From: Clostridia bacterium
GTDB lineage: Bacteria > Bacillota > Clostridia > UMGS1883 > UMGS1540
Assembly (NCBI GenBank): GCA_017436645.1
Contig: JAFSCR010000029.1
Span: forward strand, 24,360-88,359
DNA: 64,000 nt
Direction: 5' to 3'
Part shown: one piece after another, positions 1 through 64,000 of the stretch
Position numbering within the stretch: the stretch's first letter is position 1
How the letters are laid out: every line of letters begins with the position of its first letter
Notes under the pieces: model-generated
Databases searched by the model: none
Seen by the model: only the letters and a program-made list of their open reading frames with translations
What the model was told of the DNA's origin: nothing
Position numbers and translations under genes: made by a program

Positions 1-11
1 CAAAAAGAAAT

Positions 12-47
12 AAGGGGATGTAAATTTATTTACATCCCTCTTTTTTA
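12..47 (-). terminator. Rho-independent terminator after the AEC transporter gene, possibly bidirectional
   Basis: GGGATGTAAA (15-24) pairs with TTTACATCCC (29-38) around a 4-nt loop. A-rich on the left and T-run on the right. Confidence 0.7.
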
Positions 48-986
48 TAGAATACCAATATTCTTCATAATAAATACACCGAAAAAGACCATCAAAAAGC
101 TTAAGAACGTGCTAATGACAATGATGTTACCGTAAAGGTCATAATCGCCGCCCATATTTCGAATCATGGCGTACCCGGCCACGGCGGACGGCGCCGTCCA
201 AAATATGTAAAGAACGCCAAGATCCTCTCCGCTAAATCCCATAAAAATTGCCGGCACCAAAAAGAGAATCGGAAATAAGGCCGTTTTCAGAAAGGATGCG
301 GAAAAGGAAAGAGCCAAAGTTTCTTTAATATTTCCAAGGCGCATGGAGATACCCACGGTAATCAGGGACAAGGGAACACACATATCCCCAATATAGTTAA
401 CCGTTCTCAGGATGGGGGTAGGCATGGTAAACCCCGAAGCGCAGACGACTGTGCCTAAAACTGCCGCAATAATGATGGGATTTTTCAGAATGCCCATTAT
501 GGTGCTTTTGATGCCGCCCTTTTTATTGAGAAAGCCTTCCAGGCATATAACGGCAAAAATGTTTTGAAACACCATGCTTGCGGCTAAAATGACTGTGCCG
601 TTTGCCACGGCACCTGCCCCGAACAAAGCTTTTGTAAGCGGGAGCCCCAAAATGGCGTAATTGGCGCGGAAGGCCCCTTGGGAAAATGCCGCTCGGCGGC
701 GATTGTCCCGGGATACAAGACAGGCTATCCCCTGAGAGACGACAAACATCAAGGCCGAAGATGCAAGGGCATAAATTACCGTTCCTGCAGAAAAGTTTCC
801 CCCGAATTCTGCGGTGGCAATGTCACCAAATATCATTACGGGAAGGACAAGACGAAAAACCAAGGTTGTGGCCTTTTCACCGAACACCTCGTCCGCCACA
901 TTCCACTTCCGAAGGAAAATACCCAGACCTACTAAAAAGAATATGGGCACAACGCCGTTTATACAAATCCATAAATTTTCAATCAT
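45..986 (-). CDS. AEC (auxin efflux carrier) family permease
   Basis: 313-aa polytopic membrane ORF. The N-terminus (NGVVPIFFLVGLGIFLRK) and overall layout are typical of AEC/malate-permease-like transporters. Confidence 0.8.
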   Translation of the reverse strand: MIENLWICINGVVPIFFLVGLGIFLRKWNVADEVFGEKATTLVFRLVLPVMIFGDIATAEFGGNFSAGTVIYALASSALMFVVSQGIACLVSRDNRRRAAFSQGAFRANYAILGLPLTKALFGAGAVANGTVILAASMVFQNIFAVICLEGFLNKKGGIKSTIMGILKNPIIIAAVLGTVVCASGFTMPTPILRTVNYIGDMCVPLSLITVGISMRLGNIKETLALSFSASFLKTALFPILFLVPAIFMGFSGEDLGVLYIFWTAPSAVAGYAMIRNMGGDYDLYGNIIVISTFLSFLMVFFGVFIMKNIGIL

Positions 987-1104
987 TCCAAAAACCCTTT
1001 CGCTTCTTTATCTCTGTTATTTTACCCGATGTGCCATTTTTTGTCAATACGTTTTGCAATGAAGCGAAAAATATAGTATAATAAAGATAAAAGGAGGTGC
1101 CAAA

Positions 1105-2349
1105 ATGGATCGTCTGATTTTTCACATTGATGTAAACAGCGCATATTTATCCTGGGAAGCCGTGCGGCACCTTCAGAAAACAGGTGAGGACCTGCGCATA
1201 ATCCCTTCGGCGGTGGGCGGAAACCCCGAAAAGCGGACGGGGATTATTTTGGCAAAATCCATTCCCGCAAAAAAGCTGGGCGTAAAAACAGGGGAGCCCG
1301 TTTCCATGGCTCTGCGCAAATGTCCTGATTTGATTCTGGTTCCGCCCGATTTTTCCCTCTACGAAAAAAATTCCAAAGCATTTATGGATATTTGCAGAAA
1401 ATATGCACCCATCGTTGAAAAATTCTCCATTGACGAATGTTTTCTTGATATGACGGGCACGTCCCTTCTCTACCCCGATCCCATCGAAATTGCCCATCAT
1501 ATTAAAAATGAAATCCGGGATACGTTCGGGTTTACCGTAAATGTGGGCATCGGCGAAAACAAGCTTCTTGCCAAAATGGCAAGTGATTTTGAAAAGCCGG
1601 ACCGTGTGCACACCCTTTTCCGCCATGAACGCCCCGAAAAATTCTGGCCCCTTCCTATCGGCGATTTATTTATGACGGGAAAGGCAACGGCGGAAACACT
1701 TAAAAAACATAACATCCACACCATTGGTGACGCCAAAAATGCAGGGTCCCCCGCCCTTTGTGCCATGCTTGGTCCCAGACACGGCGCACAGCTTTTTGCC
1801 CGTGCCTCGGGGGAGGACGATTCTCCCGTTTTAGCCGAGCCGGAGGAGGCAAAGGGATACAGCATTTCCACAACGCTTGAGGAAGATATAAAAACGGCTG
1901 AAGATGCAAAACAGGTGTTGCTGGCCCTTGCCGACAGCGTTTCCGCACGCATGCGAGCGGACGGTATGCAGTGCTCTACCGTTACCGTCACCATTCGTTC
2001 CTTAGATTTCAAAAACCGTTCCCACGGTGAAACCTTATCTTTTCCAACAGATGTGACCATGGAAATATATACCCATGCCTGCCGTCTTTTTGATGCAGTC
2101 TGGGACAAGGTGACGCCCCTTCGTCTTTTGGGCATCGCTTTAACAAACCTTGAAAAGGAGGACGGTGCACAGCTCACCTTTTTCACCGACGAAAAGCGGG
2201 AAAAAGAAGGCAAAATGGATAAGGCCGTGGACCGCATCCGCTCCAGATTCGGCACGGGAAAGGTTGTCCGGGGCGGCATATATAAAACCGACCTTTCTGT
2301 AGGCAGGAAATATAAAGCACAAATGGAAAACAAAAAGGATAGCAAGTAG
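1105..2349 (+). CDS. dinB: DNA polymerase IV (Y-family translesion polymerase)
   Basis: IFHIDVNSAYLSWE, FSIDECFLDMTG and GIGENKLLAKMASD motifs. AGGAGG lies 7 nt upstream of the ATG. Confidence 0.92.
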   Translation: MDRLIFHIDVNSAYLSWEAVRHLQKTGEDLRIIPSAVGGNPEKRTGIILAKSIPAKKLGVKTGEPVSMALRKCPDLILVPPDFSLYEKNSKAFMDICRKYAPIVEKFSIDECFLDMTGTSLLYPDPIEIAHHIKNEIRDTFGFTVNVGIGENKLLAKMASDFEKPDRVHTLFRHERPEKFWPLPIGDLFMTGKATAETLKKHNIHTIGDAKNAGSPALCAMLGPRHGAQLFARASGEDDSPVLAEPEEAKGYSISTTLEEDIKTAEDAKQVLLALADSVSARMRADGMQCSTVTVTIRSLDFKNRSHGETLSFPTDVTMEIYTHACRLFDAVWDKVTPLRLLGIALTNLEKEDGAQLTFFTDEKREKEGKMDKAVDRIRSRFGTGKVVRGGIYKTDLSVGRKYKAQMENKKDSK

Positions 2350-2362
2350 CTATCCTTTTGTT

Positions 2363-2938
2363 TTATTTTTCAAGGAAATATGTAGCTTCCATATCCGCAG
2401 TCGAAAGTGCAAATGCAAGGGGGAACCGCTGGAAGGCTTCGCCTACGTTTCTCTGGTCCTCTGTACCGGCAAACCCCATGTGGTAGCGGATTGCAAAGGC
2501 TTCCTCTCTCGTAAGGCGCATAAATCCCGTAATAATATACACGGATTTTTCCCCGTGCCCGTACGGCAGGTCATCGCTGTACTCAAAGGTGGGGACAGAC
2601 TTCCATACGCCGTTTTCCTTTACGTTTCTTGTGCCCGGTTTATAACAGTTTACCTTGCAAAGGTCATGAAGAAGAGCGGCGATGGCAATGGATTCGTCCG
2701 ATGTGGCAAACCCATAGGTTTCTCTGACTCTTTCTCTCTCCATATAAGCCTTCAGGCAGTGATAAACGTTTACGCTGTGCTCACAAAGGCCGCCGGCATA
2801 GGCGCCGTGAAAGCGTGTGGAGGCAGGTGCCTCAAAAAAGTCGCTCTGGGGGGACTGGAGATATTCCAGCAGTTTATCTGCCCCTTCTCTTTTAATATTT
2901 TCTTGGTAAAGACTTAAAAACTCTTCCCTTTTATCCAT
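2363..2938 (-). CDS. HD-domain phosphohydrolase
   Basis: RFHGAYAGGLCEHS and ALLHDLCK motifs. Start moved to the internal ATG at 2938, which is preceded by GAGGAG. Confidence 0.75.
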   Translation of the reverse strand: MDKREEFLSLYQENIKREGADKLLEYLQSPQSDFFEAPASTRFHGAYAGGLCEHSVNVYHCLKAYMERERVRETYGFATSDESIAIAALLHDLCKVNCYKPGTRNVKENGVWKSVPTFEYSDDLPYGHGEKSVYIITGFMRLTREEAFAIRYHMGFAGTEDQRNVGEAFQRFPLAFALSTADMEATYFLEK

Positions 2939-2942
2939 ACTT

Positions 2943-3236
2943 TCACTCCTCTGTCTTTTTTCGTCTTCGTTTTTTGATAACCAGTTTCCGGCTGGGGCCG
3001 AGGGCTGCACAAAGGTGCATCCACACAGCGTCCTTGCACTCTTTTTTAAATCGTCGCAGGGAGCCGTCCCCCGTATAGCCTACTACCATTTTCTTTCCCG
3101 AGAGGCGCAGAAACACAAAATCTTCTGCCCAAGTGTCATAAAGCGTCTCCGGCATGGTACGTTTAAGACGCGCATGTATTTCTTTTTGTACTTTTTCAGA
3201 ACGAAGATTTTGTTCGTTTGTTTTCATACTCCCCAC
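2943..3236 (-). CDS. Small protein with a DnaA N-terminal-domain-like pattern and a basic tail
   Basis: 97-aa ORF abutting the HD gene. The YDTWAEDFVFLRLSGKKMVVGY pattern resembles DnaA_N. The start codon is uncertain (GTG 3236 or ATG 3227). Confidence 0.4.
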   Translation of the reverse strand: MGSMKTNEQNLRSEKVQKEIHARLKRTMPETLYDTWAEDFVFLRLSGKKMVVGYTGDGSLRRFKKECKDAVWMHLCAALGPSRKLVIKKRRRKKTEE

Positions 3237-3245
3237 GCCCTTCCG

Positions 3246-4037
3246 TTATTTATACTGTATGTCCGTGCCGATAAAACCGGCATGTTTAAAATCTTCCGGA
3301 TTGTGACGGACAATATAATCTATATACGAATCAATAATCTGTGCCGTCAGAATATACCCACTGGGATTTAGGTGGTAATGGAGATAAAACTTTTCCTTGA
3401 ATTTTGCATCGTGCACCGGTCCGTATTTATATAAATCAATGACGTATGCATTATCAAAATAATCGGCAAGCTGATACAGTGTGTTAATAATGCCGAAGGT
3501 TTTTTCATCCCGTTCGGGGGTATCGGTGTTTGGAACGGTTACAAAAAAGAACTTGGCATCAGGGCTTACTTCCTTTAGGCGACTTACAATGTGCGCATAA
3601 CATCCCAGAAACGTTTCCTTGTTCTTTTTGTAGTCTTCCCTGTCGATATCGTCCATAGAGCCGATTTCCATATTGAGGCGTTTGCCGTAAATGTCATTTA
3701 CACCGAGGGCAATAACATAAGCCTGACAGGCCTTTTCCTCGCTCCATGCGCCGCATTCATCCCCAAAGTAGTTTACAAACCCTAAGGTGGACATACCGCC
3801 TTTTGAGAAGTTATAAGCCTTGAGACCATTTTTTCTTGCAATATACTGCCCCCAGGAATATTCATATAAATCATGAAAATGGCGAGTACCGTCTGCATCC
3901 ACCGTTTCAAACTCACCGGAGGAAAGGCTGTCCCCAACAAAGCCTATGGTGCGGAACACAGAAGTGTGGCTGTAGCCTGTCACCAGTCTGTCAAGGGGTT
4001 TTTCGTTTTCATTAAAAAGTTCCTTTTCCCAGTCCAT
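3246..4037 (-). CDS. SGNH/GDSL-family hydrolase
   Basis: FVGDSLSSGE (block I Ser) and ALGVNDIYG (block III). Start at ATG 4037 after AAGGAGGGG. Confidence 0.8.
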   Translation of the reverse strand: MDWEKELFNENEKPLDRLVTGYSHTSVFRTIGFVGDSLSSGEFETVDADGTRHFHDLYEYSWGQYIARKNGLKAYNFSKGGMSTLGFVNYFGDECGAWSEEKACQAYVIALGVNDIYGKRLNMEIGSMDDIDREDYKKNKETFLGCYAHIVSRLKEVSPDAKFFFVTVPNTDTPERDEKTFGIINTLYQLADYFDNAYVIDLYKYGPVHDAKFKEKFYLHYHLNPSGYILTAQIIDSYIDYIVRHNPEDFKHAGFIGTDIQYK

Positions 4038-4203
4038 ATCGTCCCCTCCTTTGTATTTTAAATCAAGTTTACCATAAATACCCGGCAAAGTCAACGCCCC
4101 GGGAAAGAAACTTTTTCCGAGGCGGTTTTCTGTCGTAAAACCGATATGGTCTCCCTAAAGTAAAAAGACAACTCCAAAATGAAAAGTTGCCTTTTTGCTT
4201 TTA

Positions 4204-4827
4204 TTAATACAATTTTGTAAATTCAAAAGAGCTGTCAATGCCAAGTTTTTTCAGTGCTTCATCCTTTTTATTTGCGATATCCCTGTCCAAGCGGTCAAAA
4301 TAGTTATTGCCCTCACAGTCAATATCCACAATGAAGGGGCCTAAATCATGCAGCTTAAAAAACCATGCCGCCTCGATTCTGCCGAGCTCGTCATAAAGAT
4401 ATACGTCCTGCACTTCAATGGAGTCAATCCATAAGTTGGGGCTTACCGAGCGGGGTGAAACATGAACACACTTCTTTTCTTTCATCATTTTTGCGGTTTT
4501 TTCACCCATTGTAGTTTTTCCTACAATCATTTTAAGACCCCATTCCTCCACGCTTTTTGCACCCCATTTTTCAAAGCGGATGCTTGATGTGGGCATAAAG
4601 GACATAAGCTTCCATTTTCCGTTTTCCCGAATCACAATAGGTCCGTTGTGGATTAAAACATTTCTGTCTTTCGTATCAAAAGGCAAAACATTGTTTTCAT
4701 CAAAAATGTACTTTTGGAGTCTGGAGCGGCAAGTGAAACATTCACCGCTAATATATACCGTGTCGCCAAGTTTTAATTTTTTTACATCGTCATCTGAAAG
4801 CGGCGATGTTAAATGATATTCTGCCAT
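4204..4827 (-). CDS. Fe-S type hydro-lyase beta subunit (class I fumarate hydratase / tartrate dehydratase C-terminal type)
   Basis: The MAEYHLTSPLSDDDVKKLKLGDTVYISGECFTCR N-terminus is typical of FumA C-terminal/TtdB-type subunits. RBS is AGGAGGA. Confidence 0.8.
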   Translation of the reverse strand: MAEYHLTSPLSDDDVKKLKLGDTVYISGECFTCRSRLQKYIFDENNVLPFDTKDRNVLIHNGPIVIRENGKWKLMSFMPTSSIRFEKWGAKSVEEWGLKMIVGKTTMGEKTAKMMKEKKCVHVSPRSVSPNLWIDSIEVQDVYLYDELGRIEAAWFFKLHDLGPFIVDIDCEGNNYFDRLDRDIANKKDEALKKLGIDSSFEFTKLY

Positions 4828-4837
4828 ATATATCCTC

Positions 4838-5755
4838 CTATCTGTCGCCAAACCAGTTGGGACTCATCATTTTCGTTACTGTACCGTTTGCATCAATTTT
4901 TGAAGATGCACGGCGGGCAACCATACAGTTTGTACTGGTGGCACAGGCAATGCCTGCGATGTGGGTATAGGCATATTCTACATTTACGGCAAGAACAGAG
5001 GTGCTGCCGCCTGCACCTAAAATACCAATTCCCAAACTGTTGATTGCTTCGTACAAATCTTCTTCAATTTTTGCAAACATGGGGTCCGGATGCTTTGAGC
5101 CCACCGTTCGAAGGCACGCCGCCTCTTTTGCTAAGTTTGCCGCAACGTTCGCCGTTCCGCCGATTCCTATACCAAGTACAGACGGCGGACATACTGCACC
5201 TGCACGGGCTGATGCCACAAAGCTGTCAATTACAAATTTTTCGATACCTTTGATGCCGTCAGCAAACGCTACGATTCTATGCCTTGTGCCGCCAAAGCAT
5301 TCACTGCCGCCGCCTTTCGCCGCATAAGAAATCTCAATAGAATCTCCGTCTACAAACTGATATGTAAAATCCGGAATGTTCATACCGATGTTATTGCCGG
5401 GGTCATATCCTGTTAAAGGATGCTTCATAGTTGCTCTTAAATACCCAAGCTCCGTTGCCTTTGCAACAGCACGTCTTGCCGCATTTTCAAGTTCCACAAA
5501 GCCGCCCTCAAGCTCGCATTTGTTGCCCACTTTAAAGTAAAAAATAGGCCATCCCGTGTCTACACAAAGGGGGTTTTCTCTCTCCTTTGACATTTCCATG
5601 CTTTTTAAAGTGGCTTCAAGGCCATATTTGGCGTCAGGGTTTTCTTCTTTTTCTATTGCTTTCATAAAAGCGTCCTTTACATCAGGAGAAATCTCTGTTG
5701 CCCCGCGCTTAACCGTTTCAAAAAGCGCCTTTTCATAAACTTCTGTTTTAATCAT
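4838..5755 (-). CDS. Fe-S type hydro-lyase alpha subunit (fumarate hydratase / tartrate dehydratase N-terminal type)
   Basis: About 305 aa containing CVDTGWPIFYFKVG and GIGIGGT motifs, directly upstream of the beta subunit. Confidence 0.8.
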   Translation of the reverse strand: MIKTEVYEKALFETVKRGATEISPDVKDAFMKAIEKEENPDAKYGLEATLKSMEMSKERENPLCVDTGWPIFYFKVGNKCELEGGFVELENAARRAVAKATELGYLRATMKHPLTGYDPGNNIGMNIPDFTYQFVDGDSIEISYAAKGGGSECFGGTRHRIVAFADGIKGIEKFVIDSFVASARAGAVCPPSVLGIGIGGTANVAANLAKEAACLRTVGSKHPDPMFAKIEEDLYEAINSLGIGILGAGGSTSVLAVNVEYAYTHIAGIACATSTNCMVARRASSKIDANGTVTKMMSPNWFGDR

Positions 5756-5773
5756 TTCATCCTCCAAGTATTA

Positions 5774-7270
5774 TTACTGTTCAATAGAATCCACTTCTTC
5801 CAAGGGAAGAATAGGGTGTTCTACGTTTTTATACGGGTATAGTTTTAAATTTATGGGGCACTGTCCCGGTGGGTCTGCAGTCACAATGGCATCGGCACGG
5901 CCGGCGAAATAACCACGAAAATGATTCATGGATTTGAGGCCCAGTATTTTGTACTGCGACATGTCGCACCCTGTCATAATAAATGGGCGGTCGTCATAGG
6001 TCTGAAACCTGTCCGACACAATGATAAGTTCCACATTTCCCTGCCGCAGCCTTACTGTTTTTCCATAGTCCATGGGTGCGCCAAAATTGATTGGTGCTGC
6101 AGAAATCAGCTTTCCGTTTGAAAAATTTATGATTTCTGCATCTTGTAGTTTTATTGGTTCGCCGCCGATGGGGTCTACCCGGCCCCCAACCTCGATACTG
6201 ACCACATCTCCTACCTTATGGTTGTCAAATAAATATTTGACGGCAGCACTATCGCAAAGGGGCCCCATAATCGTTCCCGGAATATTTCTTCGAAGCATTT
6301 CACGAAGTAAATGGGTTCCGTCACCCGGGGCGCCGCCGCCGGGATTATCGGAAGCTTCGTTTATGACTACATAGCCGTCCTTTACCTTGGAAAGTGCTTC
6401 GTCCATGGCTTCTTCAGCTGACAAGGACGGTTCTGCAAAGTCGTACCTTCTCTGCCAGACAAAATCTGCAATTTCTTCTGCTTCTTTTTTGGGCACATAA
6501 CCATCTGCCACCGTCAGCACAGAGCAGGAAGAGCATGGGCAATCGGCTGCAGAAAAACCAAAAAAGAAAGTGGCATCTATAAGATTATACTTTTTTACAC
6601 ACTCTGCCGTAAATTCCATAATTTCTTTGCCCGGGCCGCTTACGGTTCTTCCCGTTGTTGCCGGAATGAGAAGCGGTATTCTTTTTAAATACATTTTGGG
6701 ATTTACTTCTCCACGGATCTGGCGAATTAAGTTTTTGGTAGCCTTGTAGCCTGCTTCTTCGCAGTCGATATGCGGAACTGTCTTGATGCCGTAAAGCCCG
6801 TTCGAAAGGCGCAGCATATCCTGACTTAAGTTCCCGTGGGCATCCAAGGACGACGTCATCGGAATCTCCCCGATAACCTCTCGCATTCTCTGAAAGCTGT
6901 ACCGTTCTAAATCAAGGTCAATTTCCGAGCATCCGCCGCCGTGGACGGCAAAAAACACGCCGTCAAATTCTCCCATGTGTTTTTTCACATCTTCTGTTAT
7001 GTGGTCCATAACATAGGAGGCACATTCTTCTGTCATTATGGGTCCTGCGCCAAAATTACCGCCACGGGTTGCTAAATCAACAGGGAGCGCCTCTGCCCCT
7101 TCTTCTTCAATGGCCTTCAGTGCGCCGCCTAAATATGTGGCTGTTCCTTTAAACTGGGCGATGACATCTTCTCCTTTAACCCAGCCCTTGGGAACCAATG
7201 TTTCAAATGAAGTTTTTCCCACGGCAAAGCTATTTGTTTCATTTCCAAATTGCGTTAGAAGTATTTTCAT
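5774..7270 (-). CDS. M81 family metallopeptidase (MlrC-like)
   Basis: MKILLTQFGNETNSF N-terminus and a length of about 498 aa, as in MlrC/DUF1485 proteins. Start at ATG 7270. Confidence 0.7.
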   Translation of the reverse strand: MKILLTQFGNETNSFAVGKTSFETLVPKGWVKGEDVIAQFKGTATYLGGALKAIEEEGAEALPVDLATRGGNFGAGPIMTEECASYVMDHITEDVKKHMGEFDGVFFAVHGGGCSEIDLDLERYSFQRMREVIGEIPMTSSLDAHGNLSQDMLRLSNGLYGIKTVPHIDCEEAGYKATKNLIRQIRGEVNPKMYLKRIPLLIPATTGRTVSGPGKEIMEFTAECVKKYNLIDATFFFGFSAADCPCSSCSVLTVADGYVPKKEAEEIADFVWQRRYDFAEPSLSAEEAMDEALSKVKDGYVVINEASDNPGGGAPGDGTHLLREMLRRNIPGTIMGPLCDSAAVKYLFDNHKVGDVVSIEVGGRVDPIGGEPIKLQDAEIINFSNGKLISAAPINFGAPMDYGKTVRLRQGNVELIIVSDRFQTYDDRPFIMTGCDMSQYKILGLKSMNHFRGYFAGRADAIVTADPPGQCPINLKLYPYKNVEHPILPLEEVDSIEQ

Positions 7271-7297
7271 CTTATTTTCTCCTGACATGTTTTTCGC

Positions 7298-7597
7298 TTA
7301 TAACATGATATTTGCAAGCGGCATATGCTGCTGACAGCCGTATATGTCGTTATCCTGAAGACTGCCGCTTATATTTTTTCTGGGGAATGTAATTTTAATG
7401 GAATTTACCACGCCGTAGGATATGATATCTATTTTTTCTTCACTGACATCATACGCCTTTGCAATGTCAGCTTTTTTAAGTTTTTCTTCTACATACTGCA
7501 TATCTTCTCTTGTGTTGAAAATCAAATCAAATGTAATAAAAAGCGGACCGGCGTTTTTGCTTCTCAATATTTTTGTATACTCTATCAGTTTTTTCAT
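7298..7597 (-). CDS. DUF4387-family small protein
   Basis: 99 aa with LRSKNAGPLFITFDLIF. Its start overlaps the stop of the upstream DUF1446 gene by 4 nt, the usual pairing for these families. Confidence 0.65.
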   Translation of the reverse strand: MKKLIEYTKILRSKNAGPLFITFDLIFNTREDMQYVEEKLKKADIAKAYDVSEEKIDIISYGVVNSIKITFPRKNISGSLQDNDIYGCQQHMPLANIML

Positions 7598-8913
7598 TTT
7601 CCGACCTCCTCAACCGAAATTTTTGAAGTTTCAAGTAGGCTATCTACCTTTGCAAGGTGGAACACCGAAAATTCGTAAACCGGTCCCACATGAATATCGC
7701 TCGGCGAGAACGGGAAAGCAAGATTGCCTGCCGTAGATTTTCTTCCCGCATAATCGCAGTGAAGCATACGGCTTCGGGCCAGCGCACAGACCGTATCGGC
7801 GATTTCCTGCGTTTTGCCGACGATATCTATGATTACGCCTAAAGAGCTGTCCACGCCGCCGGTGCGTCTAAAGTGAATCTCGTAGCTGTTTTCAGGAAGT
7901 GTGTTTTTTGTATTTTCTTTCACAAATTCCGTAACCGTGTTTATGATTAAATCAATATTTTCAATGGTTTTGGTATCATAAATTGTGGCAGGGCTGATGG
8001 TTCTGAAGCCTGCACATTTTACGCCTTCCAGCTTTAAAGTTTTTTCTTCTGCTTCTTTAAATTCCGAGCCTGTAACTCTTACTGTGCGCGCATCAACCTG
8101 TTCAAATTTGGAATTTGTCAAATCACAAACGCCGTCAGGCTCATAGATTAAGTATGGGTTTGACTGCTCATAAAGTGTATGTGCCGCTACCCTGTCAACG
8201 GTGCATTTCCGGATTGGATTTGCAGGGCGAAGCTCGAAGTAATCGTCATACATATACCCTTGCATAACGTCTGCCGCCGCCACGGGTTCCGAGCACATTG
8301 CGCCACATTCCATAATTTTTGCCATGTGAAAGGCAAGACCTTCTTTATATCCTTCATATATACAGGGTGCCGCATAAATTGCAGTGTCACATGCACGGCC
8401 GCAAAGAATAACATCCGCTTTCTCTTCAAGTAATTTTATAATCGGCGCAATGCCGATTTGGCTGACAATGCGTGTGCTTTCCTTTATGCAATCTCTGTCT
8501 GCCGGAAATTCACTGCTCATATCCATAAGCTTTCCGCTTTCGAATTTTTCGAGTACGTATTCCGTCGTAACATCACTTAGAATGACACCTAATTTGAAGC
8601 TTAAATTCTGTTCCTTTGCAACCTCAAGAAGGATTTCTTTCAGCCATGCCACGTGCGCTGCGCCGCCTGCACCGCCTGCCGTACCGATAATAAAGGGTGC
8701 TTTGTGGTCTAACGCCTTAGGAAGCGCCAGTCCTAAATCCCTTTTTACAGCGCCACGGTCTGTAAATGATTTTCCGCTGCCAAGATAATAGGGACCGGGG
8801 TCAGTAGAGCCGGCATCAACACCAAGATAATCAACTTTTTCCGAAAAAGCCACATTTAAAGCTTCTTCGCTGTAGCCATAACCTAAAAGTCCGTTTAATG
8901 CAACAATTTTCAT
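7594..8913 (-). CDS. DUF1446 / AtuA-like (acyclic terpene utilisation family) protein
   Basis: 439 aa with an LGYGYSEEALN...GVDAGSTDPGPYYLGSG N-terminal signature. Confidence 0.7.
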   Translation of the reverse strand: MKIVALNGLLGYGYSEEALNVAFSEKVDYLGVDAGSTDPGPYYLGSGKSFTDRGAVKRDLGLALPKALDHKAPFIIGTAGGAGGAAHVAWLKEILLEVAKEQNLSFKLGVILSDVTTEYVLEKFESGKLMDMSSEFPADRDCIKESTRIVSQIGIAPIIKLLEEKADVILCGRACDTAIYAAPCIYEGYKEGLAFHMAKIMECGAMCSEPVAAADVMQGYMYDDYFELRPANPIRKCTVDRVAAHTLYEQSNPYLIYEPDGVCDLTNSKFEQVDARTVRVTGSEFKEAEEKTLKLEGVKCAGFRTISPATIYDTKTIENIDLIINTVTEFVKENTKNTLPENSYEIHFRRTGGVDSSLGVIIDIVGKTQEIADTVCALARSRMLHCDYAGRKSTAGNLAFPFSPSDIHVGPVYEFSVFHLAKVDSLLETSKISVEEVGK

Positions 8914-9031
8914 ATTAACACTCCTTTTATATTCATTCTATCATAGGCGCAATGAAAAGTATTGCATTTTGTATTTTATATATTGCAAATAATATGTACT
9001 TATGATAAAATTACCTTGAGGTGAAAAGCGA

Positions 9032-9886
9032 ATGGATATTAAACATTTTGTACTTTCCTATTACAATAACTCGGCAGAAAACTTTCATATTCAAAAAGTA
9101 GAAAACGCATATGAAGCAAAAAAGCCCCACACCCACGATTATTTTCAGATTTATTATATTGCAAACGGCAGTCTCCAGCACTTCGTAGAACATAGTTCTT
9201 CCAAATTGCACCAGGGGGACATGTTTATCGTGCCTCCCGGCGTCGTTCACTATATCGCACCCGAAATAAACACCGTGTTTTATTCTTTTTCTTTTATGCC
9301 TGATTTTTTAAGCGAAGCAAACCAGTCCGGTAAGCTTTGCGCACTCTTTCTCCGGAATCTCCTTTCGGACAAGAACATTCTTCCCAAAGTATCCATCGGC
9401 TCCGAGGACATATTTTATATGGAATCCATCATGGAAAGAATGCTGCATGAATTTAACTCGAAAGACTTTGGTTTTAGTGAAATCATTCATTCTTATGCCG
9501 TTTTGCTGGTCTCGGCTTTAGCTCGAAACTATTTTAAAAAAAATACATTGCCCGAATATTTTGACAACAGCAAGCAATTCGTATTGCATTGTGTCAGATA
9601 CATCGAAAATAATTTTACCGAGCACATTACCCTTGACGAAATTTCAAAGCTCTCCGCCATGTCAAAAAACAGCTTTTGCGAGCTTTTTTATAAGCTTACA
9701 GGCCATTCATTTAACAGCTACTTAAATATCTGTCGAATAAAAAAAGCCACAGAATACATAAAGGACGGTTATAAAATAACCGCCATTTACGGACTCTGTG
9801 GGTATACTGATTTTTCAACCTTTTATCGTAATTTCAAAAAAATAATGGGTGTATCTCCAAATGAATTCAAAAAGAAGAGCCTGTAG
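9032..9886 (+). CDS. AraC-family transcriptional regulator with an N-terminal cupin sensor
   Basis: Cupin-like N-terminal half (HTHDYFQIYYIANG). C-terminal double HTH (ISKLSAMSKNSFCELF ... GYTDFSTFYRNFKK). Divergent from the DUF1446 operon. Confidence 0.88.
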   Translation: MDIKHFVLSYYNNSAENFHIQKVENAYEAKKPHTHDYFQIYYIANGSLQHFVEHSSSKLHQGDMFIVPPGVVHYIAPEINTVFYSFSFMPDFLSEANQSGKLCALFLRNLLSDKNILPKVSIGSEDIFYMESIMERMLHEFNSKDFGFSEIIHSYAVLLVSALARNYFKKNTLPEYFDNSKQFVLHCVRYIENNFTEHITLDEISKLSAMSKNSFCELFYKLTGHSFNSYLNICRIKKATEYIKDGYKITAIYGLCGYTDFSTFYRNFKKIMGVSPNEFKKKSL

Positions 9887-9918
9887 AATGTTTTTCGCTT
9901 TGCTCAAAACTCAATATG

Positions 9919-10181
9919 ATATGCACCGCATATAAAGACTGTACAATCTGGATGATAAACCTTAACAATGAATTGACAACTGTCGTTGTCATGAATTGGA
10001 TTTCATCCATGAATTGTTGTAAACAACATGATTTGAATTGCCTTAATGCACCGAAGGTGCAATTCATGAGCCACAAGGCTCAATTCGTGAAATCTGTGAT
10101 TTCAATTCATGCCAAAGGCAATTCATTGCGGTCACAGACCGCATATAAAGACTGTATAATCTGGATGCCAGTCTTTTTTTG
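9919..10181. repeat. Mirrored ATGAATT / AATTCAT motif array interleaved with variable mini-hairpins, bounded by 30-nt direct repeats
   Basis: ATGAATT at 9968, 9991 and 10009, with a degenerate copy at 10028. AATTCAT/AATTCGT at 10061, 10082, 10104 and 10120. Direct repeats at 9925-9954 and 10138-10167 match 29/30. See findings. Confidence 0.8.
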
Positions 10182-10203
10182 CATGGTTCGTGTTAAGATT
10201 AAA

Positions 10204-11538
10204 CTAAAAACAAATTTTATTTTTCTTTAACAAGTATTTGTATGCACCAAGTGATACCAAACTGTCAAACGCCATTCCGATTCCAAACATCATAGCTATT
10301 CCCGTAAGGGTTGGAACCCATATTTTTGTAATATATAATAAAAATGCTGTTCCATAATACAATGTATTCGTTATAACCGATTCAAAAAGCATATATTTTG
10401 TTTTTCCCAAGCCGTAAAAAGTCGCATCAAAAACATTTTGAAACGCATACAACACATAAAAACCAACTAAAATTATAACAAGATTGAATAGTTTATCTAC
10501 ATCTTTGAATAACAGTATATTGGTCATAAAAGGTTTCCACAAAGGTATAGACACGAACCACAATGAACAAACAACCGTTGTTATCGCAAAATATCCTAAT
10601 GTTTTATTCTTAATAGCATAACGGTCAGTTGCAACATCTTTCTTTATATATTCTCCCAATTGCGTTATTGGCAAAAGCAACCATCCCCAAATAAAGTTGT
10701 TTGCAACCCAATATGTACCTTGTTCGTTCACAACATTTACCATTCGTGAAATCATTACTATATAAGCAAAATTTCTCACAAAAGATTCAATCCCTGAAAT
10801 TACACCAACATTCCAAAGTTCTTTCATCCACGAAAACGAAAGTTTCTGCTTTGTAAAAAGGAATCCTTCTTCTTTATTAAGCAAAGTCAAGCTTATAACA
10901 AACATTACTCCGTTTGCAATGATATTTGTTATTGCGATTCCATTAACGCCTAGTTTTAAGGAACAAGGAAGAGATGATACTAAAAGCGTATCAATCATTG
11001 TACACAAAATCAACCGTATTCCCGTCAATATATACATAAATTTTACTTTATTTAATGTAATCAATACTACAAGAACAAAACTTGAAACAACTGAAAATAT
11101 TAAGGCTATACTTTCTATCCGTATATATGTTGCTGATTCTGCTAAAATATCTTTGTTAACAGACATAATCATAAGCATGGGTTTTATAAATAACATAATC
11201 AGCAGTGCTAATACCACATATATTAAAAATGTGACTAAGAGACCACTTTTAAGACAATTACCAAGTTCTTTTTTGTTATTTGATGCTTTGCCAATAAAAT
11301 AATAAAGCGGCAGTATTATTGATTCGTTTATAATTTCATAGAGTAAATTTATCCAGGTAAGCTGTCCTGCTATAGAAAATGAATACTCGCCCGGTAGTTG
11401 ACCTAAAAAGAAAATCCTTAAAGTTGTATATAAGGTCGGAACTAATTGTATAAGCATCAAAGAGATTATAAGCCTATAATCAATCAATGATAAAGATTTT
11501 TTAATCTTAAGAATCAACTTTGAAACTCCTTTCGACAT
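10204..11538 (-). CDS. MATE / polysaccharide-flippase-like (MOP superfamily) membrane protein on an AT-rich islet
   Basis: 444-aa ORF with about 12 predicted TM segments. Markedly AT-rich compared with its neighbours, judged by eye. Confidence 0.65.
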   Translation of the reverse strand: MSKGVSKLILKIKKSLSLIDYRLIISLMLIQLVPTLYTTLRIFFLGQLPGEYSFSIAGQLTWINLLYEIINESIILPLYYFIGKASNNKKELGNCLKSGLLVTFLIYVVLALLIMLFIKPMLMIMSVNKDILAESATYIRIESIALIFSVVSSFVLVVLITLNKVKFMYILTGIRLILCTMIDTLLVSSLPCSLKLGVNGIAITNIIANGVMFVISLTLLNKEEGFLFTKQKLSFSWMKELWNVGVISGIESFVRNFAYIVMISRMVNVVNEQGTYWVANNFIWGWLLLPITQLGEYIKKDVATDRYAIKNKTLGYFAITTVVCSLWFVSIPLWKPFMTNILLFKDVDKLFNLVIILVGFYVLYAFQNVFDATFYGLGKTKYMLFESVITNTLYYGTAFLLYITKIWVPTLTGIAMMFGIGMAFDSLVSLGAYKYLLKKNKICF

Positions 11539-11634
11539 TATTCGACAGTCTTACTACGCTCGCATCAAGTCAGAAACAATAATATAACAGCTAAATTTTG
11601 CAACAAGTTATAAAGCAAAATTATTCCGCTTTAC

Positions 11635-12582
11635 TCACACAAGACGGGATCTTGCACCGCCTTCTACAAAGCTTTCAATATTTTTTGCTACTTCGTCCAT
11701 ACAGCGTTGGCGGGCGTCAATGGAGCCCCACGCCATATGGGGCGTGAAAATGACGTTTTCCCGATTTAAAAGTGCCTGATAGGGGCTATCGGGTTGCATG
11801 GGTTCGGTGGAAAAAACGTCCACACCAAGGCCGCCGAGTTTGCCGTCTAAAACGGCTTTGGCAACGGCCGCCTCGTCCACCACGGCGCCACGGGCAACGT
11901 TAATGAGAATTGCCCCGTCCTTCATAAGAGAAAGGCGACGAGCATCTATAAGGTGATGGGTTTCGGGGGATAAAGGTGTGTGCAGGGAAATAATATCGCA
12001 CTCCCGACAGAGCGTATCCATATCCACGGTGGGATAGTCTTCCGAGGGGGTTCTCTTATAGGCAAGAACACGGCACCCCATGGTCTTTGCCATTTTTGCC
12101 ACCTTGCCGCCAATATTTCCAAGGCCGGCAACGCCCCAGGTAAGCTGGGATATTTCACGAAAAACGGGCTTTACACAGTTGAAAACGCCGCTAGCCGTAT
12201 ACGCACCGCTTTTTACGTAGCGGTCAAAGGTATTTAAATTGGTTGCAAGAGAAAACGCCATGGCGACTGTGAGCTGGACGACGCTGTCGGTCGAATACCC
12301 TGCCACGTTACAAACACCGATGCCGTGGGCACGGCAATATGCTAAATCCACATTATCAAATCCCGTTGCCGTAATGCAGATAAGCTTCAAATTCTTCGCA
12401 TACGGGAGGTTTTCAGCGGTAAGCTTTACTTTATTGAGAATGACGACTTCTGCATCTCCGATGCGGTCTATAACATCCTCCTGCCGTGTCAGGTCATATA
12501 CTGTCACTTCGCCTAAATTCCGGACGGCATCAAAATTTATATCGTCACCTAACGTTTGTACGTCTAAAATTGAAATACGCAT
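11635..12582 (-). CDS. D-isomer-specific 2-hydroxyacid dehydrogenase (glycerate dehydrogenase-like)
   Basis: GVAGLGNIGGKVAKMAK NAD-binding motif. Contains LINVARG and FTPHMAWGS catalytic-region motifs. Confidence 0.85.
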   Translation of the reverse strand: MRISILDVQTLGDDINFDAVRNLGEVTVYDLTRQEDVIDRIGDAEVVILNKVKLTAENLPYAKNLKLICITATGFDNVDLAYCRAHGIGVCNVAGYSTDSVVQLTVAMAFSLATNLNTFDRYVKSGAYTASGVFNCVKPVFREISQLTWGVAGLGNIGGKVAKMAKTMGCRVLAYKRTPSEDYPTVDMDTLCRECDIISLHTPLSPETHHLIDARRLSLMKDGAILINVARGAVVDEAAVAKAVLDGKLGGLGVDVFSTEPMQPDSPYQALLNRENVIFTPHMAWGSIDARQRCMDEVAKNIESFVEGGARSRLV

Positions 12583-12654
12583 AGTTTCACTCCTAAAAAT
12601 TCATATATAAGCATTCTATCACAAAAGTGTGATGCCGTCAATCTGTAGAAATAT

Positions 12655-12685
12655 AAAAAAGCCGTCCCAATACGGGACGGCTTTT
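12655..12685 (-). terminator. Rho-independent terminator after rplL
   Basis: GCCGTCCC-AATA-CGGGACGGC hairpin flanked by A6 and T4. Confidence 0.85.
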
Positions 12686-12701
12686 GAATAAGTAAAACTA
12701 A

Positions 12702-13073
12702 TTATTTGAGTTCTACCTTTGCGCCAACTTCTTCAAGCTTTGCCTTGTAGGATTCAGCATCTTCCTTGCCAACGCCTTCCTTAACTGCCTTGGGAGCGCC
12801 ATCTACGAGGTCCTTAGCTTCCTTAAGGCCAAGGCCGGTGATTTCACGAACAACCTTGATAACCTTAATCTTTTCTGCGCCTGCATCAGCGAGAATTACG
12901 TCGAATTCGCTCTTTTCTTCGCCTGCTGCTGCGCCACCGTCAGCTGCTGCTACAACTGCAACCGGTGCAGCTGCGCTTACGCCGAATTCTTCTTCCATCA
13001 TCTTTACGAGTTCGGCAACTTCTAATAACTTGAGTTCTTTGATATCAGCAATAATCTGTTCGAGTTTGCTCAT
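12702..13073 (-). CDS. rplL: 50S ribosomal protein L7/L12
   Basis: Contains [32 protein letters not shown] ... [16 protein letters not shown]. Confidence 0.97.
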
Positions 13074-13113
13074 TTTGAATTTCCTCCTTAAAAATATTTC
13101 TTTTTAAAAATAA

Positions 13114-13746
13114 TTATTCTGCTGTTTCTTCAGCGGGTGCTTCTGCGGGTGCTTCTTCAGCTGCAGGAGCTTCTTCTACTGCTGCTTCTGCTGCAGGTGC
13201 AGCTTCTTCAGCGGGTGCGGCTTCGCCTGCTTTTTTAGCAGCGGCTTCAGCCGGCTCTACGCCACCATCGACGAGGGCCTGCAATGTACGAGCCAAATTG
13301 GAAATCGGTGCATTGAGGCTTCCCATGATCTTCGCAATAAGTGTATCGCGAGAGGGCGTTGCAGCGAGCTTTGTGATTTCTTCGATGGAAATAATGCTGC
13401 CATCGAGGAAACCTGCTTTGATTTCGAGGTTCGGGTTGGTTTTTGCAAATTCAGCCAGAACCTTTGCGGGTGCTACCGGGTCATCGCTGAGTGCGAGAGC
13501 TGTAGGACCATTGAGAATGGGATCCAGAGCTTCATAGCCAATCTGATTTGCAGCAAAACGAGTTAAGGTATTCTTAACAACCTTGTATTCTACGCCTGCT
13601 TCTCTCAGCTTTACACGAAGATTGGTATCTTCTTCAACGGTAAGGCCACGGTAGTCTACGAATACGCCAGCTGTTGCGTTCTGCATTTTTTCAGTAAGTT
13701 CAGCAACAACTGTCTTCTTCTGTTCCAAAACTTTTGCGCTGGGCAT
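13114..13746 (-). CDS. rplJ: 50S ribosomal protein L10 with an A/E/P-rich C-terminal extension
   Basis: L10 core (VVAELTEKMQNATAGVFVDYRGLTV). ATG at 13746 follows AGGAGG. There is a low-complexity acidic tail of about 45 aa. Confidence 0.93.
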   Translation of the reverse strand: MPSAKVLEQKKTVVAELTEKMQNATAGVFVDYRGLTVEEDTNLRVKLREAGVEYKVVKNTLTRFAANQIGYEALDPILNGPTALALSDDPVAPAKVLAEFAKTNPNLEIKAGFLDGSIISIEEITKLAATPSRDTLIAKIMGSLNAPISNLARTLQALVDGGVEPAEAAAKKAGEAAPAEEAAPAAEAAVEEAPAAEEAPAEAPAEETAE

Positions 13747-13764
13747 ATCTTTCACCTCCTGTAT

Positions 13765-13885
13765 AAAAAAGGTTCTCTATCCTATATGCAGACAGAGAAC
13801 CGTAAGAAATCCTTGCGTTTTCCCTTCCTCGGCGGGTCTTACGCACGCGAGGTGCGGCCGGCTGTCTGCGGATGGACAAAAATAA
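13765..13885 (-). promoter_or_regulatory. rplJ (L10) leader with an intrinsic attenuator
   Basis: On the minus strand, GCAGACAG (13869-13862) pairs with CTGTCTGC (13795-13788) and encloses a structured domain. The GGTTCTCT/AGAGAACC hairpin (13801-13771) is followed by T6. Position and layout match the Firmicutes L10-leader attenuation mechanism. Confidence 0.5.
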
Positions 13886-13906
13886 GGTATTTAGTTTTGA
13901 CTTTGA

Positions 13907-14602
13907 TTAGTCAGTAATCTTTGCGGGGTTAAGCTTAATGCCGGGGCCCATGGTGGAAGCTACGGCAACGCTGCGGAGGTACTGACCCTTTGCAGCGGAG
14001 GGCTTAGCCTTGATAACTGCATCCATTAAAGCTTTGAAGTTTTCTGTCAGCTTTTCAGCGCCGAAGGAAACTTTGCCGATGGGGCAGTGGATAATATTGG
14101 TTTTATCAAGACGGTATTCAATTTTACCGGCTTTGATATCAGCAATAGCCTTTGCGAGATCCATGGTAACGGTACCTGCTTTGGGGTTCGGCATGAGACC
14201 CTTAGGACCGAGAACACGACCGATGCGGCCTACAACGCCCATCATATCGGGGGTTGCAACAACAACGTCGAATTCAAACCAGTTTTCGCCCTGGATTTTC
14301 TGAACGAGTTCTTCACCGCCTGCATAATCTGCACCGGCTGCTTCTGCTTCGGCAATCTTGTCGCCCTTAGCAAATACGAGAACACGAACTTTTTTGCCTG
14401 TACCATGGGGCAGAACAACTGCACCACGAACCTGCTGGTCGGCGTGACGGGAGTCAACGCCCAGTTTGATGTGTGCTTCTACAGTTTCATCAAACTTTGC
14501 TTTTGCGCCTTTTACGGCAATATCAAACGCTTCTTCTACATCGTACAGTTTGCCCTGTTCGATAAGCTTTGCGCTTTCCTGATAATTCTTTCCTCTTTTC
14601 AC
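13907..14602 (-). CDS. rplA: 50S ribosomal protein L1
   Basis: 231 aa with [12 protein letters not shown] and [15 protein letters not shown] motifs. Confidence 0.97.
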
Positions 14603-14650
14603 GAATATACCTCCTTGTGGTTATGCGGAATAAATCCTCCCACCAAACTC

Positions 14651-15079
14651 TTAATCTTCTTCTACAACAATACCCATGCTGCGGGCTGTACCGGCAATCA
14701 TGCTCATAGCAGATTCAATGCTTGCAGCATTGAGGTCCGGCATTTTTGTTTCGGCGATTTCCTTAACCTGGCTCTTCTTAATGGTAGCAACCTTGGTCTT
14801 GTTGGGAACGCCGGAGCCGCTTTCAATCTTACATGCTTTCTTGAGAAGTACTGCTGCCGGAGGCGTCTTTGTGATAAATGTAAAGGATCTGTCAGCATAC
14901 ACGGTAATAACAACCGGGATGATGAGACCTGCGTCCTTTGCAGTCTTTTCGTTAAATTCCTTGGTGAACTGTACGATATTTACACCATACTGACCAAGTG
15001 CGGGACCAACCGGGGGTGCGGGCGTAGCTTTACCTGCAGGAATCTGCAGCTTAATGTAGCCCATGATTTTCTGTGCCAT
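14651..15079 (-). CDS. rplK: 50S ribosomal protein L11
   Basis: Contains [22 protein letters not shown]. Confidence 0.97.
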
Positions 15080-15160
15080 TTTTCTTTCCTCCTAATATCG
15101 TGGTATCTGGCGGACACATCTTCTTCCGTGTCCTCCCACCATAAAAAGCCGAGTGGCTTA

Positions 15161-15685
15161 TTATGACAATGCTTCAACCTGGTGAAATTCCAGTTCGACA
15201 GGTGTTTCACGGCTGAACATGGAAACACAAACACGGAGTTTTCTCTTTTCCATGTTGATTTCTTCAATGACGCCGACAAAGCTTTCAAGGGGCCCGTCCG
15301 TAACACGAACGCTGTCGCCCACATTCATATCAAACTTAACGACCTGTGCTTCTACGCCCATAGATTCCACTTCCGCATCGGTTAAGGGAACGGGCTTGGA
15401 GCCGGGACCTACGAAACCGGTACAGCCACGGGTATTGCGGACAACATACCAGCTTTCGTCAGTCATCACCATTTTAATGAACACGTAACCGGGATAGATT
15501 TTACGGGAAACGACTTTCTTTTCGCCGTCTTCCTTCTGTTCCACAACTTCTTCCATGGGCACACGAATGTCCTGGAAAAAGTCCTGCATTCCACGGTTTT
15601 CAACTGTCTTTTCTATATTCGCTTTTACTTTGTTTTCGTAGCCCGAATAGGTGTGGACTACATACCATTTTGCATTACCGGCCAT
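15161..15685 (-). CDS. nusG: Transcription termination/antitermination factor NusG
   Basis: Contains KWYVVHTYSGYENKV, plus a KOW region (VGDSVRVTDGPLESFVGVIEEI). Confidence 0.96.
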   Translation of the reverse strand: MAGNAKWYVVHTYSGYENKVKANIEKTVENRGMQDFFQDIRVPMEEVVEQKEDGEKKVVSRKIYPGYVFIKMVMTDESWYVVRNTRGCTGFVGPGSKPVPLTDAEVESMGVEAQVVKFDMNVGDSVRVTDGPLESFVGVIEEINMEKRKLRVCVSMFSRETPVELEFHQVEALS

Positions 15686-15739
15686 ATTTACCCATGCACC
15701 CCTTTAAGGATGCAACCTCCTTATTTCAAGAAACTGGTA

Positions 15740-15934
15740 CTATCCCATAAGAGCTTTAAAGCCCCAGGAGAACAGAGCATCCAGAATCCAGATGCCTGCG
15801 CCGATAATTAAAATTGCAATAATAACAATACCTGTATTATTGATGAGCTGTTTTTTGGTAGGCCAGATAACCTTTTTGATTTCTGCCTTTAAGTCCTTGA
15901 AGAACTTACCAATCTTAGAAAAAAACTTTTTCAT
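15740..15934 (-). CDS. secE: Preprotein translocase subunit SecE
   Basis: 64 aa with a single TM segment. KVIWPTKKQL motif. Conserved position between rpmG and nusG. Confidence 0.9.
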   Translation of the reverse strand: MKKFFSKIGKFFKDLKAEIKKVIWPTKKQLINNTGIVIIAILIIGAGIWILDALFSWGFKALMG

Positions 15935-15956
15935 ACCTTATACCTCCGTGGGGTAC

Positions 15957-16106
15957 TTATTTGGTTTCCTTATGTGCGGTATGCTTCTTGCAAAATCTGC
16001 AATACTTATTCATTTCGATACGATCCGGTGTGTTCTTCTTGTTCTTCATTGTGTCGTAATTGCGCTGTTTGCATTCGGAGCATGCCAAAGTAATTTTTAC
16101 TCTCAT
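15957..16106 (-). CDS. rpmG: 50S ribosomal protein L33 (absent from the ORF track because it is under 60 aa)
   Basis: Manual translation gives [49 protein letters not shown] (49 aa). GGGAGG RBS. Lies upstream of secE. Confidence 0.92.
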
Positions 16107-16159
16107 GATTTATGTTACACCTCCCACATAAAAAAAGACTTCTTTTGAGAAGTAGACTC

Positions 16160-16188
16160 ATTATATCACAGTCCTCTTCTTTTGTCAA
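16160..16188 (-). promoter_or_regulatory. Consensus sigma-A promoter for rpmG-secE-nusG
   Basis: On the minus strand: TTGACA (16188-16183), a 17-nt spacer, then TATAAT (16165-16160). Confidence 0.75.
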
Positions 16189-16196
16189 CAATTTTT

Positions 16197-17018
16197 TTAA
16201 TTTTTCTCATTTTCTTCAATTTCTGCCGAAATTTCCGCCATTCTTGCCTCAATTTCCTCTCTTGTTACCACTGCGAGATTCGAGAACGAATAGCCGAGTG
16301 CATTCTGCATCATATCGAGGGCCTCTTCCTTTCTGCCTAATGCATAAAGGGTTTCGCCGCAGTTATAATACGGAATGGGAACCCCGAGCCGTTTGCCCGT
16401 CAGTTCCTTATAAAGATTCCAGCTGGAATCAAGGTCTCCTGCAAGGCGATAGTTTAGAGCGAGGTTATCCACAATCGCCTCGTCATACTTATCAAACGTG
16501 TACGCCTCCTGATTCAGCTCCATTGCTCTTTGCATCTGGCCGTTTAAAAGAAGGAGCTGACCGAGCGTGCCGTAGACGTTTCTGTTCTTGCCGAGTTTCA
16601 GCTGTTCTTCCAGTATGGAAATTGCTTTTTCAATGTTTCCCTGTTTCCATAAAAGCAGTGCACGGTTGACGGCCGCACGGCAGCTTTGCTCGGCTGTCAT
16701 TTGCTTATGGGATGCCGCATTCAGAATTTCTTCGGCACGGTCATATTCACCGGCTTTCAGGCACATGAAACTGTAAAACAAAATGTAGTCCGTTTTAAGC
16801 CGCTTTGTGCGAAACGCCTTTTCCATGGTGGCAAGGCCTTTCTCCGGATCTGTCTTATACTGCTTTGCCCCTTTTATCATCAGGATGTCGGGCAGTTTCA
16901 CGAAGCAGGAAATCAAAAGATACGCCGCCAGCGCCAAAAGTCCCCATCGGAGTCCGAGATTTGTGTAAATCAGATAGATGGCAATGCCGGGCACTAAAAT
17001 TGCTACTATAGACTTCAT
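16197..17018 (-). CDS. Membrane-anchored TPR-repeat protein
   Basis: Two N-terminal TM helices followed by TPR-like helical repeats. Confidence 0.6.
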   Translation of the reverse strand: MKSIVAILVPGIAIYLIYTNLGLRWGLLALAAYLLISCFVKLPDILMIKGAKQYKTDPEKGLATMEKAFRTKRLKTDYILFYSFMCLKAGEYDRAEEILNAASHKQMTAEQSCRAAVNRALLLWKQGNIEKAISILEEQLKLGKNRNVYGTLGQLLLLNGQMQRAMELNQEAYTFDKYDEAIVDNLALNYRLAGDLDSSWNLYKELTGKRLGVPIPYYNCGETLYALGRKEEALDMMQNALGYSFSNLAVVTREEIEARMAEISAEIEENEKN

Positions 17019-17029
17019 TTTTTCTCTCC

Positions 17030-18391
17030 TTAAAACTCTGCCGTGCCGACTGTGCGGGGGAAGGGCAGAACGTCACGGATGTTACTCATACCCGTTACAT
17101 ACATAACCATTCTTTCAAAGCCGAGGCCGAAGCCTGCATGCTTTGCACCGCCATAGCGGCGAAGGTCCATATACCAGCTGTAATCGTCCTCCGTCATGCC
17201 CATTTCACGAATGCGGGCGGCAAGACGGTCCGCTCTTTCTTCTCTCTGGCTGCCGCCGATGAGTTCGCCGACGCCGGGTACAAGAAGGTCCATTGCGGCA
17301 ACGGTTTTGCCGTCATCATTCTGGCGCATATAGAAGGCCTTGATTTCCTTCGGGTAATCGGTTACGAATACGGGGCGGCCGAATACCTTTTCGGAAAGGT
17401 AACGTTCATGCTCTGTCTGGAGGTCTGCACCCCAGAATACGGGGTAATTAAACTCTTCCGTCGCTTTTTCTAAAAGCTCGATGGCTTCCGTATAGGTAAC
17501 GTGTGCAAAGGAAGCATTTGCAACCGATTCGAGTCTTTCGATAAGGTCCTTATCCACAAACTGGTTGAGGAATGCAAGGTCGGAGGGTGCATTGTCGAGC
17601 ACATAACGAATCACATATTTTACCATAGCTTCTGCAAGCTCCATATCATCAGAAAGCTCTGCAAAAGCAATTTCCGGTTCAATCATCCAGAATTCCGCCG
17701 CATGACGGGGGGTGTTGGAGTTTTCTGCACGGAAGGTAGGACCGAAGGTGTAAACCTTGCCGTATGCAAGTGCGAGTGCTTCGGCGTTAAGCTGGCCCGA
17801 AACGGTAAGGGAAGTCTGTTTGCCGAAAAAGTCTTTGGAAAAATCCGTTTCGCCCGTGTCCATGGTGGTTACACGGAACATTTCCCCTGCGCCCTCACAG
17901 TCACTGCCCGTAATAATGGGGGTGTGGACATACACAAAGTCATTTTCCTGGAAGAATTTATGAATGGCGTATGCACAAAGGGAACGAATACGGAATACTG
18001 CAGAGAAAGTATTTGTGCGGGGACGAAGGTGCGCAATGGTTCGCAGGTATTCAAAGCTGTGACGCTTTTTCTGCAGAGGATACTCAGGGCAAGATGCGCC
18101 TTCTAAAATGACTTCGTCTGCATGGACTTCAAAAGGCTGTTTGGCATCCGGCGTCTGCACGACGCGACCGCACACCGAAATGGCGGCACCCACGTTAAGC
18201 TTTGCCGCAATATCAAATCCTTTTGTGTTTTCATCAAACACAATCTGTACCGAATCAAAGCAGCTGCCGTCGTTTAAAGAAATGAACCCGAAGTTTTTGG
18301 AAACACGAATATTTCTTGCCCAGCCGGAAATTTTTACTTCATTTAAGTTTTTGTTCTCCCGACATAAGGTTTTAAGTTCTGTACGCTGCAT
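17030..18391 (-). CDS. asnS: Asparagine--tRNA ligase
   Basis: Contains [23 protein letters not shown], a GGSQREER class II motif and [11 protein letters not shown]. Confidence 0.93.
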
Positions 18392-19284
18392 TACATGTCC
18401 TTCCTTTCAAAATAAAGTCTTGTTTCTTCTGTATCTTTTTCGATTTGCCGCCGGAGTGCCTCCACGCTGTCAAACTTTGTCTCCGGTCGCAAAAAATCCA
18501 AAAGCGTAATTTCCGCCTTTTCCCCATAGACTTCCGCATCAAAACCGAGAAGATAACTTTCTGCTCTCGGCAGAGCCTTTTCTACGGTGGGATTTTGGCC
18601 AATATTGGTTACGCTTTTATATACCTTGTTCAAAATGCGGGTTTCGCTGATATAGACCCCCTTCTTCGGCAGAAGCAGATTTTCAGACAGCGGAACATTT
18701 AAGGTGGGAAAGCCGATAGAGCGTCCGAGCTTTTTCCCTTCCTGCACCGTGCCCAAAAGCGTATAGGGTGCAAAAGAGAGGGCATTTACGGTTTTCACAT
18801 CCCCTTCGGCTAAAAGGGTGCGGAGCCTTGTGCTGGAAACGGGTGCACCTGCCTCACAAACGCTTTCCATAATTTCGCAAGTAATCCCGTATTCCTTGCA
18901 AAGGGTTTTCAGGGTTTCGGCGTCCCCTTTGGCATTTTTGCCAAAGCGATAATTAAACCCTGCCGTGACATAGACGGCACCGAGTTCTTCCACCAGAATT
19001 TTTTCCACAAATTCTCTCGGCGTAAGGGACAGAACATCCAATCCCCGCTTTTCGAGAACTACCCTGTCAGCACCGATTTCAATCAGGCGCCGCACCTTAA
19101 GGTCTGTTTCCATCAGAAGTGCAGGCGGTGCGGACGGGCACAGGAGAAATCGGGGGTGGGGTTCAAAAACATATACGATGCTCTCCGTTTTTCTTTTTCT
19201 TGCGAAAGCAAGCATCTTTTCTATAAGCTGTCGGTGTGCATTATGTACCCCGTCAAAATTACCAAGGGCGATTGCTGTGCCCAT
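18391..19284 (-). CDS. ribF: Bifunctional riboflavin kinase / FMN adenylyltransferase
   Basis: [12 protein letters not shown] at the N-terminus. The C-terminal riboflavin kinase region contains GFPTLN. Confidence 0.92.
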
Positions 19285-19303
19285 GCGTTTTCTCCTTTAT
19301 ATA

Positions 19304-20167
19304 TTAATAGAAGCTTGTTATCATTTTTAAAAGATGTTTTTCCCCGTCCAAAATATCATGGGACAGGCAAAGAAGGTCACCGGATTTTGAGAACACGGTA
19401 TACCGGCCTTCTTCTTTATAAGGATTTAAAACCGGCACGCCGTTTCGGATGCGTTTTTCATCCGCTTCGTCCACTTCCACCTTGGGAAGGTGGGAAAACA
19501 CCAGTGCCGTGTCGAGTATATATTTTTCGGGTGCTTCCTCAAAATCAGAAAGCTTTACTGCATTTTCCGCAGTAAACCTTCCCGAGGCCGTGCGGGTAAG
19601 TGCAGTCATATGTGCGCCCGCAGAAAGCGCTTCGCCAATATCCTTACAAAGGGTGCGAATGTACGCCCCTTTGGAGCAGGTGACGGAAAATGTAACAAGA
19701 GGAATTTTAATTTCTATGGGACGGATTTCGTAAAAGGTGACCCGTCTCGGTTTTCTTTCTACCGTAATGCCCTGCCGTGCCAAATCATAAAGGCGTTTGC
19801 CCTCATGGTGCACTGCCGAGTACATGGGCGGAATCTGGTCGCATTCACCCTCAAAGCTTTTCATCGCCTTAAGAACTTCTTCTTCGCTGACCTTGACGGG
19901 TTTTTCAGAAAGCACTGTACCGGTGCTGTCCTCCGTGTCGGTGGTTTTGCCGAGACACAAGGTACATTCATATGTTTTCTGTGCCGCTACAACATAGTCC
20001 ACCGCATGGGTCGCCTTGCCGATGCAAATGGGCAGAACGCCTTCGGCCATGGGGTCCAAAGTACCAGTATGCCCCACACGCCTTGTACCTGCCGCACGGC
20101 GCACACGATATACTACATCATGGCTCGTCATCCCTGCCGGCTTCCAGATGTTAACAATGCCGTCCAT
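19304..20167 (-). CDS. truB: tRNA pseudouridine(55) synthase
   Basis: Contains GIVNIWKPAGMTSHDVV and GHTGTLDPMAEGVLPI. Confidence 0.94.
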   Translation of the reverse strand: MDGIVNIWKPAGMTSHDVVYRVRRAAGTRRVGHTGTLDPMAEGVLPICIGKATHAVDYVVAAQKTYECTLCLGKTTDTEDSTGTVLSEKPVKVSEEEVLKAMKSFEGECDQIPPMYSAVHHEGKRLYDLARQGITVERKPRRVTFYEIRPIEIKIPLVTFSVTCSKGAYIRTLCKDIGEALSAGAHMTALTRTASGRFTAENAVKLSDFEEAPEKYILDTALVFSHLPKVEVDEADEKRIRNGVPVLNPYKEEGRYTVFSKSGDLLCLSHDILDGEKHLLKMITSFY

Positions 20168-21101
20168 AGGCTTCTCCTATACGTTTGATGATTTCTTCTT
20201 TCCATACGGAAATATCGCCTTCTACGGTGGCCCCTGCGGCTCGGGCATGACCGCCGCCGCCGAATGTTTTGCAAAACGCCGCCGCATCAAGAACTTGACT
20301 CGTCCGCATGGATATTTTAATCTGCCCGTCCTTCTCCCGAAGGAGAACGCCGGTTTCCACACCCCGAATCCCCCGAAGGAGACCGGAAAGGTGGCTTGTA
20401 TCTTCATCCGAAGCGCCCGTTTCCGAAAGAAGTGCTTCCGTAACGGTGGCTACGGCTGTTTTGCCGTTATGACAAATGGTCATTTCATGCATTACCGCCG
20501 CCTCAAGGCGGATTTTCTCAAGGGGATTTTCCTCGAAAACGGCAAGGCAAATTTTTCCGCTTTCGGCACCGGCTTCCATAAGCTGCGCCGCTACCCTTAA
20601 GGTTTTGGGCGTTGTGTTGGAAAAACGGAAGCCGCCCGTATCTGTGACAAGACCTGTATAAAGGGGCGAGGCCGCATCTTCGAAAGGCTCACCTGCCAAA
20701 TCGAAAAGCCCGGCAATGATTTCTGCCGTGGCGGCCGCAGAAGGGTCTACCACGCACACGTCCCCGAAGCCTTCATTGGTGACGTGATGGTCAATGACAA
20801 GCTTTACCTTTGCGCCTTCAAAAAGCGGAAGCCGTTCTCCAAGACGTGCAGCGTCACCGCAGTCTACTGCGATGGCCGTGTGAGGCACAGGGACCCTATC
20901 CTCCAAAACGGCAAAATCTCCGCCTAAAAATGCAAGGTCGGACCGAACCGGTTCTTCAAGGCATATGGTATAGGGAATTCCCCATCTCAGGAGGAGCTTC
21001 CCCAGCGCTATACAAGATGCAATTGCATCCCCGTCTGCACTTTTATGGGGTAAAATTACCGCGTTTTCAGCTTTTTTCAGTGCCGATAAAAGGGTTTTCA
21101 T
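20151..21101 (-). CDS. nrnA: DHH-family phosphoesterase (NrnA-like oligoribonuclease / pAp phosphatase)
   Basis: HKSADGDAIAS (DHH motif), a DHH triad (VIDHH) and the DHHA1 motif GGGH. Sits in the conserved slot between rbfA and truB. Confidence 0.85.
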   Translation of the reverse strand: MKTLLSALKKAENAVILPHKSADGDAIASCIALGKLLLRWGIPYTICLEEPVRSDLAFLGGDFAVLEDRVPVPHTAIAVDCGDAARLGERLPLFEGAKVKLVIDHHVTNEGFGDVCVVDPSAAATAEIIAGLFDLAGEPFEDAASPLYTGLVTDTGGFRFSNTTPKTLRVAAQLMEAGAESGKICLAVFEENPLEKIRLEAAVMHEMTICHNGKTAVATVTEALLSETGASDEDTSHLSGLLRGIRGVETGVLLREKDGQIKISMRTSQVLDAAAFCKTFGGGGHARAAGATVEGDISVWKEEIIKRIGEAYGRHC

Positions 21102-21454
21102 TCTTTTTCCTCTTCTCCCATTACGTCTTTCAGCACCTTGTTTATGTGGGCGCCGTAGGCAATGGAATGGTCAATTTTAAATATAAATTCAGGCACGGCA
21201 CGGAGGTTTAAGCGGTTGCCGATTTCCCTACGCACAAAGCCCTGTGCGGCTTTCAGCGCCTTCAGGGTGTCCGCTTCCGCCTTTTCGCCGCCCATAACGC
21301 TTATATAGGCGGTGGCGTAGCGAAGGTCACGTGTTACTTCCACCTGCACAACACTTACAATAGGCGCAATGCGGGGGTCCTTTAATATGCGGATAACTGC
21401 CCCCAGTTCACGCCGTACCTCTTCATCTATGCGATTTTGTCTGTATCCCGCCAT
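21098..21454 (-). CDS. rbfA: Ribosome-binding factor A
   Basis: 118 aa containing RIDEEVRRELGAVI...VTRDLRYATAY. Confidence 0.93.
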   Translation of the reverse strand: MAGYRQNRIDEEVRRELGAVIRILKDPRIAPIVSVVQVEVTRDLRYATAYISVMGGEKAEADTLKALKAAQGFVRREIGNRLNLRAVPEFIFKIDHSIAYGAHINKVLKDVMGEEEKE

Positions 21455-21463
21455 AGGTTCCTC

Positions 21464-23722
21464 CTATCGGGCGATTTCCTCCATAACGGAGCATTCAACA
21501 ATATCGCCCTCTTTAATATCATTAAACTTTTCAAAGCTCATACCGCATTCATAGCCGGATGCAACTTCCTTTACGTCATCCTTAAAGCGGCGAAGTGTTG
21601 CAAGGTCGCCTTCGTGGATAACGATACCGTCACGAACAATACGAACCATACAACCTCTCTGAATCTTACCATCCTGCACATAGCAGCCTGCAATGGTACC
21701 GACACCGCTGACCTTGAAGGTCTGGCGGATTTCGGCGTGACCAATGGTGACTTCCTTAAATTCAGGTGCAAGCATACCCTTCATAGCGGCTTCAATTTCT
21801 TCGATAGCCTGATAGATAACACGGTACATCCGCATATCTACCTTGTGCATCTTAGCCGCTGCGAGAGCGCCCGAGTCGGGACGGACGTTAAAGCCGACGA
21901 TAATGGCACTCGAGGCCGTTGCCAGCATAACGTCAGATTCCGTAACGGCACCAACGGCGCCGTGAATAACACGAACACGGACTTCTTCATTGGAAATCTT
22001 TTCAAGGGACTGGGTAACTGCTTCCACAGAGCCTTTAACGTCTGCCTTTACAATGAGGTTAAGATCCTGCACGTTACCTTCCTGAATCTGGCTGAACAAA
22101 TCTTCAAGAGATACCACGGCAGTAGACTTTCTGTGTTCATCCTGCGCCTTCTGGCGACGGGCTTCTACCACGTTCTTCGCCATTTTTTCGTCGCTTACGG
22201 CGTAGAACAGGTCACCACCCTGACAAACTTCGCTCATACCCGTGATTTCAACCGGTGTGGACGGGCCTGCCTCTTTCAGGCGGTTGCCCTTGTCATCCAG
22301 CATGACACGGACACGGCCCATAGCGGTGCCGGAAACGATGGTGTCCCCTGTGCGGAGCGTACCATTCTGTACCAAAACGGTGGCAACGGGGCCACGGCCC
22401 TTATCAAGGCGGGCTTCAATAACGGTACCACGGGCAAGGCGGTCGGGATTTGCACGGAGTTCCTTCATGTCGGCTACAAGGATAACCATTTCGAGAAGGG
22501 TATCAATATTCTGACCGAGTTTTGCGGAAATGGGCACACAAATGGTATCACCGCCCCATGCTTCGGGGATAAGACCGTATTCTGTAAGTTCCTGCATAAC
22601 TCTGTCGGGGTTTGCATTATCTCTGTCGATTTTATTAATGGCAATGATGATAGAAACGCCTGCGGCCTTTGCATGGTCAAGTGCTTCAATGGTCTGGGGC
22701 ATGATACCGTCATCCGCCGCTACCACGATAATGGCAACGTCCGTAACCTGTGCACCACGGGCACGCATTGCGGTAAAGGCTTCGTGACCGGGTGTGTCAA
22801 GGAAGGTAAGACGTCTGTCCCCAAGGCGTACGCTGTAAGCACCGATGTGCTGTGTAATACCGCCGGCTTCCCCTGCGGCAACGTTTGCCGAGCGGATGGC
22901 ATCGAGAAGGGATGTTTTACCGTGGTCAACGTGACCCATAACAACAACGACGGGGTCACGGGGAACGAGCGATGCTTCGTCATCTGTATCATCCCCAAAA
23001 AGACGGTCTTCATCCGTAATAATAATTTCTTTTTCAACAATAGCGTTCATATCTTCGCCGATAAGTGCCGCCGTGTCAAAGTCAATATTTTGGCTGATGG
23101 ACGCCATAATGCCGAGCTGCATGAGGCGCTTGATGACTTCTGTTGCACTTTCCCCAAGACGCTCTGCAAATTCGCCAACGGAGATTTCATCGGGAATCTG
23201 AACGGTTTTCTTTTCCGCTTTCTTTTCTTTTTTCTGCGGCTGTACGGGTGCGGCAGAAGGCTGACCACCCTTCTGGCGCTTTTGGCCCTTCTTTATTTTC
23301 TGTTTCGAAGAGGATGCCTTTTCATGCATCTCGGTGTCAACCATTTCCTCGATTTTTTCGTTCTTTTCAATCTTTTCAAGATCAAGGGTGGAAGAGCGGG
23401 TATCTACATACCGCTTTTTCTCTTCTTTTTCTTCCTTCGGTTCGGGGGCCTCTTCCTCTAAGGGTTCCGCAGGTACTACTTCCGGTGCCTTCGGTTCTTC
23501 CGCCTTCTTCTTTAAAAATTCGGTAATATCGGAGCCGTCATCAAAGCTTTGTGTGTAGTAATCAAAGATGATGTCCATTTCCTCGCTCGTAAGTGTGCTC
23601 ATATGGTTTTTCGTGCCCATATCGTACTTTACGAGTAAATCAATTACGTCTTTATTGACAAGCTCTAAATCCTTTGCAATGGAATGAATTCTCGGTTTAT
23701 TTTGCTTTGCTGTTTTAGCCAC
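21464..23722 (-). CDS. infB: Translation initiation factor IF-2
   Basis: G-domain motifs [19 protein letters not shown] and NKID. Start proposed at GTG 23722 (giving [19 protein letters not shown]) after GGGGGTGG. ATG 23737 is an alternative. The rest of the 817-aa track ORF upstream is read-through of the preceding gene region. Confidence 0.93.
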
Positions 23723-24026
23723 TAAAGCCACCCCCATAAATTTTAAGTATTGCGGACGCAAATCCTGTGTCCCGAATGCCGAGGACGGATACTTTTCCTT
23801 TCCCCGTGCTCTTTGCCAAAGAATCGACAGAGCCGAATAATATAAGCTTCGTGCCGTAACTTTTGCATTTATCCTGCATTCGTTTTTTCGTGTTTTCCGA
23901 AGCATCCTCCGCCACAATCACAAGGGGGAGTTTTCCGCTTCTGACAAGGCTTTCACACGCCTCGCCTCCAAACGCCATGCGTCCGGCTTTGACGCACAAA
24001 CCTATCATGCCATAAAGTTTATGCAT
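23715..24026 (-). CDS. L7Ae-family RNA-binding protein (YlxQ-like)
   Basis: 103 aa with a [34 protein letters not shown] pattern. Conserved slot between ylxR and infB. Confidence 0.85.
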
Positions 24027-24279
24027 ACTGTTCTCCTAATTCCGTATAAATTTCCGCAGGTACAGGACAGGAAAGGGCTCGTTCCACTCTTCTCTCAAGC
24101 TTTGCCTTTTCAATGCATGCCCTGTTTTTACAAATATATGCCCCACGGCCGTTTTCTCTGCCGCCGGCATCAAGCCTTACGATGCCTTCCGGCGTTCGCA
24201 CAAGACGAACCATTTCATCCTGCCCGTGTGCCTTGCGACAGCTTACACACATCCGTGTTTTTGCCGGTTTGTTCGCCAA
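24019..24279 (-). CDS. ylxR: YlxR/DUF448-family RNA-binding protein
   Basis: Contains RMCVSCRK...MVRLVRTPEG...GRGAYIC. Start is probably TTG 24279, one nt after the nusA stop. ATG 24252 is an alternative. Confidence 0.8.
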   Translation of the reverse strand: MANKPAKTRMCVSCRKAHGQDEMVRLVRTPEGIVRLDAGGRENGRGAYICKNRACIEKAKLERRVERALSCPVPAEIYTELGEQYA

Positions 24280-24280
24280 A

Positions 24281-25321
24281 TCAGAACACCTCGCCAACTT
24301 CCTTGTCGCTCTTAATATCAATCTTCCAGCCTGTCAGCTTTGCGGCAAGACGTGCGTTTTGTCCTTCTTTACCGATTGCCAGCGAAAGCTGGAATTCGGG
24401 TACAACCACCTCAGCGGCATTGGCTTCCTTATCAAGTGTGACACGGAGAACCTTTGCAGGGCTGATGCTTTCCGTAATGAATACGGACGGGTCTTCACTA
24501 TACTTTACAATATCTACCTTTTCTTCTCCAAGGCCACGGAGAACTGCTGCGACACGTGCGCCCTTCTGGCCGACACATGCACCAACAGCATCTACGTTGG
24601 GGTTATTGGAGGAAACTGCAATTTTACTTCTGGAGCCTGCTTCACGGGCAATGCTGCGAATCTCTACCGTACCGTTTTCAATTTCCGGCACTTCTCTTTC
24701 AAAAAGACGGCGAACAAGGCCGGGGTGGGTGCGGGATACGGTAATCTGCAGACCTCTTGTGGTGTTGCGGACTTCTGTTACATAAACGAGAAGCTTCTGG
24801 CCGGGGCGATAAACCTCACCCGGTGCCTGTTCATGCATGGGCATAATGGTTTCGGTGGAACCGATTTCAATTAAAACGCCACGCTTTTCTATTTTCTGTA
24901 CTGTGCCTAAGATTACATCGTTTTCCTTGCTCTGATATTCGGAGTACATTCTGCCACGTTCCGCCTCACGGATATGCTGCACGAGCATCTGCTTTGCATT
25001 CTGTGCAGCAATGCGGCCGAAGTTCTTCGGTGTGGTTTCAATGTTTACAACGTCCCCGATACCGTATTTGGGATTAATGAGCTGTGCTTCCTCCAAGGTA
25101 AGTTCCATGGACGAATCTTCCACTTCTTCCACAACCGTCTTTTGTGTGTGTACACGGATTTCGCCCTTTTCGTCAATGTCCACTTCCACGTTTTCGCCTG
25201 CATTATAGTACTTTCTGTAAGCACTTGCAAGGGCTGTGCGTAAGGTTTCGAGAAGTTCTTCCTTATTAATCTTCTTTTCCTTTTCCAAAAGGTCTAATGC
25301 CGTCATAAGTTCGTTTGCCAT
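24281..25321 (-). CDS. nusA: Transcription termination/antitermination factor NusA
   Basis: S1 and KH domains (GTVQKIEKRGVLIEIG; VGACVGQKGARV; LAIGKEGQNARLAAKLTGWKIDI). ATG at 25321 follows AGGGAG. Confidence 0.95.
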   Translation of the reverse strand: MANELMTALDLLEKEKKINKEELLETLRTALASAYRKYYNAGENVEVDIDEKGEIRVHTQKTVVEEVEDSSMELTLEEAQLINPKYGIGDVVNIETTPKNFGRIAAQNAKQMLVQHIREAERGRMYSEYQSKENDVILGTVQKIEKRGVLIEIGSTETIMPMHEQAPGEVYRPGQKLLVYVTEVRNTTRGLQITVSRTHPGLVRRLFEREVPEIENGTVEIRSIAREAGSRSKIAVSSNNPNVDAVGACVGQKGARVAAVLRGLGEEKVDIVKYSEDPSVFITESISPAKVLRVTLDKEANAAEVVVPEFQLSLAIGKEGQNARLAAKLTGWKIDIKSDKEVGEVF

Positions 25322-25337
25322 TTTGTTTGTCTCCCTT

Positions 25338-25802
25338 TCAAAATTTCCCGTCAAACAGAGTTTGTACTTTAGCGACCTTATCCATTTCAAGGCAAAGGTC
25401 CTCGCCGTCTTCTGTTTCAACCGTAATTGTTTCTTTATTATACGCTTTTAAAATACCGGTAAGCTTCTTCTTGCCGTCCCTGGGTGCATAAAACCTGATT
25501 TCCACCGTTTCTCCAATTGCCGATTCAAAATGCCAGTCCCTTGTAAGCACTCTTTCAAGACCGGGCGAGGAAACCTCAAGGCAATATGCCGCTTCTATGG
25601 GGTCCTCCTTATCGAGCACGTCGGAAAGGGCACGGCTGACCGTTTCGCAGTCCTCAAGGCCTACGCCGTCCTCACCATACAGAAACACCCGCAGAAACCA
25701 GTCCGGTCCCTCTTTTTTGTACTCCACATCGTAAACCCGGAGCCCTCTTTCTTCGCAGATGGGAGCGGCCATTTCTTCTACCAGCTTTTCAATTTTAGCC
25801 AT
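25338..25802 (-). CDS. rimP: Ribosome maturation factor RimP
   Basis: 154 aa containing LEVSSPGLERVL, upstream of nusA. Confidence 0.92.
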   Translation of the reverse strand: MAKIEKLVEEMAAPICEERGLRVYDVEYKKEGPDWFLRVFLYGEDGVGLEDCETVSRALSDVLDKEDPIEAAYCLEVSSPGLERVLTRDWHFESAIGETVEIRFYAPRDGKKKLTGILKAYNKETITVETEDGEDLCLEMDKVAKVQTLFDGKF

Positions 25803-25813
25803 GTTTTGCTCCT

Positions 25814-25858
25814 AAAAAACAAATTAAATTGTGAGGGCGGCAAAAACTGCCGCCCTCA
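25814..25858 (-). terminator. Terminator after the Gfo/Idh/MocA gene
   Basis: TGAGGGCGGC / GCCGCCCTCA 10-bp stem, followed by a U-rich tract on the minus strand. Confidence 0.75.
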
Positions 25859-25931
25859 TAATCCAATATGTATTATAACACAGGTTTTTCGCTAATGCAA
25901 GTATTTTTGGAAAAATTTTAAAAAATTCCCA

Positions 25932-26954
25932 TTAAAGCTGTACTCTTTGTCCCGTTTTGCCGGACTGATACAGTGCACAAATCATTTTTTGGGTTTTAAT
26001 GGCTTCTTCGCCGGAAAGTGCGGGCATCTCACCCTTCTTAATGCTTTCGTAGAAATCCGCCACCTGCTTATAGTGCCCTACGCCCCAGTAGCCTTTTCCG
26101 GGGACTGTGGGACCGGGAACCGTTTCGTTATCCCGCTCTATCACGCTGCCGTCTTCAAAGGTAACGGTTGCCTTTGCAGCTTCCATATGAATTTTGCCCT
26201 TTTCGCAAAGGATGTCAATGGTAATGTTTTCGTTTTCGCCGTAGTAATTTACAAGGTGGAACATGGTTCTTACGCCGTTTTTATATACGATAATGCCTTC
26301 CGCCATATCCTCAACCTCAATGGTGGGGTGGGTGCGGTTTGCAATGTTCGCTTCCACAAAGTCAATTTCCTCATCCATAAACCAGCGGAGAAGGTCAAGG
26401 GTATGAATGGCCTGATTGATAATGACGCCGCCGCCTTCCCTTTCCCATGTGCCGTGCCAGTTATCTTTCGCATAATAGGAATCGGGTCTGTCCCAGTAAA
26501 GGGCGCACTTTGCACATTTTACCTTGCCCAGCTTTCCGCTTTCAAGGGTTTCCTTCACAAGTACAGAGCCGGGGTTTGTGCGGTTTTGGAAAATAACGCC
26601 TAAGGTATTCCCCGTTCTTCTTGCCGCTTCGTTCATCGCCTCAGCATCTTCATATTTAATAGCCATGGGCTTTTCCGTGAGAACGTGTTTGCCATGCTCG
26701 AGGGCATAAATTGTCATGGGTGCATGGAGATAGTGGGGGGTTGCAATGTGAATAACATCAATATCATCACACTCGCACATTTCCTTCCAGTCCGTATACA
26801 CACGGCAAGAAAATTCTGCCGCCGTTTTTTCTGCACGCTCACGTATTTCATCGCAAACGGCTACGATTTCCACATCGGGAAGCACGGCGATGGCTCTCGT
26901 GTGCAAAGAGTGAATGTGTCCGCAGCCGATCAGCGCTGCTCTGATTTTTTCCAT
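25932..26954 (-). CDS. Gfo/Idh/MocA-family oxidoreductase
   Basis: N-terminal Rossmann motif (IRAALIGCGHIH). Contains an EKPMA motif. Confidence 0.85.
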   Translation of the reverse strand: MEKIRAALIGCGHIHSLHTRAIAVLPDVEIVAVCDEIRERAEKTAAEFSCRVYTDWKEMCECDDIDVIHIATPHYLHAPMTIYALEHGKHVLTEKPMAIKYEDAEAMNEAARRTGNTLGVIFQNRTNPGSVLVKETLESGKLGKVKCAKCALYWDRPDSYYAKDNWHGTWEREGGGVIINQAIHTLDLLRWFMDEEIDFVEANIANRTHPTIEVEDMAEGIIVYKNGVRTMFHLVNYYGENENITIDILCEKGKIHMEAAKATVTFEDGSVIERDNETVPGPTVPGKGYWGVGHYKQVADFYESIKKGEMPALSGEEAIKTQKMICALYQSGKTGQRVQL

Positions 26955-26972
26955 AATACTCTCTCCTCTTCT

Positions 26973-28166
26973 TTACATCCCGGGACCAAGGTCAATTTCT
27001 GTTGTTTTCCCAAGATGGTAATGCTCTCTTTTTCTGACGGATTCGTCCCGAATCCATCTGTTATAATCGCAGCCGCCCTCACCGAGACACCACTGATATT
27101 TCTGATTCGGAACCTTTCCTAAAAACCGGTTTTCAGAAGTGTACCAAAGGCAAACCATAGGGTCCACAAGCTTATAAAGCCCGATTTCGCCACCGATAAG
27201 TCCGTGGTGTGCAAGCTGCAAGATATCGCTCTTTACATAATCGCCGTAAATGGAGGCAAGTTCTCTGCAGGAATACTGCATGCAGTCGCCAAGGAAAAGG
27301 AACGTTTTTTCCGCCGTTTTCAACCGCCATGCGGCGCTTACATCATTGGCACTCGCATAGGGGTAGGGATAAATGGTATCCGCCGTGAGCAGAATCTCAA
27401 TTTCCACGCCGGGGAAAAAGTAGCTTTGGCCGGCATGCAGCGTATAGACGGGTACATGGGGAAAATTCGTTTTTATGCTTTCTTCAAAAGCCTGAATCTC
27501 TTCTCCGATAATGGCGCTGTCAATATACACAAACTTTGCCTTCTCGCAGTCATTAAACTGATAGGCAAATCCTTCGATATCGACTTTCCCTGCAAACGCC
27601 TTTAAAAAGACGGTGGCAAGGCGGATATGGTCAGAATCAGGATGGGTAAACATCCACATGGCAATGCGTGGTGTTTCTTCTCCCGATTTTTCTTTTAAAA
27701 ATGCATATAGTGCTTCGGGGTCCCCTTCGCCATCCAGGCTGCCATCCATTAAAACAAAGTGATTATCGGCAAGGTGCACCGCATAGATGGAGCCAAGGGC
27801 AAGTTTCAGCTGAAAAAGCTTCGGGTGCATCTTCGAGGGGGACGGGATTTTTTCCGTTTTAGGTAACGGAAGGCACGGGGAGGTGACAATATGCACCGTT
27901 CTTATGCCTGCCGCCCAGAAAATAAAGATATTTTGTTCTTCGTTTATATATGTATAAAAAAGATTCCTGTTATAAGGTTTTTCACTGCCTGCAGGTTTTA
28001 CCTTTTTGTCATACAGGGAAAAGCCTTCTTCCGAAAGCATTTCGGCATAGGCGATAACCTCTTCCTCCGTTGTGTTCTGCACCGTAAATTGGGTGTGACC
28101 GGGTACAATCTCGGCAGGAGGAAAGGAAAGCCCTGCTAAAGTTTTATATTTTGGAATCTGCATCAT
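26973..28166 (-). CDS. MBL-fold (ComEC/Rec2-type HxDxDH) hydrolase-like protein
   Basis: 397 aa containing FTHPDSDH and a later LAHHG motif. No transmembrane part, so this is not ComEC itself. Confidence 0.5.
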   Translation of the reverse strand: MMQIPKYKTLAGLSFPPAEIVPGHTQFTVQNTTEEEVIAYAEMLSEEGFSLYDKKVKPAGSEKPYNRNLFYTYINEEQNIFIFWAAGIRTVHIVTSPCLPLPKTEKIPSPSKMHPKLFQLKLALGSIYAVHLADNHFVLMDGSLDGEGDPEALYAFLKEKSGEETPRIAMWMFTHPDSDHIRLATVFLKAFAGKVDIEGFAYQFNDCEKAKFVYIDSAIIGEEIQAFEESIKTNFPHVPVYTLHAGQSYFFPGVEIEILLTADTIYPYPYASANDVSAAWRLKTAEKTFLFLGDCMQYSCRELASIYGDYVKSDILQLAHHGLIGGEIGLYKLVDPMVCLWYTSENRFLGKVPNQKYQWCLGEGGCDYNRWIRDESVRKREHYHLGKTTEIDLGPGM

Positions 28167-28206
28167 GATAACACCTTATTTCACGCCTTTCGGCTTTATC
28201 AAATGC

Positions 28207-28235
28207 ATTATAGCATATACCTTTTAAAAGTGCAA
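28207..28235 (-). promoter_or_regulatory. Sigma-A-type promoter for the MBL-fold gene
   Basis: On the minus strand: TTGCAC (28235-28230), a 17-nt spacer, then TATAAT (28212-28207). Confidence 0.65.
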
Positions 28236-28271
28236 GCGTTCTTTCGGAAAATACAAAAGAAAGTTTATTTT

Positions 28272-28577
28272 TCACCTTCCTACGTTCATTGGCACGGCGT
28301 AGGTTGAAAATTTTACGCCATGGGAAAGGTCAAAATTATCGGTGGCCTTCATAAGACCGATGCATCCTACCTGAAAAAGGTCATCCACGCTCTCGCCTCT
28401 GTTTTGAAACCGCTGTATAACGCTTAACACAAGGCGCAGATTGCCTTCAATAAAATCCTCCCTTGCCCTTTTGTTACCGTTTTTGATTTCGAGGAGCAGT
28501 TTTTCCTTTTCCGCATCGGAAAGTGTGGGAAGTTTTGCCGTGTTTACGCCGCTGATGTCCACCTTATACATTGCCAT
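28272..28577 (-). pseudogene. sigG: 5-prime fragment of a sigG/sigF-type sporulation sigma factor (regions 1.2-2.3 only)
   Basis: The 101-aa product matches the SigG N-terminal half almost motif for motif (GNLRLVLSVIQRF.NRGE.VDDLFQVGCIGLMK..DNFDLSHGVKFSTYAVPM). It then diverges (NVGR-stop) where IIGEIRRYLRDN is expected. No region 3/4 coding sequence lies downstream in any frame. Confidence 0.8.
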
Positions 28578-28678
28578 GTTTTTTCTCTCCCTTTTCTATA
28601 AAAATTTTGCCTGCACAGATAAAAAATCCCTCCGGATTAGTATGTATCCGAAGGGATTTATTTATTCGATAATTTCGG

Positions 28679-29752
28679 TTATCTCTTAACGCGTGCGTTA
28701 CCTTCCCAGATGCTCCATACCTGTTCTTCATCTGCAGGCTGTGCATAGTCTGTGAGGAATGTGGTAGCCATAGCGCCGCTGGCCCAGCCGAACTGGATCC
28801 ATTTTTCCGGTTCCCAGCCACGGAGGATTGCATAGAGCATACCGCCAACGAAGCCGTCACCGCCGCCGATACGGTCAAGAACGTGAATTTCACGAGGTTC
28901 TACAACGTGCCAGTTGTCGCCTTCCAGCATGATGCCGCCCCAGAGGTGGCAGTTGGTGTTTACAACCTGACGAAGTGTGGTTGCATATACGGAAGTGTGG
29001 GGATAAGCCTTCTTAACTTCCATAATCATGCCCTTGAAGGATTCAATCTTAGCGCCGATATCCTTACCGCCTGCTTCAGGACCTTCAATGCCGAGGCAAA
29101 GCTGGAAGTCTTCTTCGTTACCGATGAGAATGTCGGAAACGGAAGCGATTTCGGAGAAGCTTCTGTGAAGTTCTTCTTCACGGCCGATCCAGAAGGATGC
29201 ACGGTGGTTCAGGTCAAAGGAAATGAGTGTGCCGTACTTCTTAGCAGCACGTGCAAGCTCAAGACAGAAAGTTGTGGTGTCGGGAGAAAGAGCTGCAATA
29301 AGGCCGGAGAGGTGGAGAACCTGTACGCCTTCTTCGCCGAAGATGCGTTCGAGGTCAAAGTCTTTAATGTTCAGAGTTCTGCCGACTTCACCTGCTCTGT
29401 CATTCTGTACACGGGGACCACGGGAGCCGTAGCCGCTGTCAGCAATATTGAACTGGTGGCGGTAACCCCAGGGGCCGCCCTGTTCTACTTCCTTGCCTTC
29501 GTATGCCATGTGGCGTGCAGAAAGGTTTGACTTAATAAAGTGTGCAATGGGGCTGCCTTTAACGAATGTGGTCAGAACCTTTACAGGGAGACCAAGATAG
29601 GAAGATACAGATGCAACGTTTGTTTCAGCACTTGTTGCCTGCATGATGAAACGGTCGGAAGCGTGTGTGGGCTGACCGTTTTCCGGGGTGATGCGAACAC
29701 CCATGCTGGTGGGTACTACGAGGGACCATTTGCAATTTTCTCTGAGTTTCAT
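28679..29752 (-). CDS. PfkB-family sugar kinase (2-keto-3-deoxygluconate kinase-like)
   Basis: 357 aa with a C-terminal DRIGGGDGFVGGMLY motif typical of the PfkB ATP site. Confidence 0.75.
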   Translation of the reverse strand: MKLRENCKWSLVVPTSMGVRITPENGQPTHASDRFIMQATSAETNVASVSSYLGLPVKVLTTFVKGSPIAHFIKSNLSARHMAYEGKEVEQGGPWGYRHQFNIADSGYGSRGPRVQNDRAGEVGRTLNIKDFDLERIFGEEGVQVLHLSGLIAALSPDTTTFCLELARAAKKYGTLISFDLNHRASFWIGREEELHRSFSEIASVSDILIGNEEDFQLCLGIEGPEAGGKDIGAKIESFKGMIMEVKKAYPHTSVYATTLRQVVNTNCHLWGGIMLEGDNWHVVEPREIHVLDRIGGGDGFVGGMLYAILRGWEPEKWIQFGWASGAMATTFLTDYAQPADEEQVWSIWEGNARVKR

Positions 29753-29782
29753 TGTAAAATTCCTTCTTTCTTAAGATTTATA

Positions 29783-30529
29783 TTAAATAATTTTACGCAA
29801 AAAGGATTGGGTTCGGGGATTCTGCGGATTTTCGAAAATTTCCGTCGGTGTCCCCTTTTCAATAATAGAGCCGCTGTCCATAAAGATAACCGTATCGGCA
29901 ACTTCACGGGCAAAGCCCATTTCGTGGGTGACGATGACCATGGTCATGCCATCGCGGGCAAGCTGTTTCATAACGTCCAGCACTTCCCCGACCATTTCGG
30001 GGTCAAGGGCGCTCGTCGGCTCGTCAAAGAGCATAACGTCCGGATTCATGGAAAGGGCCCGAACAATGGCAATGCGCTGTTTCTGACCGCCGGAAAGCTG
30101 GGAAGGATATGCATCGGCACGGTCACGAAGGCCGACTCTCTCAAGTAGTGCATATGCCTTTTCTTCTGCTTCCTCACGACTCATTTTCAGAAGCTTCATG
30201 GGTGCCAAGGTCATATTGCGAAGCACCGTGTAGTGGGGAAACAGGTTGAACTGCTGAAAGACCATGCCCATTTTCTGGCGCATACGGTTTATATCTACCT
30301 TGGGGTCGGTAATATCCGTACCTTCAAAGTAAATGTGGCCGCCCGTGGGTTCTTCCAGAAGGTTTAAGGAGCGGAGATAGGTAGACTTTCCGCTTCCCGA
30401 AGGGCCGATAACAACCACAACCTCGCCACGGTGAATTTCCGTGTCCACACCCGAAAGTGCATGGATGGTGCCTTTAAAGCATTTGGAAAGGCCTTCTGTG
30501 CGGATAATAACATCAGTTTTATCTTTCAC
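29783..30529 (-). CDS. Polar amino-acid ABC transporter ATP-binding protein
   Basis: Walker [10 protein letters not shown], signature LSGGQKQR and Walker [11 protein letters not shown]. Start is probably GTG 30529, downstream of AAGGAGG. The track ORF begins at TTG 30550. Confidence 0.92.
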
Positions 30530-31898
30530 TATTTCGAAGCCTCCTTTCAAGGAGCGTTACGAGATGCTGCAGCGTCAGCACCATGACAAGGTAAATAAGC
30601 GCCGCCGCAATCAGAGGCATAAAGGCCGTATAGGTGGCAGCACGGATTGCGTTAATGGAATACATAAGGTCGCCAAGGCCAATATAGAAAGCAATGGATG
30701 TTTCTTTTAAAAGCACAACAAATTCATTGGCAAGGGCGGGAAGCACTGCCTTGAAAGCCTGCGGCATAACGATATAGAACATCGTTTGCATATACCCAAA
30801 GCCAAGGCTTCTGCCTGCTTCCGTCTGGCCGTTATCGATGCTCATAATACCGCCACGGACGATTTCCGCAACGTATGCACCGGAGTTTAAGCCAAAACAG
30901 ACAACTGCCGCCAGAAACTTATCAATGCCGAGCGGCATGAAGATTACGAAATATATAATCATAATCTGCACAACGACAGGCGTGCCGCGGATGACGGTAA
31001 GATACACCTGACAGATGGCATTGATAATCTTAAGGCCGATGCCGTGTTTTGTCTGCTTTATGTATGTAGCACGGATAAACGCCACAATAAAACCGATAAA
31101 AATACCTAAAATAAGTGCAAAGACAGTCAGCTTTATGGTAGCCCAGAGACCGTTTACAATGGTCTTCCATCTGTCCGCCTCAATAAAGTTACGGGTAAAA
31201 TCACGCTTCTGCTTATTCCAGAACCGGCCGAGGGCCGAGGAAGTATCCGGCTTTTCGTTCTGCATGACTTCCATGGAATCGAGAAAACCGAGCTTTATAT
31301 TACTCGATTCAAAGACTTTTTCTTCCGTGGTGCCGTCAGCATTGGTGCGGATGGCGCTTGTTTTGGGCATAATATCCTTCCGGATATCTGCAAGACCGCC
31401 GAATACTGCATTGACGACTTCATCACTTGCATACACCACAAGACCTTCATGGGTATCGTACAAAGAAATCTTGCAAGCGACTTCTTTTTCGGGTGCGGTG
31501 CCGATCAGTTCGGAAAGGAGCGGCTCAAATTCCATTTTGAAATGGAGCTTTGATTTATACATGGCCGTGCCATTTTTCCGTTCATCAACAGAAAGGAATG
31601 CATCATAATGGGGAGAAACTGCGCTGTAAACGTCCGCTGTTTTCACCGTGCAATCGAGAATAATATCCTTTTCTTCGCCGTAGGCAACGTCCCCTACCGT
31701 GACATAGTTTTTCTCTGCCACCGCTTTCATGGGGGCAGACACGGCTATGCTATCCAGTTTTTCATTGACCAATCGCTCGGCTTCTTCTTTTGTGATTTTC
31801 CCTGCTACCGTATCGTTTTTAAGGCATACGGCAAAAATGCCGCACAAAAGAATGACGAGGAGCACAATGGCACCTGCCGTTATCAGTTTCTTTCGCAT
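30519..31898 (-). CDS. Amino-acid ABC transporter permease with a long N-terminal extracytoplasmic extension
   Basis: The C-terminal ~220 aa is a HisM/GlnP-type permease ([23 protein letters not shown]). It is preceded by a signal-anchor TM and about 230 aa of soluble sequence. Confidence 0.85.
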
Positions 31899-31971
31899 AT
31901 TTTTTCTCCTTTAAACAGTTCTTTTAAAGGCAAATGTGTTTTGCATTTAAAAGAGCCGTTTAAAAACGGGA

Positions 31972-32000
31972 CAAAAAGCGGGAGAAACTCCCGCTTTTTG
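31972..32000 (-). terminator. Terminator after the substrate-binding protein gene (bidirectional form)
   Basis: AGCGGGAG-AAA-CTCCCGCT hairpin flanked by A5 and T5. Confidence 0.8.
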
Positions 32001-32019
32001 CGCAGTTTTATAAATTGAA

Positions 32020-32802
32020 TTATTCAGCTTTGATGTACTTTGCAATGATGGAATCGATTGTACCGTCGGCTGTCAGCTTTTCGAGTGCCTTGTTGATGTC
32101 TGCAAGAAGTGTTGCATTATCTTTGGAAACTGCGATTGCATAGTCTTCTACAGCATATTCTGTTTCCAGAATCTTCAGGCCTTCGTTTTCAGCAACAAAT
32201 GCCTTTGCGGGTTCATTGTCGATAATAACAGCGTCAACGTCGCCACCCTTGAGTGCGATGATAGCATCAGCGCCCTTGCCGTAGCTTGTTACGTTTTCTT
32301 CGCCGTAATCATCTTTGGAGTACATATCGCCTGTAGTACCGAGCTGTGTACCGATCTTCTTGCCTTCGAGATCTTCGAGGGAAGCGATAGAAGAATCAGC
32401 CTTTACGATAACAACCTGAACGCCTGTAGCGTAGCTGTGTGTAAAGTTAACTTCTTTCTCACGGTCTTCGGTTACAGTCATACCTGCAATACCAACCTGC
32501 ACTTCGCCCTTCTGTACGGAAGCGATGATGGAATCAAATTCCATGTCAACAACTTCGAGGGTGGTGCCCAGTTCTTTGGCGATTGCTTCTGCGATTTCGA
32601 TGTCAATACCAACAAACTTTTCGCCTTCCTTGTATTCATAGGGAGGGAATGCTGCGTTGGTACCCATCTTCAGCGCTGCGGTGTAGGTGCCTTCGTACTT
32701 TGCACCGGCCTCGGGTGCGGGTGCGGGAGAAGTCTTCGGTGCACATGCTGCAAAGGAAAATACCATTACAGCAACAAGTAAAAACAGTAATACTTTTTTC
32801 AT
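32020..32802 (-). CDS. Amino-acid ABC transporter substrate-binding lipoprotein (family 3)
   Basis: Start at ATG 32802 gives MKKVLLFLLVAVMVFSFAAC with a lipobox. The remainder is an SBP_bac_3-like body. Confidence 0.88.
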   Translation of the reverse strand: MKKVLLFLLVAVMVFSFAACAPKTSPAPAPEAGAKYEGTYTAALKMGTNAAFPPYEYKEGEKFVGIDIEIAEAIAKELGTTLEVVDMEFDSIIASVQKGEVQVGIAGMTVTEDREKEVNFTHSYATGVQVVIVKADSSIASLEDLEGKKIGTQLGTTGDMYSKDDYGEENVTSYGKGADAIIALKGGDVDAVIIDNEPAKAFVAENEGLKILETEYAVEDYAIAVSKDNATLLADINKALEKLTADGTIDSIIAKYIKAE

Positions 32803-32885
32803 GAGATAAACCTCCAAAAAAATTTTTATCGCATATATTATACAATTTAATGAAAGAAAATGCAAGCACTTTTCTAATTTTTCCC

Positions 32886-34622
32886 TTACAATTCCGTTTT
32901 TACGTCTATTTCGGGGTTTTGGGGCTTTACATATACAGTATGTTGATTATCATACAGCACCATACCGGGTCGGGCACCGGAAGGCTTCCAGACGTGTTTC
33001 GCCTTCGTAAAGTCCACGGGGACCTGATTGCCCCCCTTACCGCCGCTAAAGTATGCAGCGAGCGCCGCCGCACGGAGAATGACAGTATCGGGCACCGCTT
33101 GCCGTTCCGATTTAATCAGCACATGCGCCCCCGGCATATCTTTCACATGCAGCCATATATCCTCCGCACGGGAAAGGCGCAAGGTGACCAAATCATTTTG
33201 CCGGTTATTCCGCCCGACCAAAACGGAAAAGTCCTCTATTTTAAAGGAAAGCGGCGCACTCGGTACGTCTTTTTGCTTTTTCTTCCCCTTTTCTTCCTTT
33301 ATATAGCCGCCCTCTGCAAGCTCCTTCCGGATTTCGGCGAGGGAATCGGTACTTTCCGCACGTTCTATGGCCTCAAGAACGGTTTCCATATAGGCCGCTT
33401 CTTCCCTTGCTTTCTTCCGCTCCTGAAGGACGACCACCGCCGCCGTTTTCATCTTTCTGTACTTTTTAAAATACAGCTGTGCATTGACGGAGACGTTTTT
33501 CGTTTTATCAAGGGGAATGGTAACAGGTGCCATATTATCATAGAAGTTTTCGAGTGTTACTTCTTCCGCTCCGGGCGCTGCACGGTGAAGATTGGCCAGA
33601 AGAAGTTCACCGTAAATACGGAACTTTTCCATGTTTTCCGCCTGCGCCAGCGTACTTTCATGAATAGCGATTTTCTTATACAGGCGCTCGAGAATGGAGG
33701 ACGCCCGTTTTTTAAGACCGGCACCCTTCTGGCGCAAGCTGTCGCTTTTATCCCTGTCTACAAAGAATATATCCAAAAGGCGGGACATGCTTTCCCCTTT
33801 TTCTACCCGCAGGGCGTTTTTATGGGCAAAAGGCTCATAGGCCGTAAAGTCCACAACTTCTCCTTCCGGTGAATATAGAAGAGACGGGGAAAATGCGCCC
33901 GTCCGTATTCTTTCAAAAAACAGCATAAAACCACGGGCCAAAGCTTCTTCGTTGCCCCGTACAGGTGCATCCTCCATCCCTGTACTTTCTGCCGCAATAC
34001 ATTTTGCCGCCATGGGGCTGAGCCCTCTGAAAAGCAGGGACAGGGCTTTCCACCCGAGCGCGTCAGGCATTTGGGAGAGAAGACGTGCACATTCCTCTTC
34101 GGAAACGGAAAACGGGTCTCTTTTATCCTGCAAGGGCGGCGGACAGTAGGTAAGACCGGGCAGAATACCACGGCCCGAGGAAAGGTCCACATGGTGGGCC
34201 GCCTCAATAATCTTTCCGTTTTCATCGAGAAGAATAATATTGGGGTTCCGCCCCGTAAACTCGGCAACAAGTTTTTTCTCCGTCCTGTCGCCCATTTCAT
34301 TATAACCGCTTACCGAAAGAATGAGCATTCTTTCAAAATCCGGCTGGGTGATCCCCGTAATGCGGCCGCCGCCGAGATGCTTTCTCATAAGCATACAGAA
34401 AAGCGGTGCCTCGGAAGGGTTCGGTTTCCGGATTTCTGTCAGCTGTACCCGTGGATTCTGGTGCCCTGCACAAAAAATAAGGCGCAGATTTTCCTTCGGT
34501 GTGCGGACAGAAAGGACAATTTCGTCCCTTTCCGGCTGGTAAACTTTATCAATACGCCCATCTGAAAGACGGTCACGAAGTTCGGCCGCCATGCAGGCGA
34601 TGAAAGCAGCATCAAGTGGCAT
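32886..34622 (-). CDS. rqcH: Rqc2-homolog RqcH (NFACT / fibronectin-binding protein A family)
   Basis: 578 aa. The N-terminus is MPLDAAFIACMAAELRDRLSDGRIDKVYQPERDEIVL. The C-terminus has an NFACT-R region (VGRNNRQNDLVT, DIWLHVKDMPGAHV). Confidence 0.9.
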   Translation of the reverse strand: MPLDAAFIACMAAELRDRLSDGRIDKVYQPERDEIVLSVRTPKENLRLIFCAGHQNPRVQLTEIRKPNPSEAPLFCMLMRKHLGGGRITGITQPDFERMLILSVSGYNEMGDRTEKKLVAEFTGRNPNIILLDENGKIIEAAHHVDLSSGRGILPGLTYCPPPLQDKRDPFSVSEEECARLLSQMPDALGWKALSLLFRGLSPMAAKCIAAESTGMEDAPVRGNEEALARGFMLFFERIRTGAFSPSLLYSPEGEVVDFTAYEPFAHKNALRVEKGESMSRLLDIFFVDRDKSDSLRQKGAGLKKRASSILERLYKKIAIHESTLAQAENMEKFRIYGELLLANLHRAAPGAEEVTLENFYDNMAPVTIPLDKTKNVSVNAQLYFKKYRKMKTAAVVVLQERKKAREEAAYMETVLEAIERAESTDSLAEIRKELAEGGYIKEEKGKKKQKDVPSAPLSFKIEDFSVLVGRNNRQNDLVTLRLSRAEDIWLHVKDMPGAHVLIKSERQAVPDTVILRAAALAAYFSGGKGGNQVPVDFTKAKHVWKPSGARPGMVLYDNQHTVYVKPQNPEIDVKTEL

Positions 34623-34787
34623 AATTTTCTCCCGTTTTTTCGTTTTTTTCTATTGTATCATATCTTTTTTTGCCCGTCAAGTGTGCAAAAAATCGAAAAT
34701 AGAACGTGAGAAAACGAGAGATATAAAGAGAAAAACGGAGAAAACGAGAGCATTGTAAAATAAAAATAAAAATTTTACAAAAATCTA

Positions 34788-34816
34788 TTGACAAGCAGCG
34801 GAAAGTGTCGTATAAT
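34788..34816 (+). promoter_or_regulatory. Consensus sigma-A promoter for rplM-rpsI
   Basis: TTGACA (34788-34793), a 17-nt spacer, then TATAAT (34811-34816). Confidence 0.8.
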
Positions 34817-34852
34817 ATGCAAGCACTAGAAAAAAAACGGAGGTAAAGCGAT

Positions 34853-35278
34853 ATGAGTAGTTTTATGGCAAAGCCGTCTGACGTAAAAAGAAGCTGGTAT
34901 GTTATCGATGCAGCCGGCAAACCTGTTGGCCGTGTAGCAGCTATTGCAGCTACGCTCCTGCGTGGCAAACACAAGCCCACCTACACACCCCATGTTGACT
35001 GCGGTGACCACGTTATCGTAATCAACTGTAATGAGGCAGTATTTACAGGTAAGAAGCTGGATCAGAAGTCTTACTACAGACACAGCGGCTGGGTTGGAGG
35101 CTTAAAAGAAACAAGCGCACGTGCAATGATGCGCACAAATGCTGACCGTGCAATGTACCTTGCAATCAAGGGCATGGTACCGGACACCACCATCGGCAGA
35201 GAAGCGCTTACAAGACTTCGTGTCTACAAAGATGCTGAACACAAGCATGCAGCACAGAAGCCTGAAGTTTGGGAATAA
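34853..35278 (+). CDS. rplM: 50S ribosomal protein L13
   Basis: Contains [19 protein letters not shown]...GRVA..IA..LRGKHKP. Confidence 0.96.
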
Positions 35279-35292
35279 GGAGGTAACAGATT

Positions 35293-35688
35293 ATGGCAGA
35301 GAAAACTGAATTCTACGGAACCGGAAGAAGAAAGAAATCCGTTGCCAGGGTACGCCTTTTCCCCGGTACGGGCAATGTGACCATTAACGGTCGTGACATT
35401 GACGATTATTTCGGTCTCGAAACATTAAAGACTATCGTTCGTCAGCCCCTGGACGCAGTTGGCCAGCTCGGCAAGATGGACATCGTATGTAAAGTAGCAG
35501 GCGGCGGCGTAACCGGTCAGGCAGGCGCTATTCGTCACGGTGTTGCAAGAGCACTTCTCCTCGTTGACGAAAACAACCGTGATGCTCTGAAGAAGGCAGG
35601 CTTCCTCACTCGTGACCCGAGAATGAAGGAAAGAAAGAAGTACGGTCTCAAGGCTGCACGTCGTGCACCCCAGTTCTCCAAGAGATAG
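35293..35688 (+). CDS. rpsI: 30S ribosomal protein S9
   Basis: Contains [13 protein letters not shown] and the C-terminal RRAPQFSKR. Confidence 0.96.
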
Positions 35689-35772
35689 TATTTCCAGAAA
35701 ACTGTATTTATGGTTTGCCGGTCTCTTCCCGAGGCCGTGCAGCTTAGACGTTTGAGGAAGGAGGAAATTTTC

Positions 35773-36045
35773 ATGAATAAAGCAGAACTCGTAAATGCTA
35801 TTGCAGAAAGCGCCGCTCTTTCCAAGAAGGATGCAGAAAAGGCTCTCGCTGTTGCAATCAGCACAATTACTGATACGCTCGCTGAAGGCGGTAAGGTACA
35901 GCTCGTAGGCTTCGGTACTTTCGAAACCCGTCAGCGTGCAGCCAGAAAGGGTAAGAACCCCCAGACAGGCGCAGAAGTTATGATTCCTGCAGCAAAGGTT
36001 CCGGTATTTAAGGCCGGTAAGGCACTGAAGGACAACGTAAAATAA
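35773..36045 (+). CDS. hup: HU-family DNA-binding protein
   Basis: [12 protein letters not shown]...[21 protein letters not shown] (90 aa). Start at ATG 35773 after GGAAGGAGG. Confidence 0.95.
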
Positions 36046-36052
36046 TTGGGAA

Positions 36053-36283
36053 TGTAAAAAAAGTCCAGATCGCAAAAAGGAATATAATTCAATAGCGATT
36101 GACTTGGACAATACAAAACCAAACAAAAACAGAAGAAAGGCTTCAAAATATGAAGCCTTTCTTTTTTTATTCCTTTTTGCTATGGGACAAACTTCGCCGC
36201 TTGATGTGCCAATGCACATCGGCGGGTATCCCAAAGCCCATGGCTTTGGCTCAGTTTGCGCATTCTGAACATTTTTTCCTGTT
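36053..36283 (+). repeat. Modular structured repeat, short copy (L1)
   Basis: Shares modules M1 (36053-36079), M2 (about 36170-36199), a CCAAAGCC/GGCTTTGG hairpin (36231-36249) and M3 (36250-36280) with the inverted copy at 44425-44852. Confidence 0.8.
36131..36167 (+). terminator. Rho-independent terminator after hup
   Basis: GAAAGGCTTC-AAAATAT-GAAGCCTTTC followed by T7. Confidence 0.88.
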
Positions 36284-36305
36284 CCCAAGAAGAATGCTGT
36301 TCTTT

Positions 36306-37709
36306 TTATTCTTTTGTTTCTTTCTTCGGCTTTCTGAAAACTGCACCCAGAATCATAATTACCGCAAAAATGATCAGATAGAATAATACGGGGAAGGAGA
36401 ATTTTCCTTCTGCCTTTGCAGCAAGGTAAGGCGTTATGCCATGGGCGTAAACTGCCGCAAACACCATAAAAGCACAGGCAATAATGGCAATGATGGGCAA
36501 AACAAAGCGTTTAAATACACCCATATCCTTTTCCTTTTTCATCCACGCAATAAAAATGGGGATATACATGGCATAAACGGTGACGATGGGAAGCTCGGAA
36601 GAATCAAAGTTAAATAAACCGAACCAGCCTTCCGTGAGATTTGCGCCATAGAAATAAACGAGCCAGAGGGCAGATATAAAGAGGCCCCATACGGAGGAAT
36701 TGGTGGTCATGTTGGTCGCTGCATCCACCTGGCCGAAAACTTTCGGCTTGGGGCCTTCCCCACGGGCGGCAATGGCGTACATGCCACGGGTTACGCCCAC
36801 CATAAGGCCGTTTAATGTGCCAAGGCAGGAAATAACAATACAAATATTTAAAAGTGCACCGCCGACGCTGCCAAAAATATTGGTAAAAGCAGTTGTGGCG
36901 CCTTCTTCAATTAAAACCTTGTTGGTGGCACCGCCGGCAACACCGACAAAGTATAAAACGTAAGCACTTACAACGATGACAGACCCGATAACGAGTGCAA
37001 TGGGAAGATTCTTCTTCGGGTTTTTCAGTTCTGCATTAATGGAAGTTGCCACAATCCAGCCTTCGTAGGCAAATACCGTTGCAACAACGGCGGCAAAAAG
37101 TCCGCTCCATGTCGTGCCACCCACCGCTTCCGAAACCACAGACGTAAAATTCCCCGTAAGGGTGCCGTTTGAAAGGCCCACAATGGTTCCCACAATGGCC
37201 ATAAGGGAAATGGGAATGAGCTTTATCACCGTGGCACTTATCTGGAATTTACCGGCAAGAACGGGAGAAAGTGCATTCATCGTATAGGATGCAACGAGGA
37301 AGAAACCGGCAAGCGCCAAAACCTCCGGCCCCACCATACTCCAGCCGAACAAAACGCCTAAATATCTTGCAGAAACCCATGCCAGCACTGAGGTCATGCC
37401 CGGATAGTAAAGGTTGACCATAAACCAGGCAATATAATAGCCGTATCCCTTACCTAAGGTCGCCTCTGCATAGTCAACAAGGCCGCTGACCTTTTCATAC
37501 TTTGTTGCCATAACGGCAAACTGGGCAGAACAGATAATCATAAGAAGACCCGTAATCACCCATGCCGCAATGCCGAGATACATATTGCCGCCCGTGGCCA
37601 CAAGGACATTCTGCGCTTTAAAGAAAACACCGGAGCCGATTACCGTACCAACGACCATGCAGATTGCCGTAGGCAGGCCGTATTTTTCCATAAGTTTTTC
37701 CATTTTCAT
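36306..37709 (-). CDS. APC-superfamily amino-acid permease
   Basis: 467 aa with 12 or more TM segments. Glycine-rich N-terminus (VVGTVIGSGVFFK) typical of APC transporters. Confidence 0.85.
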   Translation of the reverse strand: MKMEKLMEKYGLPTAICMVVGTVIGSGVFFKAQNVLVATGGNMYLGIAAWVITGLLMIICSAQFAVMATKYEKVSGLVDYAEATLGKGYGYYIAWFMVNLYYPGMTSVLAWVSARYLGVLFGWSMVGPEVLALAGFFLVASYTMNALSPVLAGKFQISATVIKLIPISLMAIVGTIVGLSNGTLTGNFTSVVSEAVGGTTWSGLFAAVVATVFAYEGWIVATSINAELKNPKKNLPIALVIGSVIVVSAYVLYFVGVAGGATNKVLIEEGATTAFTNIFGSVGGALLNICIVISCLGTLNGLMVGVTRGMYAIAARGEGPKPKVFGQVDAATNMTTNSSVWGLFISALWLVYFYGANLTEGWFGLFNFDSSELPIVTVYAMYIPIFIAWMKKEKDMGVFKRFVLPIIAIIACAFMVFAAVYAHGITPYLAAKAEGKFSFPVLFYLIIFAVIMILGAVFRKPKKETKE

Positions 37710-37821
37710 TCCTCCGCATTCATTTTCTTCATCATAGCATCGGATTGTAAATATTACAACAGTTTTTTAAAAAATACATTTATTTTTTTGTTTTCGCCTG
37801 TTTTTATCCTTGTTTTTTTGG

Positions 37822-37858
37822 AAAAATAAAAAAAGAGAGCAGAAATTTCTGCTCTCTT
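37822..37858 (-). terminator. Terminator after hydA
   Basis: AGAGAGCAG / CTGCTCTCT stem, with a long T-run on the minus strand. Confidence 0.85.
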
Positions 37859-37867
37859 TTGTGCTTT

Positions 37868-39562
37868 TTATTGATTATGCTTGCCGTAATGGACGTGGAG
37901 AAGTTCATGTTCTCTGCCACGGATGATATCATCATATAACGTTTTCAGAATGGGATTCTGCTCCGCACGGCGGATGGAAAGAAGTCTGTCCGACTTATAA
38001 AGGCCTTTGCTTCTCTCTTCCTTATCCTGTCTGACGGCAAAGGGCTGACCGCCGCCGTTTACACAGCCGCCGGGGCAAGCCATTACTTCAACAAAGTCAA
38101 TCTTCTCGCCATTCTTAATGCGCTGCAGCACTTTTTCGGCATTGGAAAGGCCGCTGACAACTACGAGGCGTAATTTACTTTCGCCGGCAGTAATATCAAA
38201 TTCCTTAATGCCTTCGTCGCCTCTCTGGCCGCAGTTTGCAACCATCATAATATCCGCACGGGATTTGTTGGCAATAACATGGCGGAGAACAGCTTCCGTA
38301 ACGCCGCCGGTAACACCGAAGATAACGCCTGCACCGGAAATGGTACCAAAGGGCATGTCAACAGCTTCAGGCTCAAGGGCATCAAACATAAGGCCTGCTT
38401 CTTTAATCATGGTAACGAGTTCCTGTGTAGTAATTACGACATCTACATTCGGCGCACCGTCTACCTTAAATTCATCTCTTGCTGCTTCAAACTTTTTAGC
38501 CGTACAGGGCATAACGGCAACGTGGAACGTCTTCTCGCCCTTTTCCTTTGCCTGATCCTTTAAAATGGATGCCATCATCTGCATGGGAGAACGGCAGGTG
38601 GAAATGTTGGGCAGAAGTTCGGGATGCTTCTTCTCGCAGTACTGAATCCATCCTGGGCAGCAAGAGGTAATGAGGGGCAGGTTTTCGCCGGAAGAAAGTC
38701 TTTCCATAAATTCTGCACTTTCCTCCAAAACCGTAAGGTCTGCGCCGAGAGAAGTGTCATAAATCTCGTCAAAGCCCATGCGATGGAGGGCGGCTACGAT
38801 TTTACCCATAACATCCTCGCCGTCTTTTACGCCGAGTTCACGGCCAAGTGCCACACGAACGGCAGGTGCAATCTGCACGGAGGTTCTCACATCCGGATCG
38901 CTGATTGCCTTCCATACGGGGGAAATATTATTTTTAACAACAATAGCACCTGTGGGGCATACTGCTACGCACTGTCCGCAGCCTACGCAGGGACTTTCGG
39001 CAAGAGGCTTGCCGAAGGCGGTGCTGATGACCATATTGGAACCACGGTATGCAAAGTCAATGGCACCCACATTCTGAATTTCGTTACACATGCGGACACA
39101 GTCACCGCAAAGGATACACTTGCCGGCATCACGGGAAATGCAAACGGAGGACGAGTCTTCTTCCGCATTGGATTTTGCTGTGTTGGGGAAACGGACACCC
39201 TCAATGTTAAAGCGCATGGCAAGGTCCTGCAGCTTACATTTGGTATTGTTCTGGCAAGTAGTACAGTCACGGCAATGGTTTGCCAGAAGAAGTTCGAGAA
39301 TATTCTTTCTGTATCTTCTGAGGCGCTCCGTGTTTGTTTGTATCTTCATGCCGGCACGGGGCGGTGTGGAGCATGCCGCACTAAGTCCCCCTCTTTCGTC
39401 CTCTACCATACACATTCTGCAAGCACCGTATACGGAAAGCTCGGAATGGTAGCAGAACGTAGGCATCTTAACGCCTGTTTTATTGATGAGCTCGAGAAGG
39501 TTTTTTTCACCGTTAATCTCGACAGGAATCCCGTCGATGGTTACATACTGTTTTTCTGTCAT
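37868..39562 (-). CDS. hydA: [FeFe] hydrogenase catalytic subunit (HydA of a HydABC-type enzyme)
   Basis: N-terminal 2Fe-2S domain and ferredoxin-like clusters. H-cluster motifs are TSCCPGW, MPCTAKKFE and EVMACPGGCVNGGGQP. Confidence 0.92.
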   Translation of the reverse strand: MTEKQYVTIDGIPVEINGEKNLLELINKTGVKMPTFCYHSELSVYGACRMCMVEDERGGLSAACSTPPRAGMKIQTNTERLRRYRKNILELLLANHCRDCTTCQNNTKCKLQDLAMRFNIEGVRFPNTAKSNAEEDSSSVCISRDAGKCILCGDCVRMCNEIQNVGAIDFAYRGSNMVISTAFGKPLAESPCVGCGQCVAVCPTGAIVVKNNISPVWKAISDPDVRTSVQIAPAVRVALGRELGVKDGEDVMGKIVAALHRMGFDEIYDTSLGADLTVLEESAEFMERLSSGENLPLITSCCPGWIQYCEKKHPELLPNISTCRSPMQMMASILKDQAKEKGEKTFHVAVMPCTAKKFEAARDEFKVDGAPNVDVVITTQELVTMIKEAGLMFDALEPEAVDMPFGTISGAGVIFGVTGGVTEAVLRHVIANKSRADIMMVANCGQRGDEGIKEFDITAGESKLRLVVVSGLSNAEKVLQRIKNGEKIDFVEVMACPGGCVNGGGQPFAVRQDKEERSKGLYKSDRLLSIRRAEQNPILKTLYDDIIRGREHELLHVHYGKHNQ

Positions 39563-39566
39563 CTCA

Positions 39567-41441
39567 TTATACCTCCTTTATGGCTTTGAATGCACAAGCG
39601 GTAATACAGCTGCCGCAACGGATACACTTGGAAAGATCAATAGTAAAGGGTTCTTTGATTTTTCCGCTGATGGCTTCCACAGGGCACTGACGTGCACACT
39701 TGGAGCATCCCTTACAAAGCTCGGGGTCAATTACGATTTGCTTCAGTTTCTGGCATGCACCTGCAGGGCAACGTTTTTCGTAAATGTGTGCTTCGTATTC
39801 TTCACGGAAATTCCTGATGGTGCTGACAACGGGAGACGGTGCACTCTTACCAAGACCGCAAAGTGCTGTGGCGGAAATGGTGTCGGCAAGCTCTAAAAGG
39901 AGCTCGATGTCGCCGTCCTGCCCTTCCCCTGCAACGATTCTCTCGAGAATACCGAGCATACGCTTTGTGCCTTCTCTGCAGGGAACACACTTACCGCAGG
40001 ATTCGTTCTGGGTAAAGTTCATAAAGAAACGTGCAACTTCAACCATACAGGTATGGGAGTCCATAACAACAAGACCGCCGGAGCCAATCATGGCGCCTAC
40101 TTTTTTGAGGTTATCAAAATCAAGCGGCAGGTCAAGATGTTCTTTCGTAAGACATGCACCGGAGGGACCGCCGATCTGAACAGCTTTAAATTCCCCATCA
40201 CCACGCATGCCACCGCCGATATCAAAAATAATCTTGCGGAGGGTTGTGCCCATGGGCACTTCAATAAGGCCGGTGTTTGCAATATTACCGGTTAAGGCAA
40301 ATGCCTTTGTGCCGGAGCTTGTCTCCGTGCCGAGGCCTAAGTACCAATCGGCACCACGGTTTATAATCTCTGCAACGTTTGCATAGGTTTCAACGTTATT
40401 GAGTACGGTAGGCTTATCGAAAAGGCCGTGTTCCGTCGTACGGGGCGGTTTTACACGGGGGAAGCCACGTTTACCTTCAATGGAAGCGGTAAGCGCACTG
40501 CCTTCACCGCAAACGAATGCACCTGCGCCACGGCTGATGTGCATACGGAAGGAGAAATCGGTGCCTAAAATATGGTCGCCCAAAAGTCCCAGTTCTTCTG
40601 CCTGACGGATTGCGGTACGCATTCTTTCAACAGCAAGGGGGTATTCGGCACGAACGTATATGTACCCTTCGGAAGCGCCACAGGCAACACCTGCAATCAT
40701 CATGCCTTCCAGCATTCTGTGGGGGTCACCTTCCATGATGCTTCTGTCCATAAATGCACCCGGGTCGCCTTCGTCACCGTTACATACAACGTATTTGATA
40801 AGTTCTTTCTGGCGCTTTACTTGTTCCCACTTTCTGCCTGTGGGGAAGCCGCCGCCGCCACGGCCACGAAGGTTGGACTTTGTGATTTCGGAAACGATAT
40901 CGTCCTGTGTCATATCGAAAAGGGCTTTTTCAAATGCAGTATAGCCGCCGATTGCCATATAAGCACGAATGGATTCCGCATCAATTTTACCGCAGTGTTC
41001 GAGTACAACACGGGTCTGCTGCTTATAAAAAGGAATATCGTCCTGCTTTGCATAGGATACGCCGTCTTTTTTGCAGGCAAGGCGCTCAATGTGCTCGCCG
41101 CCGATAATGGTTTTTTCTAAAATTTCTTCGCAGTCCTCTACTTTTACTTTTGTGTAAAGCCAGCCCTGCGGGTCAATGCGAAGAAGGGGGCCCATTTCGC
41201 AAAAGCCGTGACAGCCGCTCTTGTTAAGCGCTACGCTTTCGCCGTGGGGATCTACTTCCAGTTCAACGGAAACGGGAATATTCTTTTCTGCGGCAAGGGC
41301 ACGGAGTCTGTCATAAATTTTCAGCGAACCGCCTGCCACACAACCCGTACCTGCACAAACGATGATTTTCTTTTCCTGCAGGTCGTATGCCTTTTTGGCA
41401 TTTTCACGGAAGGCGATTAACTCCTGTCTGTTTTTAAGCAT
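39567..41441 (-). CDS. hydB: NuoF-like flavoprotein subunit of HydABC (NAD(H)/FMN-binding, Fe-S)
   Basis: GRGGGGFPTGRKWE FMN/NADH motif and ESCGKCVPCREG. There is a C-terminal 2x[4Fe-4S] ferredoxin domain. Confidence 0.9.
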   Translation of the reverse strand: MLKNRQELIAFRENAKKAYDLQEKKIIVCAGTGCVAGGSLKIYDRLRALAAEKNIPVSVELEVDPHGESVALNKSGCHGFCEMGPLLRIDPQGWLYTKVKVEDCEEILEKTIIGGEHIERLACKKDGVSYAKQDDIPFYKQQTRVVLEHCGKIDAESIRAYMAIGGYTAFEKALFDMTQDDIVSEITKSNLRGRGGGGFPTGRKWEQVKRQKELIKYVVCNGDEGDPGAFMDRSIMEGDPHRMLEGMMIAGVACGASEGYIYVRAEYPLAVERMRTAIRQAEELGLLGDHILGTDFSFRMHISRGAGAFVCGEGSALTASIEGKRGFPRVKPPRTTEHGLFDKPTVLNNVETYANVAEIINRGADWYLGLGTETSSGTKAFALTGNIANTGLIEVPMGTTLRKIIFDIGGGMRGDGEFKAVQIGGPSGACLTKEHLDLPLDFDNLKKVGAMIGSGGLVVMDSHTCMVEVARFFMNFTQNESCGKCVPCREGTKRMLGILERIVAGEGQDGDIELLLELADTISATALCGLGKSAPSPVVSTIRNFREEYEAHIYEKRCPAGACQKLKQIVIDPELCKGCSKCARQCPVEAISGKIKEPFTIDLSKCIRCGSCITACAFKAIKEV

Positions 41442-41919
41442 TGGCGATTTCCTCCTTCAGTGTTTTTAAAAGTTCGGAAGCCTTGTCGGGCGTCATAGCG
41501 GAGTAAACCACATCATTAACGGTCAAAACAGGTGCAAGGCCGCATGCGCCGAGGCAGGAAACCGTTTCAACGGTAAACATCAAATCGTCCGTGGTCTTCT
41601 TTTCTTCGCTAAGACCCAGCTCCTGACGGAGACGCTCTAAAATCGGAACGGATTTTCGCACATGGCAAGCCGTGCCGTCACAAATTTTAATAACGTATTT
41701 TCCTTTCGGTGCAAGGGAAAAGTTTTCATAGAACGTTGCAACGCTGAAAATTCTTGCTTCGCTCATGCCAAGTTCCTCGGCAAGATAAGGGAAAATTTCG
41801 CGGGGAAGATAATGATATTCTTCCTGAATTTCCTGCAAAATCGCAATGATTGCCTGCTGCTTTTTCTCATGCAGCGCCAGGATTTTGTCAACAACTGAAA
41901 AATCAAACTGCTCTTTCAT
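41434..41919 (-). CDS. hydC: NuoE-like [2Fe-2S] subunit of HydABC
   Basis: 161 aa with a CDGTACHV...VSCLGACGLAP cysteine pattern. Confidence 0.9.
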   Translation of the reverse strand: MKEQFDFSVVDKILALHEKKQQAIIAILQEIQEEYHYLPREIFPYLAEELGMSEARIFSVATFYENFSLAPKGKYVIKICDGTACHVRKSVPILERLRQELGLSEEKKTTDDLMFTVETVSCLGACGLAPVLTVNDVVYSAMTPDKASELLKTLKEEIANA

Positions 41920-41936
41920 GTTTCTACTCCTTCACT

Positions 41937-43352
41937 TTACTTTTTCATAAGGTATGCATCTATGGCACTTGCCGCCGTTTTCCCTGCACCCATGGCGGAG
42001 ATTACGGTTGCGGCGCCTGTTACGGCATCACCGCCGGCATATACGCCTTCTTTAGAGGTTGCACCTTCTTCTGTAACAATAATGCCGCCTCTTGTGTTTA
42101 CTTCGAGGCCTTTTGTTGTATCTTTTATGAGGGGGTTGGGAGAGGTGCCGATGGACATGATAACCGTATCCACATCCAGCACAAAATCGGAATCGGGCAC
42201 TGCAACCGGTCTTCTTCTGCCCTTTTCGTCCGGCTCTCCAAGTTCCATTTTAATGCACCGCATGCCGGTAACAAATCCGTTTCTCGGATCTCTCGGGTCG
42301 TCGGGGTTCTCAAAGCCTAATATTTCCACAGGATTTGTCAGAAGGCGGAAATCGATACCTTCCTCCATGGCGTGCTCCACTTCTTCTTTTCTTGCAGGAA
42401 GTTCTTCCATAGAGCGGCGATAAACAATATATACTTTTTCAGCGCCGAGGCGAAGTGCCGTTCTTGCAGCGTCCATGGCAACGTTGCCACCGCCGACGAC
42501 TGCTACCTTACCGCCCTTCATAATGGGGGTAGTGCTGTCTTCCCTGTAGGCTTTCATAAGGTTACTTCTTGTCAGATATTCATTGGCGGAATATACGCCT
42601 TTTAAAGATTCGCCCGGAATATTCATAAAGTTCGGGAGACCTGCGCCGGAGCCTACAAATACGGCTTCAAAGCCCATGTCAAAAAGCTCATCTATCGTAA
42701 GCGTTTTCCCGATAACTACGTTTGTTTCTACTTTTACACCAAGGTCACGAAGGGTGTCTACTTCCTTTGCAACAATGCTTTTGGGAAGGCGGAATTCGGG
42801 AATACCGTATACAAGAACGCCGCCGGCTGTGTGGAAGGCTTCGTAAACCGTAACGTCATAACCTTTCTTTGCAAGGTCGCCGGCACAAGTAAGGCCGGAA
42901 GGACCGGAGCCGACTATGGCAACCTTCTTTCCGTTCGAGGCAGGCTTTTCAGGCTTTTCTTTTGCATTTTCGTTATGCCAGTCTGCCACAAACCGTTCGA
43001 GACGGCCAATGCCTACAGGCTCAAATTTAATGCCGAGGGTGCACTTACTTTCACACTGGGTTTCCTGCGGACATACTCTGCCGCAAACAGCAGGCAGAGA
43101 GGAAGTTTGGCTGATTACCTGATAGGCACCCTCAAAATCACCGTTTTTAATATGGCTGATAAAATCGGGTATCTGAATATTTACGGGGCAGCCCATAACA
43201 CAGGGCTGATTTTTACAGTTTAAGCAGCGATTTGCTTCGCCGATTGCCATTTCCGCAGTGTACCCGAGCGCAACTTCTTTGAAATTGCGGGCACGTACTT
43301 CGGGCGCTTGGGTCGGCATTTCATGTTTCTTCGGCTCAATTGCCATTTTCAT
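41937..43352 (-). CDS. nfnB: NfnB / GltD-like NADPH-dependent oxidoreductase large subunit
   Basis: 471 aa. N-terminal 2x[4Fe-4S] motifs (CLNCKNQPC, CGRVCPQETQCESKC), then FAD/NAD(P) Rossmann folds (VAIVGSGPSGL, VAVVGGGNVAMD). Confidence 0.85.
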   Translation of the reverse strand: MKMAIEPKKHEMPTQAPEVRARNFKEVALGYTAEMAIGEANRCLNCKNQPCVMGCPVNIQIPDFISHIKNGDFEGAYQVISQTSSLPAVCGRVCPQETQCESKCTLGIKFEPVGIGRLERFVADWHNENAKEKPEKPASNGKKVAIVGSGPSGLTCAGDLAKKGYDVTVYEAFHTAGGVLVYGIPEFRLPKSIVAKEVDTLRDLGVKVETNVVIGKTLTIDELFDMGFEAVFVGSGAGLPNFMNIPGESLKGVYSANEYLTRSNLMKAYREDSTTPIMKGGKVAVVGGGNVAMDAARTALRLGAEKVYIVYRRSMEELPARKEEVEHAMEEGIDFRLLTNPVEILGFENPDDPRDPRNGFVTGMRCIKMELGEPDEKGRRRPVAVPDSDFVLDVDTVIMSIGTSPNPLIKDTTKGLEVNTRGGIIVTEEGATSKEGVYAGGDAVTGAATVISAMGAGKTAASAIDAYLMKK

Positions 43353-43360
43353 TTCCTCCC

Positions 43361-44209
43361 TTACGCATTTTTAAATAAGTTACATGCCGCATCGTGGGCA
43401 TGGCGTTCAAAATCTGCATACATTCTGCCGCGGGACATGGCTTCATCGAAATCAATTTCGTAGGCGTTGAATTCGGGGCCGTCCACACATGCAAACTTCG
43501 TAATCTTTTCACCGTCACGGTTTAAGGTGAGACGGCAACCGCCGCACATCCCCGTACCGTCAATCATAACAGGGTTCATGGATGCTGTTACGGGAACACC
43601 GTAAGGCTTTGCCGTAAGCGTTACAAACTTCATCATGATAAGCGGACCGATGGTAATAATCATATCAAATTTTTCGCCGCCGTCCAGAAGTTCTTTTAAG
43701 GGAACGGTGACGTTACCGTGCCGGCCGTAAGACCCATCATCCGTCATAAGGATAAGGTTATCTGAACAGGCTTTGAATTCATCTTCTAAAATTACAAGAT
43801 TTTTATCACGGAAGCCGATAATGCTCGTAACAGATGCGCCGAGGCGGTGGAATTCTTCCGCTACGGGCATGGCAATTGCACATCCAACGCCGCCGCCCAC
43901 GATACAAACCTTTTTAATGCCTTCCGTATGGGTGGCACGGCCTAAAGGACCGACGAAGTCTTCAATAAATTCGCCTTCCTTTTTCAGCCCCAGATACTTC
44001 GTGGTGGCACCGACAAGCTGGAAAATAATTTTAACCGTGCCTTCCATGGGATTTGTGCCGGCAACGGTTAAGGGAATTCTCTCCCCGTCTGCACTGACGC
44101 GCAGTATAATAAACTGACCCGGTTTTGCCTTTGCGGCAACGAGGGGTGCTAAAATTTCCATTTGCACAACGGTGGGATTCAGTTCCTTTTTTCGTACAAT
44201 TTTATACAT
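43361..44209 (-). CDS. nfnA: NfnA / PyrK-like FAD and [2Fe-2S] small subunit
   Basis: MYKIVRKKELNPTVVQMEILAP start after AGGAGA. C-terminal CGGC...C cluster (GTGMCGGCRL). Confidence 0.85.
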   Translation of the reverse strand: MYKIVRKKELNPTVVQMEILAPLVAAKAKPGQFIILRVSADGERIPLTVAGTNPMEGTVKIIFQLVGATTKYLGLKKEGEFIEDFVGPLGRATHTEGIKKVCIVGGGVGCAIAMPVAEEFHRLGASVTSIIGFRDKNLVILEDEFKACSDNLILMTDDGSYGRHGNVTVPLKELLDGGEKFDMIITIGPLIMMKFVTLTAKPYGVPVTASMNPVMIDGTGMCGGCRLTLNRDGEKITKFACVDGPEFNAYEIDFDEAMSRGRMYADFERHAHDAACNLFKNA

Positions 44210-44361
44210 GCCGTATCTCCTTCCTTTTCCGTTTATTCTATACCAAAACGCAGGCTCATACACAACGAAAGCGGCAACTTTTCATCTTTTAAAAATTGCT
44301 CGCTTTTCCCTAAAAATTCATATGGTGGGCATAACCCACGCCTCCTATTTTAATCTATCTT

Positions 44362-44390
44362 ATTATAAACCATTGTTAATTATTTGTCAA
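44362..44390 (-). promoter_or_regulatory. Consensus promoter of nfnAB-hydCBA, overlapped by a Rex-box-like palindrome
   Basis: On the minus strand: TTGACA (44390-44385), a 17-nt spacer, then TATAAT (44367-44362). The minus-strand sequence TTGACAAATAATTAACAA (44390-44373) matches the clostridial Rex consensus TTGTTAAnnnnTTAACAA at 12 of 14 defined positions. Confidence 0.65.
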
Positions 44391-44424
44391 TAGAAAAACT
44401 TTATATTTCTCGCCTTTTTTTAGG

Positions 44425-44852
44425 GGATAGGAAAAAATGTTCAGAATGAACAAACTGAGCCAAAGCCGTAGGCTTTGGGATACCCGAAGCTGTACTTCGT
44501 CAAAGCAAAGTCCACACGCTACATTTTACCGAATCGGTAAAAATCCGCTTTGCTTCCTTGCTTTTCCTCCTCCCCAAAAGTCCGGTGGACTTTCCGGGGC
44601 CCCCGAAAGTCGCAAGACTTTAAGGGGAAAAGGAGTAACCGAGCGAAAAGTGACTGTTTGCGAAAGCAAACGGAACATAAGCGAGAGTTGCGACGCCGCT
44701 GAGTGGCGAAGTTTGTTTTATAGCAAAAAGGCATATAAAAAAGAAAAACTTCAATTATTTGAAGTTTTTCTTCGTTTTAGTCACAACATCTATTTTTTAT
44801 GTCTTTATTTCTTTAAAAAATCTGTCTTTTTGCGGTCTGGACTTTTTTTACA
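44425..44852 (-). repeat. Modular structured repeat, long copy (L2), inverted relative to L1
   Basis: The reverse complement carries the same M1, M2, hairpin and M3 modules as 36053-36283. It also has an additional hairpin-rich arm of roughly 220 nt. Confidence 0.8.
44735..44771 (-). terminator. Terminator after the ceramidase-like gene
   Basis: GAAAAACTTCAA-TTAT-TTGAAGTTTTTC 12-bp stem, with a T-run on the minus strand. Confidence 0.8.
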
Positions 44853-44868
44853 GCCCCTTTTATGGTCA

Positions 44869-46197
44869 TTATTTCTTCATGGCAATGAGCTTTTCCGCCA
44901 TCATATAGCCGGCTTCCTTATCGAGCCGAGCAGAACCCGGGCGGGATTCATAAATCGTGTCATAGAACATATCCCGTGTGGGCACATAGCCGAAGGCATC
45001 ATTACAAAGCGTGGCAACGAGGGCTTTCCCTGTGCCGTCTCCCCGTTTTACAATCTTGCCGAATTCCGTAAAGATTTCGGAATTGAAACCGTAAATGGTA
45101 AATTCTCCAATCCCGATACACTGTACGGGAACGGAAAAAACTTCAGGCGTAGAATCGAGGAAGTTCACAAGCCGTTTTGCCATGGCCAGACGGTACTGCT
45201 CAGGATCTGTATTATCTGCCGAAATCTTAACACCTTTTTTCTCTTTGATTGTGCGGATGGCTTCTCTTGCATCTGCAATTTTTTCTTCGTCCACGTGGAT
45301 TCTCGGGATATCCAGATAGGCAAGTTCGGAATAAAGCCCCGTCTTTTCAAGCTTTTCTGCTTTTCCGGCAGTATTGACCGCTTCGCATGCAAGCTTCTTG
45401 CCCATTTTTACGTAGTGGTCCGGAGCGTCGGAAGCTTTGGAAACGTCAAAGTGATTTACATCTCCGGCGCAGCCGAGAAGAAATACCGTAACAAAGTCCT
45501 CGCCATATACTTTTTTCAGTTCCTTTTCGAGAATGGAAACATAATCCCCCGTAAGCTTTTCGCCGCTGACACAGTCTGCATGGCAGGCAAAGCCTAAAAT
45601 AGCACCGAAGGGGGTGCCGTTTTCATCCTTTACCATCAGAACGGGTAATTCCTTGTCCGATTCTGTTACAGAGCCGATAATGTCGGGACTTTGGCGAGGC
45701 GGATTTGTGCGGGGCGTGCCGTTTTTCATAAGATAATCCCTGCAGAAGGAAATGCCGTTTACTTCTCCCATGCCAAAATGCGGGAAGGCCGGACGAAGGC
45801 GTAACGAAGCAAGCGTTACACAGTCCGCCACAAGCTTTGCAAACAACTCGGGATAGCCTTCTGTATTCTTCGCACATGTTTCGTCATCCGCAAAGGCAAT
45901 CCCTTCAAAACGGAAGGGGAGGCCTGTGTGGGAATGGGTAAAGGCAATCATAACATTTTCACGGGGAATACCTGTAAATTCGGTAATGCGGTCTGTAATC
46001 AGGGCGCAGATATCCGTTTTGGGATGAAGACCGTCAATGGACAAAACAGCAACCTTCGTGTCCTGTTCTTTGATTACAACTGCACGGGCATAGAGCCTGT
46101 CGAGAACGTCACAGCCCCGTCTTATATTAAAATAGCCGGGAATACCGCACCCGAGGGGCGGCGTAATTTCTTTTTCATAAAAGCCGAATTCAAACAT
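44869..46197 (-). CDS. Neutral/alkaline ceramidase-superfamily-like hydrolase
   Basis: 442 aa. The N-terminal FGFYEKEITPPLGCGIPGYF...LYARAVVI...VAVLSIDG pattern is characteristic of this family. Confidence 0.6.
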   Translation of the reverse strand: MFEFGFYEKEITPPLGCGIPGYFNIRRGCDVLDRLYARAVVIKEQDTKVAVLSIDGLHPKTDICALITDRITEFTGIPRENVMIAFTHSHTGLPFRFEGIAFADDETCAKNTEGYPELFAKLVADCVTLASLRLRPAFPHFGMGEVNGISFCRDYLMKNGTPRTNPPRQSPDIIGSVTESDKELPVLMVKDENGTPFGAILGFACHADCVSGEKLTGDYVSILEKELKKVYGEDFVTVFLLGCAGDVNHFDVSKASDAPDHYVKMGKKLACEAVNTAGKAEKLEKTGLYSELAYLDIPRIHVDEEKIADAREAIRTIKEKKGVKISADNTDPEQYRLAMAKRLVNFLDSTPEVFSVPVQCIGIGEFTIYGFNSEIFTEFGKIVKRGDGTGKALVATLCNDAFGYVPTRDMFYDTIYESRPGSARLDKEAGYMMAEKLIAMKK

Positions 46198-46265
46198 TGT
46201 TCTTCCTCCTCAGAAAAAACAGACTGCGGCCCGAGGCCGCAGTCCGCATAATTGCATTGAAAGGA

Positions 46266-47240
46266 TTAATAGCCAACCTTTTCCCAGCATTCAAAGGGTG
46301 CAGCCAGTTCTTCACTGATATAAACCTGTGTTTTCTTGGTCTGGAGCATAGTGCTGGGGAGATAGGGTGTGATGGGGCCGTGTGTGCACAGACGGCTGGT
46401 CATTCTCTGCCAGGAAGAGAAGGTGCCGCATGTTGACAGTGCATGCACTTCAATTCTTTCCTTTGCGCGCATTACGTCTAAGGGACCGATGGTTGCGGCG
46501 CAGGGCGGAACGTTGGCAATATCACCGGACTGACCGAAGGTACCGTTTAAGGAGTTCTGCATAATGGTCATGGGGTGAAGCTTTACGATCTGTGCAGGCT
46601 GATTCAGCCATTCATCAATGTCACCGCTGCCGATAAATTCGGGAATGGGGTCAACAAATGCCATGTGACCTGCCCAACCGGGAGAGGTGGAAGCAATGTC
46701 AGCGCCTGTACCTTCCGTAATATCATCAATAATCTTGGAGTAATCCTTGATGTTTGCATTGGTGGGGAAGTGAACATTTTCCATGGGCATACGGAGCTTT
46801 TCATCAATCTGATAGTAAAGATACTTAATCATAGAATGTGCAAAGCCTGCTTCGTATGTAATGGGAGCAATGTTACCTGCTTCATCTGCCCATTCGTCTT
46901 CTGCTACAAGGTGAACCTTGGAGCAGTCAACCTGAAAGTAGTTAATGAGCTGTGCAAGCGGAATGTATGTGTCGGGTTCGGGGTTTCCGAGAATCATTGT
47001 AAAGCTCTTTCCGGCTTCAGATGCAGCCTTGAGGCGGGAAAAGAGTGTGGCAATGAGAACGGGATGGGGGTTCATCATAACCTTTACGTTAAATTCCGGA
47101 TGCCACCAGTCTTCTCTCTTTTCAAGGTCCTTGCCGCTGAGAGAACGAACATAGTCGCAAACCTTTTTGTCCTTAAAAGGCACAAACTCATGGGGCTGAA
47201 AATCAAATTTTGTTGCCGGATCGGTAATAAAATCACGCAT
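46266..47240 (-). CDS. Glucosamine-6-phosphate deaminase/isomerase (NagB superfamily)-like protein
   Basis: 324 aa with a TMILGNPEPDTYIPLAQL...VHLVAEDEW pattern. Overlaps the upstream nagA-like stop. Confidence 0.5.
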   Translation of the reverse strand: MRDFITDPATKFDFQPHEFVPFKDKKVCDYVRSLSGKDLEKREDWWHPEFNVKVMMNPHPVLIATLFSRLKAASEAGKSFTMILGNPEPDTYIPLAQLINYFQVDCSKVHLVAEDEWADEAGNIAPITYEAGFAHSMIKYLYYQIDEKLRMPMENVHFPTNANIKDYSKIIDDITEGTGADIASTSPGWAGHMAFVDPIPEFIGSGDIDEWLNQPAQIVKLHPMTIMQNSLNGTFGQSGDIANVPPCAATIGPLDVMRAKERIEVHALSTCGTFSSWQRMTSRLCTHGPITPYLPSTMLQTKKTQVYISEELAAPFECWEKVGY

Positions 47241-48378
47241 TTTCTTCTTCTCCTTTTAAAATTGTATTTTTAACATTGAACCATTGGTCTACAATGATTA
47301 TGTTCGCAATATTGCCCTTTTTAATTTCGCCGTATTCCGGGAGATTCAAAAGGGTTGCCGGGTTTTTCGAAGCATACCGGAACACATCGCAAACGGATGC
47401 GCCCGTATGCACCATCATGTTGCGGCAGGCAATATCGAGGGTGAGTTTTGACCCTGCAATGTCACCGCCATGGTCAAAGTTTATATCAAATGCATCCTCA
47501 AGACCGGGAATGGGCGGCCCGTCCGCCACAAAGGCATCGGCGATGAGAATGATTTTATCCTGCCCTTTAATTTTTTTGATAAGGCGAATCATATAAGGAT
47601 GCACGTGAACGCCTTTGGAATCACAAATGAGCTCTGCATAAATGCCATCATTGAAGTTTACCGTTTCATCCACACATACGCCACGGACTTCGGGGTAGTT
47701 TTCGAGGGTGCCCGTTGCATTTGTATGGTGGGTGCCGAGTCTGAGACCATAGGGCATGAGGGCTTCGATTTGTTCAGGTGTAGCCTCCGAATGGGCAACA
47801 GAGAATACAATTTCGGGAATTTCCCGTTTTACATATTTTACAAAATCTACGATGCCTTCCCTCTCGGGTGCTACACACCAGACCTTTGCCATGTCACGGG
47901 CGGCCTCCACAATTTCGGCATAGTCTTTTTCAAGAATTGCATCTTTCCAGACGTTTTTTTCTTTATCACAGCCAAAGTCCGGATTTAAGTAGGGCCCTTC
48001 CATGTATACGCCGAGGAGATTTTTGCATTCTCCCATTTCTTTTGCCGCTTTGAATTTACGGATAGCTTCAAGATGCTCCTCTTTATTCATACTGTAAAAA
48101 AGCGCAGGCAGCACGCTTGTAACACCATGAGACAGCAGCGTGCGGCTGCATTTTATGGGGTCCTCATGGAAATAGGTTTCTCCATCGCCATGGGTGTGAA
48201 TATCAATAAGGCCGGGGCCGACAAAGTTCCCTTCCGCATCTATAATTTCGCAGCCATCGGGGATTTTGATATCCTTTGCCGCACCGAAATCTGCGATTTT
48301 TCCGTTTTCCATCAGGAGAACGCCATTGGGAACATAATGGTCTTTTAAACAAAGCACCGCATTGATGATTGCTTTCAT
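47233..48378 (-). CDS. nagA: N-acetylglucosamine-6-phosphate deacetylase-like amidohydrolase
   Basis: GPGLIDIHTHG metal-binding motif. Contains a later AHSEAT motif. About 380 aa. Confidence 0.75.
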   Translation of the reverse strand: MKAIINAVLCLKDHYVPNGVLLMENGKIADFGAAKDIKIPDGCEIIDAEGNFVGPGLIDIHTHGDGETYFHEDPIKCSRTLLSHGVTSVLPALFYSMNKEEHLEAIRKFKAAKEMGECKNLLGVYMEGPYLNPDFGCDKEKNVWKDAILEKDYAEIVEAARDMAKVWCVAPEREGIVDFVKYVKREIPEIVFSVAHSEATPEQIEALMPYGLRLGTHHTNATGTLENYPEVRGVCVDETVNFNDGIYAELICDSKGVHVHPYMIRLIKKIKGQDKIILIADAFVADGPPIPGLEDAFDINFDHGGDIAGSKLTLDIACRNMMVHTGASVCDVFRYASKNPATLLNLPEYGEIKKGNIANIIIVDQWFNVKNTILKGEEENA

Positions 48379-48495
48379 TTTTTCTGTCCCCCACCCTCAC
48401 AAAATAATTATTTTTATTTATTATACTATAAACAAAAAATTTTTTCAATAGCTTTCTGATAGATTTCTGATTTTTTTCGATTTATTTTCGGTTCT

Positions 48496-49863
48496 CTAGA
48501 GTTCTTCTGCAAGGGTCCGCCGTTTTTCCCACTTTGCGGACAGGAAATAGATAAGGCCGGGAACAGCAACACCGTAAGGTGCCAGGGCATAACCGAGAAC
48601 AGCACCGTAAAAGCCCATACGAAGTCCCAAACCGAAAAGCCAGGCAAGGCCGATACGCAAAACGACGGCATCCAGCATGGAAAGCACAAGACCGAGACGG
48701 GCATTGCCGATGCCCTGAATAAAGCCGCTCGTCCCCCGCATAACCGCAAGAGCAGGGAACAGCCACAAAATACCTTTTATAAAGGTTCCTGCCATATCAT
48801 GCACGAGAGGGTCATCGGAGAAAATCATGAACAGTTCTTTTCCGAAACCGCCATAAAGTGCCATACAAAAAGTTGTGAAAACAAGAGAATAAACAAGGGA
48901 CCAGCGCACAACCTTTTTTGCCCTTTCCTTCTCTCCGGCGCCAATGTTCTGGCTGACCATGGGTACCACGGCATACTGAATACCGAGGGAAAGTTTATTG
49001 ACCATATCGTCAATGCGGAGGCCGACGCCAAAGGTGGCAGACGCCACAACGCCGACGCTGTTAATAATGGCACTTACAAAAAGCATGGAAATATTAATTA
49101 CACCGGACTGGATGGCCATAGGTATACCGAGGCGGAGAATCATACCGGCATAGGCTTTATCCGGCGAAAGGTTTTCTTTTTTGAAATCAAGACTGAAGGC
49201 CTCTCTTTTTTTATAGAGATAATAAACGGAAAAGAGAAAGGAAACACCTTGCCCGATGACCGTGGCCCAGGCGGCACCCCGCACACCCCATCCCCAGAGG
49301 CCTGTAAACACATAGTCTAAAACGAGGTTAATGACGGAAGCGATGCCAATGAATAAAAGCGGTCTTTTTGAATCACCCATACCACGGAGAACGGCACTTA
49401 CCATATTGTACCCTGCCGTAAAGACAAGTCCGCCGCCGCATATGGCCAGATACTCCCCACCCATCCCGAGGGATTCAGCGGGCATTTTCAAAATATGCAA
49501 AACAGGATACCGAAAGACCAAAAACAATGCGGAAAGCGCTGCCGCAAGTGCCATAACCATATAAAAGAGTGTAGAAAAAATGCTTGTGATTTTATCCCGT
49601 TTTCCACCGCCTATGGCCTGAGAAATGAGAACTTGCCCCGCATTGGCAATCCCCAGACAAACAAAGGCGGCAAAGTTTACAATCTGGCTTGACTGGGCAA
49701 CCGCGGAAAGGCCTGCCGTACCTACGTATTTCCCCACAATAATCATATCAATGGTGCTGTAAAACACCTGCAGTGCATTGGAAAGCATAAAGGGAATCAT
49801 AAACCAGAATAGTTTTTTCGGAATGCTCCCTTTTGTAAAATCTTTTGTCGCTGCACCTGCCAT
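48496..49863 (-). CDS. MATE-family efflux transporter
   Basis: Contains KKLFWFMIPFMLSNALQVFYSTIDMIIVGKYVG and 12 TM segments. Start at ATG 49863 after AGGAG. Confidence 0.88.
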   Translation of the reverse strand: MAGAATKDFTKGSIPKKLFWFMIPFMLSNALQVFYSTIDMIIVGKYVGTAGLSAVAQSSQIVNFAAFVCLGIANAGQVLISQAIGGGKRDKITSIFSTLFYMVMALAAALSALFLVFRYPVLHILKMPAESLGMGGEYLAICGGGLVFTAGYNMVSAVLRGMGDSKRPLLFIGIASVINLVLDYVFTGLWGWGVRGAAWATVIGQGVSFLFSVYYLYKKREAFSLDFKKENLSPDKAYAGMILRLGIPMAIQSGVINISMLFVSAIINSVGVVASATFGVGLRIDDMVNKLSLGIQYAVVPMVSQNIGAGEKERAKKVVRWSLVYSLVFTTFCMALYGGFGKELFMIFSDDPLVHDMAGTFIKGILWLFPALAVMRGTSGFIQGIGNARLGLVLSMLDAVVLRIGLAWLFGLGLRMGFYGAVLGYALAPYGVAVPGLIYFLSAKWEKRRTLAEEL

Positions 49864-49874
49864 TTTCCTGCTCC

Positions 49875-50720
49875 TTACTGCTGCTTTTCCAGCCATTCTC
49901 TGTAGTATACATCCGAAACGGTTTCCGTTTTGAGAAAACGAACCACGTCGCAGAGCCTTTCGGTAGAATATTCCACCATACTGCGGGCAATGCCTTCGCT
50001 CATCCCCTCATGGGCATCCCCTGCATAGGAATTGGGATAATCGCCCATCCAGGCAAAGGGTGTGGAAATTTTCTTTTCAGCGAAACCGTCAAACCGATGG
50101 GTGCTTTGACCGCTTTCGGCGTTTATTTTATCAAGGCGGACTGTTTCGGGCCTTACGCCGTACACCCAGCCCGTTTCAATAAAGCAGGCGTGCCCGTACC
50201 GTTTTTTCTCCGCCATATATGCCTTTAAGGTTTCTTTGTCCTCTCGGGTAAGATAATCATAGTTTTTCTCAAGAAGCTTCTTGGGTGTGGCAAAATCCGA
50301 GCCGAGGCTGTAGGTATACACCGTAAAGTCCTCTTTTTCATAAAGGACGCTTCTGGAAAAAGCGGAAAGCATATCGCTGTTTCCGCCGTGGCCGTTATAT
50401 AAAAGGATTTTCCGAAAGCCGTTTCTTGCAATTTCACGACAGGTTTCTCTCAGGATTTGAAGGCGAAGCTCCAGGCTGAAAATGACGGTGCCGCGAAACT
50501 CCCCGGCCCCCGTTTTTTCCCCAAAGTACATGGTTGGAAATATAACAAACGGTTCCCTCTCCGCCGCCCGTTTTGCAATTTCCGTAATATGAATCACATC
50601 TGTGCCCACAGGCAGATGCTGCCCGTGTTTTTCAAGGCAGCCTACGGGCAAAAGGCATACGCCGCAGGCTTCTTTTATGGCTTCTTCAAATTCTTCTTCC
50701 CTGAGGTTTTCCCAAAGCAT
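49875..50720 (-). CDS. Creatininase-family amidohydrolase
   Basis: Contains LLPVGCLEKHGQHLPVGTD and LLYNGHGGN motifs. Confidence 0.8.
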   Translation of the reverse strand: MLWENLREEEFEEAIKEACGVCLLPVGCLEKHGQHLPVGTDVIHITEIAKRAAEREPFVIFPTMYFGEKTGAGEFRGTVIFSLELRLQILRETCREIARNGFRKILLYNGHGGNSDMLSAFSRSVLYEKEDFTVYTYSLGSDFATPKKLLEKNYDYLTREDKETLKAYMAEKKRYGHACFIETGWVYGVRPETVRLDKINAESGQSTHRFDGFAEKKISTPFAWMGDYPNSYAGDAHEGMSEGIARSMVEYSTERLCDVVRFLKTETVSDVYYREWLEKQQ

Positions 50721-50775
50721 TGTTTTCCTCCCTCTCGGTCCTCTTCCATTTTTCCTAAATTATACCATAGAGAAA

Positions 50776-50809
50776 TAAAAAAAGCAACTTTCCATTTTGG
50801 AAAGTTGCC
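50776..50809 (-). terminator. Terminator after the AGCS symporter gene
   Basis: GCAACTTTCC-ATTTT-GGAAAGTTGC with A7 on the plus strand (U-run on the minus strand). Confidence 0.85.
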
Positions 50810-50816
50810 TTTTAAT

Positions 50817-52328
50817 TTATAATTTCTTTTCTTCCTCTTCCTGCACATCAGGGAAGGCAGAAAGCATGGGTTTTATATCTTTGTGTTTCAGATTTCGGTC
50901 AATATAGTTTCTCGTAATCTTGACAACAAGACCGGAAAGTGCGAGAACGCCGATAAGGTTCGGCACCATCATAAGACCGTTGAAGGTGTCGGAAATATCC
51001 CATGCAAGGGAAGATGTTAAAAGTGCGCCGAGGAAAATGGTGACAAGGTGAATCACCTTATATAGCTTTGTGCTCTTTGTGCCGAAGAGATATTCCCAGG
51101 CCTTTGTGCCGTAATGGTCCCATCCCAAAACGGTTGTGAAGGCAAAGAGCAAAATGGCAACGGCGATAAATCTTTCACCCCAGACGCCAAAGGGAATGGA
51201 GAAAGCTTTTGCCACAAGGTTTGCATCGGTTGCACCCTGTACCAGCACACCTGTTTCAAGATTGATAACACCGGAGGTGAGAACGACGAGTGCCGTCATG
51301 GTGCAGACGACCATGGTGTCTGCAAACACTTCAAAGATACCCCAAAGGCCCTGACGGACAGGTTCTACAACGTTGGAGTTGGAGTGTACCATAACAGAAG
51401 AACCAAGACCGGCTTCGTTGGAGAAAACGCCACGCTTACAGCCGAGCGTTACGATTTCTTTAACCGCAATACCTGCAGCACCGCCCCATACGGCAGGTCC
51501 CGTAAAAGCATATTTGAAAATAGAGGCAAAGGCCGCCCCGACTTGACTGAAGTTCTTGCCAATAATAAAGAGGCTTCCCAAAACGAACAGAACAACCATA
51601 AAGGGGACTACTTTTTCGGCAAAGTTTGCAATTCGCTTAAGGCCGCCGAGGATAATCAGCGCCGCAATAATAACGAGAACAATACCGATAACGAGATGGT
51701 ACATGGAAACATCGCCGAAGGGGATAGATGCGAGGGACGGAATTTGAAACGCTTCTACCACGTTTACAACAATCTTATTAATCTGGCCCATGGCACCGAT
51801 ACCGAAGGATGCTAAAATGGCAAAAACGGAGAAGAGCGCCGCCAGAATAATGCCGACCCATTTCATGCCGCGCATTTTGCCGAGCCCATCACGAAGATAG
51901 TACATGGCACCGCCGCTCCATTCGCCGTCCGCATTCTTTCTTCTGAAGTAAATGCCGAGGACATTTTCGGAGTAGTTGGTCATCATGCCGAGGAATGCCG
52001 CAATCCACATCCAAAATACCGCACCGGGCCCGCCGCCGACAATGGCCGCCGCAACACCGGCAATATTCCCTACGCCGATTGTAGCCGCAAGTGCGGTACA
52101 AAGCGCCTGAAACTGGGAAATGGATTTGCCCTTAACGTGGCCGGAAACGTCTTTGTGAAAGATTTTACCGATTGTCTGGGAAAACCAATGTCCGATGTGC
52201 GTAATCTGGAAAACGCCCGTAATCACGGTCATCACAAACCCCGTTATAAGGAGCAGATAAAGTCCCTTTCCCCACACGAAGCCGTTAATCGTGTCGTTAA
52301 ATTTTGCGAGTGATTCAAAAAAATTCAT
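50817..52328 (-). CDS. Alanine/glycine:cation symporter (AGCS family)
   Basis: Contains SQFQALCTALAATIGVGNIAGVA and FSNEAGLGS motifs. ATG at 52328 follows AAGGAGG. Confidence 0.92.
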   Translation of the reverse strand: MNFFESLAKFNDTINGFVWGKGLYLLLITGFVMTVITGVFQITHIGHWFSQTIGKIFHKDVSGHVKGKSISQFQALCTALAATIGVGNIAGVAAAIVGGGPGAVFWMWIAAFLGMMTNYSENVLGIYFRRKNADGEWSGGAMYYLRDGLGKMRGMKWVGIILAALFSVFAILASFGIGAMGQINKIVVNVVEAFQIPSLASIPFGDVSMYHLVIGIVLVIIAALIILGGLKRIANFAEKVVPFMVVLFVLGSLFIIGKNFSQVGAAFASIFKYAFTGPAVWGGAAGIAVKEIVTLGCKRGVFSNEAGLGSSVMVHSNSNVVEPVRQGLWGIFEVFADTMVVCTMTALVVLTSGVINLETGVLVQGATDANLVAKAFSIPFGVWGERFIAVAILLFAFTTVLGWDHYGTKAWEYLFGTKSTKLYKVIHLVTIFLGALLTSSLAWDISDTFNGLMMVPNLIGVLALSGLVVKITRNYIDRNLKHKDIKPMLSAFPDVQEEEEKKL

Positions 52329-52359
52329 TCTTTTTCCTCCTTCTTTGTGCCAAACGAAG

Positions 52360-52590
52360 TGAAAAAAACGGAGCTTTTGCAATACAAAAACTCCGCACAA
52401 AAAAGCCTTTTAAAACCTTTTTCTCCGTCCTTTTGCCTGAGAGATTAACCCGAAAACGGGCTTTACACCTTCGGCATCCTTTTGATTCCCTTGGGAACCG
52501 GGACTTCTCCGGAGCGCTATCTGTATGCAGTCACTGCTACTGCGCCTGAGAGCATTACTCCTTCGGCAAGGCATCCGCCTTTCTCCTGCA
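52360..52590 (-). promoter_or_regulatory. Tandem glycine riboswitch with a terminator expression platform
   Basis: Minus strand, aptamer 1: GGAGAA...GCCGAAGGAG.AA...CTCAGGCGCA. Aptamer 2: TCCGGAGAA...GCCGAAGGTG.AA...CTCTCAGGCAAAAGGACGGAG. These are followed by CGGAGTTTT...AAAAGCTCCG plus T7 (52397-52363). Confidence 0.85.
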
Positions 52591-52719
52591 CACTTCACTT
52601 AGCTACAATATGAATTTCTTTCATTATATCTGTTCTTTTTCTCCTTGTCAAGTATTTTGACAAATTCTTGCATTTTTCTTTGAATCGTATTATAATGATG
52701 GAGTAATTTTTCCTGCGAG

Positions 52720-53577
52720 GTGACACAGGTGCAGTATCTCTGGGTTTTATTCGTCCTTCTTTACGCCCTTTTCAAAGGCGCAAGGGACGGCATGAAAAAA
52801 GCGGCACTGGGGAAAAGCAGTGCCGACGAAATTCTGTTTTTTTATACGCTGATTGGGTTTCTTTTCATTCTCCCTTTTTCGGGGAATGCATTTTCTTTAA
52901 AACCCATTTATATTTTCTATGCCTTTATAAAAGCCGCAGTCGTCAGCCTCGGCTGGATTTTCTCCTATGCGGCGCTGAAAAAAATTTCCGTCAGTCTCTA
53001 CGGCATTATGGATTTATCGAGAATTCTTTTCGCCACCGCCTTTGGCGTATGGCTTTTGGGGGAAGCTTTTACCCTGCCGAAGGCAGTCGGGCTTGGTCTT
53101 GTGCTTTTAGGGCTTATCCTTGTCAACCTGCGACGGGAAAAAAGCGGCGGACTGACCGCCCTCACCCTCATTTTCACACTTGCAAACTGTATTCTCACCG
53201 CCGTATCCGAAACCCTTGACAAAGTGCTGATGCAGTATATGTCTTCTTCCCAGCTTCAGTTCTGGTTTATGCTTTTTATGGTGCTTCTGTACGGTCTTAT
53301 CCTGCTTATCAGAAGGGAGCGCATCTCCTTAAAATCTCTCAGAACAAACTACTGGATTCCCCTCATGAGCCTTTCCCTCATTGTGGGCGACAGGCTTTTA
53401 TTTGAGGCAAATGCCAGTCCACAAAGTGAGCTGACACTAATGACGGTGATTAAGCAGTCTTCTGTGATTGTCACCATTTTAATCGGCTATTTTGCCTTTG
53501 GCGAGCGCCGGCTTGCCTATAAGCTTCTGTGCGCCGGCATTACGGTGTCGGGCGTACTGGTTGCGGTTCTCTTGTAA
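52720..53577 (+). CDS. EamA/DMT-family transporter
   Basis: 285 aa with 10 predicted TM segments in two EamA-like halves. GTG start. Confidence 0.8.
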   Translation: MTQVQYLWVLFVLLYALFKGARDGMKKAALGKSSADEILFFYTLIGFLFILPFSGNAFSLKPIYIFYAFIKAAVVSLGWIFSYAALKKISVSLYGIMDLSRILFATAFGVWLLGEAFTLPKAVGLGLVLLGLILVNLRREKSGGLTALTLIFTLANCILTAVSETLDKVLMQYMSSSQLQFWFMLFMVLLYGLILLIRRERISLKSLRTNYWIPLMSLSLIVGDRLLFEANASPQSELTLMTVIKQSSVIVTILIGYFAFGERRLAYKLLCAGITVSGVLVAVLL

Positions 53578-53587
53578 AATGGGCTAT

Positions 53588-53622
53588 AAAAAAGGGCTGT
53601 AAAAAATTACAGCCCTTTTTGT
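53588..53622. terminator. Bidirectional terminator between the EamA gene and the HATPase-STAS gene
   Basis: GGGCTGT-AAAAAAT-TACAGCCC hairpin flanked by an A-run and a T-run. Confidence 0.8.
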
Positions 53623-53635
53623 TTGCGTTCAAGGT

Positions 53636-54661
53636 TTACTCGTCCTCTTTCGTATTGATAACGTGATTATACATTTTTGTGACGCTCTCGTTCATGTTAA
53701 CAGGCACAATCTTTATGTTTGGTTTTTGCTTTTTATAAAGCACAAAAATTTGATGTGCAAAGCCTTGCCCCATCCATTCTATATCTGCAAAGTCGAGCAC
53801 GACCTCTTGGAACTTTTCAAGGCTCATCAGAACCCTTTTTGCCTGTGACCTTGACACAGGTGAAGCATCAAAAATATTTTTAAGCGGAATAATGGTTTTT
53901 GAAAAGCCTCCGTTCACGTCTGCATATTTATCAAATACTTCCTTGCTCTTTTTATGTGTATAATTGGAAAGCTCCATATAAACCACGGTACCTTTTAAGA
54001 ACTTTTCCGAAACATCCACAATTCTCTTCCGGTCAAATTTATCGGCCATAAAGAGTTTGTCGCTTGAAAGAATATTAAAATAATCCATAAGCTTTGAACT
54101 AAAGAAAATGCCTTCTCCCGAATGATTGTCTTTATCTGTTGTGAGTTTCCCCTTAAACAGTTCGCAAATAGCATCGGATAGCGACGATAAGTTAAAATGG
54201 TTTTTAATTTTTTTAAAAATACCAACGCCGTCATCCCCGATGACAACGGCAGTTTTCATATAATTTCTTTTTACCAGAATATAAAGATTTTTTGCCTCGG
54301 AATGATCAATTACATTATTCACCATTTCGCTGAATGCATATTCCCAAATTTCCTGTACGTTTGGCGCCAAATCTGCAATATGATTTTTAAGGCTCATATT
54401 ATATATGTTTGTTTCGTTTTTAATTTCATTTTTGTTTTTGGAAAAATTATATTGAAAAGTGCTGTCCGTCAGTTCGTATGTTCCACGTTTTACCTTCTTA
54501 ATTACCTTTTCCTCGACCAACTGTTTCATATAAGTGTGCACAGTAGAACGGTTAATCCCAAAAGTTTCCGAAACAATCTGAGAGGGATTTTCAACGTTTT
54601 GATCTATTTTTTCAAGAAGATACAGTATGATTCCCCTCTTTTTTTCATCATTGAACCGCAT
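53636..54661 (-). CDS. Fusion protein: wHTH, GHKL/HATPase_c-like ATPase and a STAS-like (DUF4325) domain; AT-rich islet
   Basis: HTH (FGINRSTVHTYMKQLVEEKVI). ATPase motifs (EMVNNVIDHS, VIGDDGVGIF, GEGIFF). C-terminal VLDFADIEWMGQGFAHQIF is typical of DUF4325. Confidence 0.6.
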   Translation of the reverse strand: MRFNDEKKRGIILYLLEKIDQNVENPSQIVSETFGINRSTVHTYMKQLVEEKVIKKVKRGTYELTDSTFQYNFSKNKNEIKNETNIYNMSLKNHIADLAPNVQEIWEYAFSEMVNNVIDHSEAKNLYILVKRNYMKTAVVIGDDGVGIFKKIKNHFNLSSLSDAICELFKGKLTTDKDNHSGEGIFFSSKLMDYFNILSSDKLFMADKFDRKRIVDVSEKFLKGTVVYMELSNYTHKKSKEVFDKYADVNGGFSKTIIPLKNIFDASPVSRSQAKRVLMSLEKFQEVVLDFADIEWMGQGFAHQIFVLYKKQKPNIKIVPVNMNESVTKMYNHVINTKEDE

Positions 54662-54695
54662 ATTCGCACCTCTTTTCCTATTCTATTATACGAAG

Positions 54696-54724
54696 ATTCT
54701 ATCATATAATGCATACAATGTCAA
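54696..54724 (-). promoter_or_regulatory. Dedicated promoter of the HATPase-STAS gene
   Basis: On the minus strand: TTGACA (54724-54719), a 17-nt spacer, then TAGAAT (54701-54696). Confidence 0.6.
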
Positions 54725-54745
54725 CCGTTATTTGTTATAAACAAA

Positions 54746-54783
54746 AAGTTATTCGTTTTAAAATGTTTTAAAACGAATAACTT
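54746..54783 (-). terminator. Perfect 17-bp AT-rich inverted repeat (terminator- or operator-like) upstream of the islet promoter
   Basis: AAGTTATTCGTTTTAAA-ATGT-TTTAAAACGAATAACTT. On the minus strand it is followed by TTTTTGTTT. Confidence 0.55.
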
Positions 54784-54802
54784 TAGTAAGCGCAGCTTTA
54801 TA

Positions 54803-54841
54803 TCAAAAACCGGACAATGTTAAATGGTAACATTGTCCGGT
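54803..54841 (-). terminator. Terminator after the CofE-like gene
   Basis: CCGGACAATGTTA-AATGG-TAACATTGTCCGG 13-bp stem, with a U-run on the minus strand. Confidence 0.85.
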
Positions 54842-54845
54842 TTTA

Positions 54846-56033
54846 TCAATCTGCCATATTATCAAAATAACCCTGTACCAGTACAACGGGGGTGCCTTTA
54901 TCACCGGAGCCGCTTGTCAAGTCGCAAAGAGAACCGATAAGGTCAGTAAGCTGGCGGGGCGTTGTGCCCTGAGATGCCATGCTGCCTACGAGATTTGCAT
55001 CCTTCGCTTTAATTGCATTTTCAATTGCCTTTTTCAGTTCTTCACCGGAAAGGGCTGCAAAATCGTTATCGGCAAGGTACTTAAGCTTCAGCTCGTTGGG
55101 CGTACCTTCAAGACCTTTCGTGTAGGCAGGAGAAACAATGGGGTCTGCAAGCTCCCAGATTTTGCCCACCGGGTCTTTGAATGCGCCGTCGCCGTAAACC
55201 ATAACTTCAATATGTTTGCCGGTGCGGTCTAAAAGCTTTCGCTGAATATCTTCCACAAGGTCAAAGCATTCCTTGGGGAAGAGCTTAATGGTTTCTTCCG
55301 TGGCTTTGTTGGAGCCGAGAAGGCCGTACTGTGCATTATAGCCGCTGCCGTCAACAGATGCGGTCATCAGGTCATCAAGACCAAATACTCTTTCTGCCCC
55401 TGCCGCTTTTAAAATGCGCTTTGTACGGGCACGGGTGTGAATGTCACAGTTAATTACGTTTTTCGTGTAATCGAGAATCACTCTCGGATTATTGGCAAGA
55501 ATAATTTCTGCTTCTGCCCCGCAGGCACGGATAAGGTCACCATAGTATTTTACATAGTCCACGCCTGTGAAGGGATGCAGGTTTTCGCCGAAAAGCTCTC
55601 TGTATTTTGCTTCGCTTAAAACGTCCGAATACGGGTTTATGCCTGCTTCGTCCAGCTTATCAAGGGAAACGAGGGCATTGCCCACTTCGTCACTGGGGTA
55701 GTTCAGCATTAAAACGATTTTCTTTGCGCCTTTTGCAATACCACGAAGACAAATGGCAAAACGGTTACGGCTGAGGATGGGGAAAATGACGCCCACCGTG
55801 TCGCCGCCGAGCTTTGCCTTTACGTCCTTTGCAATGGCATCAACACTTGCATAATTCCCTTGTGCACGGGCCACAACGGATTCGGTGACCGCCACAACGT
55901 CCCTATTGCGAAGGGCAAAGCCTTCTGCTTCTGCCGCCTCGATAACGCTATTTACAACCATAGATGCAATATCGTCCCCTTCACGGATGATGGGGCAACG
56001 GATGCCTCTGGAAATTGTTCCTACTTTTCTCAT
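54846..56033 (-). CDS. F420-0:gamma-glutamyl ligase (CofE) family-like protein
   Basis: 395 aa. The N-terminal RGIRCPIIREGDDI...VVAVTESVVARAQG pattern resembles the CofE/F420_ligase fold. The assignment comes from motif memory only. Confidence 0.45.
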   Translation of the reverse strand: MRKVGTISRGIRCPIIREGDDIASMVVNSVIEAAEAEGFALRNRDVVAVTESVVARAQGNYASVDAIAKDVKAKLGGDTVGVIFPILSRNRFAICLRGIAKGAKKIVLMLNYPSDEVGNALVSLDKLDEAGINPYSDVLSEAKYRELFGENLHPFTGVDYVKYYGDLIRACGAEAEIILANNPRVILDYTKNVINCDIHTRARTKRILKAAGAERVFGLDDLMTASVDGSGYNAQYGLLGSNKATEETIKLFPKECFDLVEDIQRKLLDRTGKHIEVMVYGDGAFKDPVGKIWELADPIVSPAYTKGLEGTPNELKLKYLADNDFAALSGEELKKAIENAIKAKDANLVGSMASQGTTPRQLTDLIGSLCDLTSGSGDKGTPVVLVQGYFDNMAD

Positions 56034-56139
56034 AATTTAACCCTCCGAACTATTGACTTTTCGTTCTTTTATCATTATAATACAAATATAAACATAAGTA
56101 AAGTAGATAATACTTACCACTATGATAAGAGGTGCTTAT

Positions 56140-57027
56140 ATGAAAACGAAGCTGGATTATTACCGCATTTTCTATGAAACGGCACGCTTTTCTTCCTTTT
56201 CCTCGGCAGCACAGCATTTATATATTTCCCAGTCCGCCATTTCCCAATGCATTCATCAGCTGGAAACAGATTTGGGACTGCGGCTTTTTGCAAGGACAAG
56301 ACGAGGCGTTTCCCTCACGACCGAGGGTGCGCTCCTTTTTGAAAAAATCAGCACGGCTATGGAGGCAATAAGCCAGGGCGAAACCATAATGGAGCGGCTT
56401 CGCCATTTAGAAAGCGGCGCTCTCTCCATTGCCGCAGGTGACACGGTCACCTCCCATTATCTCATGCCGTATCTTGAAAAATTTCACGCCAATCACCCCG
56501 AAATCCGCATCGAAATGGCAAACTCCTATTCTGCCAACATGGTGCGGCTTGTAAAAGAAGGAAAGGCGGACCTTGCCTTTATTAATCTCCCCATGGAAGA
56601 TGAGGCCCTAACCATTGAGCCCTGTCTTGAAATTCATGATGTGTTCGTGGCAGGCAAAAACTTCAGAGCAAAAAAGAAATACACAGAAACGGAAATTGCC
56701 GAGCTGCCCCTGATTCTTCTCGAGAAAAATTCTTCAAGCCGCCACTATCTGGACACGGTTTTTTCTGAAAAAGGCGCCGAGCTTTCGCCCCAGATTGAAA
56801 TTGCCGCCCATGACCTTCTTCTCCGCTTTGCCGCCATTCATCTGGGCGTGGCCTGTGTGGTGGAGGAATTTTCAAAAGAAAGTCTTGCAAACGGGGACGT
56901 GCAAAAGCTTTGCCTCGCTTCGCCCCTGCCGCCTCGCCATATCGGCTGCGCCTACATAAAGGACAGACCCCTCTCCCTTGCCGCAAAAGCATTTTTGGAG
57001 CTTATACGGGGAGGGGAACAAGAATAG
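56140..57027 (+). CDS. LysR-family transcriptional regulator
   Basis: YYRIFYETARFSSFSSAAQHLYISQSAISQCIHQLE HTH motif. ATG at 56140 follows AAGAGGTG. Confidence 0.9.
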   Translation: MKTKLDYYRIFYETARFSSFSSAAQHLYISQSAISQCIHQLETDLGLRLFARTRRGVSLTTEGALLFEKISTAMEAISQGETIMERLRHLESGALSIAAGDTVTSHYLMPYLEKFHANHPEIRIEMANSYSANMVRLVKEGKADLAFINLPMEDEALTIEPCLEIHDVFVAGKNFRAKKKYTETEIAELPLILLEKNSSSRHYLDTVFSEKGAELSPQIEIAAHDLLLRFAAIHLGVACVVEEFSKESLANGDVQKLCLASPLPPRHIGCAYIKDRPLSLAAKAFLELIRGGEQE

Positions 57028-57033
57028 GACGAC

Positions 57034-57062
57034 AAAAGGACCGCATTGCGGTCCTTTTGTGT
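57034..57062 (+). terminator. Terminator after the LysR gene
   Basis: AAAGGACCGC-ATT-GCGGTCCTTT followed by a T-rich tract. Confidence 0.85.
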
Positions 57063-57100
57063 GTCGCAAGGATTATATTCAGCACGGCAGTCATAAAAAA

Positions 57101-57454
57101 TTAATTTGCATTGTTTTTGGCAGTTTTAATGGAAGCAATCAGCAAAATTCTAATGGTAGAACAAATTTTATTCAGACGTTTATATTGTGATGCATTAATA
57201 TAATTTGATTTATGCAGCATTTCAAGCCATTTTCCCGTTTCGCTTGCCTCTTTTAATGCGATTTCCAGTTTTGCAATGAAATCAGCTCTACTATGACCAT
57301 ATTTTGACTCGGCAATATTAGCGCATACGCTTGTGGCGCTTCGTCCGATCTGATTAGAAATTATAGTTTCTTTTTTATTTCGCAGTTCTTTTACTAAATT
57401 CAAAATTTCAACAGATAATTCCATCGAAAGATTTCCAAGTTTATCTTCTTTCAT
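57101..57454 (-). CDS. Four-helix-bundle protein (23S rRNA intervening-sequence protein family)
   Basis: 117 aa. The GRSATSVCANIAE...RADFIAKLEIALKEASETGKWLEML pattern is typical of this family. AT-rich. Confidence 0.8.
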   Translation of the reverse strand: MKEDKLGNLSMELSVEILNLVKELRNKKETIISNQIGRSATSVCANIAESKYGHSRADFIAKLEIALKEASETGKWLEMLHKSNYINASQYKRLNKICSTIRILLIASIKTAKNNAN

Positions 57455-57491
57455 ATCGGATTCACCTCTCTACTCAAAGTATACCATACAT

Positions 57492-57669
57492 TTGCACGAA
57501 GTGCAACATCATTGTTGCGAAGCAATACATCATTGATACGACGTATCACATCATTTGCGCAAAGGCGCAACATCGTTTTGTGTCCGCCAATGCGGAATGA
57601 TGTTGACCGCAAGCGGTCAAACAGTGTGCTCTCCTACGTTCGCAATGATGTTGTGTCCTGCGGACACAA
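57492..57669. repeat. Mirrored ACATCATT / AATGATGT motif array interleaved with variable mini-hairpins
   Basis: ACATCATT at 57506, 57527 and 57548; ACATCGTT at 57570. AATGATGT at 57596 and 57644. Unrelated 4-8 bp hairpins lie between the motifs. See findings. Confidence 0.75.
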
Positions 57670-57673
57670 ATAC

Positions 57674-57704
57674 AAAAAAAGCATCCCTAAAGGATGCTTT
57701 TTTT
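57674..57704. terminator. Bidirectional terminator downstream of tRNA-Arg
   Basis: A7-GCATCC-CTAAA-GGATGC-T7. Confidence 0.85.
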
Positions 57705-57706
57705 GA

Positions 57707-57783
57707 TGGCGCGCCGTAAGAGATTCGAACTCCTGACCTTATGGTCCGTAGCCATACGCTCTATCCAGCTGAGCTAACGGCGC
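57707..57783 (-). tRNA. tRNA-Arg (anticodon ACG), with encoded CCA
   Basis: Manual cloverleaf of the reverse complement: acceptor GCGCCGT/ACGGCGC, D arm GCTC..GAGC, anticodon stem TATGG/CCATA with loop CTACGGA, T arm AGGAG-TTCGAAT-CTCTT, and 3-prime GCCA. Confidence 0.93.
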
Positions 57784-57807
57784 ATGCTCTCTCGAGCTGA
57801 CCTAGGT

Positions 57808-57836
57808 ATTATACCACGGCTATTTGGAAAATGCAA
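57808..57836 (-). promoter_or_regulatory. Promoter of tRNA-Arg with an extended -10
   Basis: On the minus strand: TTGCAT (57836-57831), a 17-nt spacer ending in TGG, then TATAAT (57813-57808). Confidence 0.65.
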
Positions 57837-57862
57837 GTGTTTTTTTAAATATTTTAGAAAAT

Positions 57863-60094
57863 TTATAGTTTTTCTATTTCTGAAAGAAGAGAAATGCATA
57901 TATCGGCGTTTTCTTCCGCTTTTTTCAAAAGCGCTTCAGCCTTTTGGGAAAGGGCTGTGCGGATTTCGTCTCCCGCTGTGCAGATTTCGTCCATAAAGCG
58001 GCAAACAGCCTCCGTTTCTATCTCACGGATATCACAAATGCGGTCCTGCCCGATATATTCCATAAAGCCCCGTACTTTCGGGTCATAGGAAAGACCAATA
58101 ACAGGTACGCCGCCGCCTGCCGCATAAATAAGGGCATGCAGGCGCATACCGATTAACGCTGTGCATTCCCGCACAACGCCCATAATTTCCGAAACGGTAT
58201 GATTTTCAGAAAGAGAATAAAGCTTTGTTTTCATCTCCCCCGAAAGCTTTTGTGCAAAGAAAGCATCCGCCTTCTTTTTCATGGGGATAAAGAGCGGCAC
58301 CATGCCGTATTTTTCTGCGGCATAGTCGATGCAAAATGCAAGTTTACGGCAAAAATTGCGGTCCGATTCGTTCCAGTCACGAACAGAAACGGCAAGGTAG
58401 GCTTTTTCTGCCCCTGCCCCTTCCTTTTCCAAAATGGCACGGGCCGTTTCTTTGGAAACGGCAGGCAGAGAAAGTGCCGGGTCCGCCGTAAGCTTTACGT
58501 TTTGATTCTGTATGCCGAGTGCTTCAATCTCACGAAGGGAGGCCTCGTCACGAAGGGTAATCTGCGCCGCCGCCTCAAGGGCACGGGCGGCTCTTTTGCA
58601 GTTGGCGCCATGGAGGGGGCCAATGCCGTTTGCATATACATAAACGGCCGCACCCTTTTTTCGTGCCAGATGCATCACATACAGATAGTACCAAAGGGAT
58701 TTGGAGCTTGTTTTGTCCTGCAAGAGACTTCCGCCGCCGTTTATAAGAATATGGGTTTTCCCAAGGTAACGGGACAAAGACACGGGAGAAAAGCGGTGCA
58801 CCGCATCCACGCCGTACTGCCGCATGGTTTCTTTCGGTCTTGCCGAGAAGACGATGGGGCGAATTTCCGGCTTTTTGGCCTTAAGGCTTTTTAAAATGGC
58901 TTCGAGGAGCGCATCGTCCCCACTATTATGAAAGCCGTAATAGCCGCTTAAAGCAACGTCATATTCCTTTTTGCTTGCAAAGTCACGGAGGATTGCCTTG
59001 TAAATGCCCATATGGGTGCGGGCAAGGTTTTCGTTTGAGAAGTTTTCCGTGGCAAGACGGTAGAGCGCCTCGCCGTACATTTCCTGTTTTTCTTTGTCCT
59101 GCGCCAGCATGAGAATTTTCTCCGCAAAGGCTTTATAATCCTCCGAAGGGAACAGAAGGCCTGTTTCCCCGTCACGGATAAGGTCAGGAATGCCGCCGAC
59201 GGCCGCACTTATGGTGGGCTTTTTCATTCTTGCCCCTTCAAGAAGTACATAAGGAAAGCTTTCGCTTCTTGAAGAAAGGGTATTCATATCAATGAAATTT
59301 ATAAAGCTGTAAATATCTTTTATAAAACCGATGAAATACAGTTTATCGGCAATACCGACTTCTTCGGCAAGGCGTAATAGTTCTTCTCTGCCCTCCCCGT
59401 CCCCTGCGATCAGAAAGCGGAGAGAAGGGTCCTTTTCTGCCGAGAGGGCTGCGGCACGGATAAACACGTCATGCCCTTTTACAAAGTCATGCCGCCCGAT
59501 AAGGCCCACATAGGTAAAAGAGGGGTCATAAGGGACGCCCACTCTTTTGGCAAACGCCTCTTTTTCCTCGAAAACCATCTGCCCCGAATAATCCATGCCG
59601 TTATAGACGGTGAAAATTTGATTGGGCCGGAAATTTCTCGAAATGAGCATATTCCGAAAACTGGAGGAAACAGCAATATAATAATCCATCTTTCGAAGGG
59701 ATAGGATGTTAAGGCCCGTGTAGACAAGCTTACGGTAAAGCCCGTCAAAGTCAAGTCTATAGTCACTATGGACGGTGGTGACCACAGGAACGTGCACCCG
59801 TTTTTTTAAAAAAGATGCAATAAAGTTTGCACGGGCGCCGTGTGCATGCACCACCTGAAACTTTTCTTCCGTAATCAATTTTGCAAGTTCTGATACTACG
59901 GACAGGTCAAACCGGCTTTTTTGCTCGATAAGTACAGCCTCTACCCCTCTTTCCCGAATCTCATCGAAAAAGGCGCCGGGCATAAGGCAAACAATTTTCA
60001 CTTCCGCCATATTTTTCAGCGCATCGAGAAGGGCAAAAACGTGGGTTTTTGCGCCGCCCGTATCGCCGCCGCTGATAAGATGCAAAACTTTCAT
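57863..60094 (-). CDS. Fusion of a GT4-family glycosyltransferase and a CsaB-type polysaccharide pyruvyl transferase
   Basis: The N-terminal ~370 aa is GT4 (MKVLHLISGGDTGGAKTHV, ESFPYVLLEGARMKKP). The C-terminal ~370 aa is CsaB-like (LSGYYGFHNSGDDALLEAIL, INGGGSLLQD). Confidence 0.8.
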   Translation of the reverse strand: MKVLHLISGGDTGGAKTHVFALLDALKNMAEVKIVCLMPGAFFDEIRERGVEAVLIEQKSRFDLSVVSELAKLITEEKFQVVHAHGARANFIASFLKKRVHVPVVTTVHSDYRLDFDGLYRKLVYTGLNILSLRKMDYYIAVSSSFRNMLISRNFRPNQIFTVYNGMDYSGQMVFEEKEAFAKRVGVPYDPSFTYVGLIGRHDFVKGHDVFIRAAALSAEKDPSLRFLIAGDGEGREELLRLAEEVGIADKLYFIGFIKDIYSFINFIDMNTLSSRSESFPYVLLEGARMKKPTISAAVGGIPDLIRDGETGLLFPSEDYKAFAEKILMLAQDKEKQEMYGEALYRLATENFSNENLARTHMGIYKAILRDFASKKEYDVALSGYYGFHNSGDDALLEAILKSLKAKKPEIRPIVFSARPKETMRQYGVDAVHRFSPVSLSRYLGKTHILINGGGSLLQDKTSSKSLWYYLYVMHLARKKGAAVYVYANGIGPLHGANCKRAARALEAAAQITLRDEASLREIEALGIQNQNVKLTADPALSLPAVSKETARAILEKEGAGAEKAYLAVSVRDWNESDRNFCRKLAFCIDYAAEKYGMVPLFIPMKKKADAFFAQKLSGEMKTKLYSLSENHTVSEIMGVVRECTALIGMRLHALIYAAGGGVPVIGLSYDPKVRGFMEYIGQDRICDIREIETEAVCRFMDEICTAGDEIRTALSQKAEALLKKAEENADICISLLSEIEKL

Positions 60095-60119
60095 GTTTCT
60101 TCCTCTTTATCTTAGAGTT

Positions 60120-61652
60120 CTATTTCTGTTCTTTTGCAAGTTTTACCGCCGCCATAGCGATGCCTGCACATATAAAGAATGCCAGCATAACTCTCGGGTA
60201 AAACCAGGTATATTCCACAAATCCGATGGCCGTAATCCCTGCCATGGATGCGGCCGCAGCACAGAGTACAGCACGGAGGCTGCCCTTCGCCTTTCCTGCC
60301 CACACGGCTGTGCGGCGGACAAGGCTTACAGAAAACCATAAAATGGCCAAAAGACCGAGAATTCCCATTTCCGCAAGCATTTCCATAAACTGCATATGGG
60401 TATGGGGTGCTACACGGGATTCACCGATGGCATAGCCGGGATAAACAGTTGTAAACGCCCCTGCACCAAGGCCTGTGCCGTAGAGCCAGTAACCGTCACG
60501 AAGCATGGCAATACTGCCCGTCCAGATATCCACACGGTAGGAGCTTGAGGAATCCTCAAGATTTCCTATGGTGAGAATCCGGTTTAAAATGCTTTCGGGA
60601 AGAAGGGGAATACAGAGAATACCCACTAAAATTACAATGGGTAACAGTTTTTTATTGTAAAGGGCGATAAACACCAGCACCGCCACCAAAAAGGCCAGCC
60701 AGCCGGAGCGGGAATAGGTCAGAAGAAGGGCCAGCACCGCCAAAATAACAGCGAGGAACCCGAAGCCTTTTTTGACTGCATGTTTCTCCGTCAGCATCCA
60801 TGCAAAGGTGAAGGGGGTAAAGAGCATTAAAAACTCTGCAAAGTTATTGGGATTACCCAGTGTACTGAAAACTCTGCCCGGCATATTGGCGTTCAGCTCT
60901 AAATCCGTAAGAGATGCATCGGCTTCCACGCCGAGGACTCTCTGGACAATGCCGTAAGCTGCTGTTACAAACACAGCCAGCGCCATAAAGGACAAAAGCT
61001 TTCTGATGCTTTCTTCATTTTTGCAGGTGCCGGAAACCAGAATGCAAAGAAGGAAGGCTGTTACAAAGAACACCGCCACACGGATGCTGTCCCCCACATC
61101 AAGGGACCCGATGACGCTGTAAAGCGTAATAAAGATAAAGAACAGGAAGGGAAGCCAAATGCCCTTCACGCTCCTTCCCAGCTCCTTTTTGCCGCTGAGG
61201 ATGCACAGGAAATAGACGAGGAAAAGACCGGCCGCGAGTACGCTTGCATATAAATTATTCCAGAAGTCGTGCGGAACGGCAAAAATCACGAAAACGGCCA
61301 CGGCCAGAAGCGTTTCCATATGCAAGACATAGGACCCCATCACGGCCGAGTCGAATATTTTACGGTTTACGCTTTCCGTATTCAGTTGCCTTATTTTTTC
61401 ATAAATCCGCCCGAAAAAGCGGAGAATGCCTTGCCACAAGCGGTCCAGCGCCCCATAGAAGACAGAGCCTTCCGCATAGGCGTCCACGCTCTTCTCCCGA
61501 CAGAAAATTTTGCCGAGGACGCTTCCCCGAAAGCTGCGCCCGATAAAATCGAGAACGGCGGAAACGGCACGGATGATGCAGGAATCCATGGCAAGATGGT
61601 AAAGGCGCACGAAAAACGAAAGGATTACACTTTCGGAAATCATATTTTCCAC
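60120..61652 (-). CDS. O-antigen ligase / polymerase-like (Wzy_C domain) membrane protein
   Basis: 510 aa and polytopic. The central LLLTYSRSGWLAFLVAV motif is typical of the O-antigen ligase family. Confidence 0.75.
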   Translation of the reverse strand: MENMISESVILSFFVRLYHLAMDSCIIRAVSAVLDFIGRSFRGSVLGKIFCREKSVDAYAEGSVFYGALDRLWQGILRFFGRIYEKIRQLNTESVNRKIFDSAVMGSYVLHMETLLAVAVFVIFAVPHDFWNNLYASVLAAGLFLVYFLCILSGKKELGRSVKGIWLPFLFFIFITLYSVIGSLDVGDSIRVAVFFVTAFLLCILVSGTCKNEESIRKLLSFMALAVFVTAAYGIVQRVLGVEADASLTDLELNANMPGRVFSTLGNPNNFAEFLMLFTPFTFAWMLTEKHAVKKGFGFLAVILAVLALLLTYSRSGWLAFLVAVLVFIALYNKKLLPIVILVGILCIPLLPESILNRILTIGNLEDSSSSYRVDIWTGSIAMLRDGYWLYGTGLGAGAFTTVYPGYAIGESRVAPHTHMQFMEMLAEMGILGLLAILWFSVSLVRRTAVWAGKAKGSLRAVLCAAAASMAGITAIGFVEYTWFYPRVMLAFFICAGIAMAAVKLAKEQK

Positions 61653-61653
61653 C

Positions 61654-62136
61654 TTATTCCTTTACAGAAATATCCTGCACACGAAGGTAAAGCTTTGCAT
61701 CGCCTGCATAAAGCACCATGCTGTGACCGACACCGTAAAGCTCACCGCCGACTTTGGCACCAACATCGGTTTTCGTGCCGAGCACTTCGCCTGTAATGGT
61801 CATGGATTTGTAGCCGTCACGGGAAGACAGAACATACTGCCCGTCCGCATTAAGACCCCATGTTTTGGAGGGTGCTGTCTCCACATTGGTGACAACGCCT
61901 AAATTTTGTTCATAGGTGCCGTCATAAAGTGCGTCACCCACTTTTACGTTTTCCGTAACCCATGTGTCAATTTCTTCGATATGGAACTTCATCTGGAGTG
62001 TCTGTGCGTCCGTTCCTCTGCCGCCGCCGAGGAATTTAACGCCTAAAATGGCGATGGCAGCGACTAAAATCACCAGAATCAAAAAGTCAATGATGTTGAT
62101 TTTGCCAAAGAGTTTTCCCTTTTTGTCAATAAACAT
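61654..62136 (-). CDS. DUF4330-like membrane-anchored protein
   Basis: 160 aa. The FGKINIIDFLILVILVAAIAIL N-terminal anchor is followed by a beta-rich domain. The family assignment is tentative. Confidence 0.45.
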   Translation of the reverse strand: MFIDKKGKLFGKINIIDFLILVILVAAIAILGVKFLGGGRGTDAQTLQMKFHIEEIDTWVTENVKVGDALYDGTYEQNLGVVTNVETAPSKTWGLNADGQYVLSSRDGYKSMTITGEVLGTKTDVGAKVGGELYGVGHSMVLYAGDAKLYLRVQDISVKE

Positions 62137-62150
62137 AGCAATCGTCCTTT

Positions 62151-63245
62151 CTATTTTTCAAGCACTTCTTCATACACTTTATATATTTTATCCAGAATAT
62201 GGTCAAGGTTAAACACGTTTTTAATGGCACGGCGGCCGTTTTCGCTGTATTTTTTGCAAAGCGCTTTATCCTTTGCAAGGGTGGTGATGGCATTTGCCAT
62301 CCCGTCCGTGTCGCCGTATTCCACCAGAATACCGCAGTCATTTTGGGGGTTTATAATATCCCCGTTGCCGCCGATATTGGTGGCAATAACGGGAAGGCCT
62401 GCGCCGAGTGCTTCCAAAATGGCAAAGCTTAAAGCCTCATAGCATTTTGCAGAATTGATAAAGATATCGCTTCCGGCAAGTAGGTTCGGTGCATCCTTAC
62501 GGAAGCCCAGCTGAAGGATTCTTTTTTCAAGTCCCATTTCCTGAATTTTCGTGCGGATTTCCTCGAAAAGCTCCCCGTCCCCTGCAATGAGGCAGACGAA
62601 GGGAATATCCTCGGGCACTTTTGCGATGGAATCCACAAGATAGGGAAGGCCCTTTGCAATATGGTATCTTGCCAATGTGACGGCAACGAAGGTATCTTCG
62701 GGTATGCCCAGTTCTTCTCTGATTGTGCTCGTCTTATCCGTTTGCATGTCCGATTCAAAAAGGCCGTTGAAAATAACCTGAATTTTTTCTTCGGGCACGC
62801 CGTTACCGATAAGCAGCTCCTTGCCGTTATTGCAAACGGAAATAATGGCGTCATCGTGCTTTGTGATGATGGGGTTTGTGATGCGCCAGAGGAGATTGGT
62901 CTTGAGCGTTAGGTGGCAGGTGTAAATGACACGGGTTTCGGGGCGGTAGCGCTTTGAAAGCACCGCCACGTAGTTTTCCCTCGGGTACTGGGTGTGAATA
63001 ATATCAATTTTATACTTTTCGCAAAGTGCAGCAAGCTTTTTTGCCGCCTTCAGGTCAAAGGGGGATTTCATTTCAATCTGGCAGGTGGGAATGCCCATTT
63101 CTTTCATCTGGTCAAGAAGGAGTCCCGGCTCATTGTAAGCAAAGAAGCACTCTGCCTTTTCGTTTTTGTAGGCATTGACAAGGTTATACACGTACTTTTC
63201 CGTGCCGGCCTTTCCGGCGTGGTTTATAAGATATAATACCCGCAT
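62151..63245 (-). CDS. GT4-family glycosyltransferase
   Basis: Start at ATG 63245 (MRVLYLINHAGKAGTEKYV). Contains an EALSFAILEALGAGLPVIAT E-x7-E region. Confidence 0.88.
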   Translation of the reverse strand: MRVLYLINHAGKAGTEKYVYNLVNAYKNEKAECFFAYNEPGLLLDQMKEMGIPTCQIEMKSPFDLKAAKKLAALCEKYKIDIIHTQYPRENYVAVLSKRYRPETRVIYTCHLTLKTNLLWRITNPIITKHDDAIISVCNNGKELLIGNGVPEEKIQVIFNGLFESDMQTDKTSTIREELGIPEDTFVAVTLARYHIAKGLPYLVDSIAKVPEDIPFVCLIAGDGELFEEIRTKIQEMGLEKRILQLGFRKDAPNLLAGSDIFINSAKCYEALSFAILEALGAGLPVIATNIGGNGDIINPQNDCGILVEYGDTDGMANAITTLAKDKALCKKYSENGRRAIKNVFNLDHILDKIYKVYEEVLEK

Positions 63246-63246
63246 A

Positions 63247-63777
63247 TTATCCGTCCTTTCTGTTCTTAATAATCCGTGCAGGGTTGCCGCCGACAACGGC
63301 ATAGTCCGGCACGTCCTTTGTAACAACGGCGCCGCCTGCAATAATGCAGCCGTCACCTATGGTAATACCGGGGAGAATAATTACGTTCGCCCCGATCCAA
63401 ACGTCATTTCCAATGGTTACTTTATGTTTCGGCGCCGTCTGCAGGCGCATCGGGCGGCTTAAATCGGACGTTTCGTGGTTCTGGGTGACAATGGTCACAT
63501 TTGGTGCCATCATCACATCATCCCCGATGGAGAGAGGCCCTGCCACTCTGCAGCCGATGCCGAGGCCTGAGTTATTCCCGATGGAAATATCCTTGCCCGA
63601 GGCAAAGAAGGCACCGTGCTCGATATTGACGTTTTTGCCGCAATGGTCCAGCATCCCTTTTGCAAAAAAGCGGCGGATGTGGCCGGCACCGAGGCTATAG
63701 GGAAGGCCTGTTGATGGAAGGTGCCTTGCAAAGCAGTAATAAAAGAAATAGGAAATGGTGCGGATGATTTTTTTCAT
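63247..63777 (-). CDS. Hexapeptide-repeat (LbH) O-acetyltransferase
   Basis: Repeated [LIV]G-x4 hexapeptides (IGNDVWIGANVIILPGITIGDGCIIAGGAVV). Confidence 0.88.
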   Translation of the reverse strand: MKKIIRTISYFFYYCFARHLPSTGLPYSLGAGHIRRFFAKGMLDHCGKNVNIEHGAFFASGKDISIGNNSGLGIGCRVAGPLSIGDDVMMAPNVTIVTQNHETSDLSRPMRLQTAPKHKVTIGNDVWIGANVIILPGITIGDGCIIAGGAVVTKDVPDYAVVGGNPARIIKNRKDG

Positions 63778-64000
63778 ATGTTCTGCTCCTTTTTCCGTTT
63801 GGGAAGTAGTCCCATGAAAAGTGCCAGAATGCCGTAAATGATAACGCCGGAAATACAGGGTACTATAAGGCGAACGATGCGAAGGGACAAGGCATCACCC
63901 GAAAGTGATGCGGAAAGGGCACCGTTTATAAGCGTTACCAGAATAAACATAATCACGGCGGCAATCACACTTTTTATAAATGTGGTCAGAATCCCTTCCC
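63774..64000 (-). CDS. C-terminal end of a polytopic membrane protein (probably a Wzx/MurJ-type flippase), truncated by the window edge
   Basis: The frame stays open to position 64000 (upstream codons read ..EGILTTFIKSV..). It is hydrophobic with a basic tail. The function is inferred from cluster context only. Confidence 0.4.
   Translation of the reverse strand, partial: EGILTTFIKSVIAAVIMFILVTLINGALSASLSGDALSLRIVRLIVPCISGVIIYGILALFMGLLPKRKKEQNI

Follow-up and report, generated by a model that had tools for sequence, protein, structure and literature searches.

The array at positions 9966–10128 of the window (the whole 64,000-nt stretch of DNA that was analysed), hereafter called locus 1, is on balance best explained as one copy, with two arms but no gene, of a dispersed repeat element that is linked to PF05635 genes and whose arms would pair in the transcript. 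Its reading as a gene-less, lineage-specific copy follows from the array family to which it belongs and from the association of that family with PF05635 genes. The window holds both a gene-bearing copy of the element and this gene-less one.

Anatomy and predicted folding of locus 1

Locus 1 is located in the intergenic region 9886–10204, between convergent AraC-family and MATE genes, and this region contains no PF05635/S23p ORF. The left arm (9966–10047), read off the sequence and found by a repeat finder and the arm model R1, carries the heptamer ATGAATT at 9968, 9991 and 10009 and a degenerate ATGATTT at 10028 that overlaps TGAATT at 10034, with mini-hairpins at 9975–9990, 9998–10008 and 10016–10027, and finishes with the centre piece GCCTTAAT. 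The right arm (10045–10127), delimited by the sequence, R1 and a hairpin order common to its relatives, opens with the head TAATG, followed by hairpins at 10048–10060, 10068–10081, 10089–10103 and 10111–10119 and the separators AATTCAT (10061), AATTCGT (10082), AATTCAT (10104) and AATTCAT (10120). After the last heptamer, the sequence forms a terminal hairpin, TGCGGTC-ACA-GACCGCA (10127–10143); neither this hairpin nor the arms are assigned to a strand. The locus 1 hairpins are perfect and G..C-closed and occupy each gap between neighbouring heptamers. The heptamer positions, hairpins and nested register described in an earlier note on this DNA, including the 10-bp outer helix 9966–9975/10119–10128, are thus all present in the sequence. 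The order of the right-arm hairpins is identical in L007, L179, L223, L264, L267 and L277. A lone arm in L221 has the terminal hairpin found at 10127–10143 plus ATATAAAAG, and other members of the subfamily have a different terminal hairpin, GAGTTTGC..GCAAACTC.

The locus 1 array is not a chance product. When one mismatch at most was allowed, CATGAATTG matched 19 times in the 64-kb window, and 8 of these 19 matches fell inside the 162 nt of locus 1; a k-mer scan of the window found the layout only here and at 57492–57669. The fold z-score was about −5.4 on both strands, none of 200 shuffled sequences being as stable. R1, a covariance model of 41 arms from other genomes from which the window was excluded, recovered the right arm at 10045–10127 on the minus strand (62.3 bits, E 1.8e-10) and the left arm at 9967–10048 on the plus strand (51.7 bits, E 2.3e-08).

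The linkers had been proposed to pair in a nested register, giving a stack of four-way junctions. This fold (−47.5 kcal/mol) gains 13.5 kcal/mol over the hairpins alone (−34.0 kcal/mol) and lies about 5 kcal/mol from the minimum-free-energy fold (−52.6 kcal/mol). An 11-bp rival pairing, 10034–10044/10115–10125, competes with the nested register and is present in the minimum-free-energy fold of the whole region. The nested fold is plausible, being energetically reasonable, but its linker helices get no support from covariation, since invariant linkers make that test uninformative; the deviations that do occur in them (A·C in L179 and L223, U·G in the window) are uncompensated. The single T:G pair that had been taken as the mark of a plus-strand transcript carries no strand information, because homologues have A·C on the same strand at another linker helix. 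Selection on hairpin shape is borne out by stems that are maintained through compensatory changes and by variable loops. Contrary to the earlier supposition, the stems do not vary freely; each hairpin position retains its own stem sequence from genome to genome, with a mean column identity of 85% in seven copies.

Two 30-nt direct repeats, 9925–9954 and 10138–10167 (29/30 identity), had been regarded as the borders of the unit. They instead belong to a small, separate dispersed module that also occurs in L277, at 3194–3230 and 5013–5040, apart from the arrays; the first copy, detected by the repeat finder and not assigned to a strand, is a partial one. The second copy runs into a plus-strand feature (10138–10181) defined by the sequence and by an inverted pair from the repeat finder. 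It contains the terminator-like hairpin at 10147–10181, consisting of AAAGACTG, a 14-nt loop and CAGTCTTT, followed by seven T. The hairpin and its T-run are there as described, but the consensus scanner did not call a terminator because the loop is long. It is plausible, judging from the sequence, that 10138–10181 is the terminator for the AraC-family gene. The minus strand of this segment reads cTGGCA-17-TTATAT, which looks promoter-like by eye.

A dispersed family of single and paired arms

Arrays of this architecture are plentiful in the uncultured Clostridia of gut and rumen and in the phages of these bacteria. An exact-pattern scan of IMG/VR gave 41 matches, about a dozen of which were true relatives, and a pattern scan of species genomes gave at least 120, most of which, among the matches listed, came from uncultured gut or rumen Clostridia. 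Many matches of the two-motif scans were spurious, being tandem repeats of another kind or products of chance; examples are L009–L011, L019, L033, L040, L041 and most of L046–L165, the last set being used purely as background. No match was obtained when the element was compared by blastn with plasmid and phage collections. In other species, no array was found 3′ of the orthologues of the AraC-family gene, indicating that the locus 1 array is lineage-specific; the genes that follow these orthologues differ, so that they gave no true pair of filled and empty sites.

The basic unit of the family is an arm with four heptamers and four hairpins, which occurs singly or as inverted pairs. Four heptamers were counted in 129 of 181 arms, and 257 of 320 distinct inter-heptamer segments were perfect hairpins, with an outer G-C pair in 253 of the 257. 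The mirrored whole had been taken as the unit, but arms without a partner are roughly as frequent as mirrored pairs, making up 81 of 173 distinct arms. These lone arms lie one per intergenic gap in a REP-like manner, in either orientation and several per genome, and were found in 2 divergent and 9 convergent gaps. Arrays also occur in both orientations within operons, including phage late operons, and beside the terL and portal genes in L005 and L007. The possibility of a phage packaging site or RNA was dropped because the same arrays sit between ordinary chromosomal genes. L223 corresponds to the L277-type element minus its gene, a comparison of sequences indicating that gene-less copies come from gene loss.

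PF05635 genes, intervening sequences and Gut-1

The second array of the window (57492–57669, no strand assigned), delimited by the sequence, the k-mer scan and orthologous arrays in L286–L299, has the same architecture with another linker. It consists of three (A)CATCAT motifs and one CATCGT, followed by two inverted CAATGATGT motifs, with mini-hairpins between them, and on the basis of the k-mer scan and the sequence it is, in its architecture, a true relative of locus 1, as the earlier note had suspected. It lies directly upstream of a minus-strand gene (57101–57454) whose profile matches identify a PF05635/TIGR02436 four-helix-bundle protein, known as S23p or intervening-sequence protein and similar to Avd (Pfam PF05635, E 5.2e-26; NCBIfam TIGR02436, E 5.1e-28; PDB 2RLD, an entry with five chains, E 5.4e-26). 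A PADLOC search with this protein gave no match. A promoter-like site for the gene was read by eye at 57478–57506 on the minus strand, with a layout common to L286, L296, L298 and L299: a weak −35-like TTGCAC within the last array unit, 17 nt and TGG-TATACT. The consensus scanner did not call it because the −35 box matches at only 3/6 positions. Since this promoter sits between array and gene, CATCAT-type arrays may be outside the mRNA; their orthologues have arms of unequal size and A·C mismatches on the sense strand of the gene. Read along the minus strand, the second array is closely preceded by a tRNA gene (57710–57783; Rfam tRNA, 64.1 bits) and its terminator (57673–57705, terminator scan), and the order tRNA, terminator, array and gene was also found in L208, L286–L299, L316, L317 and L321.

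The link between arrays and PF05635 genes is consistent across the loci retrieved. All 14 PF05635 genes in the fetched loci adjoin an array or sit inside one, and L286–L299, the loci of close homologues picked by protein alone, all show a tRNA gene, a terminator, a mirrored array and the gene. The protein clades track linker type, with 72–81% identity within a type and 39–44% between types. In distant PF05635 loci, 20 of 29 had a 6-mer present at least three times per orientation in the flanks, compared to 2.8% of 400 control windows; examples are ATTCGTA ×4 with TACGAAT ×4 (L335) and AATTCAA ×4 with TTGAATT ×4 (L314). The arrays that bracket PF05635 genes in other phyla are inverted and consist of plain tandem heptamers without hairpins. 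The heptamers beside PF05635 genes in Planktothrix and on Nostoc plasmids are presumably the cyanobacterial short tandem heptamer repeats (STRR); these CCCCAAT-like repeats flank the genes in inverted orientation like the window arms, but are plain tandem repeats with no intervening hairpins. We found no literature linking STRR to PF05635 and, in the literature searched, the description of the Coxiella intervening sequence was the only publication that connected PF05635 with arrays of heptamers or hairpins.

S23p intervening sequences sit in helix 25 or 45 of the 23S rRNA gene. That of Coxiella comprises the S23p gene, tandem GACAGAT heptamers and terminal inverted repeats that form a 28-bp stem, and is excised by RNase III; it is regarded as selfish, and its heptamer copy number differs among strains (PMC4990558). 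Like the intervening sequences of Coxiella burnetii and Leptospira, the window element has inverted arms of about four heptamers (28 bp) and is associated with PF05635. Unlike them, locus 1 is gene-less and outside rRNA (Rfam found no rRNA in the window). The four plus four heptamers of its nested register correspond to a stem of about 28 bp, but one in which hairpins separate the heptamers, the predicted stem being a stack of junctions rather than a continuous helix.

A second likeness is to Gut-1 (RF01706), an orphan Rfam motif since 2010. Rfam gave no match for locus 1 and nothing relevant for the second array, at gathering score as well as at E up to 10. RF01706 itself had none at gathering score in the whole 64 kb, and none even at E up to 10 in 9850–10250 and 57400–57800. 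By contrast, sister arrays with GUGAAAU or GUGAUAU linkers (L315, L316, L320 and L321) scored 59–73 bits against a gathering score of 50, and R1 gave a weak cross-match to the Gut-1 array in L320 (22 bits, E 0.019). The Gut-1 consensus, CAaUGAAAU-hp-GUGAAAU-hp-GUGAAAU-hp-gUGAAAU, shares with the window arrays a constant heptamer linker repeated four times, variable short hairpins between the copies and a gut habitat, and locus 1 fits the Gut-1 design of at least three short hairpins split by an invariant heptamer-type linker. The linkers differ, being (G)UGAAAU or GUGAUAU in Gut-1 and AUGAAUU and CAUCAU in the window, and Rfam models one arm; the linker of the Gut-1-scoring array in L315, ATGAAAT, is one base apart from the ATGAATT of locus 1. 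Gut-1 matches and the second window array share the context of tRNA, terminator, array and PF05635 gene, whereas locus 1 lies between the AraC-family and MATE genes. By eye, the Gut-1 seed BAAZ01025322 agrees almost base for base with the region 5′ of the PF05635 gene in L316. In sister lineages, a single arm of this type corresponds to the Rfam model of Gut-1 RNA, and the locus 1 family, as far as sequence likeness goes, resembles this uncharacterised motif. The description of Gut-1 by Weinberg et al. (2010) contains no function, host, mirror arm or gene association (PMC2864571). The ornate structure seen at locus 1 is real, but the array, contrary to what had been thought, can be placed in a feature class: constant heptamer linkers with variable hairpins are the Gut-1 design, and the inverted four-heptamer arms parallel those of S23p intervening sequences.

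Alternative readings and proposed function

The alternative that survives best, itself unlikely, is that an arm is a REP/BIME-like single-stranded DNA element folding into four very stable GNA/GNNA mini-hairpins on one strand, either when the DNA is replicated, repaired or transferred or when supercoiling extrudes the hairpins. A structure-specific protein would then recognise, copy or move the folded arm; a mirrored array would consist of two arms on opposite strands, and any RNA would be incidental. Such a role is possible because the loops are strongly strand-specific: the AATTCAT strand has 60 GCA, 52 GAA, 21 GTAA and 21 GTCA loops, the complements TTC and TGC being found once and never, and a C-G pair closes the loop in 199 of the 257 hairpins. 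The array loops include GTCA, GTTA and GATA, none of which belongs to the GNRA loops of RNA. The loop spectrum and C-G closure fit the rule for very stable DNA mini-hairpins, exemplified by GCGNAGC and GCGNNAGC (PMC13037366). Exact GCGAAGC and GCGAAAGC occur in phage copies, but the mini-hairpin is a structural motif rather than a genetic element, and its presence is no proof of DNA action. Single mismatches in the stems, counted on the same strand, are more often G·T (23) than A·C (8), an excess that fits DNA but does not discriminate, because RNA tolerates G·U too. The AATTCAT strand shows no bias towards the mRNA strand (9 sense, 12 antisense), short-read contigs break within the arrays, and the distribution of lone arms, scattered singly over intergenic gaps and rarely divergent, is also consistent with this reading. 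Against it, ORF clustering of the loci fetched up to that point revealed no HUH, RAYT or other transposase family recurring beside the arrays, and strong promoters lead into arrays that precede the PF05635 gene (TTGACA-17-TATAAT, 12/12 and with TG, in L277; TTGAAA-17-TATAAT in L267). The Breaker laboratory graded Gut-1 as certainly RNA on the basis of covariation (PMC2864571). Finally, hairpin DNA cannot be the common principle, because the plain heptamer arms of other phyla have no hairpins.

The family does share with the REP/BIME/REPIN elements of Proteobacteria that it consists of short intergenic hairpin repeats, which are dispersed in many copies and in both orientations, occur singly or as inverted pairs, and lie for the most part within operons or at the ends of genes. 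The hallmark of REP/BIME is a conserved palindrome with a 5′ GTAG and a RAYT (Y1 HUH) gene. In the window family it is the linker that is conserved, whereas the palindromes differ by position and have no GTAG; the linked gene encodes a four-helix-bundle protein, and no RAYT-type transposase was seen nearby among the ORFs of the loci clustered.

It is improbable that locus 1 is a free-standing gene for a structured small RNA of about 230–260 nt, with its own promoter and terminator, acting in trans. The fold z-scores, the hairpin and seven T that end locus 1 on the plus strand and the listing of Gut-1 as a likely non-coding RNA all fit such a gene, and the gene-less L179, L223 and L170 keep a TG-n-TATAAT box directly 5′ of the terminal hairpin. 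No convincing promoter was found before locus 1, however, the scanner yielding only background-level sites, and the array lies within the 3′ region of the AraC-family gene. The occurrence of arrays in both orientations in operons is at odds with an independent gene, as is the fact that many copies are half elements, and the tight linkage to one gene family favours a role in cis or the element itself.

We consider it just as improbable that the arms terminate a conventional double-stranded DNA transposon or MITE; on this reading, a transposase would bind the heptamers as subterminal sites, and the hairpins would be there incidentally, as spacers. The arms, inverted and containing repeated short motifs, do look like transposon ends, near-identical copies occur in unrelated contexts in a phage (L007) and in chromosomes, and the array is missing from orthologous sites. 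But no target-site duplication was seen, the sole flanking repeat being the separate 30-nt module, and ORF clustering revealed no linked transposase. Moreover, the heptamers are irregularly spaced (16–23 bp), strand-specific selection acts on the perfection of the hairpins and on their loop class, and lone arms persist. Other candidates were also rejected. The hairpins lack following T-runs and have inconsistent −35/−10 matches (promoter or terminator role), and the reading frame from the linker ATG is not conserved (tiny ORFs). Type III antitoxin arrays, CRISPR mimics and integron attC sites do not fit the architecture. CRISPR arrays have 23–50-nt direct repeats, unique spacers of similar size and cas genes, whereas the repeats of locus 1 are 7–9 nt, its "spacers" are palindromes of 7–16 nt and the array is mirrored.

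We return to the reading of locus 1 as a gene-less copy of a PF05635-linked element. When complete, the element carries or directly precedes a gene for a pentameric, Avd-like four-helix bundle, as at 57101–57669 in the window. It is the version with added hairpins of the inverted arms of tandem heptamers found around PF05635 genes in many phyla. In a transcript, the arms would pair heptamer to heptamer over 4 × 7 = 28 bp and the hairpins would project from the joints, and because the element is strand-symmetric, either direction of transcription would yield the same design. By likeness to the 28-bp stem of Coxiella, the paired arms may be cut by RNase III. The folded arms would serve as a processing or insulating structure, probably bound by the cognate S23p pentamer, and the element may be mobile. 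Arm pairing is not needed for the persistence of an arm, since lone arms are common. RNase III usually requires an uninterrupted duplex of about two turns; the 7-bp steps in the window are each broken by a junction, an observation that speaks against such cutting.

PF05635/S23p proteins are very widespread, including in rRNA intervening sequences and defence operons, and we know of no role for those outside the Avd proteins of DGRs. Tentatively, and with more doubt than for locus 1 itself, we propose that Gut-1-type hairpin arrays and plain inverted heptamer arrays form one cross-phylum class of element, whose heptamers would be the specific ligand of a cognate, co-varying pentameric S23p/Avd-like protein. 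It would be a self-propagating cassette that enters transcription units, rRNA genes, defence operons and phage late operons, where its insertion would be tolerated because the arms fold and are processed out of the transcript.

In practical terms, the arrays disrupt short-read assembly and can be mistaken for novel ornate RNAs. The window and its related loci supply a context for Gut-1 and tie together this motif, the S23p family, the heptamer arms of intervening sequences and the abundant REP-like repeats of uncultured gut Clostridia and their phages. Several entries of unknown function are thereby brought under a single testable hypothesis, namely that each protein clade recognises its own heptamer arms and that the arms, once folded, are processed. 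If true, the cassette reading would give a function to Gut-1, to PF05635 proteins outside DGRs and to the cyanobacterial heptamer repeats.

Anatomy of the array at 9966–10128

The earlier note described 9919–10181 as a mirrored 7-mer array that folds into stacked four-way junctions, and its description matches the sequence. At this array, locus 1 (9966–10128), ATGAATT occurs at 9968, 9991 and 10009, followed by a degenerate ATGATTT at 10028 that is overlapped by TGAATT at 10034; in the opposite sense, AATTCAT is found at 10061, 10104 and 10120, with an AATTCGT variant at 10082. All gaps between heptamers are perfect small hairpins with a G..C outer pair, a larger hairpin follows the last heptamer (10127–10143), and the outermost 10-bp helix of the nested pairing contains no mismatch. 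Eight of the 19 near-matches to CATGAATTG in the 64 kb fall within the 162 nt of locus 1, a k-mer scan found the layout at only two window sites (locus 1 and 57492–57669), and both strands of locus 1 folded with z of about −5.4 relative to shuffles; because of this clustering, the scan and the fold scores, chance is no explanation for the array. The proposed plus-strand terminator was borne out in part: an 8-bp stem, a 14-nt loop and seven T are present, but a simple scanner makes no call. Positions 10034–10044 also pair perfectly with 10115–10125 (TGAATTGCCTT with AAGGCAATTCA), an 11-bp alternative that rivals the last hairpin and the nested register and whose sequences are invariant across the subfamily.

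Locus 1 lies between an AraC-family gene (9032–9886, plus strand) on its 5′ side and a convergent MATE gene (10204–11538, minus strand). AraC-family orthologues in four other species had no array 3′ of the gene and retained the upstream AtuA-DUF4387 synteny; this absence indicates that the array is probably a lineage-specific arrival. The 30-nt direct repeats (9925–9954 and 10138–10167) are indeed identical at 29 of 30 positions; instead of bounding the unit, however, they belong to a separate small module, which rules out their reading as a target-site duplication. Two copies of the module lie away from arrays in comparison locus L277 (3194–3230 and 5013–5040), and another adjoins a lone arm in L221 (about 945–1010). 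The window repeat (9925–9954, 10138–10181) is a piece of this dispersed module of about 35 nt (ATAWAAGACTGTATAATCTGGATGCCA...), which on the opposite strand reads (T)TGGCA-17-TTATAT, is promoter-like and lies upstream of genes in L277; TGGCATCTAAATCGTTCAC, which resembles it, occurs 3′ of the PF05635 gene in L277 and L223. Logan short-read contigs from this organism (L002, L004) end inside the array at CATGAAT (window 9991–9995); the array repeat seems to break assemblies. Elsewhere in the window, a glycine riboswitch aptamer was detected (RF00504, 52415–52522, minus strand, Rfam 49.7 bits).

The arm as repeat unit

Exact-pattern scans of IMG/VR contigs recovered ATGAATT-type heptamers with different hairpins between them, and a three-motif pattern gave at least 120 matches in the species-genome collection; the majority of the matches listed came from uncultured gut or rumen Clostridia (Oscillospiraceae, Acutalibacteraceae, Christensenellales, Eubacteriales). 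Among these listed matches, parsed loci had exactly four heptamers in 129 of 181 arms, arms stood alone (FFFF 26, RRRR 26) or as inverted pairs meeting head to head, and 257 of 320 distinct inter-heptamer segments were perfect hairpins, with a G-C outer pair in 253 of the 257. The repeat unit is the arm. When a covariance model was trained on 41 arms from other genomes, it matched both window arms (62 and 52 bits). Within the window's own subfamily, seven copies (one on a phage contig, the others in six genome assemblies) have 85% column identity and carry an identical set of hairpins in an unchanged order; loops vary freely, and four stem pairs are altered on both sides. The stems are therefore not freely variable; each hairpin position has its own identity, kept by compensation.

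CATCAT, ATATCAC and GCTAAAT linkers were found by a generic detector in the same contigs as ATGAATT-type arrays, visual inspection showed an array with a TATATCATCA linker next to the PF05635 gene of L208, and the second window site (57492–57669) is of the CATCAT type. Phage contig L005 carries three arrays (150–425, 2831–3056, 4472–4804) bracketing the portal and large terminase genes, and phage contig L007, like the window, combines the ATGAATT and CATCAT types (9555–9776, 1148–1286, 3091–3230). Four lone arms occupy 3.2 kb of L249 (692–3858), one per intergenic gap and in a single orientation, a REP-like distribution. In many arrays one heptamer-hairpin unit is substituted by GGAGCGAAGCGAGAAATCATG, a recurrent unit that forms no clean hairpin and contains the GCGAAGC mini-hairpin (L166, L167, L173, L198, L203, L253 and L277, e.g. 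L277 7735–7755).

The linked PF05635 gene and known relatives

Clustering of ORFs around the arrays yielded a single recurrent neighbour, a protein of about 118 aa belonging to PF05635/TIGR02436, the 23S rRNA intervening sequence protein (S23p), a four-helix bundle related to DGR Avd whose nearest PDB entry, 2RLD, has five chains. All 14 PF05635 genes in the fetched loci adjoin or lie within an array, and the genes of L198 and L271 have one arm on each side. In the window, the minus strand of 57101–57783 carries a tRNA, a terminator, a mirrored CATCAT array, a TG-extended −10, a ribosome-binding site and a PF05635 gene (57101–57454) directly downstream of the array; this is the gene-bearing counterpart of locus 1. 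Close homologues picked by protein alone (L286–L299) all have the same arrangement with CATCAT/CATCGT arrays, and the tRNA-terminator-array-gene order is also kept in L208, L316, L317 and L321. PF05635 clades track linker type, with 72–81% identity within and 39–44% between types. Relative to L277 (7200–7890), L223 (5460–5790) retains the promoter, terminal hairpin and both arms at high identity and lacks the gene, its ribosome-binding-site region being fused to sequence that lies 3′ of the gene in L277; by this comparison, gene-less copies like locus 1 can derive from gene-bearing ones. ATGAATT-type arrays with a PF05635 gene repeatedly lie just 3′ of one recurrent gene of about 390–465 aa (L182 5901–7775, L202 1389–3325, L253 5366–7070, L283 587–2496), which we take to be a putative RumA/RlmD-like 23S rRNA methyltransferase. 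This position may mark an insertion hot spot or a functional tie to 23S rRNA.

Distant PF05635 genes sampled from plasmids, phages and IMG/VR are likewise flanked by inverted arrays of 6–8-nt repeats: at 20 of 29 loci the flanks hold three or more copies of a 6-mer in each of the two orientations, versus 2.8% of 400 control windows. The arms consist of plain tandem heptamers in Nostoc, Planktothrix, Bernardetia, Treponema and many viral contigs (AATTCAA x4 upstream and TTGAATT x4 downstream; ATTCGTA x4 and TACGAAT x4); those of gut Clostridia and their phages have hairpins between the heptamers. The genes are often within defence operons (hsdS/hsdR, DrmD/PglX) and also occur at cas loci (PMC3936711). 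As small inserts, each with inverted short-repeat arms, PF05635 genes lie within defence or modification operons in L312 (701–1042), L313 (701–1060) and L314 (695–1060), the settings being hsdS-hsdR (Monoglobus), DrmD-PglX (Planktothrix) and a position before a cytosine methyltransferase (Nostoc).

Rfam Gut-1 (RF01706) scores 59–73 bits on the PF05635-adjoining hairpin arrays of L315, L316, L320 and L321, where the opposite arm, on the other strand, falls under its threshold. The Gut-1 consensus, four (G)UGAAAU linkers and three variable hairpins, equals one arm, and by our reading a Gut-1 seed sequence agrees almost base for base with the region upstream of the L316 PF05635 gene. The Coxiella 23S rRNA intervening sequence is described as a selfish element that carries an S23p gene, has three tandem heptamers and a degenerate fourth upstream of it, and is excised by RNase III, its terminal inverted repeats forming a 28-bp stem (PMC4990558); 28 bp is four heptamers, the preferred arm size here. 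Our literature search found no paper tying Gut-1, PF05635 and heptamer arms together. Rather than lying outside any known feature class, as first thought, locus 1 is related, as a divergent copy with two arms and no gene, to the Gut-1 motif and to the arms of S23p intervening sequences.

Proposed arm pairing, loops and alternatives

Consensus promoters run straight into gene-preceding arrays in L277 (TTGACA-17-TATAAT with TG) and in L267, so these arrays are probably 5′ leaders. On the model of the plain heptamer arms and of the Coxiella stem, the two arms would pair heptamer to heptamer in the transcript, with hairpins folding out at each joint; because the element is strand-symmetric, either orientation would give the same RNA design. 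Energetically, the nested model gains 13.5 kcal/mol over hairpins alone and comes within 5 kcal/mol of the minimum-free-energy fold. Protein clade and linker type vary together, a sign that the S23p pentamer may read the heptamers.

The loops obey a strand rule. Among the matches listed, loops on the AATTCAT strand were GCA (60), GAA (52), AAA (27), GTAA (21), GTCA (21), GCAA (17) and GTA (16), with the complementary TTC and TGC at 1 and 0; C-G closed the loop in 199 of 257 hairpins, and single mismatches were G.T in 23 cases versus A.C in 8. The DNA mini-hairpins GCGNAGC and GCGNNAGC, which are very stable, follow this rule (PMC13037366), and the loop set includes loops that are not of the GNRA (RNA) kind. 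In mirrored elements the favoured loops are on opposite strands in the two arms, and lone arms inside operons have no mRNA-strand preference (9 sense vs 12 antisense). The RNA arm-pairing model leaves the rule unexplained. Against that model also stand the frequency of lone arms and of unequal arm sizes, the lack of co-variation in the linker helices and a loop rule that favours DNA; weighing these points with the support, we therefore hold the identity of the element combined with RNA arm pairing to be slightly better than an even bet. That same rule points to a REP-like action on single-stranded DNA, which we consider unlikely as the element's mode. That the arrays are free small RNAs, or the ends of a conventional transposon, is in either case quite improbable.

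To the Gut-1 motif and the S23p intervening sequences, these results add a mirror arm and a strand-specific loop rule, together with REP-like dispersal among gut Clostridia and their phages and a general link to PF05635.

Follow-up and report, generated by a model that had tools for sequence, protein, structure and literature searches.

The array of short words and hairpins at positions 57492 to 57704 of the window (the whole 64,000-nucleotide stretch of Clostridia bacterium DNA that was analysed) is one copy of a repeat element that occupies at least about 200 sites in genomes of gut Clostridia. We put the probability that the locus is a copy of a dispersed modular repeat element at about 0.85. 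A search with the PF05635 protein encoded beside the array returned 80 loci in Oscillospirales MAGs, several per genome and at 77-90 % identity, and the same architecture stands upstream of essentially all 80 of these close homologues; 73 of the 80 loci, and the window, were parsed automatically. A scan with the DNA pattern found the architecture in at least 124 further places. Taken together, the protein-search loci and the DNA-pattern scan gave 134 distinct parsed arrays from Oscillospirales MAGs. The host MAGs belong to the Acutalibacteraceae and Oscillospiraceae, with several copies of the element per MAG.

The original prediction described an 8-mer repeated at regular intervals, followed by its reverse complement and interspersed with hairpins. 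Re-checking the sequence, we found ACATCATT at 57506, 57527 and 57548 and ACATCGTT at 57570, spaced by 21, 21 and 22 nt, and reverse-complement copies at 57596 and 57644, all where they had been placed. The hairpins listed at that time are all present, and the array is indeed adjoined by a strong bidirectional terminator with a 14-bp stem, a tRNA-Arg and an AT-rich PF05635 gene. The parts of the locus, from the tRNA to the gene, are the following.

57707..57783, minus strand: tRNA-Arg(ACG) (ARAGORN; Rfam tRNA, 64.1 bits)
57673..57705, no strand assigned: bidirectional intrinsic terminator (A-run, 14-bp stem, T-run), the outer long hairpin of the element
57651..57669, minus strand: P0 hairpin, TTGTGTCC-GCA-GGACACAA in gene sense, near-invariant in sequence across the family
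57588..57650, minus strand: left block in gene orientation (automated parsing and covariation)
57645-57650, 57621-57626 and 57597-57602, minus strand: left-block linkers CATCAT, CACTGT and CATCAT, respectively
57627-57644, minus strand: decayed hairpin A of the left block
57603-57620, minus strand: hairpin B of the left block, TTGACCGCTTGCGGTCAA
57583-57596, minus strand: hairpin hC at the left-block edge, with its 5' arm at 57588-57596
57577..57587, minus strand: centre, GCGGACACAAA, a direct repeat of the P0 3' arm
57492..57576, plus strand: right block, four units of mini-hairpin plus CATCRT (parsing)
Within the right block, plus strand: hairpins TTGCAC-GAA-GTGCAA, TGTTGC-GAA-GCAATA, TGATAC-GAC-GTATCA and TTGCGC-AAAG-GCGCAA
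57478..57506, minus strand: promoter of the PF05635 gene (read from the sequence; kept in relatives)
57501-57506 and 57478-57486, minus strand: -35 TTGCAC, inside the last hairpin, and extended -10 TGgTATACT, separated by a 17-nt spacer
57462..57468, minus strand: Shine-Dalgarno GAGGTGA
57101..57454, minus strand: gene for a PF05635 / TIGR02436 four-helix-bundle protein of 117 aa (Pfam E = 5e-26; NCBIfam E = 5e-28)

One part of the earlier description had to be revised: the stretch at 57618-57643, taken to be 25 nt of unpaired sequence with CTCCT, is a decayed copy of a hairpin of the class TACGAGC-GNA-GCGAGTA, which has tandem G.A pairs and is intact in relatives of the window array.

Such a density of words and hairpins is not expected by chance, as had been argued at the outset. 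The word ACATCRTT matches 12 times in the 64-kb window, with 6 of the matches inside one 146-nt stretch, the array; 4.46 matches are expected in the whole window and none of 100 shuffles reaches 12. Perfect hairpins of at least 5 bp number 7 per 200 nt at the array and likewise at 9951-10150, compared to a shuffle maximum of 4-5. The array region also folds far beyond shuffles on both strands (z = -6.5 and -7.2).

Upstream of nearly all the PF05635 homologues the order, in gene orientation (minus in the window), is tRNA CCA, long terminator hairpin, P0, left block, centre, right block and promoter. P0 has the form TTGTGTCC-loop-GGACACAA. The left block consists of two to three units of CATCRT plus hairpin, usually three linkers alternating with hairpins A, B and hC, and is followed by the centre GCGGACACAAA, which repeats GGACACAAA. 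The right block holds three to six inverted units of AYGATG plus hairpin, the second linker usually being ACAGTG. The first six bases of the last hairpin, TTGCACTTCGTGCAA, serve as the -35 and are followed by the 17-nt spacer, the extended -10, the Shine-Dalgarno sequence and the ATG. Units are most often 21 nt long (219 of 427) and range over 17-25 nt, and the count and order of units vary even among loci with identical flanks. In many of the fetched loci the contig starts no more than a few hundred bases from the array.

We addressed the reality of the hairpins with an alignment of 75 segments running from P0 to the centre. RNAalifold recovers P0 and hairpins A and B from this alignment, and 92.6 % of the cells of the local structure are paired compared to 79 % in shuffles. 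For hairpins A and B, 250 cells carry a double change compared to 73 in shuffles, a value that 0 of 500 shuffles reach, and the covariation signal collapses once the partners are slid by 1-3 columns. Within one length class, stem positions 3-5 carry four to five pair types and the outer T-A and closing C-G pairs are near-fixed. What is conserved in a hairpin is its ends (TT..AA), the closing C-G pair and the GNA or GNRA loop, with the middle of the stem free to vary; this freedom is visible in the 173 distinct hairpins of the right blocks and the 109 of the left blocks. P0 is paired in 99.7 % of cells over the 75 sequences, with 13 U.G pairs and 1 compensatory change, all readable in gene sense, and its loops are GCA, GCAA or GTAA. 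The centre could also pair with the P0 5' arm, in a helix that is 95.9 % paired and whose columns are nearly invariant. We conclude that the hairpins are real single-strand structures, maintained by compensatory change and under selection.

The mirrored words are a different matter. The 8-mers had been proposed to pair with each other (57569-57577 with 57596-57604), and the equivalent helix in the alignment is paired in 78.2 % of cells, close to the 77.7 % in shuffles. Of 500 shuffles, 118 attain its covariation, and at two of the six positions about half of the sequences fail to pair. The linker pair adjacent to the centre, L1:R1, has z = 0.1; among twelve left-right linker combinations the best z is about 3, by a test that ignores relatedness, and none is convincing. 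We rejected long-range nested helices between mirrored words, as they show no covariation. Each 8-mer is a 6-nt linker extended by the conserved terminal bases of the adjoining stems, and the mirrored words complement each other because the array holds its unit in both orientations, not because the words pair.

The two blocks differ in the strand that they favour. In gene sense, the loops of P0 and the left block are GNA (36), GNRA (13) and TNC (2), and those of the right block are TNC (66), TYNC (24) and GNA (1). Right blocks in gene sense contain GCTTCGC 138 times and GCGAAGC not once, so that there is about one exact d(GCGAAGC) per array on the strand equivalent to window plus; the window has it at 57516-57522 on the plus strand, within hairpin TGTTGC-GAA-GCAATA. 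On that same gene-sense strand of the right blocks, the looser motif CTNCG is found 308 times compared to 25 for CGNAG. In both blocks a CATCRT linker follows each hairpin on the strand that bears the GNA loop.

Wobble mismatches tell a similar story, with 10 G:T and 1 A:C in P0, 14 G:T and 4 A:C in the left block (plus the tandem G.A class) and 11 G:T and 22 A:C in the right block. The mismatch polarity differs between left and right (Fisher p = 0.003), and pooled mismatches favour the GNA-loop strand of each block by 46 to 16 (p = 2e-4); the right-block bias by itself is weak (p = 0.08). A plus-strand reading of the whole array, suggested earlier from its G-U pairs, is not supported, since the preferred strand differs between the array halves. 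Nearest-neighbour energies contradict the loop and mismatch polarity: in the right block they favour gene sense in 100 of 134 arrays with RNA parameters and in 118 of 134 with DNA parameters. We judge this comparison uninformative because the models have no term for GNA-loop stability. According to a recent review (PMC13037366), d(GCGAAGC) melts at 76.5 C compared to 39 C for r(GCGAAAGC), and mini-hairpins of this kind have roles in single-stranded DNA at three places: the G4 phage origin, ssiA and the promoters of phage N4.

To place the array relative to transcription signals, we surveyed promoters on both strands. Of the arrays, 76 % have a sense promoter scoring at least 10 and 81 % have an extended -10. 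In the antisense direction the survey found promoters in 3 % of arrays compared to 4.5 % in shuffles, none of them beyond shuffle level; a divergent or antisense promoter, hinted at by a -10 palindrome at some loci, was rejected on this basis. In copies that do not precede a PF05635 gene the promoter lies about 35 nt past the last hairpin. A conserved leader fused to the start codons of cargo genes was also considered and rejected, since pre-ATG identity is 0.35 compared to 0.275 for random sequence, a value due to the shared strong Shine-Dalgarno sequence. The array had been offered as either the 5' UTR of the minus-strand gene or an independent plus-strand sRNA. It lies upstream of the conserved promoter of the gene, and antisense promoters are at shuffle level; being situated between a terminator and a promoter, it is therefore not the gene's 5' UTR, and it is not evidently a gene for a plus-strand sRNA. 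In the window, tRNA-Arg takes its terminator, and the PF05635 gene its promoter, from this copy.

The window element starts directly after the encoded CCA end of tRNA-Arg, and a homologous long hairpin lies 5' of P0 in related loci beside different tRNAs. An intact, co-oriented tRNA directly precedes 47 of 102 arrays (46 %), with 19 anticodons represented. CCA is found at 80 of 107 junctions, mostly after intact or tRNA-like 3' ends, and about a dozen other junctions follow conserved 3' elements that we name E3a and E3b. Cassettes occur in tandem at five loci (L244, L234, L062, L050 and L277), sometimes with identical terminator-plus-P0 segments, and at L179 two arrays stand back to back around a single terminator. 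At L011 a 21-nt direct repeat of the 3' end of tRNA-Tyr lies on both sides of a 1.1-kb unit of terminator, array, gene and cargo. Such a tRNA-end direct repeat is clear at a single locus, L011/L194 (21 nt, 1 edit), most fetched sequences being too short to include the far end. Decayed tRNA ends precede further arrays at L021 and L050. A remnant of the tRNA-Arg 3' end downstream of the PF05635 gene was sought in the window and none was found.

The PF05635 subfamily almost always has an array upstream. The association is mainly one-way: it is the gene most often flanked by an array, and 24 of the 105 arrays from the DNA-pattern scan (23 %) precede it, the rest heading unrelated small genes. Where present, the PF05635 gene is usually followed by tightly coupled variable cargo, which includes GNAT enzymes, AbiE-like ATPases, DUF4041-T5orf172 proteins, PD-(D/E)XK nucleases, WapI immunity proteins and many proteins that match no Pfam family. 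The PF05635 protein belongs to the same family as the 23S rRNA intervening-sequence proteins and the Avd proteins of DGRs. Its closest solved relative is PDB 2RLD (E = 5e-26), which has five chains. PADLOC does not match the protein, and the papers searched give the family no function beyond Avd and the intervening-sequence (IVS) proteins.

Signs of mobility were sought in the fetched loci. Genes for recombinases, HUH enzymes or transposases are not regularly found close to the arrays; 3 of about 400 fetched loci contain an integrase homologue, and a tyrosine integrase stands at the far end of the L244 cassette row. Neither a target-site duplication nor terminal inverted repeats were found at the element ends in the window copy or in four copies of a second family described below; the blocks of the element are inverted, yet its termini have no matching repeats. 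Our search for an empty site through the LysR neighbour, over 80 loci, recovered none, synteny ending at CofE-LysR, and a look-up of exact proteins led to four contigs that all carry the module. Viral, phage and plasmid collections gave no hits to the element, and we therefore rejected a phage or plasmid origin.

A second locus of the window, at 9919-10181, had been claimed to follow the same grammar with different words, and this is confirmed: its words TGAAT/ATTCA mark a second widespread family (family 1; the CATCRT family is family 2). Family 1, with hairpins of the form TG..CA, comprises at least 120 stretches, and 63 instances are mirrored. In one MAG, four unrelated loci hold near-identical copies of about 290 bp, with long terminator-like hairpins at their bounds and unrelated flanks. 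The orientation of family 1 relative to flanking genes is random (8/7/5/4), and most family 2 copies (19 of 32) run in the same direction as both neighbours. Loops that are A-rich or GNA point away from the centre in family 1 and towards it in family 2. Related loci contain other word-plus-hairpin arrays, one with GATTACATAC/ATGTAATC and one with a mirrored TTCACT/AGTGAA set. The word families of the arrays include CATCRT, TGAAT and GATTACAT.

What the units do is less certain than that they are repeated. At close to even odds, we favour a REP/BIME- or MITE-like modular element in which the units are single-strand recognition modules, the strand probably being DNA. Each word-plus-mini-hairpin unit would be the recognition module of a trans-acting protein, whose substrate may be single-stranded or extruded DNA, with a separate strand for each block. 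The process served could be one that spreads and reshuffles cassette heads next to tRNA 3' ends, and the closest analogies would be REP hairpins read by RAYT or the arm sites of att regions. The PF05635 pentamer would be the prime candidate partner because it is the most frequent neighbour; its binding to the units is something that we purely infer. More tentatively, we hypothesize that the units work at the DNA level in recombination or mobilisation. DNA is likelier than RNA because C-GNA-G triloops dominate and no promoter reads the array, and because the strand preference flips at the centre and the orientation of family 1 is random. The iteron-like protein binding of the original prediction survives only in this modified form: a plain double-stranded iteron is excluded by the combination of a constant word with a hairpin that is conserved in structure only.

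Alternatively, the array may be a structured RNA, either a plus-strand ncRNA ending at the terminator or a trailer read through from the tRNA or an upstream gene, with units that capture an RNA-binding protein (in a sponge or regulatory role) or, like REP stabilisers, stand in the way of exonucleases. The strong hairpin covariation would fit, as would the GNRA tetraloops (13 in P0 and the left block, 24 in the right block), the G.U pairs tolerated in gene sense in P0, the left block and hC, the bidirectional terminator, and the folding of both strands far beyond shuffles. We nevertheless consider an RNA unlikely. Antisense promoters are at shuffle level, and in the sense direction the array sits past a canonical terminator and ahead of the gene promoter. 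Triloops that are weak in RNA outnumber the GNRA loops, Rfam has no matching family, and family 1 lies in any orientation to genes. Because the strand preference flips at the centre, no single transcript holds all units in the favoured orientation.

An att-site arm region, with the words as arm-type sites for a tyrosine integrase and excisionase supplied in trans and the cassettes as small non-autonomous integrative elements accreting at tRNA 3' ends, would explain why the element starts directly after the CCA of 19 different tRNAs. It would also suit the 21-nt tRNA-Tyr repeat of L011, where the opposite arm consists of words and hairpins (ATGTAATC twice), the decayed tRNA ends before further arrays in L021 and L050 and the tyrosine integrase that ends the L244 row. 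We regard it as rather improbable, since identical words stand beside tRNAs with unrelated core sequences, integrases are rarely close by (3 of about 400 loci), a tRNA-end repeat is missing from the window copy and family 1 is unlinked to tRNAs; moreover, known arm-type sites are plain duplex repeats that need no covarying hairpins. Still less probable to us is a double-stranded regulatory or topological device for the adjoining promoter, be it an operator or iteron-like array phased at two turns (21 bp) or a group of extrudable palindromes acting as a supercoiling buffer between the cassette promoter and the heavily transcribed tRNA. The modal period of 21 bp and the inverted blocks agree with such a device, and a strong promoter is always just downstream, the last hairpin holding its -35 in PF05635-type copies. 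However, palindrome half-sites that vary freely in units of 17-25 nt are a misfit with sequence-specific duplex binding, and cruciform extrusion predicts unbiased mismatches and loops where a strand bias is observed. Copies that do not precede a PF05635 gene place their promoter about 35 nt past the last hairpin, family 1 is not tied to promoters, and the element has no Rep gene and is absent from plasmids.

It is conceivable, as a long shot, that the arrays form an integron-like cassette system of gut Clostridia in which small accessory genes are lined up in rows at tRNA 3' ends, strand-specific arrays of DNA mini-hairpins and words are the sites for joining and shuffling them, and Avd-like PF05635 pentamers serve as hairpin-binding accessories. 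If so, this would be the first role outside DGRs for the very large PF05635 family. If the repeat-element reading is right, an unannotated, highly ordered, non-coding element stands at the head of variable accessory genes (GNAT enzymes, AbiE-like ATPases, nucleases and immunity proteins) in hundreds of uncultured genomes of gut Oscillospirales. The element may offer a handle on the gain and expression of accessory genes at tRNA loci, may be a natural example of chromosomal arrays of d(GCGAAGC)-type mini-hairpins, and may provide a testable candidate partner for the PF05635/Avd-like family. In practice it breaks assemblies, is worth masking or modelling in ncRNA scans, and is a ready-made set of strong terminator and promoter parts.

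The element matches no catalogued family in the sources that we consulted. Rfam 15 matches only the tRNA and a glycine riboswitch in the window, nothing credible between 57050 and 57850 at E up to 10, and only tRNAs and Gut-1 in related loci; the papers searched do not describe the element. Its nearest likenesses are among known repeats. The REP/BIME/REPIN sequences of Proteobacteria are mobilised by RAYT, a Y1 HUH enzyme of the IS200/IS605 type. Like them, the element is extragenic, multi-copy and clade-specific, with one grammar whose words differ by lineage. Both are clusters of small hairpins in both orientations with conserved short motifs between them, both vary in unit number, and both often lie at the 3' ends of transcription units. 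In both a conserved word sits at the foot of the hairpin with fixed polarity; in REP the hairpin and adjoining word are read on one strand of single-stranded DNA, as we infer for the element. The differences are equally clear. The sequence of a REP palindrome is conserved, whereas the element keeps only the stem ends, closing pair and loop, and stems differ within one array. Its units form two blocks where those of REP/BIME alternate, it carries a terminator and an outward-facing promoter unlike REP/BIME, and the RAYT of those systems has no counterpart noticed in the fetched loci, which are MAG fragments.

The pneumococcal BOX and SPRITE and the neisserial Correia sequences are MITE-like repeats (review PMC10969869). 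They share with the element a short, non-coding, dispersed and intergenic character and cluster and insert beside one another, as it does. BOX (A-Bn-C) is similarly modular with a variable number of internal units, and the terminator-like SPRITE and promoter-bearing Correia likewise shape the expression of neighbouring genes. No sequence relation is known, and the element stands apart by its 17-25-nt mini-hairpin modules, constant hexamer linkers and strong link to tRNA 3' ends and PF05635 genes. As for MITEs in general, the element is short, non-coding and present in multiple copies at unrelated loci, and differs from them in that neither terminal inverted repeats nor a target-site duplication were found in the copies inspected.

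Integron cassettes resemble the arrays in forming rows of small unrelated accessory genes that each have a structured site, and attC sites in conserving structure and not sequence, with folded, strand-specific single-stranded DNA as the proposed active form. Unlike integrons, the arrays lack both an integron integrase and R/L boxes (the sequences showed no boxes of the GTTRRRY type), every cassette comes with a promoter of its own, and the site is made of many mini-hairpins where attC is one long imperfect hairpin. The hairpins themselves resemble those of the G4 origin, RSF1010 ssiA/ssiB and the N4 vRNAP promoters, which have C-GNA-G triloops, 5-7 bp stems and GCGAAGC and are read on one DNA strand beside a short specific sequence (PMC13037366). 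Those are single sites at phage or plasmid origins of replication and transcription, whereas the element arrays 6-10 units in chromosomal intergenic regions and has no evident primase, Rep or N4-type polymerase. In contrast to plasmid iterons, its units differ in sequence and length, its neighbour is a 117-aa PF05635 protein and no plasmid matches it. Type III toxin-antitoxin loci run promoter, repeats, terminator and toxin, and the element runs terminator, array, promoter and gene.

Mosaic repeats, MITE-like elements bearing promoters or terminators and the accretion of cassettes at tRNA flanks are known kinds. What is new relative to Rfam and the papers searched is an anatomy in which two inverted blocks of diverse mini-hairpins share constant hexamer linkers, the occurrence of parallel families that differ in their words, and the tie to PF05635 genes.

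The first array (window 9919-10181, words TGAAT/ATTCA) is bounded by a 30-nt direct repeat at 9925-9954 and 10138-10167. The repeat reads ACCGCATATAAAGACTGTA[C/T]AATCTGGATG, the two copies differing at that one position, and the right copy leads into a terminator hairpin on the plus strand (AAAGACTG...CAGTCTTT followed by a T-run). With a convergent AraC-family gene and membrane-protein gene as its neighbours, the array looks like an insertion with duplication whose target was a terminator region between these two genes.

Family-2 arrays, in which units of the word CATCRT and a mini-hairpin form two inverted blocks (57492-57704 in the window), also occur in related loci from Oscillospirales MAGs (L-numbers, with locus-internal coordinates). 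Two divergent arrays in L179 share a single bidirectional terminator (~7850-7945), and one of them is truncated after two left units, to which an RBS and ATG are joined directly. In L079 (3354-3550) CATCGT units and a hairpin resembling P0, the near-invariant hairpin that follows the array terminator, lie immediately past the stop codon of PF05635, the four-helix-bundle gene most often found next to the array. The first PF05635 gene of L032 and L071 is followed by a second, apparently disrupted copy.

Conserved elements of about 45 nt occur at the 3' end of genes in the cassettes (a terminator-array-promoter head plus small accessory genes), directly ahead of the next terminator:

E3a: TTCAGGCACATTTCATTCGTGTCATTAAGTTCAAACTACCCA; L168 163-186, L172 (three copies), L244 1954-1977
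E3b: CAGTTCTTTTTCGGACACGAATGACA; L244 726-747, L170, L189, L248

Both contain GACACGAATG, in opposite orientations, and both resemble the array centre, the segment between the left and right blocks. They are possibly what is left of arrays, or else a signal at the 3' end of cassettes.

Related loci carry further word sets. One array, located 3' of the PF05635 gene in L060 and L075 and also at L011 3790-3835, where it adjoins the second of two tRNA-Tyr 3'-end copies, has GATTACATAC (or ATGTAATC) two or three times, with small, unrelated hairpins in between; the loops of some of these hairpins are GAA or GGA. A mirrored set of TTCACT repeats and then AGTGAA repeats, without obvious hairpins, is found at L011 3870-3980 and L244 2020-2110; it is followed by a strong TGCTATAAT promoter belonging to the next cassette.

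A few kb from a cassette row in L172, a Gut-1 RNA (1822-1891; RF01706, 63.7 bits) adjoins a tRNA.

The window has a third hairpin-rich stretch at 44426-44700 (6 perfect hairpins per 200 nt), in which the words AAAGTCC/GGACTTT and GCAAAC recur and no Rfam match reaches the gathering score. Example hairpins are:

AAAGTCC-GGT-GGACTTT
AAAGTC-GCAA-GACTTT
TGTTTGC-GAAA-GCAAACG

Other features of the window are:

52415-52522, minus strand: glycine riboswitch aptamer (Rfam RF00504, 49.7 bits)
53636-54661, minus strand: AT-rich gene (GC 0.31-0.38) with winged-HTH, HATPase_c-like and DUF4325 (STAS-like) domains

The AT-rich gene adjoins a conserved CofE-LysR pair, gives weak AbiEi-like matches in PADLOC, and looks acquired.
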